DNA of 64,000 nt from Eledone cirrhosa (lineage: Eukaryota). The notes under the pieces are model-generated. The model was not told the origin of the DNA, ran no database searches, and saw only the letters and a list, made by a program, of their open reading frames with translations. The stretch spans positions 248,001-312,000 of the forward strand of contig CAXHJY010001105.1 of assembly GCA_964016885.1 (NCBI GenBank), read 5' to 3'. The number at the start of each line of letters is the position of its first letter. The stretch's first letter is position 1. The translations under genes were made by a program, and so were the position numbers. Positions 1-64,000 of the stretch are shown in pieces.

Positions 1-2740
1 TGTGGTGTCAGGTCCCTTAATCCTGTTGGGCCGCTCGGGTCTGTGTGTACTCCGTCTCATGCCCCTGGCCCGTGCTACCCGGAGGATTCCATGCTGCAAA
101 TGTGCATCTTGTCTGGTGTCTGCAGGTCATGACTATCTCCATGGCCTCGTGTAGGCATAATCGGCACTTTCTACTTCCAGCCGAATATGCCCTCGCGTGC
201 CGAACGATACTCCATTCCAGGGCACACGGAGAGCCTTGGTCTTTCAGGTCCCACACCAGGTCCGCTAACCTAGTGGAGTGCCATTTTGCTACGGTCCCTA
301 AAGGAATTTGTGTGATTATACATTCGCGATTTAAAGGTCGTGGATGTTGCGCCGATGTAGGTGCGATGAGCATTTTGGGTTCTAACCACACATTTGTATA
401 TCAGGTCCTTCGTCAGGCATTTTCCCTGTAGGGGGCACTGGGTGCCGCTCTGCAGTTACAAGTTCTGTTGTCAGTTCTTTTGCATCTGATGTCTGGGCCT
501 CGCTCTGTTATGGCCCTCTCAAGGTTCCCAGGGTGTTGTTCCGCCGACACGGTCGTCTCCCCTATGCCACTTGTTCCCTCACGCCGTTGGACCACATCAC
601 CTTCTGCGGGCGTTTCGGCCGCCTCGGAGGCCTGAGTTGTCATTTGAGGGCCGGTCCCCAGGTCGACCCCCTCGCTCCGATAGACCGTCATTCTGTCGCC
701 GCGGTTGACGGCCAATGCTCGCCGTCTTCACCGCGTTAGTTTTAGCCATGTAGTCGGCCATGTTAGATGCTGTGGAGAAGGAAAACTTCACCGTGTGGCG
801 TTTGAAGATTTTGTTGTACTTGTTCGTCGGCGGAAAGCACTCATCCAACGCTCAGAAAAAAGGTCCTGGCACGTTGGTGCGTCCATGTTTGGAGTAAGGC
901 GCATTAAACCAAGTAACGGCCTTAGATCTGTTCCTTCGCGTGCGTCGAGTCCTGTTGGTGTGTCCTGGATCTGATGTCCGTCCCGTGCTCTGCCCAGCCA
1001 CAATTACATCTCCTGTGTTGTCTCTATGTGCCCGCTGTGGGTATCGGGGGTTATGCCCTTCAGTTATTAAGTTATGTCGTTCTATGTTGTCAGATATACA
1101 TCTAGTCCCCTTATGTCTATGTGATGCTGTTGTCAGCTATACATCTAGTCCCCTTATGTCTATGTGATGCTGCTGTCGGCTATACATCTAGTCCCCTTAT
1201 GTCTGTGATGCTGTTGTCTGCTATACATCTAGTCCCCTTATGTCTATGTGATGCTGTTGTCAGCTATACATCTAGTCCCCTTATATCTATGTGATGCTGT
1301 TGTCAGCTATACATCTAGTCCCCTTATGTCTATGTGATGCTGCTGTCGGCTATACATCTAGTCCCCTTATGTCTATGTGATGCTGTTGTCAGCTATACAT
1401 CTAGTCCCCTTATGTCTATGTGATGCTGTTGTCAGCTATACATCTAGTCCCCTTATGTCTATGTGATGCTGCTGTCAGCTATACATCTAGTCCCCTTATG
1501 TCTATGTGATGCTGCTGTCAGCTATACATCTAGTCCCCTTATGTCTATGTGATGCTGTTGTCAGCTATACATCTAGTCCCCTTATGTCTATGTGATGCTG
1601 CTGTCAGCTATACATCTAGTCCCCTTATGTCTATGTGATGCTGTTGTCAGCTATACATCTAGTCCCCTTATGTCTATGTGATGCTGCTGTCAGCTATACA
1701 TCTAGTCCCCTTATGTCTATGTGATGCTGCTGTCAGCTATACATCTAGTCCCCTTATGTCTATGTGATGCTGCTGTCAGCTATACATCTAGTCCCCTTAT
1801 GTCTATGTGATGCTGCTGTCGGCTATACATCTAGTCCCCTTATGTCTATGTGATGCTGCTGTCGGCTATACATCTAGTCCCCTTATGTCTATGTGATGCT
1901 GCTGTCGGCTATACATCTAGTCCCCTTATGTCTATGTGATGCTGCTGTCAGCTATACATCTAGTCCCCTTATGTCTATGTGATGCTGCTGTCGGCTATAC
2001 ATCTAGTCCCCTTATGTCTATGTGATGCTGCTGTCGGCTATACATCTAGTCCCCTTATATCTATGTGATGCTGTTGTCAGCTATACATCTAGTCCCCTTA
2101 TGTCTATGTGATGCTGCTGTCGGCTATACATCTAGTCCCCTTATGTCTATGTGATGCTGCTGTCAGCTATACATCTAGTCCCCTTATGTCTATGTGATGC
2201 TGCTGTCGGTGCTGTACCACTACAACCAGGCCGGGTGTGCTCTCTGGCAGGTGCCACGGCCGTACGCGTTGTTGTCCGGTCCCTAGTCCCAGTTGCCGAG
2301 AAGCATGCAGTGTGCGTGCCAGGCCCATGTCTCTGCGTACTGGGTGGTCTGGCTCCTATGGGTGCCTTTGTCTTTCCTACGGTCGGTCCTGTGTCATAAA
2401 TGTTAGCTGTATTGCTAGATACTGCTACCGGGTCATTTCTTCTACCTATGGAGGCGCCCCCGCTATTGCCATCTCTGCACACCTCATCACTTGGCTCTAC
2501 CCTGTCCGGGGTACACAGTATGGTGTCTGTGTAACCGGCCCTGCGCAGTGCCTCATTATAATATACAGCGTGCTGTTTAAACACGTCTGTGTTTGCCGAC
2601 AGGGTGGATATGTGTTTGGATACCCCTTTAACTATGGCTTCTATGACTGACCTAGGGTGATTCGATTGCCTGTTCACATATTGCAGGTTCTCGTGTGGGC
2701 TTGTGATAAGGGCGGTGGATGCCCGTATTCATTTCCAAGT
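1..2740 (-). mobile_element. Degenerate Penelope-like element (RT thumb plus C-terminal GIY-YIG endonuclease), frameshifted and interrupted by a 43-bp minisatellite
   Basis: Minus-strand frames stitch into NTGIHRPYHKP / NRQSNHPRSVIEAIVKGVSKHISTLS...YYNEALRRAGY, then WFNAPYSK...FPPTNKYNKIFKRHTVKFSFS, then CNCR...CPLQGKCLTKDLIY...YIGATSTTFKSRMYNH...WSIV...CRLCLHE. These are PLE RT-thumb and GIY-YIG motifs. Confidence 0.85.
1092..2208. repeat. 43-bp minisatellite, ~26 copies
   Basis: Unit tatacatctagtccccttatgtctatgtgatgctgYtgtcRgc repeated head-to-tail. Confidence 0.97.
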
Positions 2741-2756
2741 GTGTGTGTGGGTATAT

Positions 2757-2787
<31 letters not shown>

Positions 2788-3278
2788 CACGTGTGTGGGG
2801 GGGGGGGGTATGTGTGCATGTGTACGTATATGCGTGGGTTTATATATGTGTGTGTGTGTGTGCATTCATGTACATGTGGGTACATATGTGGGTGTGTGTA
2901 TATATATGTATATATATATATATATAGCTGTGTATGAGTATGTGTGTATGTGTGGGTGCGTATGTATGTGTGTGTGTGTGTGTATGTATATATAGGTCTA
3001 TTTATTATATATATATGTGTGTGTGGGTGCGTATGTATGTGTGTGTGTATGTATGTATATATAGGTCTATATATTTATATATATATGTGTGTGTGTGTGG
3101 GTGCGTATGTATGTGTGTGTGGCTGTGTGTATATATATGTATATATATATATAGCTGTGTATGAGTGTGTGTGGGTGCGTATGTATGTGTGTGTGTGTGT
3201 GTATGTATGTATATATAGGTCTATATATTTATATATATGTGTGTGTGTGTGGGTGCGTATGTATGTGTGTGTGGGTGT
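2741..3278. repeat. Compound (TA)/(TG) microsatellite with higher-order units, continuing at 6055-6215
   Basis: Recurring gggtgcgtatgtatgtg...tataggtcta and tatagctgtgtatgag blocks on both sides of the RTE insertion. Confidence 0.85.
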
Positions 3279-6063
3279 CATCATCATCATCATCATCATC
3301 AGGTTTAGCGTCCGTGTTCCACGCTTGCATGGGTTTGGACGGGGGTTTTCCCACTTGAGGCAAGAGTGGTTGTCTTGCTCGCATAGGACTGTCTGGCGGG
3401 TTTTCTATAGCTGGATGCCCTTCCTAACACCAACCACATTTACAGTGTGGGGCTGGGAGGTTTTTACTGTGTTGCCTACATGGCCACATTACAGCGTGGA
3501 CTGTGTGTTTTTTTGTCGTGACACCTACACAACCTCATTTGTTTCGGCCTGGATGTTGTGGGACCAACATAACTTTACATTGAAAGGGGCGGTGTGGATG
3601 GGGTGGAGGTGGTGGGACGGGGTGTGTTTTGATAGAGATGCCTACTGACTGTAGTAGGTTTTTACTTTGTATTTAGGTAAGGCGGGTCTTCTCTATTACT
3701 GAGTACCGCCAAAGGTCTCGGTCCAGTGACATTGTCTTGGAGAGGTGTAAGCGTGTGAGGTCGGAATTTATCAGCTCGTCCCATGTTTTTCTGGGTCTGC
3801 CTATTCCGTGGCTACCGTCTATCTTTATTGCCCTGCACTTTGTTATACAGCTGTCGTCTTTCATGCGCATCACGTGACCGTACCAACGTAGCCTTCTCTC
3901 GAGTAAACAACATCTGATCCCTCTTATTTCTAATTTTTTCCTTAGTTCGTTTATGCTTTGCCGTTCACGTATATTACTATTGCACATCCTGCGGAGCATG
4001 CAAGCTTCGTTCCTCTCTAGTCTGCGTATATCCTCTGCACACAATGCCCAGGTCTCACTGCCATGCAGCATTGCTGTTCGTATGCAGGCATCGTATAACC
4101 TGCCTTTCATTTTTAGGGAGAACCCTCTAGCGGCTAATAGTGGTATAAGCTCTCTGAACTTTTTCCATCCAGTTTTGACTCTAGCTACTGTACTTTCAGA
4201 GCACCCTCCCCCACTGCTGATTTTGTCACCCAGGTAACGGAAGCTGTCCACTATTTCTATAGAACCCTCTGCGCAGTTGAAGGAGCTAGTATTTTGTGGG
4301 CACTTGCTGCTACTTATTGCACCAGAGCACCGGCCACATGTAAAATCTATGTTCTTAGTTAGCTTACCTGTGATCCCACTACATCTTTTATGCACCCATA
4401 CTTTGCAATTGGGACATAAAATGGAGTTTCTACCTACGCCTTTCCTACACACTGAGCATGGCCATTTCCCAGATGGGACCGCTGCCTTATTTTCTTTCCT
4501 ACAAACTAGAACTTTAGTCTTAGCCAGGTTAATTTTAAGGCCTTTTGATTCTAGGCCGTGCTTCCATGTTTGGAATTACTTCTCTATTTCGGTCATTGAT
4601 TCAGCTATAAGCGTTAGATCATCTGCGTATAGGAGTTCCCATGGGCAGCCGGTCTTGAACTCCTCTGTTATAGCCTGAAGGGCAATAATAAATAGTAGGG
4701 GGCTAAGAACAGAGCCCTGATGGACACCAACTTTTACACTAAACTCTTCACTATATTCGTTGTTAATTCTAACCTTGCTGACTGTTTCTTTATACATGGC
4801 TTGTATAGCTCTCACAAGCCATTCATCAACACCTAGTTTTCTAAGAGCCCACCAGATAATGGAACGGGGGACTCTGTCGAAGGCTTTCTCCAAGTCGACG
4901 AAAGCTAAGTATAGCATCTCAGCAACTATTTCCGAAGGACCAGCCGCCTTACCCGTCTTCATATCTTTGATTGCCTTGCTTATTGTACTACCCTGGACTA
5001 ACACTGCTGGTCCCTCTATTGGGTCGATGTGGGGGAGACTGTCTTTCTCCCATTTGTTCTCCTCATTTAGAAGCCTTTCGTAGTGACACTTCCAAGCTAC
5101 CTTCTTATCAGCGTCGGTGATGGCAAGTATGCCATCATCGTTAAGTACACACTTCTCCCCGACAATATCACGGTTTTCCTTGACACATTGCCTGGCAATC
5201 CTGAACACCTCACGTTTTTGGTCCTCACGTTGTAGAACATACTTGAACTTTCTTTCCTCTGCTTCCCTTCTTGCGAAGTACACTTGTCTCCTAGCTTCCC
5301 TCCTGGCCACTTGATAGTCTTCTCTACTTCCCCCATCCCGCCATACTTTCCAAGCCTGCTTTTTGGCCTTAATTGACTCCTCCACCTTACTGTTCCACCA
5401 CCATGTTACTCTCCTCCTACCTACAGGCCTGCTCCAGCCACAGACTTAGTCTGCCGCCGTCAGCAGGTTTGCTCTCAGGAATTCCCACTGTTCCTCTATA
5501 TTATACAACTCTAATTGCTCTTCCTTACTGTCGAAAGCGTCAAGTAATATGCTTTGAAATTTATTTCTGGCTATGGGGTCCTTTAGCTTCCATATTTTTC
5601 TCCTGAGGATAGTCCTCTTCCGCTGTCTAGTACGTCTCGTCCTGACTATGAGGTCGCTAATTATCAGTCTATGTTGGGAGGTGAATTCATCATGGGGGAG
5701 GGATTTAGTGTTTACAACAGACACTCTGTCACGTCTTCTGGTAAGGATATAATCTACCTGGCTTGTGTGTTCCCCCGATCTATAGGTGATCAAGTGATTG
5801 TCTCGTTTTTTGAAGTTAGTGTTACAGATAGTTAAGTTATTTGCGTTGCAGAATTCCAGGATTCTGGAGCCTTCCTCATTTCTGGTACCGAACCCATAGC
5901 CTCCATGGATTCCGTCATAGCCGTCACAATGTTGTCCAACGTGACCATTTAGGTCGCCTGCAATAACTATATAGTCAATGTCGCTTATTTGGGAGGTAGT
6001 GAGCATCAGTGTCTCGTAGAATCTGTCTTTTATAGCGCCGGGCAGTCCGGATTGGGGTGCGTA
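3279..6063 (-). mobile_element. 5'-truncated RTE-clade LINE (partial APE, RT with internal deletion, 3' UTR, (TGA)n tail)
   Basis: ORF pieces 5446-6006 (GDLNGHVG, QVDYIL, SQHRL), 4576-5385 ([27 protein letters not shown]) and 3673-4452 ([12 protein letters not shown]...GRPRKTW); (cat)n tail at 3279-3300. Confidence 0.93.
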
Positions 6064-6276
6064 CGCAGATATTTATGTGTGTATATATATGTATATATAT
6101 ATATATAGCTGTGTATGAGTGTGTGTGTGTGTGGGTGCGTATGTATGTGTGTGTGTGTGTGTGTATGTATGTATATATAGGTCTATATATTTATATATAT
6201 ATATATATGTGTGTACATCTCACAGAAATGCGTACGGATGGATTATATATTCATTTTATTATGTATTATTTTAGCA

Positions 6277-8300
<2,024 letters not shown>

Positions 8301-8489
8301 GTGAAAAATGGAACGGGGGAACAAAACAGAGAGGGAGTACAAACAAAGGTTTATTAGTTTCACGCTCTTGAGAGTGGGGTGGTGGTGGGGAACAATGTGT
8401 GTGTGCATATTATATTGTAGACTATATTGTTATTTTATTGTATATTGTATTTTTATTGTATATTTTATATTTATTTTACGGTTTTGTCT

Positions 8490-8572
8490 ATATATGTATA
8501 TATGTATAAGCATGTGTGTGTAAGCACATGCGTGTGTGGATGTGGGTGTCCGTGTGAGTATGTATATATGTA

Positions 8573-8616
<44 letters not shown>

Positions 8617-9530
8617 GGTATGTGTATGCATGTAGAGTTATATATATGTGTGTGTATGTATTTATTTGTATGTATATATATATATATATATATATACATA
8701 TGTATATATATGTATAGGTATATAAGGATATGCGTAGGTATATGTGTGTGCGTGTGTGTATATGTGTATGTTTGTGTGTGTGTGTGTAAACATATAGACA
8801 TGTGTGTATAAGTATGTATGTGTATGTGTGTATATACATATGTGTGTATATATGTGTGCGTATACATATATGTATATGTGTATGCGTGTGTCTGCATGCG
8901 TGTGTGTGTGTGTGTGTGTGTCTATGTACACACACATATATATATACATGGTGTGTGTATCTGTCAGTGGGTGTGTGTGTGTGTGGGTGCGTACGTACAC
9001 CCACATAGGAAGGGTTTGTCTATGTGTTTATATGCGGGTACATGTACTTGTGTGTAGATATATGTACAGGTGTGTGTATGTGTGTGTATGTGTGCTTATA
9101 TCTTTGGAAGTGTGTCTGTCTGTGATGCCTATCCATAAGGATATGCGTATATGTGTGTGTGTGTATCTATGTATGTGTCTGAGAGTGTTTGTGTATATAT
9201 GTGCTGGTGTGCCTGAACGCCGATATGTGTCTTTGTATGTGTGTACGTGTGTGTCTGCGCGTGTGGGCGAGTGTGCGTGCGTGTGAGACCGGATGTAAGG
9301 GGCTGTTTAGGCAGGCGCCAATAGGCATGTGGTGGTATGTATGTGGGTGTGGGTGTGCTTGGGTATGTGTAAGAGACGGAGAGTGTGTGCGTGTATATAT
9401 GTGCATGGGGGTATGTGGGTCTACACATGTATGCGTACATATGTGTACGCATGCATGTGTGTGTGCCTGCACGTGTGTATGTATGTGTGTGTGTGTGTAT
9501 ATGTGGGTACATACTCGGGAGTGTGAACAG
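8490..9530. repeat. Degenerate (TG)/(TA) low-complexity tract
   Basis: Direct reading. Confidence 0.85.
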
Positions 9531-9534
9531 ACGT

Positions 9535-9870
9535 GTGAGATACCAAACCCAGCATGGCTCCATTGAAGTGTGTCGGACGGAAAATGGCTGATGACCAGTG
9601 TAGCAGTAAATAGGGACCAGAATTTATGATGACGTAGACAAACAACAGCCAATGGCATGACAAGAGTGGACTATGTTTGTTGAAGGTGTTTTTTTACGAT
9701 AACACCCCAGTGAGAAAATTTGCTCCAAAAGAATTGCATGTGTCCGAAGGAACCTGCAGCCGTAGAATCAGCCAGATCCATACAGGGACCATGTCTCGAG
9801 CTACCTGCCGGCGAAACAATTGTAACACGCAATAAACTGAGTCCAGATGCATCACTGATTTTTCGTTTTT
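9535..9870 (+). mobile_element. Dispersed ~330-bp element with a variant hammerhead-like motif; second copy inverted at 46070-46395
   Basis: Both loci share ataccaaaccc...agaatttatgatgacgtag...ggcgaaacaattgtaacac...ccagatgcatcactgatttttcgtttt. Confidence 0.7.
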
Positions 9871-9907
9871 ATATATATATATATATATATAAAAATATAT
9901 ATATATA

Positions 9908-10540
9908 TAGACACACGACCGTGACCTCTGGCGTCACGCAGTAATACAGAGTACCCGACCTCCCATGGGTACAAGCTGAAGCATATAGACAATATGCCCC
10001 CACACCCTCCCACTGCAAGGGGGTCGTGGAGGCGCCACGGCAAAAAAGCACCCAGCCCACACTGTAAAGTGGTCGTGGAGGCGCCACGGCAAAAAAGCAC
10101 CCAGCCCACACTGTAAAGTGGTCGTGGAGGCGCCACGGCAAAAAAGCACCCAGCCCACACTGTAAAGTGGTCGTGGAGGCGCCACAGCAAAAAAGCACCC
10201 AGCCCACACTGTAAAGTGGTCGTGGAGGCGCCACAGCAAAAAAGCACCCAGCCCACACTGTAAAGTGGTTGTGGAGGTGCCACTGCAAAAAAGCACCCAG
10301 CCCACACTGTAAAGTGGTCGTGGAGGCGCCACGGTAAAAAACCTCCCAGCCCACACTGTAAATGAGGTTGGTGTTAGGAAGGGCATCCAGCTGTAGAAAT
10401 CAAGCCAGATCAGTTCCTGTATGAGCAAGGCATGGTCAGCCGACCAGACACTGCCCACAACAGGACAACCCGTCTAACCCATGCTAGCATGGAAGAACAG
10501 ACGTAAAACGGTGATGATGATGCTGCTGATGATGATGATA
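9908..10540 (+). mobile_element. RTE LINE 3' end with a 49-bp tandem expansion (~7 copies, 10023-10360) in the 3' UTR
   Basis: Matches 31260-31630; unit gtcgtggaggcgccacggcaaaaaagcacccagcccacactgtaaagtg; (tga)n tail. Confidence 0.9.
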
Positions 10541-10579
10541 TATATATGTAACAACAATATATAAGACATAAGACCTTAC

Positions 10580-10835
10580 CATGTGCCAGAAACTGTTGCT
10601 TTTGGCCTTTTCTTGGATCATTTCCATCATCCACTGTCTGTTGTTGACGAAGAATTTGGTCATTTTGACACAGTAATTGGTGGAGAGGTTTGTACATGCT
10701 ATTTGCCAGCAGTTCTGGGCGTTGAGGGTGATAAGGGAAGCTGTGAGGTTTCCCTCAACTAAACCAGCGCTGAAGGCTTGCATTGTGTCATCGGTGGCAG
10801 TGTCGGGGTTGGTCTTCACCCATAGGTAGGACCAC
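10580..10835 (-). CDS. PLBD2: Phospholipase B-like (PLBD2-type) gene, coding exon 2
   Basis: Polypyrimidine tract plus cag| acceptor and |gtaagg donor. Reads (G)WSYLWVKTN...QAFSAGLVEGNLTASLI...YCVKMTKFFVNNRQWMMEMIQ...SFWHM, resembling my recall of PLBD2 GWAFLEL...QAYAAGVVE...YWHQ. The phase-2 start matches exon 1. Confidence 0.85.
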
Positions 10836-11112
10836 CTGGGTAGGAAGAGAGAGAGAGTGTGAGAGTGTAAGTTGAGGTAGGGCATTGATGGATGTGAGGG
10901 TGGATGTGAGGTTACCCCTGGGAGAGAGAGATAGACGTAGGGTGGGGGGGTGAGAGAGATAAAAAGAGACAAGGTGAAAGAATGAGAGAAAGAGAGAGAG
11001 CAATAAAGAGAGAGAGAGAGGGGGGGGAGAAAGAGAGAGAGAGTTTTTTCCTCTTAATTTAAGGGCTTCCCTCAACACTTGAGCAACCTTTAATCACCAT
11101 TTATTTACTATT

Positions 11113-12646
11113 TTAACCCCTTAGCATTTAAACTGGCCATATCCGGGCAGAATTCTCTCACCTCTTTCTAAACCAGCCTTAACTGGCCATTCATACTGAT
11201 GTTAAGGTATTGTTCTTAAAATAAATAATATCAAAATCTCATATATTCAATATTATGTGAGATATTATGTGAAAATATAATCATAATCTATAAAGCTCAG
11301 TGTATGGTCATGTTTCTTTGTTATAGAAATCTACGATATAGAATTTCAATTGAAATTTACAATTCAGTATTCGAAATAGCTTCGATTGGGTCATGGCACA
11401 TATATTTTTTTCAATTTCACCCACAATTACGCAAAAAATCGATAAAACTCAATATTTTACGATTTTCTCCTCTCTCATTTCAACTGCTAAACTCTTTCCA
11501 TTACCCTTCAAAATCTATACAACTTCATACTTTCTGCTACTTTCTCTTTCCAAGCTGAAACAACTATTCTTTTCATTTTACATTGTTCATGTTGATGGTG
11601 ATACTGTCCGTTTTACTCTCTCACTCATACACTTTACAGACTAAACAACAAAAACATTAGCCACATTAACGTACAATTTCGTTTATTCTAAATGTGAGTC
11701 TTCAAACTGATTTATTTATTTGCAAACACATACAAACACACACTCACATCAAATGAATAATTAAACTTTAAATCAATTTAACCACGTGCCGGATTTCTAA
11801 CCACACATACACACTTCATTAACAAATAAAAATTCTAATTTGCGACAATTATTTTCTTTCAATCGTAAAATCAAACGACATAATTATTTTCATTTTCGGT
11901 TGTTAATCTTCATGGCGATAATACTACCCTTCCATTTCACATCATGTGAGTTAACAAATAATTTTTTAAAACACTATTCGCAGACTTCCTTAAACAACAA
12001 GATCAATTGCGTAGCCGGTAAAGCTATGTAGCAGGTAAAAGGCTATGTAGTCAGTACAATGTTATATAGCATGAAAAGTTTATATAACCGGTAAATGTTA
12101 TGTCGCCGTTAGCATGTGTGTGTGTGTGTGTGTATTACCGTCAATACACACGTGTGTGTGCGTGTTTCAATGTAGTTTTCGTTAACAATGACGAGAGTAC
12201 AATCGCGCCAGAAACAATTCAGTTTCTCATTCTTAACTGCTAGGGACGTTCACAGGTTCATTAAGTACTTTCAGTAAGGAATAAAAAAATTAGGGATTGA
12301 ACCCCAAACCACGACATAAACAGGCACCAACAAACGTTTTCTTTGTCCTGTCAAAAAGTGGTTGATCCTATCCCTTTCACCTACGACCTCAGTTAGGTCA
12401 GGCGAAAGTCAAATAGACAGGGGATCACCTATGTAGGTACAAACCTTGCTGCGGTATGTCTATTTTTCTAGCTGCAACCAGATTATATATACCGTAGTTA
12501 TTAGAGACCATGACACACCAGGCCTGCAAACCAAACGAGATGGAATATTCATTATAATACATCAGTTCCTCAGCTCCGAGCAACGCCGGGCACTTCTGCT
12601 AGTAGTATATATAGAGTAATGTAATATAATTATTAGAGGGATTTAA
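11113..12646 (+). mobile_element. TTAA-flanked (piggyBac-like) MITE split by a Helitron-like insertion
   Basis: Begins ttaacccc ttagcatttaaactggcc and ends agagggatttaa. 11113-11286 joined to 12603-12646 is homologous to the following copy starting at 12643. Confidence 0.6.
11287..12602 (+). mobile_element. Non-autonomous Helitron-like element
   Basis: 5' TC (tctataaagct); 3' GC-rich imperfect hairpin ccgagcaacgccggg then CTAG; inserted between A and T with no TSD; flanks rejoin into MITE sequence. Confidence 0.7.
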
Positions 12647-12784
12647 TCCTTTAGTATCTAAACCAGTTGTATCTGGCCAGAATACTTTCACCTCTTTCTG
12701 TTCAAACCATCTGTAACTGGCTACTCATACTGATGTTAATGTATTGTTCTCAAAATATATAATATCAAAATCTTGTTGATTCGA

Positions 12785-14832
12785 TATTATGTGAGGTAAA
12801 GCCTTTACTATGAAAATATAATAGTATATATAGAGTAATGTAAATGTTATGTGAGATATTATGTGAGGTAAAGCCTTTACTGTGACAATACAATAGTATA
12901 TATAGAGTAATGTAAATGTTATGTGAGATATTATGTGAGGTAAAGTCTTTACTATGAAAATACAATAGTATATATAGAGTAATGTAAATGTTATGTGAGA
13001 TATTATGTGAGGTAAAGCCTTTACTGTGAAAATACAATAGTATATATATAGAGTAATGTAAATGTTATGTGAGATATTATGTGAGGTAAAGCCTTTACTG
13101 TGAAAATACAATAGTATATATATAGAGTAATGTAAATGTTATGTGAGGTAAAGTCTTTACTGTGACAATACAATAGTATATATAGAGTAATGTAAATGTT
13201 ATGTGAGATATTATATGAGGTAAAGCCTTTACTGTGAAAATACAATAGTATATATAGAGTAATGTAAATGTTATGTGAGGTATTATGTGAGGTAAAGCCT
13301 TTACTGTGACAATACAATAGTATATATAGAGTAATGTAAATGTTATGTGAGATATTATGTGAGGTAAAGCCTTTACTGTGAAAATACAATAGTATATATA
13401 GAGTAATGTAAATGTTATGTGAGATATTATGTGAGGTAAAGCCTTTACTGTGACAATACAATAGTATATATAGAGTAATGTAAATGTTATGTGAGGTATT
13501 ATATGAGGTAAAGCCTTTACTGTGAAAATACAATAGTATATATAGAGTAATGTAAATGTTATGTGAGGTATTATGTGAGGTAAAGCCTTTACTGTGACAA
13601 TACAATAGTATATATAGAGTAATGTAAATGTTATGTGAGATATTATGTGAGGTAAAGTCTTTACTATGAAAATACAATAGTATATATAGAGTAATGTAAA
13701 TGTTATGTGAGATATTATGTGAGGTAAAGCCTTTACTGTGAAAATACAATAGTATATATATAGAGTAATGTAAATGTTATGTGAGATATTATGTGAGGTA
13801 AAGCCTTTACTGTGAAAATACAATAGTATATATATAGAGTAATGTAAATGTTATGTGAGGTAAAGCCTTTACTGTGACAATACAATAGTATATATAGAGT
13901 AATGTAAATGTTATGTGAGATATTATATGAGGTAAAGCCTTTACTGTGAAAATACAATAGTATATATAGAGTAATGTAAATGTTATGTGAGGTATTATGT
14001 GAGGTAAAGCCTTTACTGTGACAATACAATAGTATATATAGAGTAATGTAAATGTTATGTGAGATATTATGTGAGGTAAAGCCTTTACTGTGAAAATACA
14101 ATAGTATATATAGAGTAATGTAAATGTTATGTGAGATATTATGTGAGGTAAAGCCTTTACTGTGACAATACAATAGTATATATAGAGTAATGTAAATGTT
14201 ATGTGAGGTATTATATGAGGTAAAGCCTTTACTGTGAAAATACAATAGTATATATAGAGTAATGTAAATGTTATGTGAGGTATTATGTGAGGTAAAGCCT
14301 TTACTGTGACAATACAATAGTATATATAGAGTAATGTAAATGTTATGTGAGATATTATGTGAGGTAAAGCCTTTACTGTGACAATACAATAGTATATATA
14401 GAGTAATGTAAATGTTATGTGAGATATTATGTGAGGTAAAGCCTTTACTGTGACAATACAATAGTATATATAGAGTAATGTAAATGTTATGTGAGGTATT
14501 ATATGAGGTAAAGCCTTTACTGTGAAAATACAATAGTATATATAGAGTAATGTAAATGTTATGTGAGGTATTATGTGAGGTAAAGCCTTTACTGTGACAA
14601 TACAATAGTATATATAGAGTAATGTAAATGTTATGTGAGATATTATGTGAGGTAAAGCCTTTACTGTGACAATACAATAGTATATATAGAGTAATGTAAA
14701 TGTTATGTGAGGTATTATGTGAGGTAAAGCCTTTACTGTGACAATACAATAGTATATATAGAGTAATGTAAATGTTATGTGAGATATTATGTGAGGTAAG
14801 GCCTTTACTGTGACAATACAATAGTATATATA
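12785..14832. repeat. 72-bp satellite array (~28 units)
   Basis: Unit tattatgtgaggtaaagcctttactgtgaMaatacaatagtatatatagagtaatgtaaatgttatgtgaga; 24-aa periodic ORFs. Confidence 0.97.
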
Positions 14833-15179
14833 GGATAACGTCCATGAACTTGGTTGGTTTCACTTGGGGATGGTTGCTTCTGACAGGACCTACTGCAAGG
14901 AGTGTTGGAGGACTCTGCCCCCTCGACCTTCTCAGGATTAAGTGGGCGAAGAAAAAGAAAAGTTTGTTCTAAGACAAAGACTTATCCAGCTGGTGCTTAT
15001 CCTGGTTTCCTTGGAGATTACAAGACTTTCCTCTGGATAGGATGCCAGTGTATCGCAGGATTAACTCCCCAGCTACACCTGGTTCTTATCCCCGGTCTCC
15101 TTGGCTCTAACAGACTGTGAGTACAAGACACTCCCCTGGATAGGACACCAGTCCATCATAGAGTTAACTTCCCAGCTAC

Positions 15180-16355
15180 TCATCACATGTCCATACCATC
15201 TGTCTTCTCTCCCACACACCACATCTTATCCCTCTTATACACAGTTTCTCTCTCAACACACCACATGTCCATACCATTTCAGTCTTCTCTCCCACACACT
15301 ACAGTTTATCCCTCTTATACAGTTTCTCTCTCAACACATCACATGTCCATACCATTTCAGTCTTCTCTCCCACACACTACAGTTTATCCCTCTTATAGTT
15401 TCTCTCTCAACTCATCACATGTCCATGCCATCTGTCTTCTCTCCCACACACCACATCTTATCCCTCTTATACACAGTTTCTCTCTCAACACATCACATGT
15501 CCATACCATCTCAGTCTTCTCTCCCACACACTACAACTTATCCCTCTTATACACAGTTTCTCTCTCAACACATCACATGTCCATACCATCTCAGTCTTCT
15601 CTCCCACACACCACAACTTATCCCTCTTATACACAGTTTCTCTCTCAACACATCACATGTCCATACCATCTCAGTCTTCTCTCCCACACACAAAACTTAT
15701 CCCTCTTATACACAGTTTCTCTCTCAACACATCACATGTCCATACCATCCCAGTCTTCTCTCCCACACACCACAACTTATCCCTCTTATACCCAGTTTCT
15801 CTCTCAACTCATCACATGTCCATATCATCTCAGTCTTCTCTCCCACACACTACAACTTATCCCTCTTATACACAGTTTCTCTCTCAACACACCACATGTC
15901 CATACCAACGCAGTCTTCTCTCCCACACACCACAACTTATCCCTCTTATACACAGTTTCTCTCTCAACACATCACATGTCCATACCATCTCAGTCTTCTC
16001 TCCCACACACTACAACTTATCCCTCTTATACACAGTTTCTCTCTCAACACACCACATGTCCATACCATCTCAGTCTTCTCTCCCACACACCACAACTTAT
16101 CCATCTTATACACAGTTTCTCTCTCAACACATCACATGTCCATACCATCTCAGTCTTCTCTCCCACACACCACAACTTATCCCTCTTATACACAATTTCT
16201 CTCTCAACTCATCTATACTTGGTCGTTCACGCACATTGACATTGCACATCCTTCAGAGCATGCTTGCTTCATTTCTCTCCAGCCGTCGCATATCCTCCAC
16301 AGTTGCTGCCCATGTCTCACTACCATGCAGCATCACACATCTCACACAGGCATCA
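15180..16355 (-). repeat. 80-bp minisatellite (~13 units) derived from RTE coding sequence, with adjacent RTE fragment (16210-16355)
   Basis: Reverse complement of the unit encodes [26 protein letters not shown]; the flank encodes [10 protein letters not shown]...[11 protein letters not shown]. Confidence 0.92.
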
Positions 16356-16361
16356 TATATA

Positions 16362-16681
16362 TCATCATCATCATTTTACATCTGCTTTTCCCTGCTTGCA
16401 AGGGTGGGATGGGAACTGATTCTGGCCTGATTTCTACAGCTGGATGCCCTTCCTAACACCAACCTCATTTACAGTGAGTGCTGGGTGCTTTTTTGCCGTG
16501 GCACCTCCCCGACCACTTTGCAGTGGAATGATAGGGACTCCAGTCCCTATATTCTCATTTCTACAGCTGAGTAAACTCCGAGCAATGTGAAATAAAATGT
16601 CTTGCTCAAGGAAACAACACATCACCCGGTCTGAGAATTGAACTCACAACCTTTCGATTGCAAGCCCAATGCTCTAACCAC
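16362..16681 (-). mobile_element. tRNA-derived CORE-like SINE
   Basis: Reverse complement of the 18179-18521 family. Confidence 0.88.
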
Positions 16682-16691
16682 ATATATATAT

Positions 16692-16725
<34 letters not shown>

Positions 16726-16809
16726 ATGTATATGTATATATATATATATGTATATGTATATATATATATTTATATATATATATATATATGAGTATATATA
16801 TATATATAA

Positions 16810-17003
16810 CGGCGATGAATTAGTTTTGCGAGGTTTTTTATATGAAATCCTGTGTCAAAACAAATATATATATGGGGAGGGTCATATTTGTGTAATAATA
16901 TTGCCAGAAATAATAACAGAACACACTCACTGTTTGGTAACAGTGAGTGTGTTCTGTTATTAATTCTGGCAATATTATTACACAAATATGACCCTCCCCA
17001 AGT
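16810..17003. repeat. Hairpin with ~60-bp arms (16874-16999) plus one-sided extension, in (TA)n; PLE-terminus-like
   Basis: ggggagggtcatattt...cactgtt-tggt-aacagtg...aatatgaccctcccc; same terminus at 47103-47166. Confidence 0.85.
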
Positions 17004-17104
17004 ATATATATATATATACACACAACTATATTACACGGAGAGAAGTGTGTTACACAGTGAGATGTGTGTAAAGAATTATTACATGTGAGTTTAACCGTTA
17101 CTGT

Positions 17105-17782
17105 ATCATCATCATCATCATCATTTCATTTTACGTCCGCTTTTTCCCTGCTTGCAAGGGTGGGACGGGAACTGATTCTGGCTTGATTTCTACAGCTGGA
17201 TGCCCTTCCTAACACCAACCTCATTTACAGTGAGTGCTGGGTGCTTTCTTGCTGTGGCACCTCCACGACCACTTTGCAGTGGAATGATAGGGACCCCAGT
17301 CCCTATTATCTCATTTCTACAGCTGAGTAAACTGGAGCAATGTGAAATAAAGTGTCTTGCTCAAGGAAACAACACATCACCCGGTCTGAGAATTGAACTC
17401 ACAACCTTTCGATTGCAGTGGGGGCTGTGGGCGCATATTGTCTATATGCTTCAGCTTGTACCCATGGGAGGTCGGGTACTCTGTATTACTGCATGACGCC
17501 AGAGGTCACGGTCATGTGTCATCGCCTTTGAGAGGTGTAATTGGGTAAGGTCGGCTTTTATCACCTCATCCCAGGTCTTCTTGGGTCTCCCCACTCCGCG
17601 GTTTCCATCGACTTCTAGTGCTCTGCACCTTTTTATGCAGCTGTCATCCTTCATACGCATCACATGTCCATACCAGCGCAACCGCCTCTCCTGCACACAG
17701 CATTTGATTCCTCTTATGCTCAGTCTCTCTCTCAATTCATTTATGCTTTGTCATTCGCGTATATTACTGTTACACATCCATC
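17105..17782 (-). mobile_element. Chimera: RTE ORF end (17418-17782) joined to a SINE (17105-17417)
   Basis: ORF 17451-17735 [12 protein letters not shown]...; junction at shared ttgca inside the SINE tRNA head. Confidence 0.85.
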
Positions 17783-18178
17783 TGTATATCTTGATAAACC
17801 TTGAAATATCTCTTTAGACTTCCTTCAGAGTTCTAGATCTTGTGACATATGTGACATTGATAAATGTTGGTTGGTATATTCTATAGTCAGTAGGAAGTAC
17901 CGTATTGTCGGCTATTTAAGAGAGGTTGAAGTCCAGCCTATCACATCAGATTCTGACACAAACTGTTCAACTACAAACATATACATACATATATATACAT
18001 GCATATATATATATTTATATATATATATATATATATATCTGTGATATATATATATATATATCTGTTATATATATATATCTGTGATATATATATATATATC
18101 TGTGATATATATATATATATATATCTGTGATATATATATATATATATATATATCTGTGATATATATATATATATATAT

Positions 18179-18521
18179 GGAGGCACATGGCTTAGTTGTT
18201 AGAGCATTGGCCTTGCAATCGAAAGGTTGTGAGTTCAATTCTCACACCGGGTGATGTGTTGTTTCCTTGAGCAAGACACTTTATTTCACATTGCTCCAGT
18301 TTACTCAGCTGTAGAAATGAGATGATAGGGACTGGGGTCCATATCATTCCACTGCAAAGTGGTCGTGGAGGTGCCACGGCAAAAAAGCACCCAGCACTCA
18401 CTGTAAATGAGGTTGGTGTTAGGAAGGGCATCCAGCTGCAGAAATAAAGCCAGAATCAGTTCCCGTCCCACCCTTGCAAGCAGGGAAAAGCGGACTTAAA
18501 ATGATGATAAAATGATGATGA
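18179..18521 (+). mobile_element. Full-length tRNA-derived CORE-like SINE with RTE-derived 3' tail
   Basis: A box tggcttagttg, B box gagttcaattc, MIR-CORE-like ccttgagcaagacactt, 3' part matching the RTE 3' UTR, (tga)n tail. Confidence 0.9.
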
Positions 18522-19249
<728 letters not shown>

Positions 19250-19259
19250 GATAACATCC

Positions 19260-19368
19260 GTATTCTGATGATTTGATCAGGCAAACCCTGTAATTAAGGT
19301 TGAGTGACACAATTTCTAACGATCAGTGGCCTTTAGACTCACCTAATCAGTGAAACAATTGTTAATAC
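19260..19368 (+). ncRNA. Type I hammerhead ribozyme motif with palindromic minimal stem III
   Basis: gtatt-CTGATGA-ttTGATcAGG...CCTaATCAgt-GAAA-CAATTG-TT-aatac; stem I gtatt/aatac; followed by aataaa. Confidence 0.75.
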
Positions 19369-19403
19369 TGTAAATAAAACTATTTTTGTACAGCCGACCA
19401 CGT

Positions 19404-19437
<34 letters not shown>

Positions 19438-19441
<4 letters not shown>

Positions 19442-19724
19442 CTCAGACCGGGTGATATGTTGATTCCTTGAGCAAGACACTTTATTTCACATTGCTCCAG
19501 TTTACTCAGCTGTAGAAATGAGATGATAGGGACTGGGGTCCCTATCATTCCACTGTAAAGTGGTCGTGGAGGTGCCACGGCAAAAAAGCACCCAGCACTC
19601 ACTGTAAATGAGGTTGGTGTTAGGAAGGGCATCCAGCTGTAGAAATCAAGCCAGAATCAGTTCCCGTCCCACCCTTGCAAGCAGGGAAAAAGTGGACGTA
19701 AAATGAAATGATGATGATGATGAT
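19438..19724 (+). mobile_element. 5'-truncated CORE-like SINE
   Basis: Same family as 18179-18521. Confidence 0.88.
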
Positions 19725-19730
19725 ATATTT

Positions 19731-20205
19731 CGTTTCTGAATTTGTTTAGCAAGATTCTTTATCTGAAAACGTGTGTTGAAACCGATATTGTTATACTTTG
19801 GGAGGGTCATGTTGCCAATAAGAAACACACGCACCAGTTGCTTTCACTTCAATTTATTGTAAATTAAATTTATAAATTTCCGGTTGGTTGGTTGGTTCCA
19901 CAACCAGACGATTGTTCATATATTGTCAAAGTTCTTTCGTCACACATTCTGTGACCTCTTCAGTGACTGGGGATTCTTTTCTTTGTTTTTGTGCCTTTCC
20001 TTTGTTCTGTCCGAAAAGAATCCCCAGTCACTGAAGAGGTCACAGAATGTGTGACGAAAGAACTTTGACAATATATAAACAATCATCTGGTTGTGGAACC
20101 AACCAACCAACCGGAATTTATAAATTTATTATAATAAATTGAAGTGAAAGTAACTGGTACATGTGTTTTTTATTGGCAACATGACCCTCCCAAAGTATAA
20201 CAATA
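19731..20205. mobile_element. Palindromic unit (~190-bp arms) with a hammerhead motif in each arm (19925-19967 minus, 20027-20069 plus)
   Basis: gtca-CTGAAGA-g-gtcaca-gaatg-tgtgac-GAAA-gaact-t-tgac; arms end in atgaccctcccaaagtataacaat; related copy at 45580-46035. Confidence 0.8.
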
Positions 20206-20237
20206 TATATATGTGTATATATATATATATATATATA

Positions 20238-20425
20238 CAATGATATTAAATAAATGGAAACTATATTTATAAAACCATATTTATTCTATTATATATATTT
20301 CAAGGGCAACCAAGACAACATTGGTACGCTTTCATCAGATAAAATACAAAGTTTGTTTTATAAATAGAGACATACCCATGAAAATCATACCTTATCGGTT
20401 GGAAATTCACTGGATAGTGGAAATA
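20238..20425 (-). ncRNA. Family-B hammerhead-containing unit (motif 20282-20346)
   Basis: Minus strand tattttat-CTGATGA-aagcgtacc...ccctt-GAAA-tatatat-a-atagaata. Confidence 0.7.
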
Positions 20426-20864
20426 TATTAGGGATTATTCAAACTTATGTGTGAATATGCAAATGAATATGTAAATAATTGTAAAAGAACCGTTTATTTA
20501 AATGACACTGGAGAAAGAGAGAGAAAAAAGAGAGAAAAAATAAAAAAATATTACGAGAGAGATAGAGAGAAGAAATTAATAAGAGGATGAATAGAACTCG
20601 TGTAACGTTAATTTTGGGGAATATATTCTAAGTATATATCTACTAATGGTACGTGTATTTATGATTAATTAGTTGTTAAAATTCTTTTCTAATATAATTA
20701 CTGTTATAAGTAGATAGAAAAATAAATAGATAGAAAAATAGATAAAAAAATAAATGGAAAAATATATTGAAAAATCAATCAATAAATAGATAAATATATA
20801 AAAAGATAAATAAATGGATAGATGTGTATATCGTGTTATAGATAATTGTTTTAATGAGTTATGA

Positions 20865-21090
20865 GGGATATTGGTTTTATATTTAATGTAAGTAAATATT
20901 AAGTTAAATAAAATATATATTGGGATATTGGTTTTATATTTAATGTAAGTAAATATTAAGTTAAATTAAATATATATTGGGATATTGGTTTTATATTTAA
21001 TGTAAGTAAATATTAAGTTAAATTAAATATATATTGGGATATTGGTTTTATATTTAATGTAAGTAAATATTAAGTTAAATTAAATATATA
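20865..21090. repeat. 57-bp AT-rich tandem repeat, 4 copies
   Basis: gggatattgg at 20865, 20922, 20979 and 21036. Confidence 0.92.
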
Positions 21091-21185
21091 TATATATATA
21101 GTAATAATAATAAATTTGAAGACTAAAATCCAAAGAGGGCTCGATAAGCAGCGATTCTTTGCTTAAACTTTAATCTGTTATTTTA

Positions 21186-21231
<46 letters not shown>

Positions 21232-21239
<8 letters not shown>

Positions 21240-21578
21240 TGCCCCCTCATTATCGAGTATGGCCAGTGCACGAAGAAAAAAACAATAATAACAATAACGA
21301 CAATAATAATAATAATAAAATTATATATATATATACACACACACATACACACACATATACATATATATATATACATATACACAGACACACACGATAACTT
21401 ACAATCAGCAGCAACATTTTCCCATGTATCAGCAGAGATGTTAGCGTCTTTCAAAGAGGCTTTCAACAAATCCTTATACCTCTTTTTTGGTTTATGTGGA
21501 GGTCGTTTTCCTTTAACTAACTCTCCATAAAAGAGTTGTTTTGTTATCCTAGAATCCTTCATCCTGGCAAGGTGACTA
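21232..21578 (-). mobile_element. RTE (BovB-like) C-terminal fragment and 3' end
   Basis: HLARMKDSRITKQLFYGELVKGKRPPHKPKKRYKDLLK; 3' end tggccatactcgataatgagggggcagccatc. Confidence 0.8.
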
Positions 21579-21654
21579 CATACATACATACATACATATA
21601 TATATACATATATACATATATACATATATACATTTATATACATTCATACACAGT

Positions 21655-21842
21655 AAAAAGCACCCAGTCCACACTGTAAATGTGGTTGGTGTTAGGAAGG
21701 GCATCCAGCCGCAGAAAACCAGCCAGAAACAGTTCTATATGGGCGAGACATGGTCGCCTGACCCAACTTGCCTCTAAATGGAACAAACCCGTCTAACCCA
21801 TGCTAGCGTGGAAGATGGACGTTAAACAATGATGATGATGAT
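21655..21842 (+). mobile_element. RTE 3' UTR fragment (similar copy at 32152-32355)
   Basis: ggtgttaggaagggcatccag...cccgtctaacccatgctagc...(tga)n. Confidence 0.8.
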
Positions 21843-22089
21843 ATATATATACATATATATATGTGGTGCTATTAAGTTAGACATGGCCTGGGCCAATACT
21901 GACTAAAAGTTATCAAAATATATATATATATATATACGTGGGAAAGTAAGAAATCGGAGAATAGACTGTTAAAACATGTTTATTTAAAACAGCACCTATG
22001 TACGTTTCGCCCGGTTGGGCTTCTCAGGGGCATAAATAATCAAAAGTGTTCCTTACATTGCTCGGAAAGAGTTTATATATATATATATA

Positions 22090-22915
22090 TGATGGTTGCC
22101 CCCTTGTTATCGAGTATGACCATTGCACGATATACCATTATTAATAATTCTCAATTAATTCTATCGTGCAATGCCTGTGTGTGAAGATATGTTTTAAAGT
22201 GAGGAAAGACTGCACTGAGCCAATCCCACTCTCTGAGAGACAGTAGCTATAACCTGAACAGAAGAAAAGATCAACATCATCTGTAACTACTGAGCCGCAG
22301 GTTTTATATGGGAGTTATCCCAGTTTCCTGAGTTACCTTCTCCTAGAAGAAGGTCCTGAGAAAGGCTAGGGGTCCTTCACTCCCAGTGGTTTAACTGAGG
22401 GATCGGGTGTCCAGCCCGATTATTTCTATGTCCCCGTGCATATATACACATGCATACATGCACATACATATATATATACATATATGCATGTATATACATA
22501 TTTACACATTTTTGTGTACATACATACATATACGCATACATACACATATACATACATATCTACATATATGATGGCTGCAAACTCTAAGAGTGCTGCAATT
22601 GCTTGTCAGATTATAGAGTTTGGTGCACTTTTAGGCTACGGCCAGCCACACAAACCTGTAACAGATCCTGAACAAGCAATGCCTGTGCTTTGAAGGTTTT
22701 TTAAGTGGGGAAAGGCCTTGCACCTGACCAATCCCACTCTCTGAACATCGAAAACACTGCCCTAAAAGGAGAACTGGTCCCGCAGCGTGCCCAAATATCC
22801 CCTCCTCACCAAGCAAGCTTGGTGGGGTTGCTGGTTTAGTTGCCGACGACCTGACCAGGAGTCAGGTTGTACTGGGTCACATGTTACCAATAGCACTCGA
22901 GAGCGACCTGACATT
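22090..22915 (-). mobile_element. Two degenerate non-autonomous RTE-related elements (22090-22435, 22569-22915)
   Basis: Share caatcccactctctga and the 3' motif (g)gcaRccatc with the 24105-24712 element. Confidence 0.55.
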
Positions 22916-23368
22916 TTGCTTTAATCTGATCAGTTTGGGAAATTCTTCCTGTTTTATGTGAAAAAAAGTGGCTTGGAAGGTATAAAAATGTGGTTGGTTG
23001 TTGAATGTCACGTGAATAAGCACTTTAAATTCCGCACCAATTCATGTTGCAAAAATTCTTGTAGTCAAAACAATTTTGATTGGTCGGTAGAGGTCATGTG
23101 AATGTTAAAATTGATTTTAGCGCGAACTGGTTTGGTGCCAAATGTAGGTTTGTTGAAGAGTGTCTTTTTCCGCTTGATTGAGTTGCAGTCATGTTGAGAG
23201 GTCACTGAAAAATGTGTCTATTAAGACAAATATGTGTGTGTGTGTGTGTGTGTGTAGTAAAGTGGTTAATTCTTGTGATAATGGTCAATAGGGATGTGTG
23301 TGTACGTGTGTGAGTTGGTCATGTTGAAAGGTCAACAGTTCAGGTGTCTATAAAGACAAATGTGTGTA

Positions 23369-23405
<37 letters not shown>

Positions 23406-24067
23406 CAGAGTGGTTCATTGTTGTGATAATGGGAATGAATCAGTCAGTAGGTATGTGTGTGTGTGTGTGTGGGGGGGGGGGTTATTTTAACATGTTGAAA
23501 CATTTTTTTCAGCTCTTGTCTTATACGGAGAAGTGTGTGTGTGTGTGTGTGTGTGTGAATATGTCTGTCTGTATGTTAGTGTATGCGTGTGTATGTGTGT
23601 GTATGTGTGTGTGTGTGTGTGGATGGACCAGTATTTTTGTGATACTGGTAATAATGGTGTACATTATTCGATATTTTCAGTCATTTGCAAATACGATTCT
23701 CTCAAAAGAACATCAAAAACATCAATAATAAAAAAGGTGAAATGATGTATAGTATTGTCATAACACCAAGGTGTGTGTGAGTGTCCAGATTGTACGTACT
23801 GCAAGGGGAATCCATTAGGCTCTGCCGTATGGGAATACTTGTGTACAAATATGTATGCACCCATCAATGTGCAATGCATGTGTGTGTATGTGTATGTGTG
23901 CGTGTCGGCACGTGTATATCTATAAACATCAAAAGGTATGTGAATTTGTGTATATTTGTGTTGCACCATAGGACGTGTGTGTTTACGTATGTCATTGTGT
24001 TTATATGTGGATAGAGATGTATGTAGGATGCATGCTGATGTAGGTATATATATATGTATGCTGATGT

Positions 24068-24104
<37 letters not shown>

Positions 24105-24105
<1 letters not shown>

Positions 24106-24712
24106 TGGGATACATGTTACCAGTAGCACCAATGGGTGACCTGACATACAACCTCTCATGGTCGGGTCGTTGGCGACTAAACTGGCAACCCCACCAAGGT
24201 TTCTTGGTGAGGAGGGTGACTTTGGACATCCTGCAGGACTAAAATCAAAACCTGTCAAAGGGCAAAGGAGCTCTTAAGAGTCAATGGCCATCCAAAATCA
24301 CCAGGAGAGATGACCCCTTAGCCTTTGTCAAGGCAGAATTCTAGGAGAAGGAAAACTCTGATATAACACCTGCAACTCTGATGGTATCCAATGATGTTGA
24401 CTTGTTCTTCTTTTTGGTAAATATCATCTTGGTTAAGAGAGTGGGACTGGCTTTGTGCAGTGCCTTTGCTCACTATAAAAGCTTCACGGCACAGGCATTG
24501 CTTTATATCTGGAGATCTCTCTGCACTTGTCGTCACATGGTACCATGGGCTCAGCACTGTGTCAATAATTGTCACAAGTGTAGTGTTTGTACCAGAGTTT
24601 TCAAGTCGCTGGCTGGACTAAAAAGTCACACTCGTTCAGCGCATCGGTAGGGGTTCTCCTACATGGATATAAAGTAGTGGCCGTACTCGAAAACGAGTTG
24701 GCAGCCACCATA
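24105..24712 (+). mobile_element. Short internally deleted (bipartite) RTE-related element ending in a C2H2-finger-coding 3' end
   Basis: [22 protein letters not shown], then gtggccgtactcgaaaacgagttggcagccacc and (TA)n; the last ~175 bp are duplicated inverted at 25017-25192. Confidence 0.65.
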
Positions 24713-24856
24713 TATATATATATATATACATAGAAAGAAGAGATGCAATGAAAAATCACTTTCGGTGAAAGATAAACGGAATACAGAGTCAAGATAAAAT
24801 ATTAAAAAAATAATGAATAAAACAATGAAACAGTTCCTTATATTAAACAAAAAAAG

Positions 24857-25010
24857 TTCATTATTTAACGATCGTTTCTAGGATATATATGTGTTAGAAT
24901 TGGCATGCATATTCAACAGATCTATGTACAAAATTATACAAAATTATACAAACTATCAAAATTAAATATACATACCAACACATATATATGCCGTCTTCAG
25001 AAATAATGAA
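24857..25010 (-). ncRNA. Type I hammerhead motif with 10-bp stem I and long stem II
   Basis: Minus strand ttcattattt-CTGAAGA-cggc-atatatatgtgtt...aacacatatatat-ccta-GAAA-CGATCG-TT-aaataatgaa. Confidence 0.75.
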
Positions 25011-25214
25011 ACATACATGGTGGCTGCCAACTCGTTTTCGAGTATGGCCACTACTTTATATCCATGTAGGAGAACCCCTACCGATGCGCTGAACGAGTGT
25101 GACTTTTTAGTCCAGCCAGCGACTTGAAAACTCTGGTACAAACACTACACTTGTGACAATTATTGACACATAGTGCTGGGCCCATGGTACCTACATATAT
25201 ATATACATAGATAC

Positions 25215-25273
<59 letters not shown>

Positions 25274-25324
25274 CATACATATATATATATACATATATAT
25301 ATATACATATATATATATACATAC

Positions 25325-25382
<58 letters not shown>

Positions 25383-25407
25383 GTATATATATATGTATAT
25401 ATATATG

Positions 25408-25438
<31 letters not shown>

Positions 25439-25461
25439 GTATATATGTATATATATGTATA

Positions 25462-26272
25462 TCAGAGCAGGAGAGTTGGGGCGAAAAAGGTATCGGATGC
25501 TGAATTTGCCGACGACATAGTTTTGGTGACAAATACAGTGAAGGAGGCAGAGGATTTGATGCGGGAGGTTGAGACTGTGTCGATGAGTGTGGGGCTGAGA
25601 ATGAATGAGACTAAAACAAAATATCTGGTAGAGAATGTTGAGAAGCCAGAGGGGATCACTAATGTAGGCGGGAAGCCGCTAGAATTGGTTGAGGGCTTCT
25701 TGTATTTGGGAGCAAAGATTGGGAATACGGAAGATGATGTGGTTGAGAGGAAGAGCAAGGCCTGGGCGGCGTGCCACAGCTTGAGATCGGTGTGGAAGTC
25801 GGACCTTCATAGAGACCTGAAAATCCGCCTCTTCATTGCTGTAGTGGAGTCTGTGCTGCTGTACGGGTCTGAGACTTGGACACTGACCAAGAGACTCACT
25901 CAGATGGTGGATGGGTGCTACACGAGAATGCTGAGGATGGCTCTGAACATTAATCAGTATATACTGAGGATGAAAAACTCAGAGCTGTATGGGAGCCTCC
26001 CAAAAGTCAGCTCAAAAGTGACACAGAGGAGACTGAGGTTGGCTGGACATGCTCACCGACATCCAGAGTTGACATTGCACTCAGTGCTCCTTTGGGAGCC
26101 CCTACATGGACACACTGGAAGAGGAAGACCAAGGTTAACATATGTTGATGCCCTAAGGACAGACACTGGTCTGTTGGAGACGCAGGACATGGCAGCGATA
26201 ATGAGGGACAGAGACCGCTGGAGAGAACTCGTCCATGGATCTCGGGAATTTTACCCGCCTTAGATAGAGAGA
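25462..26272 (+). mobile_element. 5'-truncated RTE-type LINE of a second family (C-terminal half of RT, open frame)
   Basis: EFADDIVL...[10 protein letters not shown]...FLYLG...[11 protein letters not shown]...[12 protein letters not shown]...GRGRPRLTY; related fragment at 49075-49440 (minus). Confidence 0.9.
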
Positions 26273-29149
<2,877 letters not shown>

Positions 29150-29231
29150 TATATACATATATATATATATACATACATATATATATATATATATATACAT
29201 ATATATATACATATATATATATATACATACA

Positions 29232-29387
<156 letters not shown>

Positions 29388-29400
29388 CATATATATATAT

Positions 29401-29436
<36 letters not shown>

Positions 29437-29437
<1 letters not shown>

Positions 29438-31630
29438 TTACAACGTGAGGACCAGAAACAGGAGGTATTCAAGATTGCGAGGCAGTGTGTCAGAGATAGT
29501 TGTGATGTCATTGGAGAGAAGTGTATCCGGAATGATAAAGGTGAGCTTGCCCTCACAAGTGCTGAGAAGAAAGATGCATGGAAGAGTCATTATGATAGAT
29601 TACTAAATGAGGAGAATGCATGGGAAGAAGAGACCCTACCCCACGTAGACCCTATAGAGGGACCAGCAGTACAAGTCAGCGGCAGCGTAGTAAGTAAGGC
29701 GATATGAAGATAGGGAAGGCAACCGGTCCATCGGGTATAGCTGCCGAGATGCTGAAGGCATCTGGGTCTGTAGGTCACACTATAACCACACGTATCGTTA
29801 ACCAGGTAATACTAGAGGGGGCCATACCAAAAGATTGGTGCAGTAGCATCATTGTCAACTGCTACAAAGGTAAAGGCGATGCACTAGATAGAGGAAACTA
29901 TAGAGGTATAAAGTTGATGGACCAGGTCATGAAAGTAACAGAAAGAGTTATAGCACAGTTGATTAGGGACCGGGTGAATATAGACGAGATGCAATTTGGG
30001 TTTGTACCAGGGAAAGGCACCACTGATGCCCTCTTCCTTGTGAGGCAATTACAGGAAAAGTACCTAGCTAAAAGTAAGCCACTCTACTTGGCATTTGTCG
30101 ACCTTGAGAAAGCCTTTGACAGAGTTCCACGTGCAGTAATCTGGTGGGCTCTTAGAAAACTAGGAGTAGATGAATGGCTTGTGAAAGCGGTACAAGCCAT
30201 GTATAGGGGAGCAGTCAGCAAAGTTAGGATTGGCAATGAGTATAGCGAGGAATTTAGCGTACAGGTTGGGGTCCACCAGGGCTCTGTTCTTAGCCCTCTC
30301 CTGTTCATCATAGTCCTGCAGGCAATAACGGAGGAGTTTAAGACCGGATGCCCATGGGAACTCCTGTATGCTGATGACCTCGCACTCATAGCTGAATCTA
30401 TGGTAGAACTAGAGAATAAATTCCAAACCTGGAAGCAGGGACTAGAGAGAAAGGGCCTCAAAGTCAACATGACAAAGACTAAGGTCCTTATAAGTAGACG
30501 AGAAAACAGAACCCAGATCCCCTCAGGGAAATGGCCTTGCTCAGTATGTAGGAAAGGTGTAGGTAGGAACTCCATTCTCTGCCCCAAATGCAAACAATGG
30601 GTACACAAGAGATGTAGCGGGATTTCAGGAAGCTTAATTAAGAATGTAGGATTCACATGCAGCAGCTGTGCTGAAACAGCAAGCAAACAGCCACAGGAAA
30701 CAAGTACCACCAATCTCTGGGAGGGCCCTGTAGAAACAGTAGACAGCTTCTGCTACCTAGGTGACCGAATTAGCAACGGAGGTGGGTGCTCAGAAAGTAC
30801 AATAACTAGGGTAAGAACGGGATGGAAGAAGTTTAGGGAACTACTACCACTGCTAGCTGCAAAAGGCTTCTCCCTCAGAATGAAAGGCAGACTGTATGAT
30901 GCGTGTATCTGAACAGCGATGTTGCATGGTAGTGAGACCTGGGCGCTGAAGGTGGAAGACTTACGTAGATTAGAGAGAAACGAAGCCTGCATGCTCCGAT
31001 GGATGTGTAACAGTAATATACGTGAACGACAAAGCATAAATGAATTGAGAGAGAGACTGAGCATAAGAGGAATCAAATGCTGCGTGCAGGAGAGGCGGTT
31101 ACGCTGGTATGGACATGTGATGCGTATGAAGGATGACAGCTGCATAAAAAGGTGCAGAGCACTAGAAGTTGATGGAAACCGCGGAGTGGGGAGACCCAAG
31201 ATGACTTGGGATGAGGTGATAAAAGCCGACCTTACCCAACTACACCTCTCAAAGTCAATGACACACGACCGTGACTTCTGGCGTCACGCAGTAATACAGG
31301 GTACCCGACCTCCCATGGGTACATGCTGAAGCATATAAACAATACGCCCCCCCCCCCCCCCACCGCAAGGTGGTCGTGGAGGAGCCACGGCAAAAAAGCA
31401 CCCAGCCCACACTGTAAAGTGGACGTGTAGGCACCACGAAAAAGCACCCAGCACTCACTGTAAATGAGGTTGGTGTTAGGAAGGGCATCCAGCTGTAGAA
31501 ATCAAGCCAGATCAGTTCCTGTATGAGCAAGGCATGGTCAGACGACCAGACACTGCCCACAACAGGACAACCCGTCTAACCCATGCTAGCGTGGAAGAAC
31601 GGACGTAAAACGGTGATGATGATGATGATG
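29437..31630 (+). mobile_element. 5'-truncated RTE LINE (RT, 3' UTR, (TGA)n tail); frameshift at ~29700 and stop at 30910
   Basis: ORFs 29704-30912 and 30919-31329. Confidence 0.95.
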
Positions 31631-31797
31631 ATATATATACGTACATATATATATATACATATATATATATATGTACATATATATATACGTACATATATAT
31701 ATAGATACATATATATATACATACATATATATATATATATACATACATATACGTACATATATATATACATACATACATATATATACATACATATATA

Positions 31798-32130
31798 TCA
31801 TCATCATCATCATTTTATGTCCTCTTTTCCCTGCTTGCAAGGGTGGGACGGGAACTGATTCTGGCTTGATTTCTACAGCTGGATGCCCTTCCTAACACCA
31901 ACCTCATCAGTGAGTGCTGGGTGCTTTTTTGCCGTGGCACCTCCACGACCACTTTGCAGTGGAATGATAGGGACTCCAGCCCCTATCATCTCATTTCTAC
32001 AGCTGAGTAAACTGGAGCAATGTGAAATAAAGTGTCTTGCTCAAGGAAACAACACATCACCCGGTCTGAGAATTGAACTCACAACCTTTCGATTGCAAGG
32101 CCAATGCTCTAACCACTAAGCCATGTGTCT
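31798..32130 (-). mobile_element. Full-length CORE-like SINE
   Basis: Same family as 18179-18521. Confidence 0.9.
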
Positions 32131-32367
32131 CTCTATATATATATTTATATACATTCATACACAGTAAAAAGCACCCAGTCCACACTGTAAATGTGGTTGG
32201 TGTTAGGAAGGGCATCCAGACATAGAAAACCAACCAGAAACAGTCCTATATGAGCGACACATGGGCACCCGACCCAACTTGCCTCTAAATGGGACAAACC
32301 CGTCTAACCCATGCTAGCGTGGAAGCTGGACGTTAAACAATGATGATGATGATGATATATATATATA

Positions 32368-32700
32368 GGCACATGGCTTAGTGGTTTGAGCATCGGCCTT
32401 GCAATCGAAAGGTTGTGAGTTCAATTCTCAGACTGGGTGATGTGTTGTTTCCTTGAGCAAGACACTTTATTTCACATTGCTCCAGTTTACTCAGCTGTAG
32501 AAATGAGATGATAGGGACTGGGGTCCCTATCATTCCACTGCAAAGTGGTCGTGGAGGTGCCACGGCAAAAAAGCACCCAGCATTCACTGTAAATGAGGTT
32601 GGTGTTAGGAAGGGCATCCAGTTGTAGAAATCAAGCCAGAATCAGTTTCCATCCCACCCTTGCAAGCAGGGAAAAACCGGACGTAAAATGAAATGAAATG
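32368..32700 (+). mobile_element. Full-length CORE-like SINE
   Basis: Same family as 18179-18521. Confidence 0.9.
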
Positions 32701-32704
32701 AAAA

Positions 32705-33380
32705 TATATATATAAATGAAAATAGAGAAATTAATGTAAGCAAAATGCCAACAATAAATTCAGACATATAAGTGACTATACCATCAAGATGAACAAATTT
32801 TTAAAGTAAGATGAGGGAAAAGTAATACAATCTTAATTTAAAACAAATCAAGAAGAAAAACTTTATCCTCAGACTTTGTGTAAGTTGGGGAAAAAGCAGT
32901 ACAATCTTAATTCAAAATAAAATCAAGAAGAAATACTTAACCGTCAGTTTGGGGAAAACTACAAATGCACTATATAGTCTTAAAAGACTATTTCACAAAA
33001 CTTTTCAGTGGGGTTAGTCACGGTTGAAGTTGATCTTCAGTAGTGTTCAACACATTAACCAAATCATCACTGCTAAAATGCCGGAGGGGAATTAAAAGCA
33101 GGCAAGCGACAGCGTGTAGAAATGAAATAACAAAACCCACGTGGACACAAGCGGGATGAGACGAAAAAGCTGTTTACAAGAAACAACAGTCAAAACATTC
33201 CGAAAAAAACTCATCAAAAATATGGAGTTCAGCATAAGCAATATTATCGCAGTTTTTTTTGTTTTTTTTTAAACTGGGATTAGTCACAAATATCAAGTAG
33301 CACTCTAGGAAAACTCAGAGTATATATATATAAAGGAAAATAGAGAAATTAATGTAAGCAAAATGCCAACAATAAATTCA
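32705..33380 (-). mobile_element. ~620-bp non-coding unit with ~55-bp terminal direct repeats and a hammerhead motif (32968-33045)
   Basis: gaaaatagagaaattaatgtaagcaaaatgccaacaataaattca at both ends; minus strand cacta-CTGAAGA...GAAA-tagtctt-tt-aagacta-TA-tagtg. Confidence 0.65.
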
Positions 33381-33419
33381 TATATATATATATATCAGTA
33401 TTGGTGCTCTGAAATAGCG

Positions 33420-33618
33420 ATGTATACATAAATGTATGTATAATATATTTGGCAATATACTGTATGTTTAATTAAAAACATTTTGAAGACCATACGCTAT
33501 CAGTTTTAAAGTAGTGACATAGTCACTTACTTTAAAACTGATAGCGTATGGTCTACAAAATGTTTTTAATTAAACATACAGTATATTGCCAAATATACTG
33601 TACATACATTTATATATG
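33420..33618. repeat. Near-perfect palindrome, ~90-bp arms
   Basis: tttggcaatatactgtatgtttaattaaaaacattttg...gtgac-ata-gtcac...caaaatgtttttaattaaacatacagtatattgccaaa. Confidence 0.9.
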
Positions 33619-33800
33619 CAATGATATTAAATAAATGGAAACTATATTTATAAAACTATATTTATTCTATTATATATATTTCAAGGGTACCAAAAATGTT
33701 GGTACGCTATCATCAGATAAAATACGAAGTGTGTTTTATAAATTTTGACATAACCAAGGAGAATATGTCTTAACGGTTCACGTTTTCCTTGGATAGTCAT
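33619..33800 (-). ncRNA. Family-B hammerhead-containing unit (motif 33663-33724)
   Basis: Minus strand tattttat-CTGATGA-tagcgtaccaa...ttggtaccctt-GAAA-tatatat-a-atagaata. Confidence 0.72.
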
Positions 33801-33816
33801 ATATATATATCTAATA

Positions 33817-34165
33817 GAGACACATGGCTTAGTGGTTAGAACATTGGTCTTGCAATCGAAAGGTTGTGAGTTCAATTCTCAGACCGGGTGATGTGTTGTT
33901 TCCTTGAGCAAGACACTTTATTTCACGTTGCTCCAGTTTACTCAGCTGTAGAAATGAGATGATAGGACTGGGGTCCATATCATTCCACTGTAAAGTGGTC
34001 GTGGAGGTGCCACGGCAAAAAAGCACCCAGCCCTCACTGTAAATGAGGTTGGTGTTAGGAAGGGCATCCAGCTGTAGAAATCAAGCCAGAATCAGTTCCC
34101 GTCCCACCCTTGCAAGCAGGGAAAAGTGGACGTAAAATGATGATGATGAGGATGATGATGATGAT
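33817..34165 (+). mobile_element. Full-length CORE-like SINE
   Basis: Same family as 18179-18521. Confidence 0.9.
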
Positions 34166-34170
34166 CTATA

Positions 34171-34293
34171 TAAGTAGTTCCACAACAGTTAGTTCACCAT
34201 ACCGAGAACATTTCACCTTAAGCGGATCTTCAGCTCAGTCTAAAGAGAAACATTTGTTCTCGGTATAGTGAACTAACTGTTGTGGAACCACTT
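34171..34293. repeat. Inverted repeat (~39-bp arms) enclosing a minus-strand hammerhead-like motif
   Basis: Arms gttccacaacagttagttcaccataccgagaaca / tgttctcggtatagtgaactaactgttgtggaac; minus strand ctgag-CTGAAGA-tcc..ggt-GAAA-tgtt-ctcgg. Confidence 0.65.
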
Positions 34294-34547
34294 CTACCAA
34301 ACTGGTCCCATGGACTGAGTGCTCTACCACTATGGATATAACCCTCCATCATCATCATCATCATCACGCGTCGACTACTGTCGAGATGATGGATCTCACT
34401 CTCATGCCTCAGAATTCCCTGTCCCCCATCGCTGCCCCCAAGTCCTGTCTACTGATTCCTGCATCCCTAGAGATAACATCAGGGAATGACAGCTTCCTAC
34501 TCCTAGTCAGGCTGGAGTCAGGGTTCCAGAGCAAGAGAGCGGATATG

Positions 34548-34577
<30 letters not shown>

Positions 34578-34578
<1 letters not shown>

Positions 34579-35820
34579 CATCATCATCATCATCATCGTT
34601 TAACGTCTATCTTCCACGCTAGCATGGGTTAGACGGGAATTGTCCCACTTGAGGCAAGAGTGGTTGTCTTGCTCACACAGGACTGTCTGGCAGGTTTTCT
34701 ACGGCTGGATGCCCTTCCTAACACCAACCACATTTACAGTGTGGACTGGGAGGTTTTTACTGTGTTGCCTACACGGCCACATTACAGTGTTGACTGTCTG
34801 GCGGGTTTTCTACAGCTGGATGCCCTTCCTAACACCAACCACGTTTACAGTGTGGGGCTGGGAGGTTTTTACTGTGTTGCCTACACGGCCACATTACAGC
34901 GTTGACTGTCTGGCGGGTTTTCTACAGCTGGATGCCCTTCCTAACACCAACCACGTTTACAGTGTGGGGCTGGGAGGTTTTTACTGTGTTGCCTACACGG
35001 CCACATTACAGCGTTGACTGTCTGGCGGGTTTTCTACAGCTGGATGCCCTTCCTAACACCAACCACGTTTACAGTGTGGACTGGGAGGTTTTTACCGTGT
35101 TACCTACATGGCCACATTACAGTGTGTTTTTTTGTTGTGACACCTACACAACCTCATTTATTTAGGACTGGATGTTGTGGTACCAGTATAACTTTACATC
35201 GAAAGGGGGTGGTGTGGATGGGGTCGGGATATTGGGACGGGGGTGTATTTTGGTTAAGAGGTGCCTACTGACTGTAGGTTTCGCTTTGTACTTAGGCAAG
35301 GCGGGTCTTCTCTATTATTGTGTAGCGCCAAAGCTCTCGGTCCAGTGACATTGTCTTGGAGAGGTGTAAGTGTGTGAGGTCGAAATTTATCAATTCGTCC
35401 CAGGTTTTTCTGGGTCTGCCTACTCCGTGGCTACCATCAATTTTGATCACCCTGCACTTTTTTTATACAGCTGTCGTCTTTCATGCGCATCACGTGACCA
35501 TACCAACGTAGTCTTCTCTCAAGTAAACAACATCTGATCCCTTTTATTCCTAATTTCTCACTTAGTTCCTTTATGCTTTGCTGTTCATGTATATTACAAC
35601 AGAGCATGCATGCTTCATTCCTCTCCAGTCTGCGTAGATCCTCTGCACACAAGGCCCATGTCTCACTGCCATGTAACATTGCTGTTCGTATGCAGGCATC
35701 ATACAGCCTGCCTTTTATTTTTAGAGAGAACCCTTTAGCGGCCAATAGTGGTATAAGCTCTCTGAACTTTTTAAATCCCATTCTGACTCTGGCTACTGTA
35801 CTTTCTGAGCACCCTCCACC
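34578..35820 (-). mobile_element. 5'-truncated RTE LINE 3' end with a 112-bp tandem repeat (~4 copies, 34680-35120) in the 3' UTR
   Basis: ORF 35437-35781 MLHGSETW...RRLRWYGHV; homologous to 3279-4210. Confidence 0.9.
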
Positions 35821-36014
35821 AAGTGTGGTGTAATGTGGTGTGGTGTGGTGTAGTGTAGTGTGGTGTAATGTAATGTAGTGTAGTGTAGTGTAGTGTAGTG
35901 TGGTATGGTGTATTGTGGTGTATTATTCAACAAATACAATTTTACAATAGATTAGAAGCACTCGACAGAAGATTTTCCTGGAGTATTTAATATTATTAAA
36001 AATATTAATAAATG

Positions 36015-36262
36015 AAAAATATTCTCATAATCAAAATATATATTTTATTATACATATTTCAAAGGTACATTGGTGTTTAAGTACCACTATGGTTTTGATT
36101 ATTCAATGCCAGTATTGGCATTGAATAATCAAAACCGTAGCAGTATGTCACATATCAAATCTTATATTTTGTCTGATGAAAACGTACTTAAACACCATTG
36201 TACCTTTGAAATATGTATAAAAAAATATTGTATAATAAAATATATATTTTGATTATGAGAAT

Positions 36263-36270
<8 letters not shown>
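36015..36270. mobile_element. Nested palindromic family-B unit with a hammerhead motif (36165-36228 plus)
   Basis: Outer arms aaaaatattctcataatcaaaatatatattttattataca; inner hairpin ggttttgattattcaatgcc/ggcattgaataatcaaaacc; CTGATGA-aaacgtac...gtaccttt-GAAA. Confidence 0.7.
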
Positions 36271-36311
<41 letters not shown>

Positions 36312-36345
36312 ACACAAACATCTCTCTCTATATATATATATATAT

Positions 36346-36672
36346 ATACAATGATATTAAATAAATGGAAACTATATTTATTCTATTATATATATTTCAA
36401 GGGTACCAAAACTTTGGTACGCTTTCATCAGATAAAATACAAAGTTTGTTTTAAAAATTTTGACATAGCCAAGAAAAGATACCTCAACGGTTCAAGTTTT
36501 CCTTGGATAGTGAACCGTTGAGGTATTTATCTTGGTTATGTCACTCTTTATAAAACAAACTTTGTATTTTATCTGATGAGAGCGTACCAAAGTTTTGGTA
36601 CCTTTGAAATATATATAATAGAATAAATATGGTTTTATAAATATAGTTTACATTTATTTAATATCATTGTAT
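36346..36672. mobile_element. Palindromic family-B unit with two hammerhead motifs (36379-36439 minus, 36565-36625 plus)
   Basis: ~145-bp arms about a short spacer near 36500; tattttat-CTGATGA-gagcgtaccaaa-g-ttttggtaccttt-GAAA-tatatat-a-atagaata. Confidence 0.8.
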
Positions 36673-36762
36673 ATTATACTCCAGAAAAAGCTGTTGAGTG
36701 CTCTGAATCAGTTATAAACATTTATATTTGTTGAATTACCAACAAATTGAATATCTCTTCTG

Positions 36763-36817
<55 letters not shown>

Positions 36818-36819
<2 letters not shown>

Positions 36820-37660
36820 TTCTTTATCTGCCACAGGGGCGTACAAGGGACATTACAAGACGTGACGGCGGGGGTTTTACATAAAAATAACTTTAACATT
36901 AATAATAACAATAAACTATATATAATAAAGTAAAACAATTGAAATCGCTAATAGGGGGGAACGTTACAGCAGGGTTGTTTTACACCCCGTGGATAGAACA
37001 ACCCTCAACACCAGGAACACGTTTTGTAGGTGTTCCCGTCTTCCCTCTGTTTATCTTCCTCAACCTACAGGTTTATATACAGAGAAGGCCCAATCATTCG
37101 GGCCATTTACCCACCTTTCAGTGAATATACTGGGGTGAAGCACCTCTCTCTCCACTCTCACCTTCCTTCTGAAGTGGTACTTAAAGAAGGGGATGAGTTG
37201 TTGTCCGGAGAGAAAGGTGTTTGCCATCACTCCTTTTAACCTCGTCCACCATATTACCTCTTTTGCCATAGCCACCAGACAGAGCAAAACTGCCTCTCCT
37301 TCATTCTTAAATGAAGGCGGTGGGGTGATCCTCACGATGGACTCGGCTGACAACTGGGTGCGTCCCACACCTGACAGTAGCTGTTCGACATAATTCCACA
37401 GGTCAGTCACCCCTGGGCACTAAACAATTGCGTGTAGAACAGTTTCAATGTCCTGCTCGCATCTTGGACAGGTCCGTGCCTGTAGATCTTGTCTCCAACT
37501 GGTAGAGCTCCTCGGTAGCACTGCCAGGCCAGAGACCTCCCTCTGGAAGTTATCCATAGGCCCTGGACGGAAAGTCCTGCTGAACAGACTGGTCAGTTCG
37601 TCCTCCTCGATGCTGAGAATGTTGTCACACTTATCCTCCACTAATCCCCTATAGAATGTC
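36818..37660 (-). mobile_element. 5'-truncated Tx1/L1-clade 3' fragment related to 53413-59036
   Basis: LFSRTFRPGPMDNFQ...CPRC...ETVLHAIV...FKNEGEAV..AMAKEVIWWTRLKG; 3' end gtggcagataaagaaag running into (AT)n. Confidence 0.9.
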
Positions 37661-37744
37661 CCACAAATCCCCTATAGAATGTATATAATGCTTATATATA
37701 TATATAGATAGATAAATTTCTTTATTAGTCACAAGGGCAAATAA

Positions 37745-37857
37745 TTGTTTCTACTTTTGGTACAAGGCCAGCAATTACCCAGTGCATTACTGGTACTTTA
37801 TTTTATCGACCCCGTAAGGATGAAAGGCAAAGTTAACCTCGGCGGGATTTGAACTCT
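37745..37857 (-). mobile_element. Fragment of a second tRNA-derived SINE family
   Basis: Minus strand B box gagttcaaatccc followed by gcctttcatccttacggggtcgataaaataaagtaccagt. Confidence 0.65.
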
Positions 37858-37885
37858 GATATATATATAGATAGATAGATAAACA

Positions 37886-37920
<35 letters not shown>

Positions 37921-38164
37921 TTATCTCACATAATGACATGGTGACACTTTAAACAGTCAGAAAGCTGGGAAGGGGGTGATGGTGTAGTACAGGAAAATGT
38001 CATGGTCACATGCTTATTCAAACTTTCCCCACCACACCTCATACACACACACACACACATACACATACACACACACATACACACACACACATACACACAC
38101 ACACCCGCACTTATTTTCTCAGAAATAAACCACTCACAGCTCATATGTGTAATGTGATGATATT

Positions 38165-38462
38165 TATTTAAAAACCTACTCCCCTCATAATTTTATGTAA
38201 GAATCTTTAAGTTATGTTCCAAACACCAACAGTGTCTTTCATTAGAAATATGGAAATGAAAGGGTTAAAGTGTTTATATTTATCTAAAAACCTTCCATCA
38301 TAATTTTATGTAAGAACCTTTGTTAAGTTATGTTCCAAACACCAACAGTGTCTCTCATTAGAAATATGGTAATGAAAGGGTTAAAGTGTTTATATTTATC
38401 TAAAAACCTTCCATCATAATTTTATGTAAGAACTCTTGTTAAGTTATGTTCCAAACACCAGC
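38165..38462. repeat. ~122-bp tandem repeat (2.5 copies) containing an aaagggttaa MITE-like end
   Basis: catcataattttatgtaagaa...gttatgttccaaacacca occurs three times. Confidence 0.8.
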
Positions 38463-38699
38463 TTCATACACCCCACTCCACACACTGATCTTTTAATTAT
38501 TTGTAATCATATGAGATTTGTAGATGAAGAAAAGAGGACAAAAAGAGAGAGAGAGAGAGAGAGAGTGACAGTGTGGGTATACAGAGAGACCCAGACGTAT
38601 ATTCTATTTTTGTAATGTAATATAACTAGGTCACTGCAAATATTCTGTAGTCTCCTCTATAACATACGTATATAATATATATACTATAAAATGTACACA

Positions 38700-40990
38700 A
38701 TGCAGATCTTGGGTCCACAGGAGATATAGCGGGGTAGCAGGCAAACTAACAGGTAGGGAAAACTACATAAGCAGTAGATGTACAAGGAAATTTGACAGTA
38801 GAAGTCGCAGTGATAGACACATTTTTCAAATGCAGGAGGGTTCTATAGAGGTGGTTGATTGCTTCCGGTACCTAGGTGGTCAGATTAGCATGGTATGGGG
38901 GGGAGGGGGGGGGGGGGTATGTTCTCAGGCCATAGTATCTAGAATAAGGACGGGTTGGAAGAAGTTTAGGGAGCTGCTTCCTCTGTTGACAAAGAAGGGT
39001 TTCTCCCTGCGTACGAAAGGCTGGTTATATGATGCCTGTGTGAGATGTGTGGTGCTGCATGGTAGTGAGACATGGGCAGCAACTGCAGAGGATATGTGAC
39101 GGCTGGAGAGAAATGAGGCAAGCATGCTCTGATGGATGTGCCATGTCAATGTGTGTGAACGACCCAGCATAGATGAGTTGCAAAAGAACTGTGTATAAGA
39201 GGGATAAGTTGTGGTGTGTGGGAGAGAAGACTGAGATGGTATGGACATGTGATGTGTTGAGAGAGAAACTGGGTATAAGAGGGATAAGTTGTGGTGTGTG
39301 GGAGAGAAGACTGAGATGGTATGGACATGTGATGTGTTGAGAGAGAAACTGGGTATAAGAGGGATAAGTTGTAGTGTGCTGGAGAGAAGACTGAGATGGT
39401 ATGGACATGTGATGTGTTGAGAGAGTAACTGTGTATAAGAGGGATAAGTTGTAGTGTGTGGGAGAGAAGACTGAGGTGGTATGGACATGTGATGTGTTGA
39501 GAGAGAAACTGTGTATAAGAGGGATAAGTTGTGGTGTGTGGGAGAGAAGACTGAGGTGGTATGGACATGTGATGTGTTGAGAGAGAAACTGTGTATAAGA
39601 AGGATAAGTTGTGGTGTGTGGGAGAGAAGACTGAGATGGTATGGACATGTGATGTGTTGAGAGAGAAACTGGGTATAAGAGGGATAAGTTGTAGTGTGCT
39701 GGAGAGAAGACTGAGATGGTATGGACATGTGATGTGTTGAGAGAGTAACTGTGTATAAGAGGGATAAGTTGTAGTGTGTGGGAGAGAAGACTGAGGTGGT
39801 ATGGACATGTGATGTGTTGAGAGAGAAACTGTGTATAAGAGGGATAAGTTGTGGTGTGTGGGAGAGAAGACTGAGGTGGTATGGACATGTGATGTGTTGA
39901 GAGAGAAACTGTGTATAAGAAGGATAAGTTGTGGTGTGTGTGGGAGAGAAGACTGAGATGGTATGGACATGTGATGTGTTGAGAGAGAAACTGTGTATAA
40001 GAGGGATAAGTTGTGGTGTGTGGGAGAGAAGACTGAGATGGTATGGACATGTGATGTGTTGAGAGAGAAACTGGGTATAAGAGGGATAAACTGTAGTGTG
40101 TGGGAGAGAAGACTGATGTGTTGAGAGAGAAACTGGGTATAAGAGGGATAAACTGTAGTGTGTGGGAGAGAAGACTGAGATGGTATGGACATGTGATGTG
40201 TTGAGAGAGAAACTGTGTATAAGAAGGATAAGTTGTGGTGTGTGGGAGAGAAGACTGAGATGGTATGGACATGTGATGAGTTGAGAGAGAAACTGTATAA
40301 GAGGGATAAACTGTGGTGTGTGGGAGAGAAGACTGAGATGGTATGGACATGTGGTGAGTTGAGAGAGAAACTGTGTATAAGAGGGATAAGTTGTGGTGTG
40401 TGGGAGAGAAGACTGAGATGGTATGGACATGTGATGAGTTGAGAGAGAAACTGGGTATAAGAGGGATAAGTTGTAGTGTGTGGGAGAGAAGACTGGGGTG
40501 GTATGGACATGTGATGTGTTGAGAGAGAAACTGTGTATAAGAGGGATAAGTTGTGGTGTGTGGGTGAGAAGACTGAGATGGTATGGACAAGTGATGTGTT
40601 GAGAGAGAAACTGGGTATAAGAGGGATAAGTTGTGGTGTGTGGGAGAGAAGACTGAGATGGTATGGACATGTGGTGTGTTGAGAGAGAAACTGCATATAA
40701 GAGGGATAAACTGTAGTGTGTGGGAGAGAAGACTGAGGTGGTACGGACATGTGATGTACATGGAGGATGACCGCTGGGTAAAGAAGTGCCAAGAAATGCC
40801 AGTTGAAGGAAGACGTGGTAGAGGTAGACCACGAAAAACATTGGCGGAGGTGGTGAGAGCTGACCTCAGATCACTGAAGCTCACGGAGGAGATGACGAAG
40901 GACTGTGACAAGTGGAGAGATGCTGTGCTGAATAGGACCTGTCCCACCCTTGCATGCAGGGAAAAGTGGACATAAAATGATGATGATGTT
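38700..40990 (+). mobile_element. Diverged RTE LINE 3' part whose coding region carries an 80-bp minisatellite (~19 units, 39175-40755)
   Basis: FRYLG...[11 protein letters not shown]...LHGSETW before the array; [21 protein letters not shown]...GRGRPRKT after it; (tga)n tail. Confidence 0.92.
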
Positions 40991-41013
40991 GATATATAGA
41001 GAGATGAACTTAC

Positions 41014-41228
41014 CCTGTTGAATTGATACTATTAACAAATGATCCCTTTGCCAACCACTGGCTGTCCTCATCAGGCTCACCATTATGTATTCTGTAGTGG
41101 CCTTGATGGTGTGTCACATGCACAGCCTTAGGGGTCAAGCTGTGACCCTTAACTACAGTCCAGCTGGCTGTAACTGTGGCCAACAATACCAACAGATGTG
41201 ATAAATGGGATTGATTTTGTCCTACCAT
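41014..41228 (-). CDS. PLBD2: Phospholipase B-like (PLBD2-type) gene, first coding exon with signal peptide
   Basis: MVGQNQSHLSHLLVLLATVTASW...WLAKGSFVNSINSTG; donor acagg|gtaag is phase 2 and joins exon 2 to give INSTGWSYL. Confidence 0.82.
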
Positions 41229-41229
41229 T

Positions 41230-41640
41230 GTAGTGGTGGTGGTGGTGGTGGTGTGGTGAGGTAGTGGTGTTGTGGTGGTGGTGGTGGTGGTATTGTAGTG
41301 GTGCTGGTGGTGTTGGCGGTGTAGTGGTGGTGGTGTTGGCGGTGTAGTGGTGGTGTTGGTGGTGTGATGTGGTGGTGGTGTGGTGGTGGTGGTATTGTAG
41401 TGGTGCTGGTGGTGTTGGCGGTGTAGTGGTGGTGGTGTTGGCGGTGTAGTGGTGGTGTTGGTGGTGTGATGTGGTGGTGGTGTGGTATGGTGTAATGTTG
41501 TTGTTGGTGTTATAGTGGTGGTGTTGTTGGTGGTGGTGTTGTTGTTGTTGGTGGTGGTGGTGGTGTGGTATGGTGTAGTGTTGGTGGTGGTGGTGTGGTA
41601 TGGTGCAGTGTTGGTGGTGGTATTGCTGTTGGTGGTGTTG
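41230..41640. repeat. (GGT)n-rich low-complexity tract
   Basis: Direct reading. Confidence 0.9.
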
Positions 41641-41679
41641 TCTTCGTAGTTATAACTAGACTAACAATCGGACCGCTTA

Positions 41680-41833
41680 TATATGTTATGTGTGTATATA
41701 TATATATATATATGTTATGTGTGTATATATGTGTGTGATGTGTGTGTGTATATATATATATATATATGTTATGTGTGTATATGTGTGTGATGTGCGTATA
41801 TATATATATGTTATTTGTGTATATATGTGTGTG

Positions 41834-41869
<36 letters not shown>

Positions 41870-41945
41870 GATGTGTATTTAGCTATATATATATATATAT
41901 TGCTTTTCCTGCACGCCGAAATGCGATTCTCGCTGAATCTTTATT

Positions 41946-42012
<67 letters not shown>

Positions 42013-43319
42013 GTATATATATATGTGTGAATGTATATATATGTGTATGTATATATATATGTGTGTCTGTATATATATATATATGTCTGTATATTTACAA
42101 AAAAATGTACGAAGCGACTAAATTTGTCTGTCTATCTCTCTCACTCCCTCTCTATATATATCTGTCTATTTCTCTCTCTCTCCCTCTATATATATATATA
42201 TATATATATCTGTCTCTCTTTCCACCCTCTCTACATATATCTGTCTGTCTCTCGCACACTCCCTCTATATATCTGTCTGTCTCTCGCACACTCCCTCTAT
42301 ATATATATCTGTCTGTCTCTCGGACACTCCCTCTATATATATCTGTCTCTCTCTCACCCTCTCTCTATATTTATCTGTCTCTCTCTCGGACACTCCCTCT
42401 ATATATCTGTCTCTCTCTCACCCTCTCTCTATATTTATCTGTCTGTCTCTCGGACACTCCCTCTATTTATCTGTCTCTCTCTCGCACACTCCCTCTATAT
42501 ATCTGTCTGTCTCTCTCTATATCTCTCTCTCACTCCCTCTACATATCTGTCTCTCTCTCTCACACTCTCTCTATATTTATCGGTCTATCGCTCTTTCTCT
42601 CTCTTTCTCTCTCTTCCACTCTCTCTATACATATGTTTCTCCCTCTCTCTCTATATATGTATGTTTATCTCTCTCACACTTCCTCTTTTTATGTATCTGT
42701 CTCTGTCTCTCTCACACACTCTCTATATATATGTTTCTCCCTATCCTTTCTCTCACTCACTCTCTATCTATTTATCTCTCTTCCCCACACTCACTATATC
42801 TGCTACCCTTTTTTGGGAGACGCGCACACACGCACATACAGACACACACACACACAAGCACACACACATACATACATACAGACACACACACATACAGACA
42901 CACACACACACACACATAGACACACACACATACACACACACACACATACAGACACACACACACATACACACACACACATACAGACACACACATACAGACA
43001 CACACAAACACACACATACATACACACACATACACACACACACAAACAAGCACACACACACACACACAAACAAGCACACACACACACATACATACAGACA
43101 CACACAAACACACACATATATATATATATTCATACATACACACGCTCACACACACACACTAACATATATATTCATACATGCACACAGACATATATATATT
43201 CATATACACACACGCTCACACACACACACACGCTCACACACACACACACACATATATATATTCATATACGCACACACACATATATATACATATATATATA
43301 TGTCTGTGTGCGTATATGA

Positions 43320-43350
<31 letters not shown>

Positions 43351-43367
43351 AGCGTGTGTGTATATGA

Positions 43368-43398
<31 letters not shown>

Positions 43399-43423
43399 AA
43401 CATGCAGGGAACTACCCTATGCC

Positions 43424-43475
<52 letters not shown>
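41680..43475. repeat. Successive (TA)/(TG), (CT) and (CA) low-complexity tracts
   Basis: Direct reading. Confidence 0.9.
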
Positions 43476-43478
<3 letters not shown>

Positions 43479-43597
43479 GAGGTTATATTTAAATTGTTGG
43501 GATACAACAAGCAAAATATTTTTATAACTGATATAAAGCACTCAACAAATTATTGGAGTAAATATACAATATATTAACAAATGGAGATTCCAACCAC

Positions 43598-43726
43598 AAT
43601 GGTTGCATTTTTTCAGGGTATGTCAATATTTAGTTATAAAACTAACCTATATTATATTTTATCTGATGAAAGCGCACCATAATTTGCCTTGGTGGCCCTT
43701 GAAATATGTATAATGATATAAATATG
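43598..43726 (+). ncRNA. Family-B hammerhead-containing unit (core 43655-43718); second copy at 44212-44378 (core 44270-44333)
   Basis: attttat-CTGATGA-aagcgcacca...tggtggccctt-GAAA-tatgtat-a-atgaWat. Confidence 0.68.
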
Positions 43727-44638
43727 GGGCATAGGTTAAGAATAACGTTTGCGAAAATGAAAGTCAATTTTCTGACAAGTGAATGTGTTTGTTTTTTTTT
43801 ACAGTGAAAGTTACGATACACTCTTTGTTTATTTACAACAGGTCTCTACAGTGATATGGTGTTAATTAGTATTGCGTGTGTGATTATTTTCTCATATATA
43901 TATGTGTGGGTGTGTATATGTGTGTATATATATGTGTGTCTGTATGTATATATATATGTGTGTGTTTGTATATATATATATATGTTTGTGTCATCATCAT
44001 CGTTTAGATGTTTTTACCCAAATCCCTTATCATTCTCTGTCCTTCTTATGACCCGGCCTTAATTTCTTTGGGGGACAGATAGTTAGTGCCAACTTTGGCA
44101 AGATATTACAAAAACATCTAAACGATGATGATGACACAAACACATATATATATACAAACACACATATATATATATACATACAGACACACATATATATATA
44201 CATACAGACAGAATGGTTGCATTTTTTCAGGGTATGTCAATATTTATTTATAAAACTAACCTATATTATATTTTATCTGATGAAAGCGCACCATAGTTTG
44301 CCTTGGTGGCCCTTGAAATATGTATAATGAAATAAATATGGTTTTATAAATATAGTTTCCATTTGTTAATATATTGCATATATATATATATATATATTCA
44401 TATACGCACACGCGCACACATATATATTCATACACACACACGCACGCACACACAAACATACATATATATATATATTCATACATATACACGCACACATATA
44501 TTCATACACACACATAAACACACACACACATACATACACACATACGCTCACATATATAGATACAGGCACACGCACACACACACACACACATTGTTTGTTG
44601 GATCTCCGTCGGTTGCAGGGAAGAGTGTTTCAACATCC

Positions 44639-44930
44639 TCAGGGAGATTCAGTGTAACATGGTGGTGCCTGAGCATTCTTGATACACGTGAACCATTGAC
44701 GGAGTTCTTAGGAAGATTCAGTACCACATGGTGGTGCCTGAGCATTCTTGATATACGTGAACAGTTGACAGAAATCTCAGGGAGATTCAGTGGGACACGG
44801 TGGTGCCTGAGCATTCTTGACAAACGTGAACCGTTGATGGAATTCTCAGGAAGATTCAGTATGGCATGGTGGTGCCTGAGAATTCTTGATACAGGTGTAC
44901 CGTTGACGGAATTTTCAGGGAGATTCAGCT
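44639..44930. repeat. 69-bp diverged tandem repeat, ~4.2 copies
   Basis: 23-aa periodicity SGRFSxxWWCLSILDxREPLTEF. Confidence 0.88.
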
Positions 44931-44966
44931 GGTCACAGTGTGTAACAAAGCTGACCCTTTATATGC

Positions 44967-45048
<82 letters not shown>

Positions 45049-45124
45049 CGAAGGAGGTGTGGTAAGGAGCCAGATGGACCATAACACACCAGAGTACTCA
45101 ATATTTAGGGTAGTAGAGTGGGTA

Positions 45125-45230
45125 ATAGGAAAATGTTTGACCCCGACGGCAGAGCTCAAGCCGTTTTGACGGCTATTTCTGGACTAAATTCTAACTTGAG
45201 CTCTGCCGTCGGGGTCAAACATTTTCCTAT
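45125..45230. repeat. Perfect 36-bp inverted repeat beside (TA)n
   Basis: ataggaaaatgtttgaccccgacggcagagctcaag / cttgagctctgccgtcggggtcaaacattttcctat. Confidence 0.9.
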
Positions 45231-45522
45231 ATATATATATATACGATATTAATAAATGGAAACTATATTTATAAAACCATATTTATTTCATTATACATAT
45301 TTTAGGGATACCACATTAAATTATGGTATGCCTTCATTAGACAAAATACAATATATAACAGTTTTACAAATAGGTTTGACGTACCCTTTAAAATACAACC
45401 ATTACTTTTGGAGGCTGTCTGGATAGTGATTTGTTTATATAATAAGTCATAGTGTTAAGCACAATTAGAAAAAGACGGAGAGAAAGAAAGAGAAAAGAAC
45501 AAAGACAGAGAGAGAGAGAAAG

Positions 45523-45579
<57 letters not shown>

Positions 45580-45581
<2 letters not shown>

Positions 45582-46035
45582 TTTCTGAATTTGTTTAGCA
45601 AGATTCTTTATCTGAAAACGTGTGTTGAAACCGATATTGTGTTGCTTTGGGAGGGTCATGTTGCCAATAAGAAACACACGCACCAGTTGCTTTCACTTGA
45701 ATTTATTATAAATTAAATAAACACACACGGACATCTGGATGTAACACATGCGCAAACTAAGCACACAATACACACAAAAACAAGATGGTGGAGGACAGAA
45801 CAAAGGAGAGGCACAAAAACAAAGAAAAGAATCCCCAGTCACTGAAGAGGTCACAGAATGTGTGACGAAAGAACTTTGACAATATATGAACAAACGTCTG
45901 GTTGTGGAACCAACCAACCAACCGGAAATTTATAAATTCCTAAATTTATAAATTTAATTTATAATAAATTGAAGTGAAAGCAACTGGTGCGTGTGTTTCT
46001 TATTGGCAACATGACCCTCCCAAAGTATAACAATA
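45580..46035. mobile_element. Unit with ~85-bp inverted ends and a hammerhead motif at 45838-45880 (plus)
   Basis: Same family as 19731-20205, including the one-sided ~55-bp extension. Confidence 0.8.
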
Positions 46036-46594
46036 TATATATATATATATATATATATCATCATCATAATATAAAACGAAAAATCAGTGATGCATCTGGA
46101 CTCAATTTATTGTGTGTTACAATTGTTTCGCCGGTAGACAACTTGAGACACGATCATTGTATGGATCTGTCTGATTCTGGACCTGCAGGTTCGTCGGACA
46201 CTGGCAATAATTTTGGATCAAATTTTCTCACTGGGGTGTTAGCGTCAAAAAACATCTTCCTCGCTTGTCCTGCTATTGGCTGTTGTTTTTCTACGTCATC
46301 ATAAATTCTGGCCAATAGTTGCTGTCAGACAGGCCATCAGCTGTCCCTCCGCCTGACACACTTCAATGAATTCATGATGGGTTTGGTATTTCACGGTTTG
46401 GTATTTCACGGTTTGGTATTTCAATACTGATTTAAATAAATAAATAAATAAATAAATAAAATAAATAAATAAAAAATATAAATAAATAAATAAATAAATA
46501 AATATTTAAGAGAAATATAAATAAATAAATAAAAGAAATAGAAATAAATAAATAAATATTTAAGAGAAATATAAATAAATAAATAAAAGAAATA

Positions 46595-46625
<31 letters not shown>

Positions 46626-46729
46626 ATATTTAAGAGAAATATAAATAAATAAATAAAAGAAATATAAATAAATAAATAAATAAATATTTAAGAGAAATAT
46701 AAATAAATAAATAAATAAATAAATATATA

Positions 46730-47168
46730 CACAAGCACAATAACAACAAACATATAAACACACACTAGTAAACTAAGATAGAATACAATAACCAAAACAC
46801 AGTCACCCAAACGCGAACACACACACCATACACTATACACACACGCAAACGCATGCGCAGAGAAGACGAAAATAAATAAATAAATAAACAGATAAAATAA
46901 AGATGGCGTAGACATACAATACAACAGGAGGAACATAATAGTACCACTGATGATGTTGCAGATGTGCAACGAAAGAACTTTGTTAGACTATATATATGTG
47001 TTTGTGTCTATATTATATCTGTTGACCTTTGGTCAGTCAATGGTAAACATTGAGGACCGAATAAATTAACTGATATAAAAGACACAGAAGCGAAAACCAA
47101 CCAAACAGTGAGTGTGTTCTGTTATTATTTCTGGCAATATTATTACAACAATATGACCCTCTCCAAGT
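46730..47168 (+). mobile_element. PLE-terminus-like unit with a hammerhead motif at 46943-46984
   Basis: ca-CTGATGA-t-gttgca-gatg-tgcaac-GAAA-gaact-t-tg; ends aatatgaccctctccaag like the 16874-16999 arm. Confidence 0.72.
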
Positions 47169-47209
47169 ATATATATATATATATATGTTTATATATATAT
47201 ATATATATA

Positions 47210-47352
47210 TGATAGGGACCCCAGCTGAGTAAACTGGAGCAATGTGGAATAAAGTGTCTTGCTCAAGGAAACAACACATGACCCGGTCTGAGAATTGAAC
47301 TCACAACCTTTCGATTGCAAGGCCAATGCTCTAACCACTAAGCCATGTGCCT

Positions 47353-47414
<62 letters not shown>

Positions 47415-47724
47415 AGGCACATGGCTTAGTGGTTAGAGCATTGGCCTTGCAATCGAAAGGTTGTGAGTTCAATTCTCAGACCGGGTCATGTGTTGTTTCC
47501 TTGAGCAAGACACTTTATTCCACATTGCTCCAGTTTACTCAGCTGGGGTCCCTATCATTCCACTGTAAAGTGGACATGGAGGTGCCACGGAAAAAAAGCA
47601 CCCAGCACTCACTGTAAATGAGGTTGGTGTTAGGAAGGGCATCCAGCTGTAGAAATCAAGCCAGAATCAGTTCTCATCCCACCCTTGCAAGCAGGAAAAA
47701 AGCAGATGTAAAATGAAATGATGA
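47210..47724. mobile_element. SINE (47413-47724 plus) with an inverted copy of its first ~145 bp (47210-47354) across (AT)n
   Basis: Arms are reverse complements sharing a private ~23-bp deletion. Confidence 0.9.
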
Positions 47725-47907
47725 TATATATATATATACGGGATAACAGATTATTGTTATAGGTAGTCCACTTAGGTGTAGTCCAGTTAGGGTACTCCGA
47801 GTAGTGGATGATATCAACGCTTGACTAAGTTTGACTCAACAAGGCGTTTCCATAGTGATGCTGCGAGTACGCGGTGATTTCTATGTTGTTAACACTTGGA
47901 GTAATGA

Positions 47908-48165
47908 TAAATCAGGAAAGAAGAGTGACACGGTTTGCTATACAAAAAAGGTTTTTAATCTCATTGCTGACAATTGTGTCTAGAGATCTCTACCCGCCTG
48001 TTTTCACGTTATTCGATCACCAATACATAGTTGTAACGAGTCAATTCATCAGAGCTAGCGAGAATGCTAGTGCGATCTCTAGACCTACCAGTTCAGAGAA
48101 ACAATTGTCAGCAATGAGGTTAAAAACCTTTTTTGTATAGCAAACCGTGTCACTCTTCTTTCCTG

Positions 48166-48169
<4 letters not shown>
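47908..48169. repeat. Inverted repeat (~68-bp arms) carrying the gaaacaattgtcagcaat hammerhead 3' half
   Basis: aaatcaggaaagaagagtgacacggtttgctatacaaaaaagg...gctgacaattgt and its reverse complement. Confidence 0.8.
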
Positions 48170-48204
<35 letters not shown>

Positions 48205-48555
48205 CATAGGCACCTCTTAACAAAATATACACCCCAATCTACTACCCCTACCCTATCCTCCCACTCCCACCAACAGCACAAGAAAATGAGATCAAGTTCG
48301 TGTAGGTGTCACGACAAAAAACACACACAGTCCACGCTGTAATGTGGCCGTGTAGGTAACACGGTAAAAACCTCCCAGTCCCACACTGTAAATGTGGTTG
48401 GTGTTAGGAAGGACATCCAGCCGTAGAAAATCTGCCAGACAGTCCTATATGAGCGAGACACGGTCACCCGACCAACCTTGCCTCAAGTAGGCCAATTCCC
48501 GTCTAACCCATGCTAGCATGGGAAATGGACATTAAACGAAGATGGTGATGATGAT
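48205..48555 (+). mobile_element. RTE 3' UTR fragment (longer relative at 50160-50496)
   Basis: Homologous to the reverse complement of 3279-3650. Confidence 0.82.
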
Positions 48556-48971
48556 ATATATATATATATGTATATATATATTATATATACATAATGTATG
48601 AAATATGCTTGATTTATTCCTTTTCTAACTTTTACCTCATGCATGCCTTTTTACCTCATGCATGCCTAACCTTTTGCATTATATACCCTTAATATTACAT
48701 TTTTCAATGCTATGATATCTTTTATCTATCTTCTGTAACACCTTTTTGCTTGGTATCTTTTGCACATGTATTACGTTAAACAATATCTTTATATAAAATA
48801 TCCTCAATATTTCACTTTTCACCATTGCTCCATACACTGTGATATCTGTAATATAACATCTTTTTGTAACTCTTGCTTTTCAATATGATGTCACTGACAC
48901 TGTCAATAATAATGTATCTATATAAATATTCTGAAGACTAGGATTTTAATTACCCCAGTTTAAACATTGTG

Positions 48972-49022
48972 TATGGTCTGATGATTCCAGACATTTGTCT
49001 GGAAGAAACAATTGTCAGCAAT
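48972..49022 (+). ncRNA. Compact hammerhead motif with canonical core and GUC site
   Basis: CTGATGA-ttccagac-attt-gtctggaa-GAAA-CAATTG-TC; stem I imperfect. Confidence 0.7.
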
Positions 49023-49074
49023 TAAATGTATTAAACTAAAATTTGATTGTTTTATATTTTGTATATATATATAT

Positions 49075-49440
49075 CTATCTATCTATCTAGGGCAGGTAAA
49101 ATTCCCGAGATTCATGAATGAGTTCTCTCCAGCAGTCTCTGTCATTCATTATCACTGATCTGTCTTGCGTCTCCAACAGACCAGTGTCTGTCCTTAGGGC
49201 ATCAACATATGTCAACCTCGGTCTTCCTCTTCCAGTGTGTCCGTGTAGGGGCTCCCACAGGAGCACTGAGTGCAATGTCAACTCTGGATGTTGGTGAGCA
49301 TGTCCAGCTAACCTCTGTCTCCCTCTTCCAGTGTGTCCATGCAGGGGCTCCCACAGGAGCACTGAGTGCAGTGTCAACTCTGGATGTTGGTGAGCATGTC
49401 CAGCTAACCTCTATCTCCTCTGTGTTACCTTCCAGCTGAC
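49075..49440 (-). mobile_element. RTE family-2 3' fragment with an in-frame 96-bp tandem duplication and (GATA)n tail
   Basis: [19 protein letters not shown] occurs twice in ORF 49087-49377. Confidence 0.85.
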
Positions 49441-49804
49441 TTTTGTTTCTACTAACATTACCACAATACCGGACATTTGCTGGGGGTTATAAAAGGGCTG
49501 TAACTTCTGATAGAGTTGTAGGGGCTCTGTTATGACAAATAGTATGTCTTGGCTGGTCTAAAGTTTGTCCAACACCCATACCACTAGGCCATGTGCCTAC
49601 ACTGGTGATCCACACAATAAAAACACCCAGTACACTCTGTAAAGTGGTTGGTATTAGGAAGGGCATCCAGCTATAGAAAGCTTGCCAAACAAAGAGTTTG
49701 GAGGGTCCTTTGTATGTGTGTGTGTGTGTAACAGCTCACACCTATGTAGGTTTAGCTGGCCTCCTCCAAGGTATATCTCGTTGGAGGTCTCTTGGATAAT
49801 TTAA

Positions 49805-49972
49805 TGATAGGGACCCCAGTCCCTATCATCTTATTTCTACAGCTGAGTAAACTGGAGCAATGTGAAATAAAGTGTCTTGCTCAAGGAGACAACACATCAC
49901 CCGGTCCGAGAATCGAACTCACAACCTTTCGATTGCAAGCCCAATGCTCTAACCACTAAGCCATGTGCCTTC
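49805..49972 (-). mobile_element. CORE-like SINE 5' half
   Basis: Reverse complement of the head and core of the 18179 family. Confidence 0.85.
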
Positions 49973-50500
49973 ACGTACTCTAGTACTCTAGTACTTCACA
50001 GGGGTTACGATCAGTAGATAGTATCAGCAATAGCTGGGGGTTTAACCCCATGATGGACTGGTGTCCTGTCCAGGAGGAAGTCTTGTAATCTCAGTCGCTT
50101 CACACCATCAAACTGGGATAAGAACTGGCGAAATGAGCCTTCTGGCTTTTAGTATATATCAAGACAATGTCACTGGACCGAGATCTTTGGCGGCACTCAG
50201 TAATAGAGAAGACCCGCCTTACCTTAATACAAAGTAAAACCTACTACATTCAGTAGGCATCTCTAACAAAATACACCCCGTCCCACTACCCCCACCCCAT
50301 CCACAGTAAAAACCACGGTAAAAACCTCCCAGCCCCACACTGTAAATGTGGTTGGTGTTAGGAAGGGCATCCAGCCGTAGAAAACCCGCCAGACAGTCCT
50401 ATGCGAGCAAGACAACCACTCTTGCCTCAAGTGGGAAAACTCCCGTCCAAACCCATGCAAGCGTGGCAGATGGACTTTAAACGATGATGATGATGATCTG

Positions 50501-50533
<33 letters not shown>

Positions 50534-50937
50534 ATATATATATGTGTGTATATATATATGTATGTAAAAGGTAAACAGAATCGAACTCACAACCTTTTGA
50601 TTGCAAGCCCAATGCTCTAACCACTAAGCCATGTGCCTTCATGGGGGGTCCTTTGGTTTTGTGAAAGACTTAACACCCTCCCTAGTGTATGTATTGCCCC
50701 AATATGGCCACAGTCCAGTGTCTGAGACTAGTAACAGAATAAAACACGAAACAACTTCAAAGACCAGTCATGTGACCAGGGTAAAGGAAGTGTGATAAGT
50801 TTTCTCAAGTTTTATCTCTCACCACCTGATGGCATGTTCAGACAAGATAGCCAGCCTCACAGCTTTACATATGTTTGCATTTTTGCATACATCATCGTGA
50901 GTCAACACTTTGAACACTTTCACCATTGGACTCTTTA

Positions 50938-53412
50938 GCATTTACATTACGTCACATAATATCTCACAAAACATTTACATTACTCTATATATACTATTGT
51001 ATTGTCACAGTAAAGGCTTTACCTCACATAATATCTCACATAACATCTACATTACTCTATATATACTATTGTATTGTCACAGTAAAGGCTTTACCTCACA
51101 TAATATCTCACATAACTTCTACATTACTCTATATATACTATTGTATTTTCACAGTAAAGGCTTTACCTCACATAATATCTCACATAACATCTACATTACT
51201 CTATATATACTATTGTATTTTCACAGTAAAGGCTTTACCTCACATAATATCTCACATAACATCTACATTACTCTATATATACTATTGTATTGTCACAGTA
51301 AAGGCTTTACCTCACATAATATCTCACAAAACATTTACATTACTCTATATATACTATTGTATTGTCACAGTAAAGGCTTTACCTCACATAATATCTCACA
51401 TAACATCTACATTACTCTATATATACTATTGTATTGTCACAGTAAAGGCTTTACCTCACATAATATCTCACATAACATCTACATTACTCTATATATACTA
51501 TTGCATTTTCACAGTAAAGGCTTTACCTCACATAATATCTCACATAACATTTACATTACTCTATATATACTATTGCATTTTCACAGTAAAGGCTTTACCT
51601 CACATAATATCTCACATAACATTTACATTACTCTATATATACTATTGTATTGTCACAGTAAAGACTTTACCTCACATAATATCTCACATAACATTCACAT
51701 TACTCTATATATACTATTGTATTTTCACAGTAAAGGCTTTACCTCACATAATATCTCACATAACATTCACATTACTCTATATATACTATTGTATTTTCAC
51801 AGTAAAGGCTTTACCTCACATAATATCTCACATAACATTCACATTACTCTATATATACTATTGTGTTTTCACAGTAAAGGCTTTATCTTACATAATATCT
51901 CACATAACATTCACATTTCTCTATATATACTATTGCATTTTCTCAGTAAAGACTTTACCTCACATAATATCTCACATAACATTTACATTACTCTATATAT
52001 ATTATTGTATTTTCACAGTAAAGGCTTTACCTCACATAATATCTCACATAACATTCACATTACTCTATATATACTATTGCATTTTCACAGTAAAGGCTTT
52101 ACCTCACATAATATCTCACATAACATTCACATTACTCTATATATACTATTGTATTTTCACAGTAAAGGCTTTACCTCACATAATATCTCACATAACATTC
52201 ACATTACTCTATATATACTATTGTATTTTCACTGTAAAGGCTTTACTTCACATATTATCTCACATAACATTCACATTACTCTATATATACTATTGTATTT
52301 TCACAGTAAAGGCTTTACCTCACATAATATCTCACATAACATTTACATTACTCTATATATACTATTGCATTTTCACAGTAAAGGCTTTACCTCACATAAT
52401 ATCTCACATAACATTTACATTACTCTATATATACTATTGTATTGTCACAGTAAAGGTTTTACCTCACATAATACCTCACATAACATTTACATTACTCTAT
52501 ATATACTATTGTATTTTCACAGTAAAGGCTTTACCTCCCATAATATCTCACAAAACATTTACATTACTCTATATATACTATTGTATCGTCACAGTAAAGA
52601 CTTTACCTCACATAACATTTACATTACTCTATATATACTATTGTATTTTCACAGTAAAGGCTTTACCTCCCATAATTTCTCACAAAACATTTACATTACT
52701 CTATATATACTATTGTATTGTCACAGTAAAGACTTTACCTCACATAATACATCACATAACATTTACATTACTCTATATATACTATTGCATTTTCACAGTA
52801 AAGGCTTTACCTCACATAATACCTCACATAACATTTACATTACTCTATATATACTATTGTATTTTCACAGTAAAGGCTTTACCTCACATAATATCTCACA
52901 TAACATTCACATTTCTCTATATATACTATTGCATTTTCTCAGTAAAGACTTTACCTCACATAATATCTCACATAACATTTACATTACTCTATATATATTA
53001 TTGTATTTTCACAGTAAAGGCTTTACCTCACATAATATCTCACATAACATTTACATTACTCTATATATACTATTGTATTTTCACAGTAAAGGCTTTACCT
53101 CACATAATATCTCACATAACATTCACATTACTCTATATATACTATTGCATTTTCACAGTAAAGGCTTTACCTCACATAATATCTCACATAACATTCACAT
53201 TACTCTATATATACTATTGTATTTTCACAGTAAAGGCTTTACCTCACATAATATCTCACATAACATTCACATTACTCTATATATACTATTGTATTTTCAC
53301 AGTAAAGGCTTTACTTCACATAATATCTCACATAACATTCACATTACTCTATATATACTATTGCATTTTCACAGTAAAGACTTTACCTCACATAATATCT
53401 CACATAACATCT
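50938..53412. repeat. 72-bp satellite array (~34 units), inverted relative to 12785-14832
   Basis: Same unit on the opposite strand. Confidence 0.97.
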
Positions 53413-53620
53413 CGTATACGAGAGACGTGTGTTGACGTGTGTGAACAAGCTCGGCTACCGAGTCGGATTTACTTACTCAAAAGTGAGTTTTGATTAATTT
53501 TTTTATACTGTAATATACGTTAACCCCTTGCCTTGGTCGTCAAACTTTGAGTTTATTTATTTTCGCCCCTTTTTGGGGCGAATTTTCCAGTTAAAAATTT
53601 ATTACGGCAAACTAATAGAA

Positions 53621-55343
53621 ATGGACGGAATTTTCACATCTCATCCTAACGTGAAAGCCACGCCCCCTAAGAAAGGTGATACAGAGAAGCTAGAAGCACA
53701 AGGCTCTAAGTCTTCCCTCCTCACTTCTGCAAAAGAAACATGGAACACTGAATTAAAAGAAAAATTTGTAAAAATGGGTGAAAACCCAGAAAGTCACATA
53801 AACGCAGACAAAAACAACAACGACAATAATAGCAATAGTCACAACACCAACCAAGGAAAAAATAACGATAACACCAAACAAAGCGAACCCACTACTGGTG
53901 CCTCCTTTGCACAGGCGGTCCGGAAAACACAAACCTGCAAGCAACTGGACATTACAACTCTGAGAGAAAAGATGAAGGAAGCGAAACAGTATGTAACTTT
54001 CAAAGAAGGAGGAAACTTCACAATCACCTCCCCACAAGAAATCAAAAGAGACACGACGCTAAGAACGATATCTTTCAGAACAATTTCCAACATAACAAGG
54101 AAACCAGCTCAATTATCCCAAAAAGAGATTGAGCTGGTCCTAAAAAATGTGTGGAGTGATATATCGTTCATACAAAAAGGGCCACTCTATGGGAATATAA
54201 CGGTCCTAATGAAGGATCAATTGACGGCCAGGAAATACTCTGTGGCGCCAATTGTTTCCAAGCTACATACATTTGTCCCCACATATTTAGGGAAAAGAAC
54301 GCAGAAGATAAGGGTCTCCGGAATCCGGCCAAATGCATGCATTTCCTGGGTACTAACAGGATTTTTAGAAGACGAGGACGGAATCCTCTCAGTAGGAGAA
54401 GTCACCACAGACGTTTTCGGCGGTTTGAGCGTGGAGGTTCTGGTCCAAATGAGACCAGAACGAATAGCTAGAATACCACAGAGGGTGTCCCTCGATGGAG
54501 AAACATTTATATACATTTCAGCCGAGGGTAGGAGGCCCATATGTTACTACTGTTCAAGCAGGGGTCATCTAAGGGCTGCTTGTCCTCAATTGACAAAAAA
54601 AGGCTCTTTTGCCTACACCCCACACACCACCACCACCACCTCCACCACCACCACCACAACAACAACAAAAACAACACGGAAAAATAACACAAGACACGCC
54701 CCCACCCAAAACAACTCCCAAAACACACACAAATACAACAAAACCCCAAAATACACCACTACCCGACAGCACGGACGAGGACCCAGCTGAAACGGCACCT
54801 AGTGACGAAGAGGGGGAACCCTTCCAACCTGTAAAAAGGAAAAAAAGAAAGCACCACTCGAACATAACCGAAACAAACACACAACCACCAACAAAAACAA
54901 AACAAACAGAACAAACAAAATCCGCCCCACCCCAAAACATAACACATACAACAAAACGTAAGCACACACAAGAACAACAAACAAACACAACACAAATAAA
55001 ACAGTATACATACATTAACACAAATAACAAAGAACTAGTAAAAACAATACACAAAGACCCTTCGGTGGAAACTGAAGGGCAATTCTTTGCAAGCGCGGCC
55101 AACAAACCGCATTTAAAAATGATAAGACTCCCAATGGACACCTATGCAAAACTAAGAGAGAACTTTCCTGAGGACGTGGGGAAAACATGTACTCGACCCT
55201 ATAACCGCGTCCTCTTGAAACGTTTCCTCACCCACACCTCACCAAACACCCCCACTCCACCACAGAACAACACCCCACCAAACAACCCCTCCAATACGCC
55301 CATGGATATTGTGCAACCTGCTCCTCAGGAGCCGAACAGGTAG
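53621..55343 (+). pseudogene. Tx1-like ORF1 (gag-like zinc knuckle); one frameshift at the A-run near 54600
   Basis: SFAQAV motif; CYYCSSRGHLRAAC; continues in the 54609-55343 frame (Pro/Thr-rich, FQPVKRKKRK). Confidence 0.82.
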
Positions 55344-55364
55344 GTCCTTCCTCTTTTAACCAAC

Positions 55365-58300
55365 ATGGCTGATATAAGAGTTGGGTGTCTGAATGTACGT
55401 GGCCTGGGACTGTCTTGGAAACAAGGCAAACTTTTAAACGATCTCAGGTCGCATAGAATGGATGTAATGGCTATTTGCGAGTCCAGGATCAGCAGCGAGC
55501 ACCAACTGGCGCCCCTCTTCGACGACTTTGAGATCTTCGCATCTCTCTGTCAACCGGGGGGTGGGGGTGGAGTTGTCGTTCGGCTGCGAAAACACCTGGG
55601 CCTCGCCATACAGAAGGTGCACCTGGACCCGGAGGGTCGACTGGTGGTTTTAGACGTCGGCAGTAGTGAAAGTGGAGCCCTTAGACTAATAGCTGTGTAC
55701 GCCCCTTTTTGGGCAGCGTGGCCGGAATACTTCCAACGCCTGGAAACTTTTCTGGGAACGTCCCGCTCCTTGCTTTTAGTGGGGGACTGGAATGGTATCC
55801 TGGATGTACGTTGGGACTATGTAGGGGCATGTGCCAATAGAGGGGGGTGTAAAAGCCTCAAAAGGTTAATCGGCCGATTTGACCTGGCCGATAGATATCG
55901 ACTAGATTTTCCGACTGTACCACTATGGACGTGGACCAATCGCAGTGGAACATCTAGGTCGTACCTAGATAGGGTCCTAGTTAGAGAGAACGATAGGGAC
56001 ACATTTAGCTGTCCAAAAATGTTCATGGTTGACTATTCGGATCACAAGTTAGTGACCTGCATAGCCAACCTTGATAGAACCCATAGACAGGGACCCGGTT
56101 ACTGGAAGCTGAACTTGTCCTTACCGAGAAGCAAAGCTTACAGTAAACGGATTAGCACCTTAGTTAAGCAGAGTTTGACAGGGGCAATTGTCAACAACAG
56201 GTGGTGGAGCTCTCTTAAGAGAGCAATTAGAATAGAATCGATAGGTTTTAGTCAGGAATTAGCAAGGGGTAGGAACAAGACGGAAAGGGAATTAGTAGAT
56301 AGAGTAGAAGAGGCGATTAGGAGTGGCAATGTAGCCGGCGTGCTGGCATCAAGAATGGCCTTAGACCAGTTCTTTGAGGTGAAGCATGAAGGCTGCGTTG
56401 TCAGGAGTAAAATACGTGCTCTGGGTAATGAGGGAGCCAAAGCTGTGAGCTGGGCCCGAGTGACAGAGGCAAAAAGTGGGAACAAGTCCACGATTCGGTC
56501 TTTGAAGGACCAGGATGGGCGTGTGATCCTTGAACCTGGGCAGATGTGTGCGGCCTTTCAGCGGCACTTTGCACGACTGTTCGAGAGGGGCGGCGCGCCG
56601 GGTGAGACTATGGATTTCAATCCATACCTCGACGGTCTGCCGCGCCTCTCGGACGCGGAGGCGAAGTCCTGCGAAAGGACGATTTCAGCTGCTGAGATAG
56701 GGGCGGCGCTGAGCCAATGCGGCAAACGCAAATCCCCGGGTCTCGATGGTCTACCATACGAGCTATATGTAGCGATGCCGGACTTGTTCTCCGATATCCT
56801 CGAAGCGGTCTACTGCAACTGGCAGCAGAACGGGAGAATTCCCAGTTCTGTGACCAAGGGCGTAGTTACGCTGGTGAGGAAGGATGAGAACAAGGGGGAT
56901 GGCATAAGTAACTTCAGGCCCATAACTCTGCTAAATACAGAGTTAAAGATTTTGGCCAAGGTGTTAGCGAAGAGGTTGGCGCTTGTCGTTGGAAACCTGG
57001 TGGGAGAAGCGCAGACATGCGCAATCCCGTCCAGGTCCATTCACGACAATCTCCACCTTATGCGATACATCATAGAGAGGGTAGGGAATGAACCCGGCTT
57101 TGGTGGGGCCCTGATCAACTTGGATCAATCTAAAGCTTTCGATAGGGTTGACCATCGTTACCTGGATGCAGTGCTCGCGGCGGCAGGCTTCGGACCCGTT
57201 TTCAGGGGTTGGATTGCTGCGATGCACAGCAGCAACGTCTGCCCAAGGGTCAAGGTGAACGGCCACCTCTCGGAGCCGTTCCAAATCATGCGATCCATCC
57301 GACAGGGATGCCCTCTCTCCTCCCTACTGTATGTGCTGGCTCTTGAGCCACTACTGCGGAAGTTGGAGCGGTTGCAGGGCATCCCTTTGGAACCGGGATT
57401 GTAGAAAGCGGCGTCGGCCTACGCCGATGACGTGACAGTAATGGTGTCGAAAACCTCGCAAATCGGTGAGATCGGCACCTTACTGGAGGAATATGAAAGG
57501 TTTACAGGAGCCAAGCTGAACCGGGACAAGTCCGTCGGTTTGCAACTCGGAACATGGAGAGGCAGACCGATGCCCTCCAACGACGTCGTCGGACGCTGGA
57601 CGGAGGACCCGGTGAAGCTGCTTGGGGTCTGGTTCGGACCAGACCTCCAGGTGGAGAAAAACTGGAACGAGGTAACGGCCAGGGTGTTTGCACTCACCCA
57701 GAAGTGGGCCCAGTGCAAACTATCCCTGAAAGGTCGAGCGGAGGTGGCGAATACTTATATAGCATCCGTCATCTACTACCGCTTGACCGTCGTGCCTTGC
57801 CCAGTGAAAAGACTCGCCAAAATGGAGTGCGCGCTGTTCCAATTTCTTTGGAACAAGCGGACCCCTTTGGTGAGGAGATCCATTGCTGTCAACACCCTTC
57901 GAAAGGAAGGCTGGGGATGCCGTGGCTACAGATGCGTAAACACGCATTAAGGCTACGGCACCTCCAGGTATTCCTCACCGGTCAACCGGTGTGGGCCCCG
58001 TTTGTGAGGCGAGCCTTTCCCAGACTCGTCTCGCTCACCGAGCTGCAATCCTGGGTCAAGCAAAGACCGAGAAAAGTGGGCGACTGGCACATTGAATGTG
58101 CCCAGGCGCTCACGGCCCTCTGGAAAGCGGACCCGGCAATCAGTGGAGACTCCACCTCGACATTCTATAGAGGGTTGGTACGCAGCAGGTGCGACGATGC
58201 TCTCGGAGAAGCTCTAGGCATGGAGGAAGATGAACTGGCCAGTCTGTTCAGTAGGACGTTTGGCCCTGGACCGATGGACAACTTCCAAAAGTCCCTGGCT

Positions 58301-58801
58301 TGGCAGTGCTACCGAGGGGCTCTACCCGTTCGAGACAAGCTCCACAGGCATGGGAGCCTGGGTAGAGATCCTTTGAATAAGATCTGTCCGAGATGCGTGC
58401 ATGATGACGAAACCGTTGCGCACGCATTCGTACACTGCCCAGGCATTGCTGACCTGTGGGGCTATGTGGAACGACTACTGTCGAGGGTGGGACCAATCCG
58501 GTTGACCACCGAGTCCATTGTCACGATCAAACCGCCTCCCCCTTTCAAAAACGAAGGAGAGGCGGTTTTTCTCTGTGTGATAGCCATGGCTAAAGAAGTT
58601 GTATGGTGGACGAGGCTGAAAGGGCTGAGGTCAGACACCTTTCTCTCCGGCCAACAATTGGTCCCCTTTTTCAAATACCATTTTAAAAGAAGGATCAGAA
58701 TGGAGAGAGAGGTGCTCTACCCCAGCAAGTTTTATGAAAGGTGGGTGAAAGTAGGGAGAATGGCCAGAGTGAATGGGTCTTCTCTCTATATCAGCCTGTA
58801 G
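55365..58801 (+). pseudogene. Tx1-like ORF2 (APE endonuclease, RT, C-terminal zinc finger); in-frame TAG at 57402 and frameshift at ~57880
   Basis: LNVRGL, VYAP, GDWN, SYLDRV, SDHK, GYWKLN, KSPGLDG, NFRPITLLN, LDQSKAFDRVDH, IRQGCPLS, AYADD, CPRC..ETVAHAFVHC. Confidence 0.93.
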
Positions 58802-59036
58802 GTGAAAGAAGAGGAAAAAGAGGAGACGAGGGAAGCACCTCGTCTTTGTGCTCCTGAGGAGAAGGGTTGCACATTTTTTCCGGGGTGTGTGCGACCCATG
58901 TTAATGCCCCCTCCCTATTGAGGACTTCGTTTGTTGTTGTTATTTCATTGTTATATTTTTGTACTCGTTAATTATATGTAAACTTCCCCCCTTGTATCTG
59001 TCCCTACCTTTTGTGCCCTAGTGGCAAATAAAGAAA

Positions 59037-59845
59037 CCACTCTATATATACTATTGTATTGTCACAGTAAAGGCTTTACCTCACATAATATCTCACATAA
59101 CATTTACATTACTCTATATATACTATTGTATTGTCACAGTAAAGACTTTACCTCACATAATACCTCACATAACATTTACATTACTCTATATATACTATTG
59201 TATTGTCACAGTAAAGGCTTTACCTCACATAATATCTCACATAACATTTACATTACTCTATATATACTATTGTATTGTCACAGTAAAGACTTTACCTCAC
59301 ATAATACCTCACATAACATTTACATTACTCTATATATACTATTGTATTGTCACAGTAAAGGCTTTACCTCACATAATATCTCACATGACATTTACATTAC
59401 TCTATATATACTATTGTATTGTCACAGTAAAGACTTTACCTCACATAATACCTCACATAACATTTACATTACTCTATATATATTATTGTATTTTCACAGT
59501 AAAGGCTTTACCTCACATAATATCTAACATAACATTTACATTACTCTATATATACTATTGTATTTTCACAGTAAAGGCTTTACCTCACATAATATCTCAC
59601 ATAACATTCACATTACTCTATATATACTATTGTATTGTCACAGTAAAGGCTTTACCTCACATAATATCTCACATAACATTCACATTACTCTATATATACT
59701 ATTGTATTGTCACAGTAAAGGCTTTACTTCACAAAATATCGAATAAACAAGATTTTGATATTATATATTTTGAGAACAATACGTTAACATCAGTATGAGT
59801 GGCCAGATACTCAAGGATTAAATCCCTCAAATAATTATTATAATG
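59037..59845. repeat. Continuation of the 72-bp satellite (~10 units) plus MITE-derived flank (59736-59845)
   Basis: Flank is the reverse complement of 12622-12785 with a ~60-bp deletion. Confidence 0.93.
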
Positions 59846-60084
59846 GTTATATTTGATTCTGTCCGTCTGTCACATACACCATACACTCTCTTAGAAACAC
59901 ATCTTGACATTGGTGTTCTCCCCTCTCTTTCTCTCCCCCTCCCCTCTGTCACTCACACTCTCTCTGTCTCTCCCCCTCCCGTCTGTCACTCACACTCTCT
60001 CTCTGTCTCCCCCCCTCTCTCACACTCCCCATCTCTCTCTCACACACACACTATTTTTTCTCTCTCTCACACTCTCTCTCTCTG

Positions 60085-62702
60085 TGATGGTAGTGCTGGT
60101 ATAGTGGTGGTGGTGGTGGTGGTGGTGGTAGTGCTGGTATGGTGGTGGTGATGGTAGTGCTGGTATGGTGGTGGTGATGGTATGGTGGTGGTGGTGGTAG
60201 TGCTGGTATGGAGGTGGTGGTGGTAGTGCTGGTATGGTGGTGGTCGTAGTGCTGGTATGGTGGTGGTGATGGTAGTGCTGGTATGGTGGTGGTCGTAGTG
60301 CTGGTATGGTGGTGGTGATGGTAGTGCTGGTATGGTGGAGATGGTAGTGTTGGTATGGTGGTAGTGCTGGTATGGTGGTGGTGGTGGTAGTGCTGGTATG
60401 GTGGTGGTGATGGTAGTGCTGGTATGGTGGTGGTCGTAGTGCTGGTATGGTGGTGGAGATGGTAGTGCTGGTATGGTGGTGGTGGTAGTGTTGGTATGGT
60501 GGTGGTGATGGTAGTGCTGGTATGGTGGTGGTGGAGATGGTAGTGCTGGTATGGTGGTGGTGGTGGTATGGTGGTGGTGGTGGTAGTGCTGGTATGGTGG
60601 TGGTGGTGGTAGTGATGGTATGGTGGTGGTGGTGGTAGTGCTGGTATGGTGGTGGTGGTAGTGCTGGTATGGTGGTGGTGATGGTAGTGCTGGTATGGTG
60701 GTGGTGGTAGTGCTGGTATGGTGGTGGTGATGGTAGTGCTGGTATGGTGGTGGTGGTAGTGCTGGTATGGTGGTGGTGGTGGTAGTGCTGGTATGGTGGT
60801 GGTGGTAGTGCTGGTATGGTGGTGGTGGTGGTAGTGCTGGTATGGTGGTAGTGGTGGTGGTAGTGCTGGTATGGTGGTGGTGGTAGTGTTGGTATGGTGG
60901 TGGTGGTGGTAGTGCTGGTATGGTGGTGGTGGTGGTAGTGTTGGTATGGTGGTGGTGGTCGTAGTGCTGGTATGGTGGTGGTGGTGATGGTAGTGCTGGT
61001 ATGGTGGTGGTGGTAGTGTTGGTATGGTGGTGGTGGTGGTGGTAGTGCTGGTATGGTGGTGGTGGTGATGGTAGTGCTGGTATGGTGGTGGTGGTGGTAG
61101 TGCTGGTATGGTGGTGGTGGTGGTAGTGCTGGTATGGTGGTGGTGGTAGTGCTGGTATGGTGGTGGTGGTGGTAGTGCTGGTATGGTGGTGGTGATGGTA
61201 GTGCTGGTATGGTGGTGGTGGTAGTGCTGGTATGGTGGTGGTGGTGGTAGTGCTGGTATGGTGGTGGTGGTGGTAGTGCTGGTATGGTGGTGGTGGTGGT
61301 AGTGCTGGTATGGTGGTGGTGATGGTAGTGCTGGTATGGTGGTGGTGGTGGTAGTGCTGGTATGGTGGTGGTGGTAGTGCTGGTATGGTGGTGGTGGTAG
61401 TGCTGGTATGGTGGTGGTGGTGGTAGTGTTGGTATGGTGGTGGTGGTGGTAGTGCTGGTATGGTGGTGGTGATGGTAGTGCTGGTATGGTGGTGGTCGTA
61501 GTGCTGGTATGGTGGTGGAGATGGTAGTGCTGGTATGGTGGTGGTGGTAGTGCTGGTATGGTGGTGGTGATGGTAGTGCTGGTATGGTGGTGGTGGAGAT
61601 GGTAGTGCTGGTATGGTGGTGGTGATGGTATGGTGGTGGTGGTGGTAGTGCTGGTATGGTGGTGGTGGTAGTGCTGGTATGGTGGTGGTGGTAGTGCTGG
61701 TATGGTGGTGGTGGTGGTAGTGCTGGTATGGTGGTGGTGGTGGTAGTGCTGGTATGGTGGTGGTGGTGGTAGTGCTGGTATGGTGGTGGTGGTAGTGCTG
61801 GTATGGTGGTGGTAGTGGTGGTGGTGATGGTTTGGTGGTGGTGGTGGTAGTGCTGGTATGGTGGTGGTAGTGGTGGTGGTGATGGTTTGGTGGTGGTAGT
61901 GCTGGTATGGTGGTGGTGGTAGTGCTGGTATGGTGGTGGTGATGGTAGTGCTGGTATGGTGGTGGTGGTAGTGCTGGTATGGTGGTGGTGGTGGTAGTGT
62001 TGGTATGGTGGTGGTATGCTGGTGGGAGTGTTGGTATGGTGGTGGTGGTGGTATGGTGGTGGTAGTGGTGGTGGTAGTGTTGGTTTGGTGGTGGTATGGT
62101 GGTGGTGGTATGGTGGTGGTGGTGGTGGTGGTAGTGCTGGTTTGGTGGTGGTGGTGGTGTTGGTATGGTGGTGGTGGTGGTGATGGTAGTGCTGGTATGG
62201 TGGTGGTGATGGTAATGCTGGTATGGTGGTGGTGGTGGTGGTAGTGTTAGTGTTGGTATGGTGGTGGTGATGGTATGGTGGTGATGGTGGTGTTGGTATG
62301 GTGGTGGTGGTGGTGGTGATGGTATGGTGGTGGTGGTGGTGGTGGTGGTAGTACGGGTTTGGTGGTGGTAGTGTTGGTATGGTGGTGGTGGTGGTGGTAG
62401 TGTTGGTATGGTGGTGGTGGTGGAGATGGTAGTGTTGGTATGGGGGTGGTGGTGGTGGAGGTGGTGGTGGTGGTGGAGGTGGTGGTAGTGCTGGTATGGT
62501 GGTGGTGGTGGTGTGGAGGTGGTGATGCTAGTGCTGGTATGGTGGTGGAGGTGGTGGTGGTGGTGGTGATGCTAGTGCTGGTATGGTGGTGGAGGTGGTG
62601 GTGGTGGTGGTGATGCTAGTGCTGGTATGGTGGTGCAGGTGGTGGTGGTGGTGGTGATGCTAGTGCTGGTATGGTGGTGTAGGTAGTGGTGGTGGTGGTG
62701 AT
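60085..62702. repeat. (GGT)n-based minisatellite, unit ggtagtgctggtat(ggt)2-4
   Basis: Direct reading. Confidence 0.95.
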
Positions 62703-62841
62703 AATAATAATAGTTACGATACAGGTAACACTTAAATTGCCGCAGTTACATCCCTTGAATATTGTTTATATTTCTTTTACATAGTTGCCTCCCTTATTCT
62801 ATTCAGCGTTGACATGAATCAATACCAGTTATATGTTGTGG

Positions 62842-64000
62842 GTAGTGTGGCTTAGTGGTTAATATTCGGTTCATGATCGTAAGGTTGTGAGTTCGATTCC
62901 CAGACAAGGCAGAACGTTGTGTCCTTGAGCAAGAGACTTTATTTCACATTGCACTCCAGTCCACTGTGTCCTTGAGCAAGAGACTTTATTTCACATTGAA
63001 CTCCAGTCCACTGTGTCCTTGAGCAAGAGACTTTATTTCACATTGCACTCCAGTCCACTGTGTCCTTGAGCAAGAGACTTTATTTCAATTGCACTCCAGT
63101 CCACTGTGTCCTTGAGCAAGAGACTATATTTCACATTGCACTCCAGTCCACTGTGTCCTTGAGCAAGAGACTTTATTTCACATTGCACTCCAGTCCACTG
63201 TGTCCTTGAGCAAGAGACTTTATTTCACATTGCACTCCAGTCCACTGTGTCCTTGAGCAAGACACTTTATTTCACATTGCACTCCAGTCCACTGTGTCCT
63301 TGAGCAAGACACTTTATTTCACATTGCACTCCAGTCCACTGTGTCCTGGAGCAAGACACTTTATGCCACATTGCACTCCAGTCCACTGTGTCCATGAGCA
63401 AGACACTTTATTTCACATTGCACTCCAGTCCACTGTGTCCTTGAGCAAGAGACTTTATTTCACATTGCACTCCAGTCCACTGTGTCCTTGAGCAAGACAC
63501 TTTATTTCACATTGCACTCCAGTCCACTGTGTCCTTGAGCAAGACACTTTATTTCACATTGCACTCCAGTCCACTGTGTCCTGGAGCAAGAGACTTTATT
63601 TCACATTGCACTCCGCTCCACTGTGTCCTTGAGCAAGAGACTTTATTTCACATTGCACTCCAGTCCACTGTGTCCTTGAGCAAGACACTTTATTTCACAT
63701 TGCACTCCAGTCCACTGTGTCCTTGAGCAAGACACTTTATTTCACATTGCACTCCAGTCCACTGTGTCCTTGAGCAAGACACTTTATTTCACATTGCACT
63801 CCAGTCCACTGTGTCCTTGAGCAAGAGACTTTATTTCACATTGCACTCCAGTCCACTGTGTCCTTGAGCAAGAGACTTTATTTCACATTGCACTCCAGTC
63901 CACTGTGTCCTTGAACAAGAGACTTTATTTCACATTGCACTCCAGTCCACTGTGTCCTTGAGCAAGAGACTTTATTTCACATTGCACTCCAGTCCACTGT
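62842..64000 (+). repeat. SINE tRNA head followed by a 47-bp tandem array (~23 copies) of its CORE-like segment, running off the window
   Basis: tggcttagtggtta...gagttcgattccc, then unit tgtccttgagcaagaSactttatttcacattgcactccagtccactg. Confidence 0.93.

What the first reader, a model, noticed from the sequence alone, without database searches (positions are those of the whole stretch)
32705..33380. Retrozyme-like monomer: ~620 bp, terminal direct repeats, hammerhead with a full stem III
Seen: a ~55-bp direct repeat bounds a non-coding unit in TA context. Its minus-strand hammerhead has an 8-bp stem III (atagtctt/aagactat) and 5-bp stem I, unlike the minimal ones, although stem II is imperfect. 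It is sense to the PLBD2 pre-mRNA. Established: terminal redundancy is what reverse transcription of a circular or tandem RNA leaves. Inference: a candidate circRNA-derived non-autonomous element that might cleave as a monomer.
Basis: partly seen in the sequence, partly recalled or inferred. Interest (0 to 1): 0.72.

Follow-up and report, generated by a model that had tools for sequence, protein, structure and literature searches.

The report
Pseudoknot-braced hammerhead retrozyme, rolled-over copy
This is one aged copy of an abundant 619-base non-coding jumping repeat that carries a conserved hammerhead (predicted self-cutting RNA) motif, and its short terminal repeat is likely the start of a second lap of copying around one RNA, probably a circle, by a Penelope-type enzyme: a new family of a known kind, the animal retrozymes.

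Summary
Confirmed. The minus strand holds a 619-nt non-coding unit plus a ~56-nt repeat, with a type I hammerhead, sense in intron 1 of a PLBD2-like gene. It is a dispersed family (229 exact matches of a 29-nt end). Copies share one 3' end in (TA)n and have variable 5' ends, so the repeat is no target duplication: it is a partial second unit of 0-462 nt. This copy starts at the family's commonest 5' junction, an internal TA microhomology (18 of 83). Copies run through the cleavage site without pile-up, and the two repeats of a locus share rare variants (30 of 170, 3 expected). That fits rolling reverse transcription from one internal start on a circle or an uncut multimer. A 74%-identical sister family shows compensatory changes in stem I and in a 12-pair helix joining the 5' flank to loop II, a likely pseudoknot. 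With one ribozyme, this copy cannot excise a circle. Cleavage, circles and the partner element are not shown. The scan noted similar retrozymes before in this genome; none matched this family by sequence.

The parts
32715..33333 (-). One full 619-nt unit (u1 = 33333, u619 = 32715); non-coding, 32% GC; the 3' end at 32715 is the family's fixed end
33334..33388 (-). 5'-truncated partial second unit (u564-u619), the 'direct repeat'; its outer 8 nt are TA letters shared with the flank; carries the same private 1-nt insertion as the 3' copy
32967..33046 (-). Type I hammerhead: stem I 33046-33041 with 32972-32967, core 33040-33034, stem II 33033-33030 with 32998-32995, GAAA 32994-32991, stem III 32991-32974, predicted cut between 32973 and 32972
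33048..33061 (-). 5' strand of a 12-pair helix with loop II (predicted pseudoknot)
33015..33026 (-). Loop II strand of the predicted pseudoknot helix
32806..32947 (-). Two internal ~68-nt repeats 74 nt apart (82% identical), predicted hairpins; not hammerheads
32727..32761 (-). Predicted hairpin 12 nt upstream of the fixed 3' end, also predicted in the sister family; candidate binding site of the reverse transcriptase (inference)
33321..33333 (-). Internal TA run that follows u619 in the unit; homologous to the (TA)n targets; inferred priming site
32704..32714 (.). (TA)n at the 3' junction, at the tail of a tRNA-headed short repeat
33381..33396 (.). (TA)n at the 5' junction

Best explanation
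The stretch is a 1.09-unit, 5'-truncated genomic copy of an abundant 619-nt non-coding repeat with a conserved type I hammerhead, likely an animal non-LTR retrozyme that a Penelope-like element's enzyme likely copied from a predicted circular RNA into a (TA)n microsatellite. Shown: family, fixed 3' end, variable 5' ends, partial tandems, TA targets, shared rare variants, covarying stems. Inferred cycle: a rare source copy with two hammerheads is transcribed; the ribozymes, braced by a pseudoknot, cut out one unit; a host ligase closes it; the Penelope endonuclease nicks (TA)n; reverse transcription starts at one internal site where the RNA itself has a TA run, 258 nt 3' of the cut site; it runs through the rejoined cut site and, in about one insertion in ten, past a full lap; the 5' end is joined at TA-like microhomology, most often at u559-567. 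That produced the ~56-nt repeat here. This copy is likely dead as a source; at most it may cut the intron once.
For: Family: 2832 first-look candidates, 40 scored; 229 exact matches of a 29-nt 3' motif, 0 for the reversed control. 78 of 85 arms end at u611-u19. In the pattern-selected sample 68 of 73 such arms have a TA run at the 3' end and 47 of 73 within 14 nt of the 5' end. Of 83 insertions with a terminal match, 35 pass the cut site, 33 go beyond u353, 1 stops at u355-366 (1.3 expected), 8 exceed one unit; 18 start at u559-567 (15 in the first lap against 2.2 expected; 3 of the 8 second-lap copies). The two repeats of a locus agree at 272 of 308 polymorphic sites (59% expected at random) and share 30 of 170 rare variants (3.0 expected). 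Two copies hold two whole hammerheads (L005, L006); the sister family reaches 2.5 units (L297). Covariation: two stem I pairs and one pseudoknot pair change on both sides between families; 93.4% of cells paired against 29-40% when slid. Three units fold as circles better than shuffles (z -4.7 to -7.1, only 12 shuffles each). RT plus GIY-YIG frames of up to 938 aa exist in the genome, and one such family also ends in (TA)n. Cervera and de la Pena (PMC7229834) show circles and RtcB ligation for other animal retrozymes and a U-U base of stem II in one of them.
Against: Every DNA footprint also fits an uncut linear multimer; Frangieh et al. (PMC11167929) found uncut RNA to be the main substrate of a Penelope enzyme in vitro. 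Four of 26 loci (L002, L006, L017, L095) differ between their two repeats at three to seven shared polymorphic sites outside or besides the hot spot u535, which one circle alone does not explain. In the sister family the within-locus divergence is below the between-locus median in only 8 of 16. No long arrays of this family turned up: longest 1.75 units among 40 scored. Without the pseudoknot, stems I and II are rarely predicted (P>0.5 in 11 and 2 of 42 copies; 0.00 for this copy), so the extra helix could instead be an inhibitory fold. The compensatory changes stem from about one lineage split, and one shuffle measure is not significant (104 of 500). No partner element with shared sequence among 50 Penelope loci. 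Li et al. found cleavage in only 1 of 9 tested frog dimers.
Confidence: 0.62

Rival explanations
1. Same non-autonomous Penelope passenger, but the template is an uncut linear read-through transcript of tandem copies, with internal initiation; the hammerhead acts later or rarely and no circle is needed.
For: No stop at the cut site is expected of uncut RNA too. Mosaic repeats in 4 of 26 loci fit a parent with two different units. PMC11167929 (parts 1-2 of 4): ribozyme mutants did not change insertion in vitro. The extra helix is the predicted minimum-energy fold and might block cutting.
Against: A linear template cannot give daughters longer than the parent, and no parent above 1.75 units was found in this family (top 40 only). 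No difference between upstream and downstream repeat recurs in the same direction across loci. The core and stem I are kept across a 26% divergence.
Confidence: 0.26
2. The unit is the pseudo-LTR of an autonomous Penelope-like element, and these are solo or truncated terminal pieces.
For: An autonomous family in this genome has a 3' non-coding part of similar length with a hammerhead and TA-target ends. Li et al. report retrozymes related to pseudo-LTRs.
Against: Copies longer than one unit continue into the unit's own 3' end; no shared extension into another body was seen in the arms. No similarity to 50 GIY-YIG loci; the single hit was an independent fragment of the sister family. The RNA model found nothing there.
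Confidence: 0.07
3. The host keeps this copy as an intronic ribozyme that regulates the PLBD2-like gene.
For: It is sense in intron 1; the catalytic letters are intact and the two CpG-type changes in stem II happen to keep the pair.
Against: It is one of hundreds to thousands of copies, about as diverged as the rest, with a lost stem I pair and a 10-11 nt deletion elsewhere; nothing marks it as selected.
Confidence: 0.03
4. A single-copy sequence whose repeat is a long target-site duplication and whose hammerhead is a chance match.
For: None beyond the missing Rfam hit.
Against: The repeated sequence is the family's own 3' end at unrelated loci and its length varies from 0 to 462 nt.
Confidence: 0.01

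Closest known systems
Animal non-LTR retrozymes (Cervera and de la Pena 2020, PMC7229834; Li, Clavereau and Pollet 2026, 10.64898/2026.07.22.740005)
   Same: Non-coding, low-GC repeat unit with one type I hammerhead; dispersed monomers and partial tandems; coexists with Penelope-like elements; U-U at the base of stem II as in axolotl HHR_Amex2.
   Different: 619 nt (above the 170-400 nt of Cervera, inside the 51-972 nt of Li); 7-pair stem III; ~31-nt loop II with a predicted 12-pair pseudoknot in place of the usual loop 1-loop 2 contacts; almost no whole dimers; RNA and cleavage untested.
Penelope-like elements with endonuclease (Craig et al. 2021, PMC8557442; Frangieh et al. 2024, PMC11167929)
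   Same: 5' truncation, partial tandems, (TA)n targets, hammerhead, a fixed internal start of reverse transcription downstream of the ribozyme.
   Different: No ORF; only one 3' end (no 30-40 nt tail seen); a head-to-head inverted 5' copy in only 1 of 83; the start site is homologous to the target, whereas PAc starts at a non-homologous site.
Pseudoknotted hammerheads (Perreault et al. 2011, PMC3088659)
   Same: Weak stem II, U10.1-U11.1 mismatch tolerated, base-paired contact between stems I and II.
   Different: Here the helix is up to 12 pairs and sits in a high-copy animal retroelement; it is predicted from covariation only.
Plant LTR retrozymes (as described in PMC7229834 and 10.64898/2026.07.22.740005)
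   Same: Size near 600 nt; direct repeats at the ends; circle-based model.
   Different: Those have type III hammerheads in each LTR, PBS, PPT and 4-bp duplications; here type I, one ribozyme, and repeats of variable length that lack it.

Membership tests
Animal non-LTR retrozyme | Type I hammerhead with conserved core in the unit | tested here: met
   Core intact in 53 of 64 copies, N7 variable, stem I covaries
Animal non-LTR retrozyme | No protein-coding frame; low GC | tested here: met
   No ORF of 70 aa or more in the unit; 32% GC
Animal non-LTR retrozyme | Head-to-tail units with two or more hammerheads somewhere in the family | tested here: met
   2 of 85 arms (L005, L006); sister family up to 2.5 units
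Animal non-LTR retrozyme | This copy itself has two hammerheads (Li's criterion for an active element) | tested here: not met
   One match in the window; it is a monomer-type copy
Animal non-LTR retrozyme | Self-cleavage | not testable with these tools
   Needs an in vitro assay; folding without pseudoknot does not favour the active fold
Animal non-LTR retrozyme | Expressed as unit-length linear and circular RNA | not testable with these tools
   No RNA data could be examined
Animal non-LTR retrozyme | Target-site duplication longer than 4 bp when present | tested here: inconclusive
   Both flanks are (TA)n, so a duplication cannot be read
Penelope-like element, autonomous | ORF with RT and GIY-YIG endonuclease | tested here: not met
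Penelope-mobilised insertion | Fixed 3' end, 5' truncation, partial tandem | tested here: met
Penelope-mobilised insertion | Preference for microsatellite targets | tested here: met
   68 of 73 arms end in a TA run
Penelope-mobilised insertion | 30-40 nt tail or second 3' end; inverted 5' copy | tested here: not met
   No recurrent second end among 85 plus 84 arms; head-to-head arm only in L222
Penelope-mobilised insertion | Sequence kinship with the pseudo-LTR of an autonomous partner | tested here: inconclusive
   None in 50 loci out of 10596 GIY-YIG candidates
Plant LTR retrozyme | Type III hammerhead inside each of two fixed-length LTRs | tested here: not met
   Type I topology; the repeat lacks the ribozyme and varies in length

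The most novel reading that the evidence does not exclude
A monomer-cleaving, pseudoknot-braced hammerhead makes a ~620-nt circular RNA that a Penelope enzyme copies by rolling from a single TA-homologous start, one-armed and without the tail; the genomic copies record this cycle, including template switches between circles, and so make the long-proposed circle-to-genome step of animal retrozymes directly testable.
Probability: 0.4. Interest if true: 0.62.

Novelty: new member of a known kind. Interest (0 to 1): 0.42.

Why it matters
How animal retrozymes return to the genome is proposed but unproven. This family gives readable footprints: one start site, free passage through the cleavage site, a second lap from the same template, and microhomology-set 5' ends. 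It names the RNA to test with a Penelope enzyme. The ribozyme design (weak stem II, long loop II, covarying extra helix) may be a useful variant. The locus itself is an ordinary old copy with no sign of a role for the host gene.

Tried and rejected
Rfam at gathering score: only two tRNA-like hits, no hammerhead. Strict descriptor scan missed the motif. A first reading with the second CTGAAAA in loop II as the core was dropped once the true core upstream was seen. The 74-nt internal repeats are not hammerheads: the CTGAGGA is not kept in the sister family. Sequencing runs: no RNA holder listed; the three contig sets of one sample hold the family but no empty-site allele or informative joint was listed. 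Partner search: a recalled Pfam accession was not in the library; GIY-YIG loci gave one hit, which proved to be a sister-family fragment in a TA run; the RNA model over the genome returned only high-scoring matches (128.8 bits or more) in its top 150, which I did not examine one by one, and nothing in the 50 Penelope loci. An apparent gap of 5' ends over the ribozyme in similarity-selected copies vanished in the pattern-selected sample. A slight excess of 5' ends just 3' of the cut site (11 against 6.7, p 0.06) is not significant. Two-armed head-to-head insertion, a lead from earlier notes: 1 of 83 here. Whole-unit RNAalifold gave no net covariation term (+0.91). No promoter analysis was done. 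Orientation bias in introns was not tested.

Full report
Observation. The 67-nt repeat (96%, spacing 618), the TA flanks and the absence of ORFs are as described. I number the minus-strand unit u1 (33333) to u619 (32715). The hammerhead reads: stem I CACTA, core CTGAAGA, stem II with a U-U base and three pairs, a loop of about 31 nt, GAAA, stem III of 7 pairs with a tetraloop, UA, TAGTG; the predicted cut is 32973|32972, 258 nt upstream of the 3' end. Rfam does not detect it. The host gene is a phospholipase B-like gene on the minus strand, closest to mouse PLBD2 in the PDB, with a first exon at 41228-41014; the element is sense in intron 1. The genome is 3.0 Gb; earlier scan notes call it octopus, which I did not verify.

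Family. The unit has 2832 first-look candidates, with 84-92% identity among the 30 best. A 29-nt 3' motif has 229 exact matches and the reversed control none. Among 85 distinct arms from similarity searches, 78 end at u611-u19, that is at u619 plus the unit's own TA run. Copies longer than one unit continue into the unit's own 3' end; overlaps reach 462 nt.

Length distribution. Of the 100 listed pattern matches (229 in all), 83 are the terminal motif of an insertion that I scored. I left out 5 second matches in the same insertion, 11 where the match was an internal junction only, and L217. Starts were read by hand from BLAST ends. Median length is 232 nt; 48 stop before the cut site, 35 pass it, 8 exceed a unit. 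One stops at u355-366 against 1.3 expected, so the template is continuous across the cut site. Eighteen start at u559-567, a TATAT stretch: 15 in the first lap against 2.2 expected, and 3 of the 8 second-lap copies. The window copy starts at u564. Its ~56-nt repeat is thus the commonest outcome of overrunning one lap. Because flank and element share TA letters there, the exact junction is uncertain by several bases.

Same template. In 25 loci with overlap, the two repeats are closer to each other than to the median other copy in 20 (mean 7.0% against 9.8%). They agree at 272 of 308 polymorphic sites and share 30 of 170 rare variants against 3.0 expected; 20 of the 30 come from three loci of a rarer subfamily. 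The window's two repeats share a private extra T. Against a pure single-circle model, L002, L006, L017 and L095 are mosaic in u435-u619, and the sister family gives only 8 of 16.

Ribozyme. The core is intact in 53 of 64 copies and N7 takes all four letters. A sister family (634 nt, 74% identical, same 3' end type, up to 2.5 units) supplies divergence. On 48 selected rows (chosen from the 64 plus 28 at hand, leaving out large indels and many near-identical rows), two stem I pairs change on both sides, and so does one pair of a helix between the 5' flank (33061-33048) and loop II (33026-33015). These are about three events on one lineage split, not 20 independent ones. The helix shares no base with stems I-III and leaves a 16-nt linker, so it can be a pseudoknot; Perreault et al. 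(PMC3088659, passages) show that such pseudoknots are common and needed for fast cleavage, and that a U10.1-U11.1 mismatch occurs. Nearest-neighbour folding cannot model it: it predicts that helix and stem III but not stems I and II. An inhibitory role is not excluded. This copy lost one stem I pair and has an A-U for a G-C in stem II.

Mechanism. Shown: end structure, target, read-through, shared variants, covariation. Taken from papers: circles and RtcB ligation of other animal retrozymes (PMC7229834; abstract, Results parts 1-2 of 3, Discussion; supplements not read); kinship of retrozymes with pseudo-LTRs and cleavage in 1 of 9 tests (10.64898/2026.07.22.740005; parts 1-3 of 5; supplements closed; its four invertebrates are three insects and a coral); partial tandems, tails and TA targets of Penelope-like elements (PMC8557442, passages); internal initiation and use of uncut RNA (PMC11167929, parts 1-2 of 4). 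Inferred: circle, ligase, Penelope enzyme, priming by TA homology. Long RT plus GIY-YIG frames are present, but no partner shares sequence with the unit in the 50 loci checked.

Novelty. The kind is known. The listings of searches showed no paper on this family or on cephalopod retrozymes by title or abstract start; most of those papers were not opened, and subscription papers are not searched. Earlier scan notes describe similar families in this genome, including predicted pseudoknots; none matched this family or its sister by sequence. I found the helix before reading the pseudoknot notes. What sets this family apart is the single 3' end without tail or second arm. Verdict: a real feature, a new family of animal retrozyme, with this locus an old copy that cannot make a circle.

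Noticed in passing
G000, e.g. L196:1503-2476 minus, L297:544-2125: Younger sister family, 634-nt unit, 74% identical, 3777 first-look candidates, same single 3' end in (TA)n, up to 2.5 units; better material for finding an active source.
   Followed up: partly
window 33069-33062 and 33029-33026 (u265-272, u305-308); also u62-79 and u530-540: Short hypervariable patches (44 haplotypes in 54 copies at the first) flank the two strands of the predicted pseudoknot and can differ between the two units of one locus (L006, L297). Cause unexplained.
   Followed up: partly
window 43663 and 44277, + strand: Two near-identical hammerhead motifs with a short palindromic stem III, 614 nt apart; possibly a dimer of another family.
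   Followed up: no
window 36173 +, 36431 -, 36573 +, 20338 -: Further hammerhead motifs of the same short-stem III type; a decayed one appears on the minus strand near 33665-33725.
   Followed up: no
window 32363-32690, with copies at 31825-32142 and 33814-34125: tRNA-headed short interspersed repeat; the element sits in the TA run at its tail. Similar heads score as tRNA at 18188 and 50568.
   Followed up: no
window 33413-33513 and 33528-33628: 101-nt inverted repeat (92%) of another repeat directly beyond the 5' flank.
   Followed up: no
L163:2760-6090: Head-to-head palindromic Penelope-like insertion whose arms end at two different 3' sites about 50 nt apart, both in (TA)n: the tail signature that the family under study lacks.
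   Followed up: partly
L109: A copy of exactly one unit in another phase (u308 to u307) without TA flanks; unexplained.
   Followed up: partly
L002, L229: Tail-to-tail inverted duplications in which both arms start at the same position; in L002 about 300 nt of flank is mirrored too, so likely fold-back duplications.
   Followed up: partly
window 3676-5445, 27545-29437, 29698-30909, 55344-58798: LINE-type frames: RT followed by a PHD finger in three places, and an endonuclease-RT-zinc finger element.
   Followed up: no
window 32968-33035: Contig depth in runs X1-X3 is about ten times higher over stem III and loop II than over most of the unit, hinting at further abundant families that share this part (summed depth, rough).
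   Followed up: no
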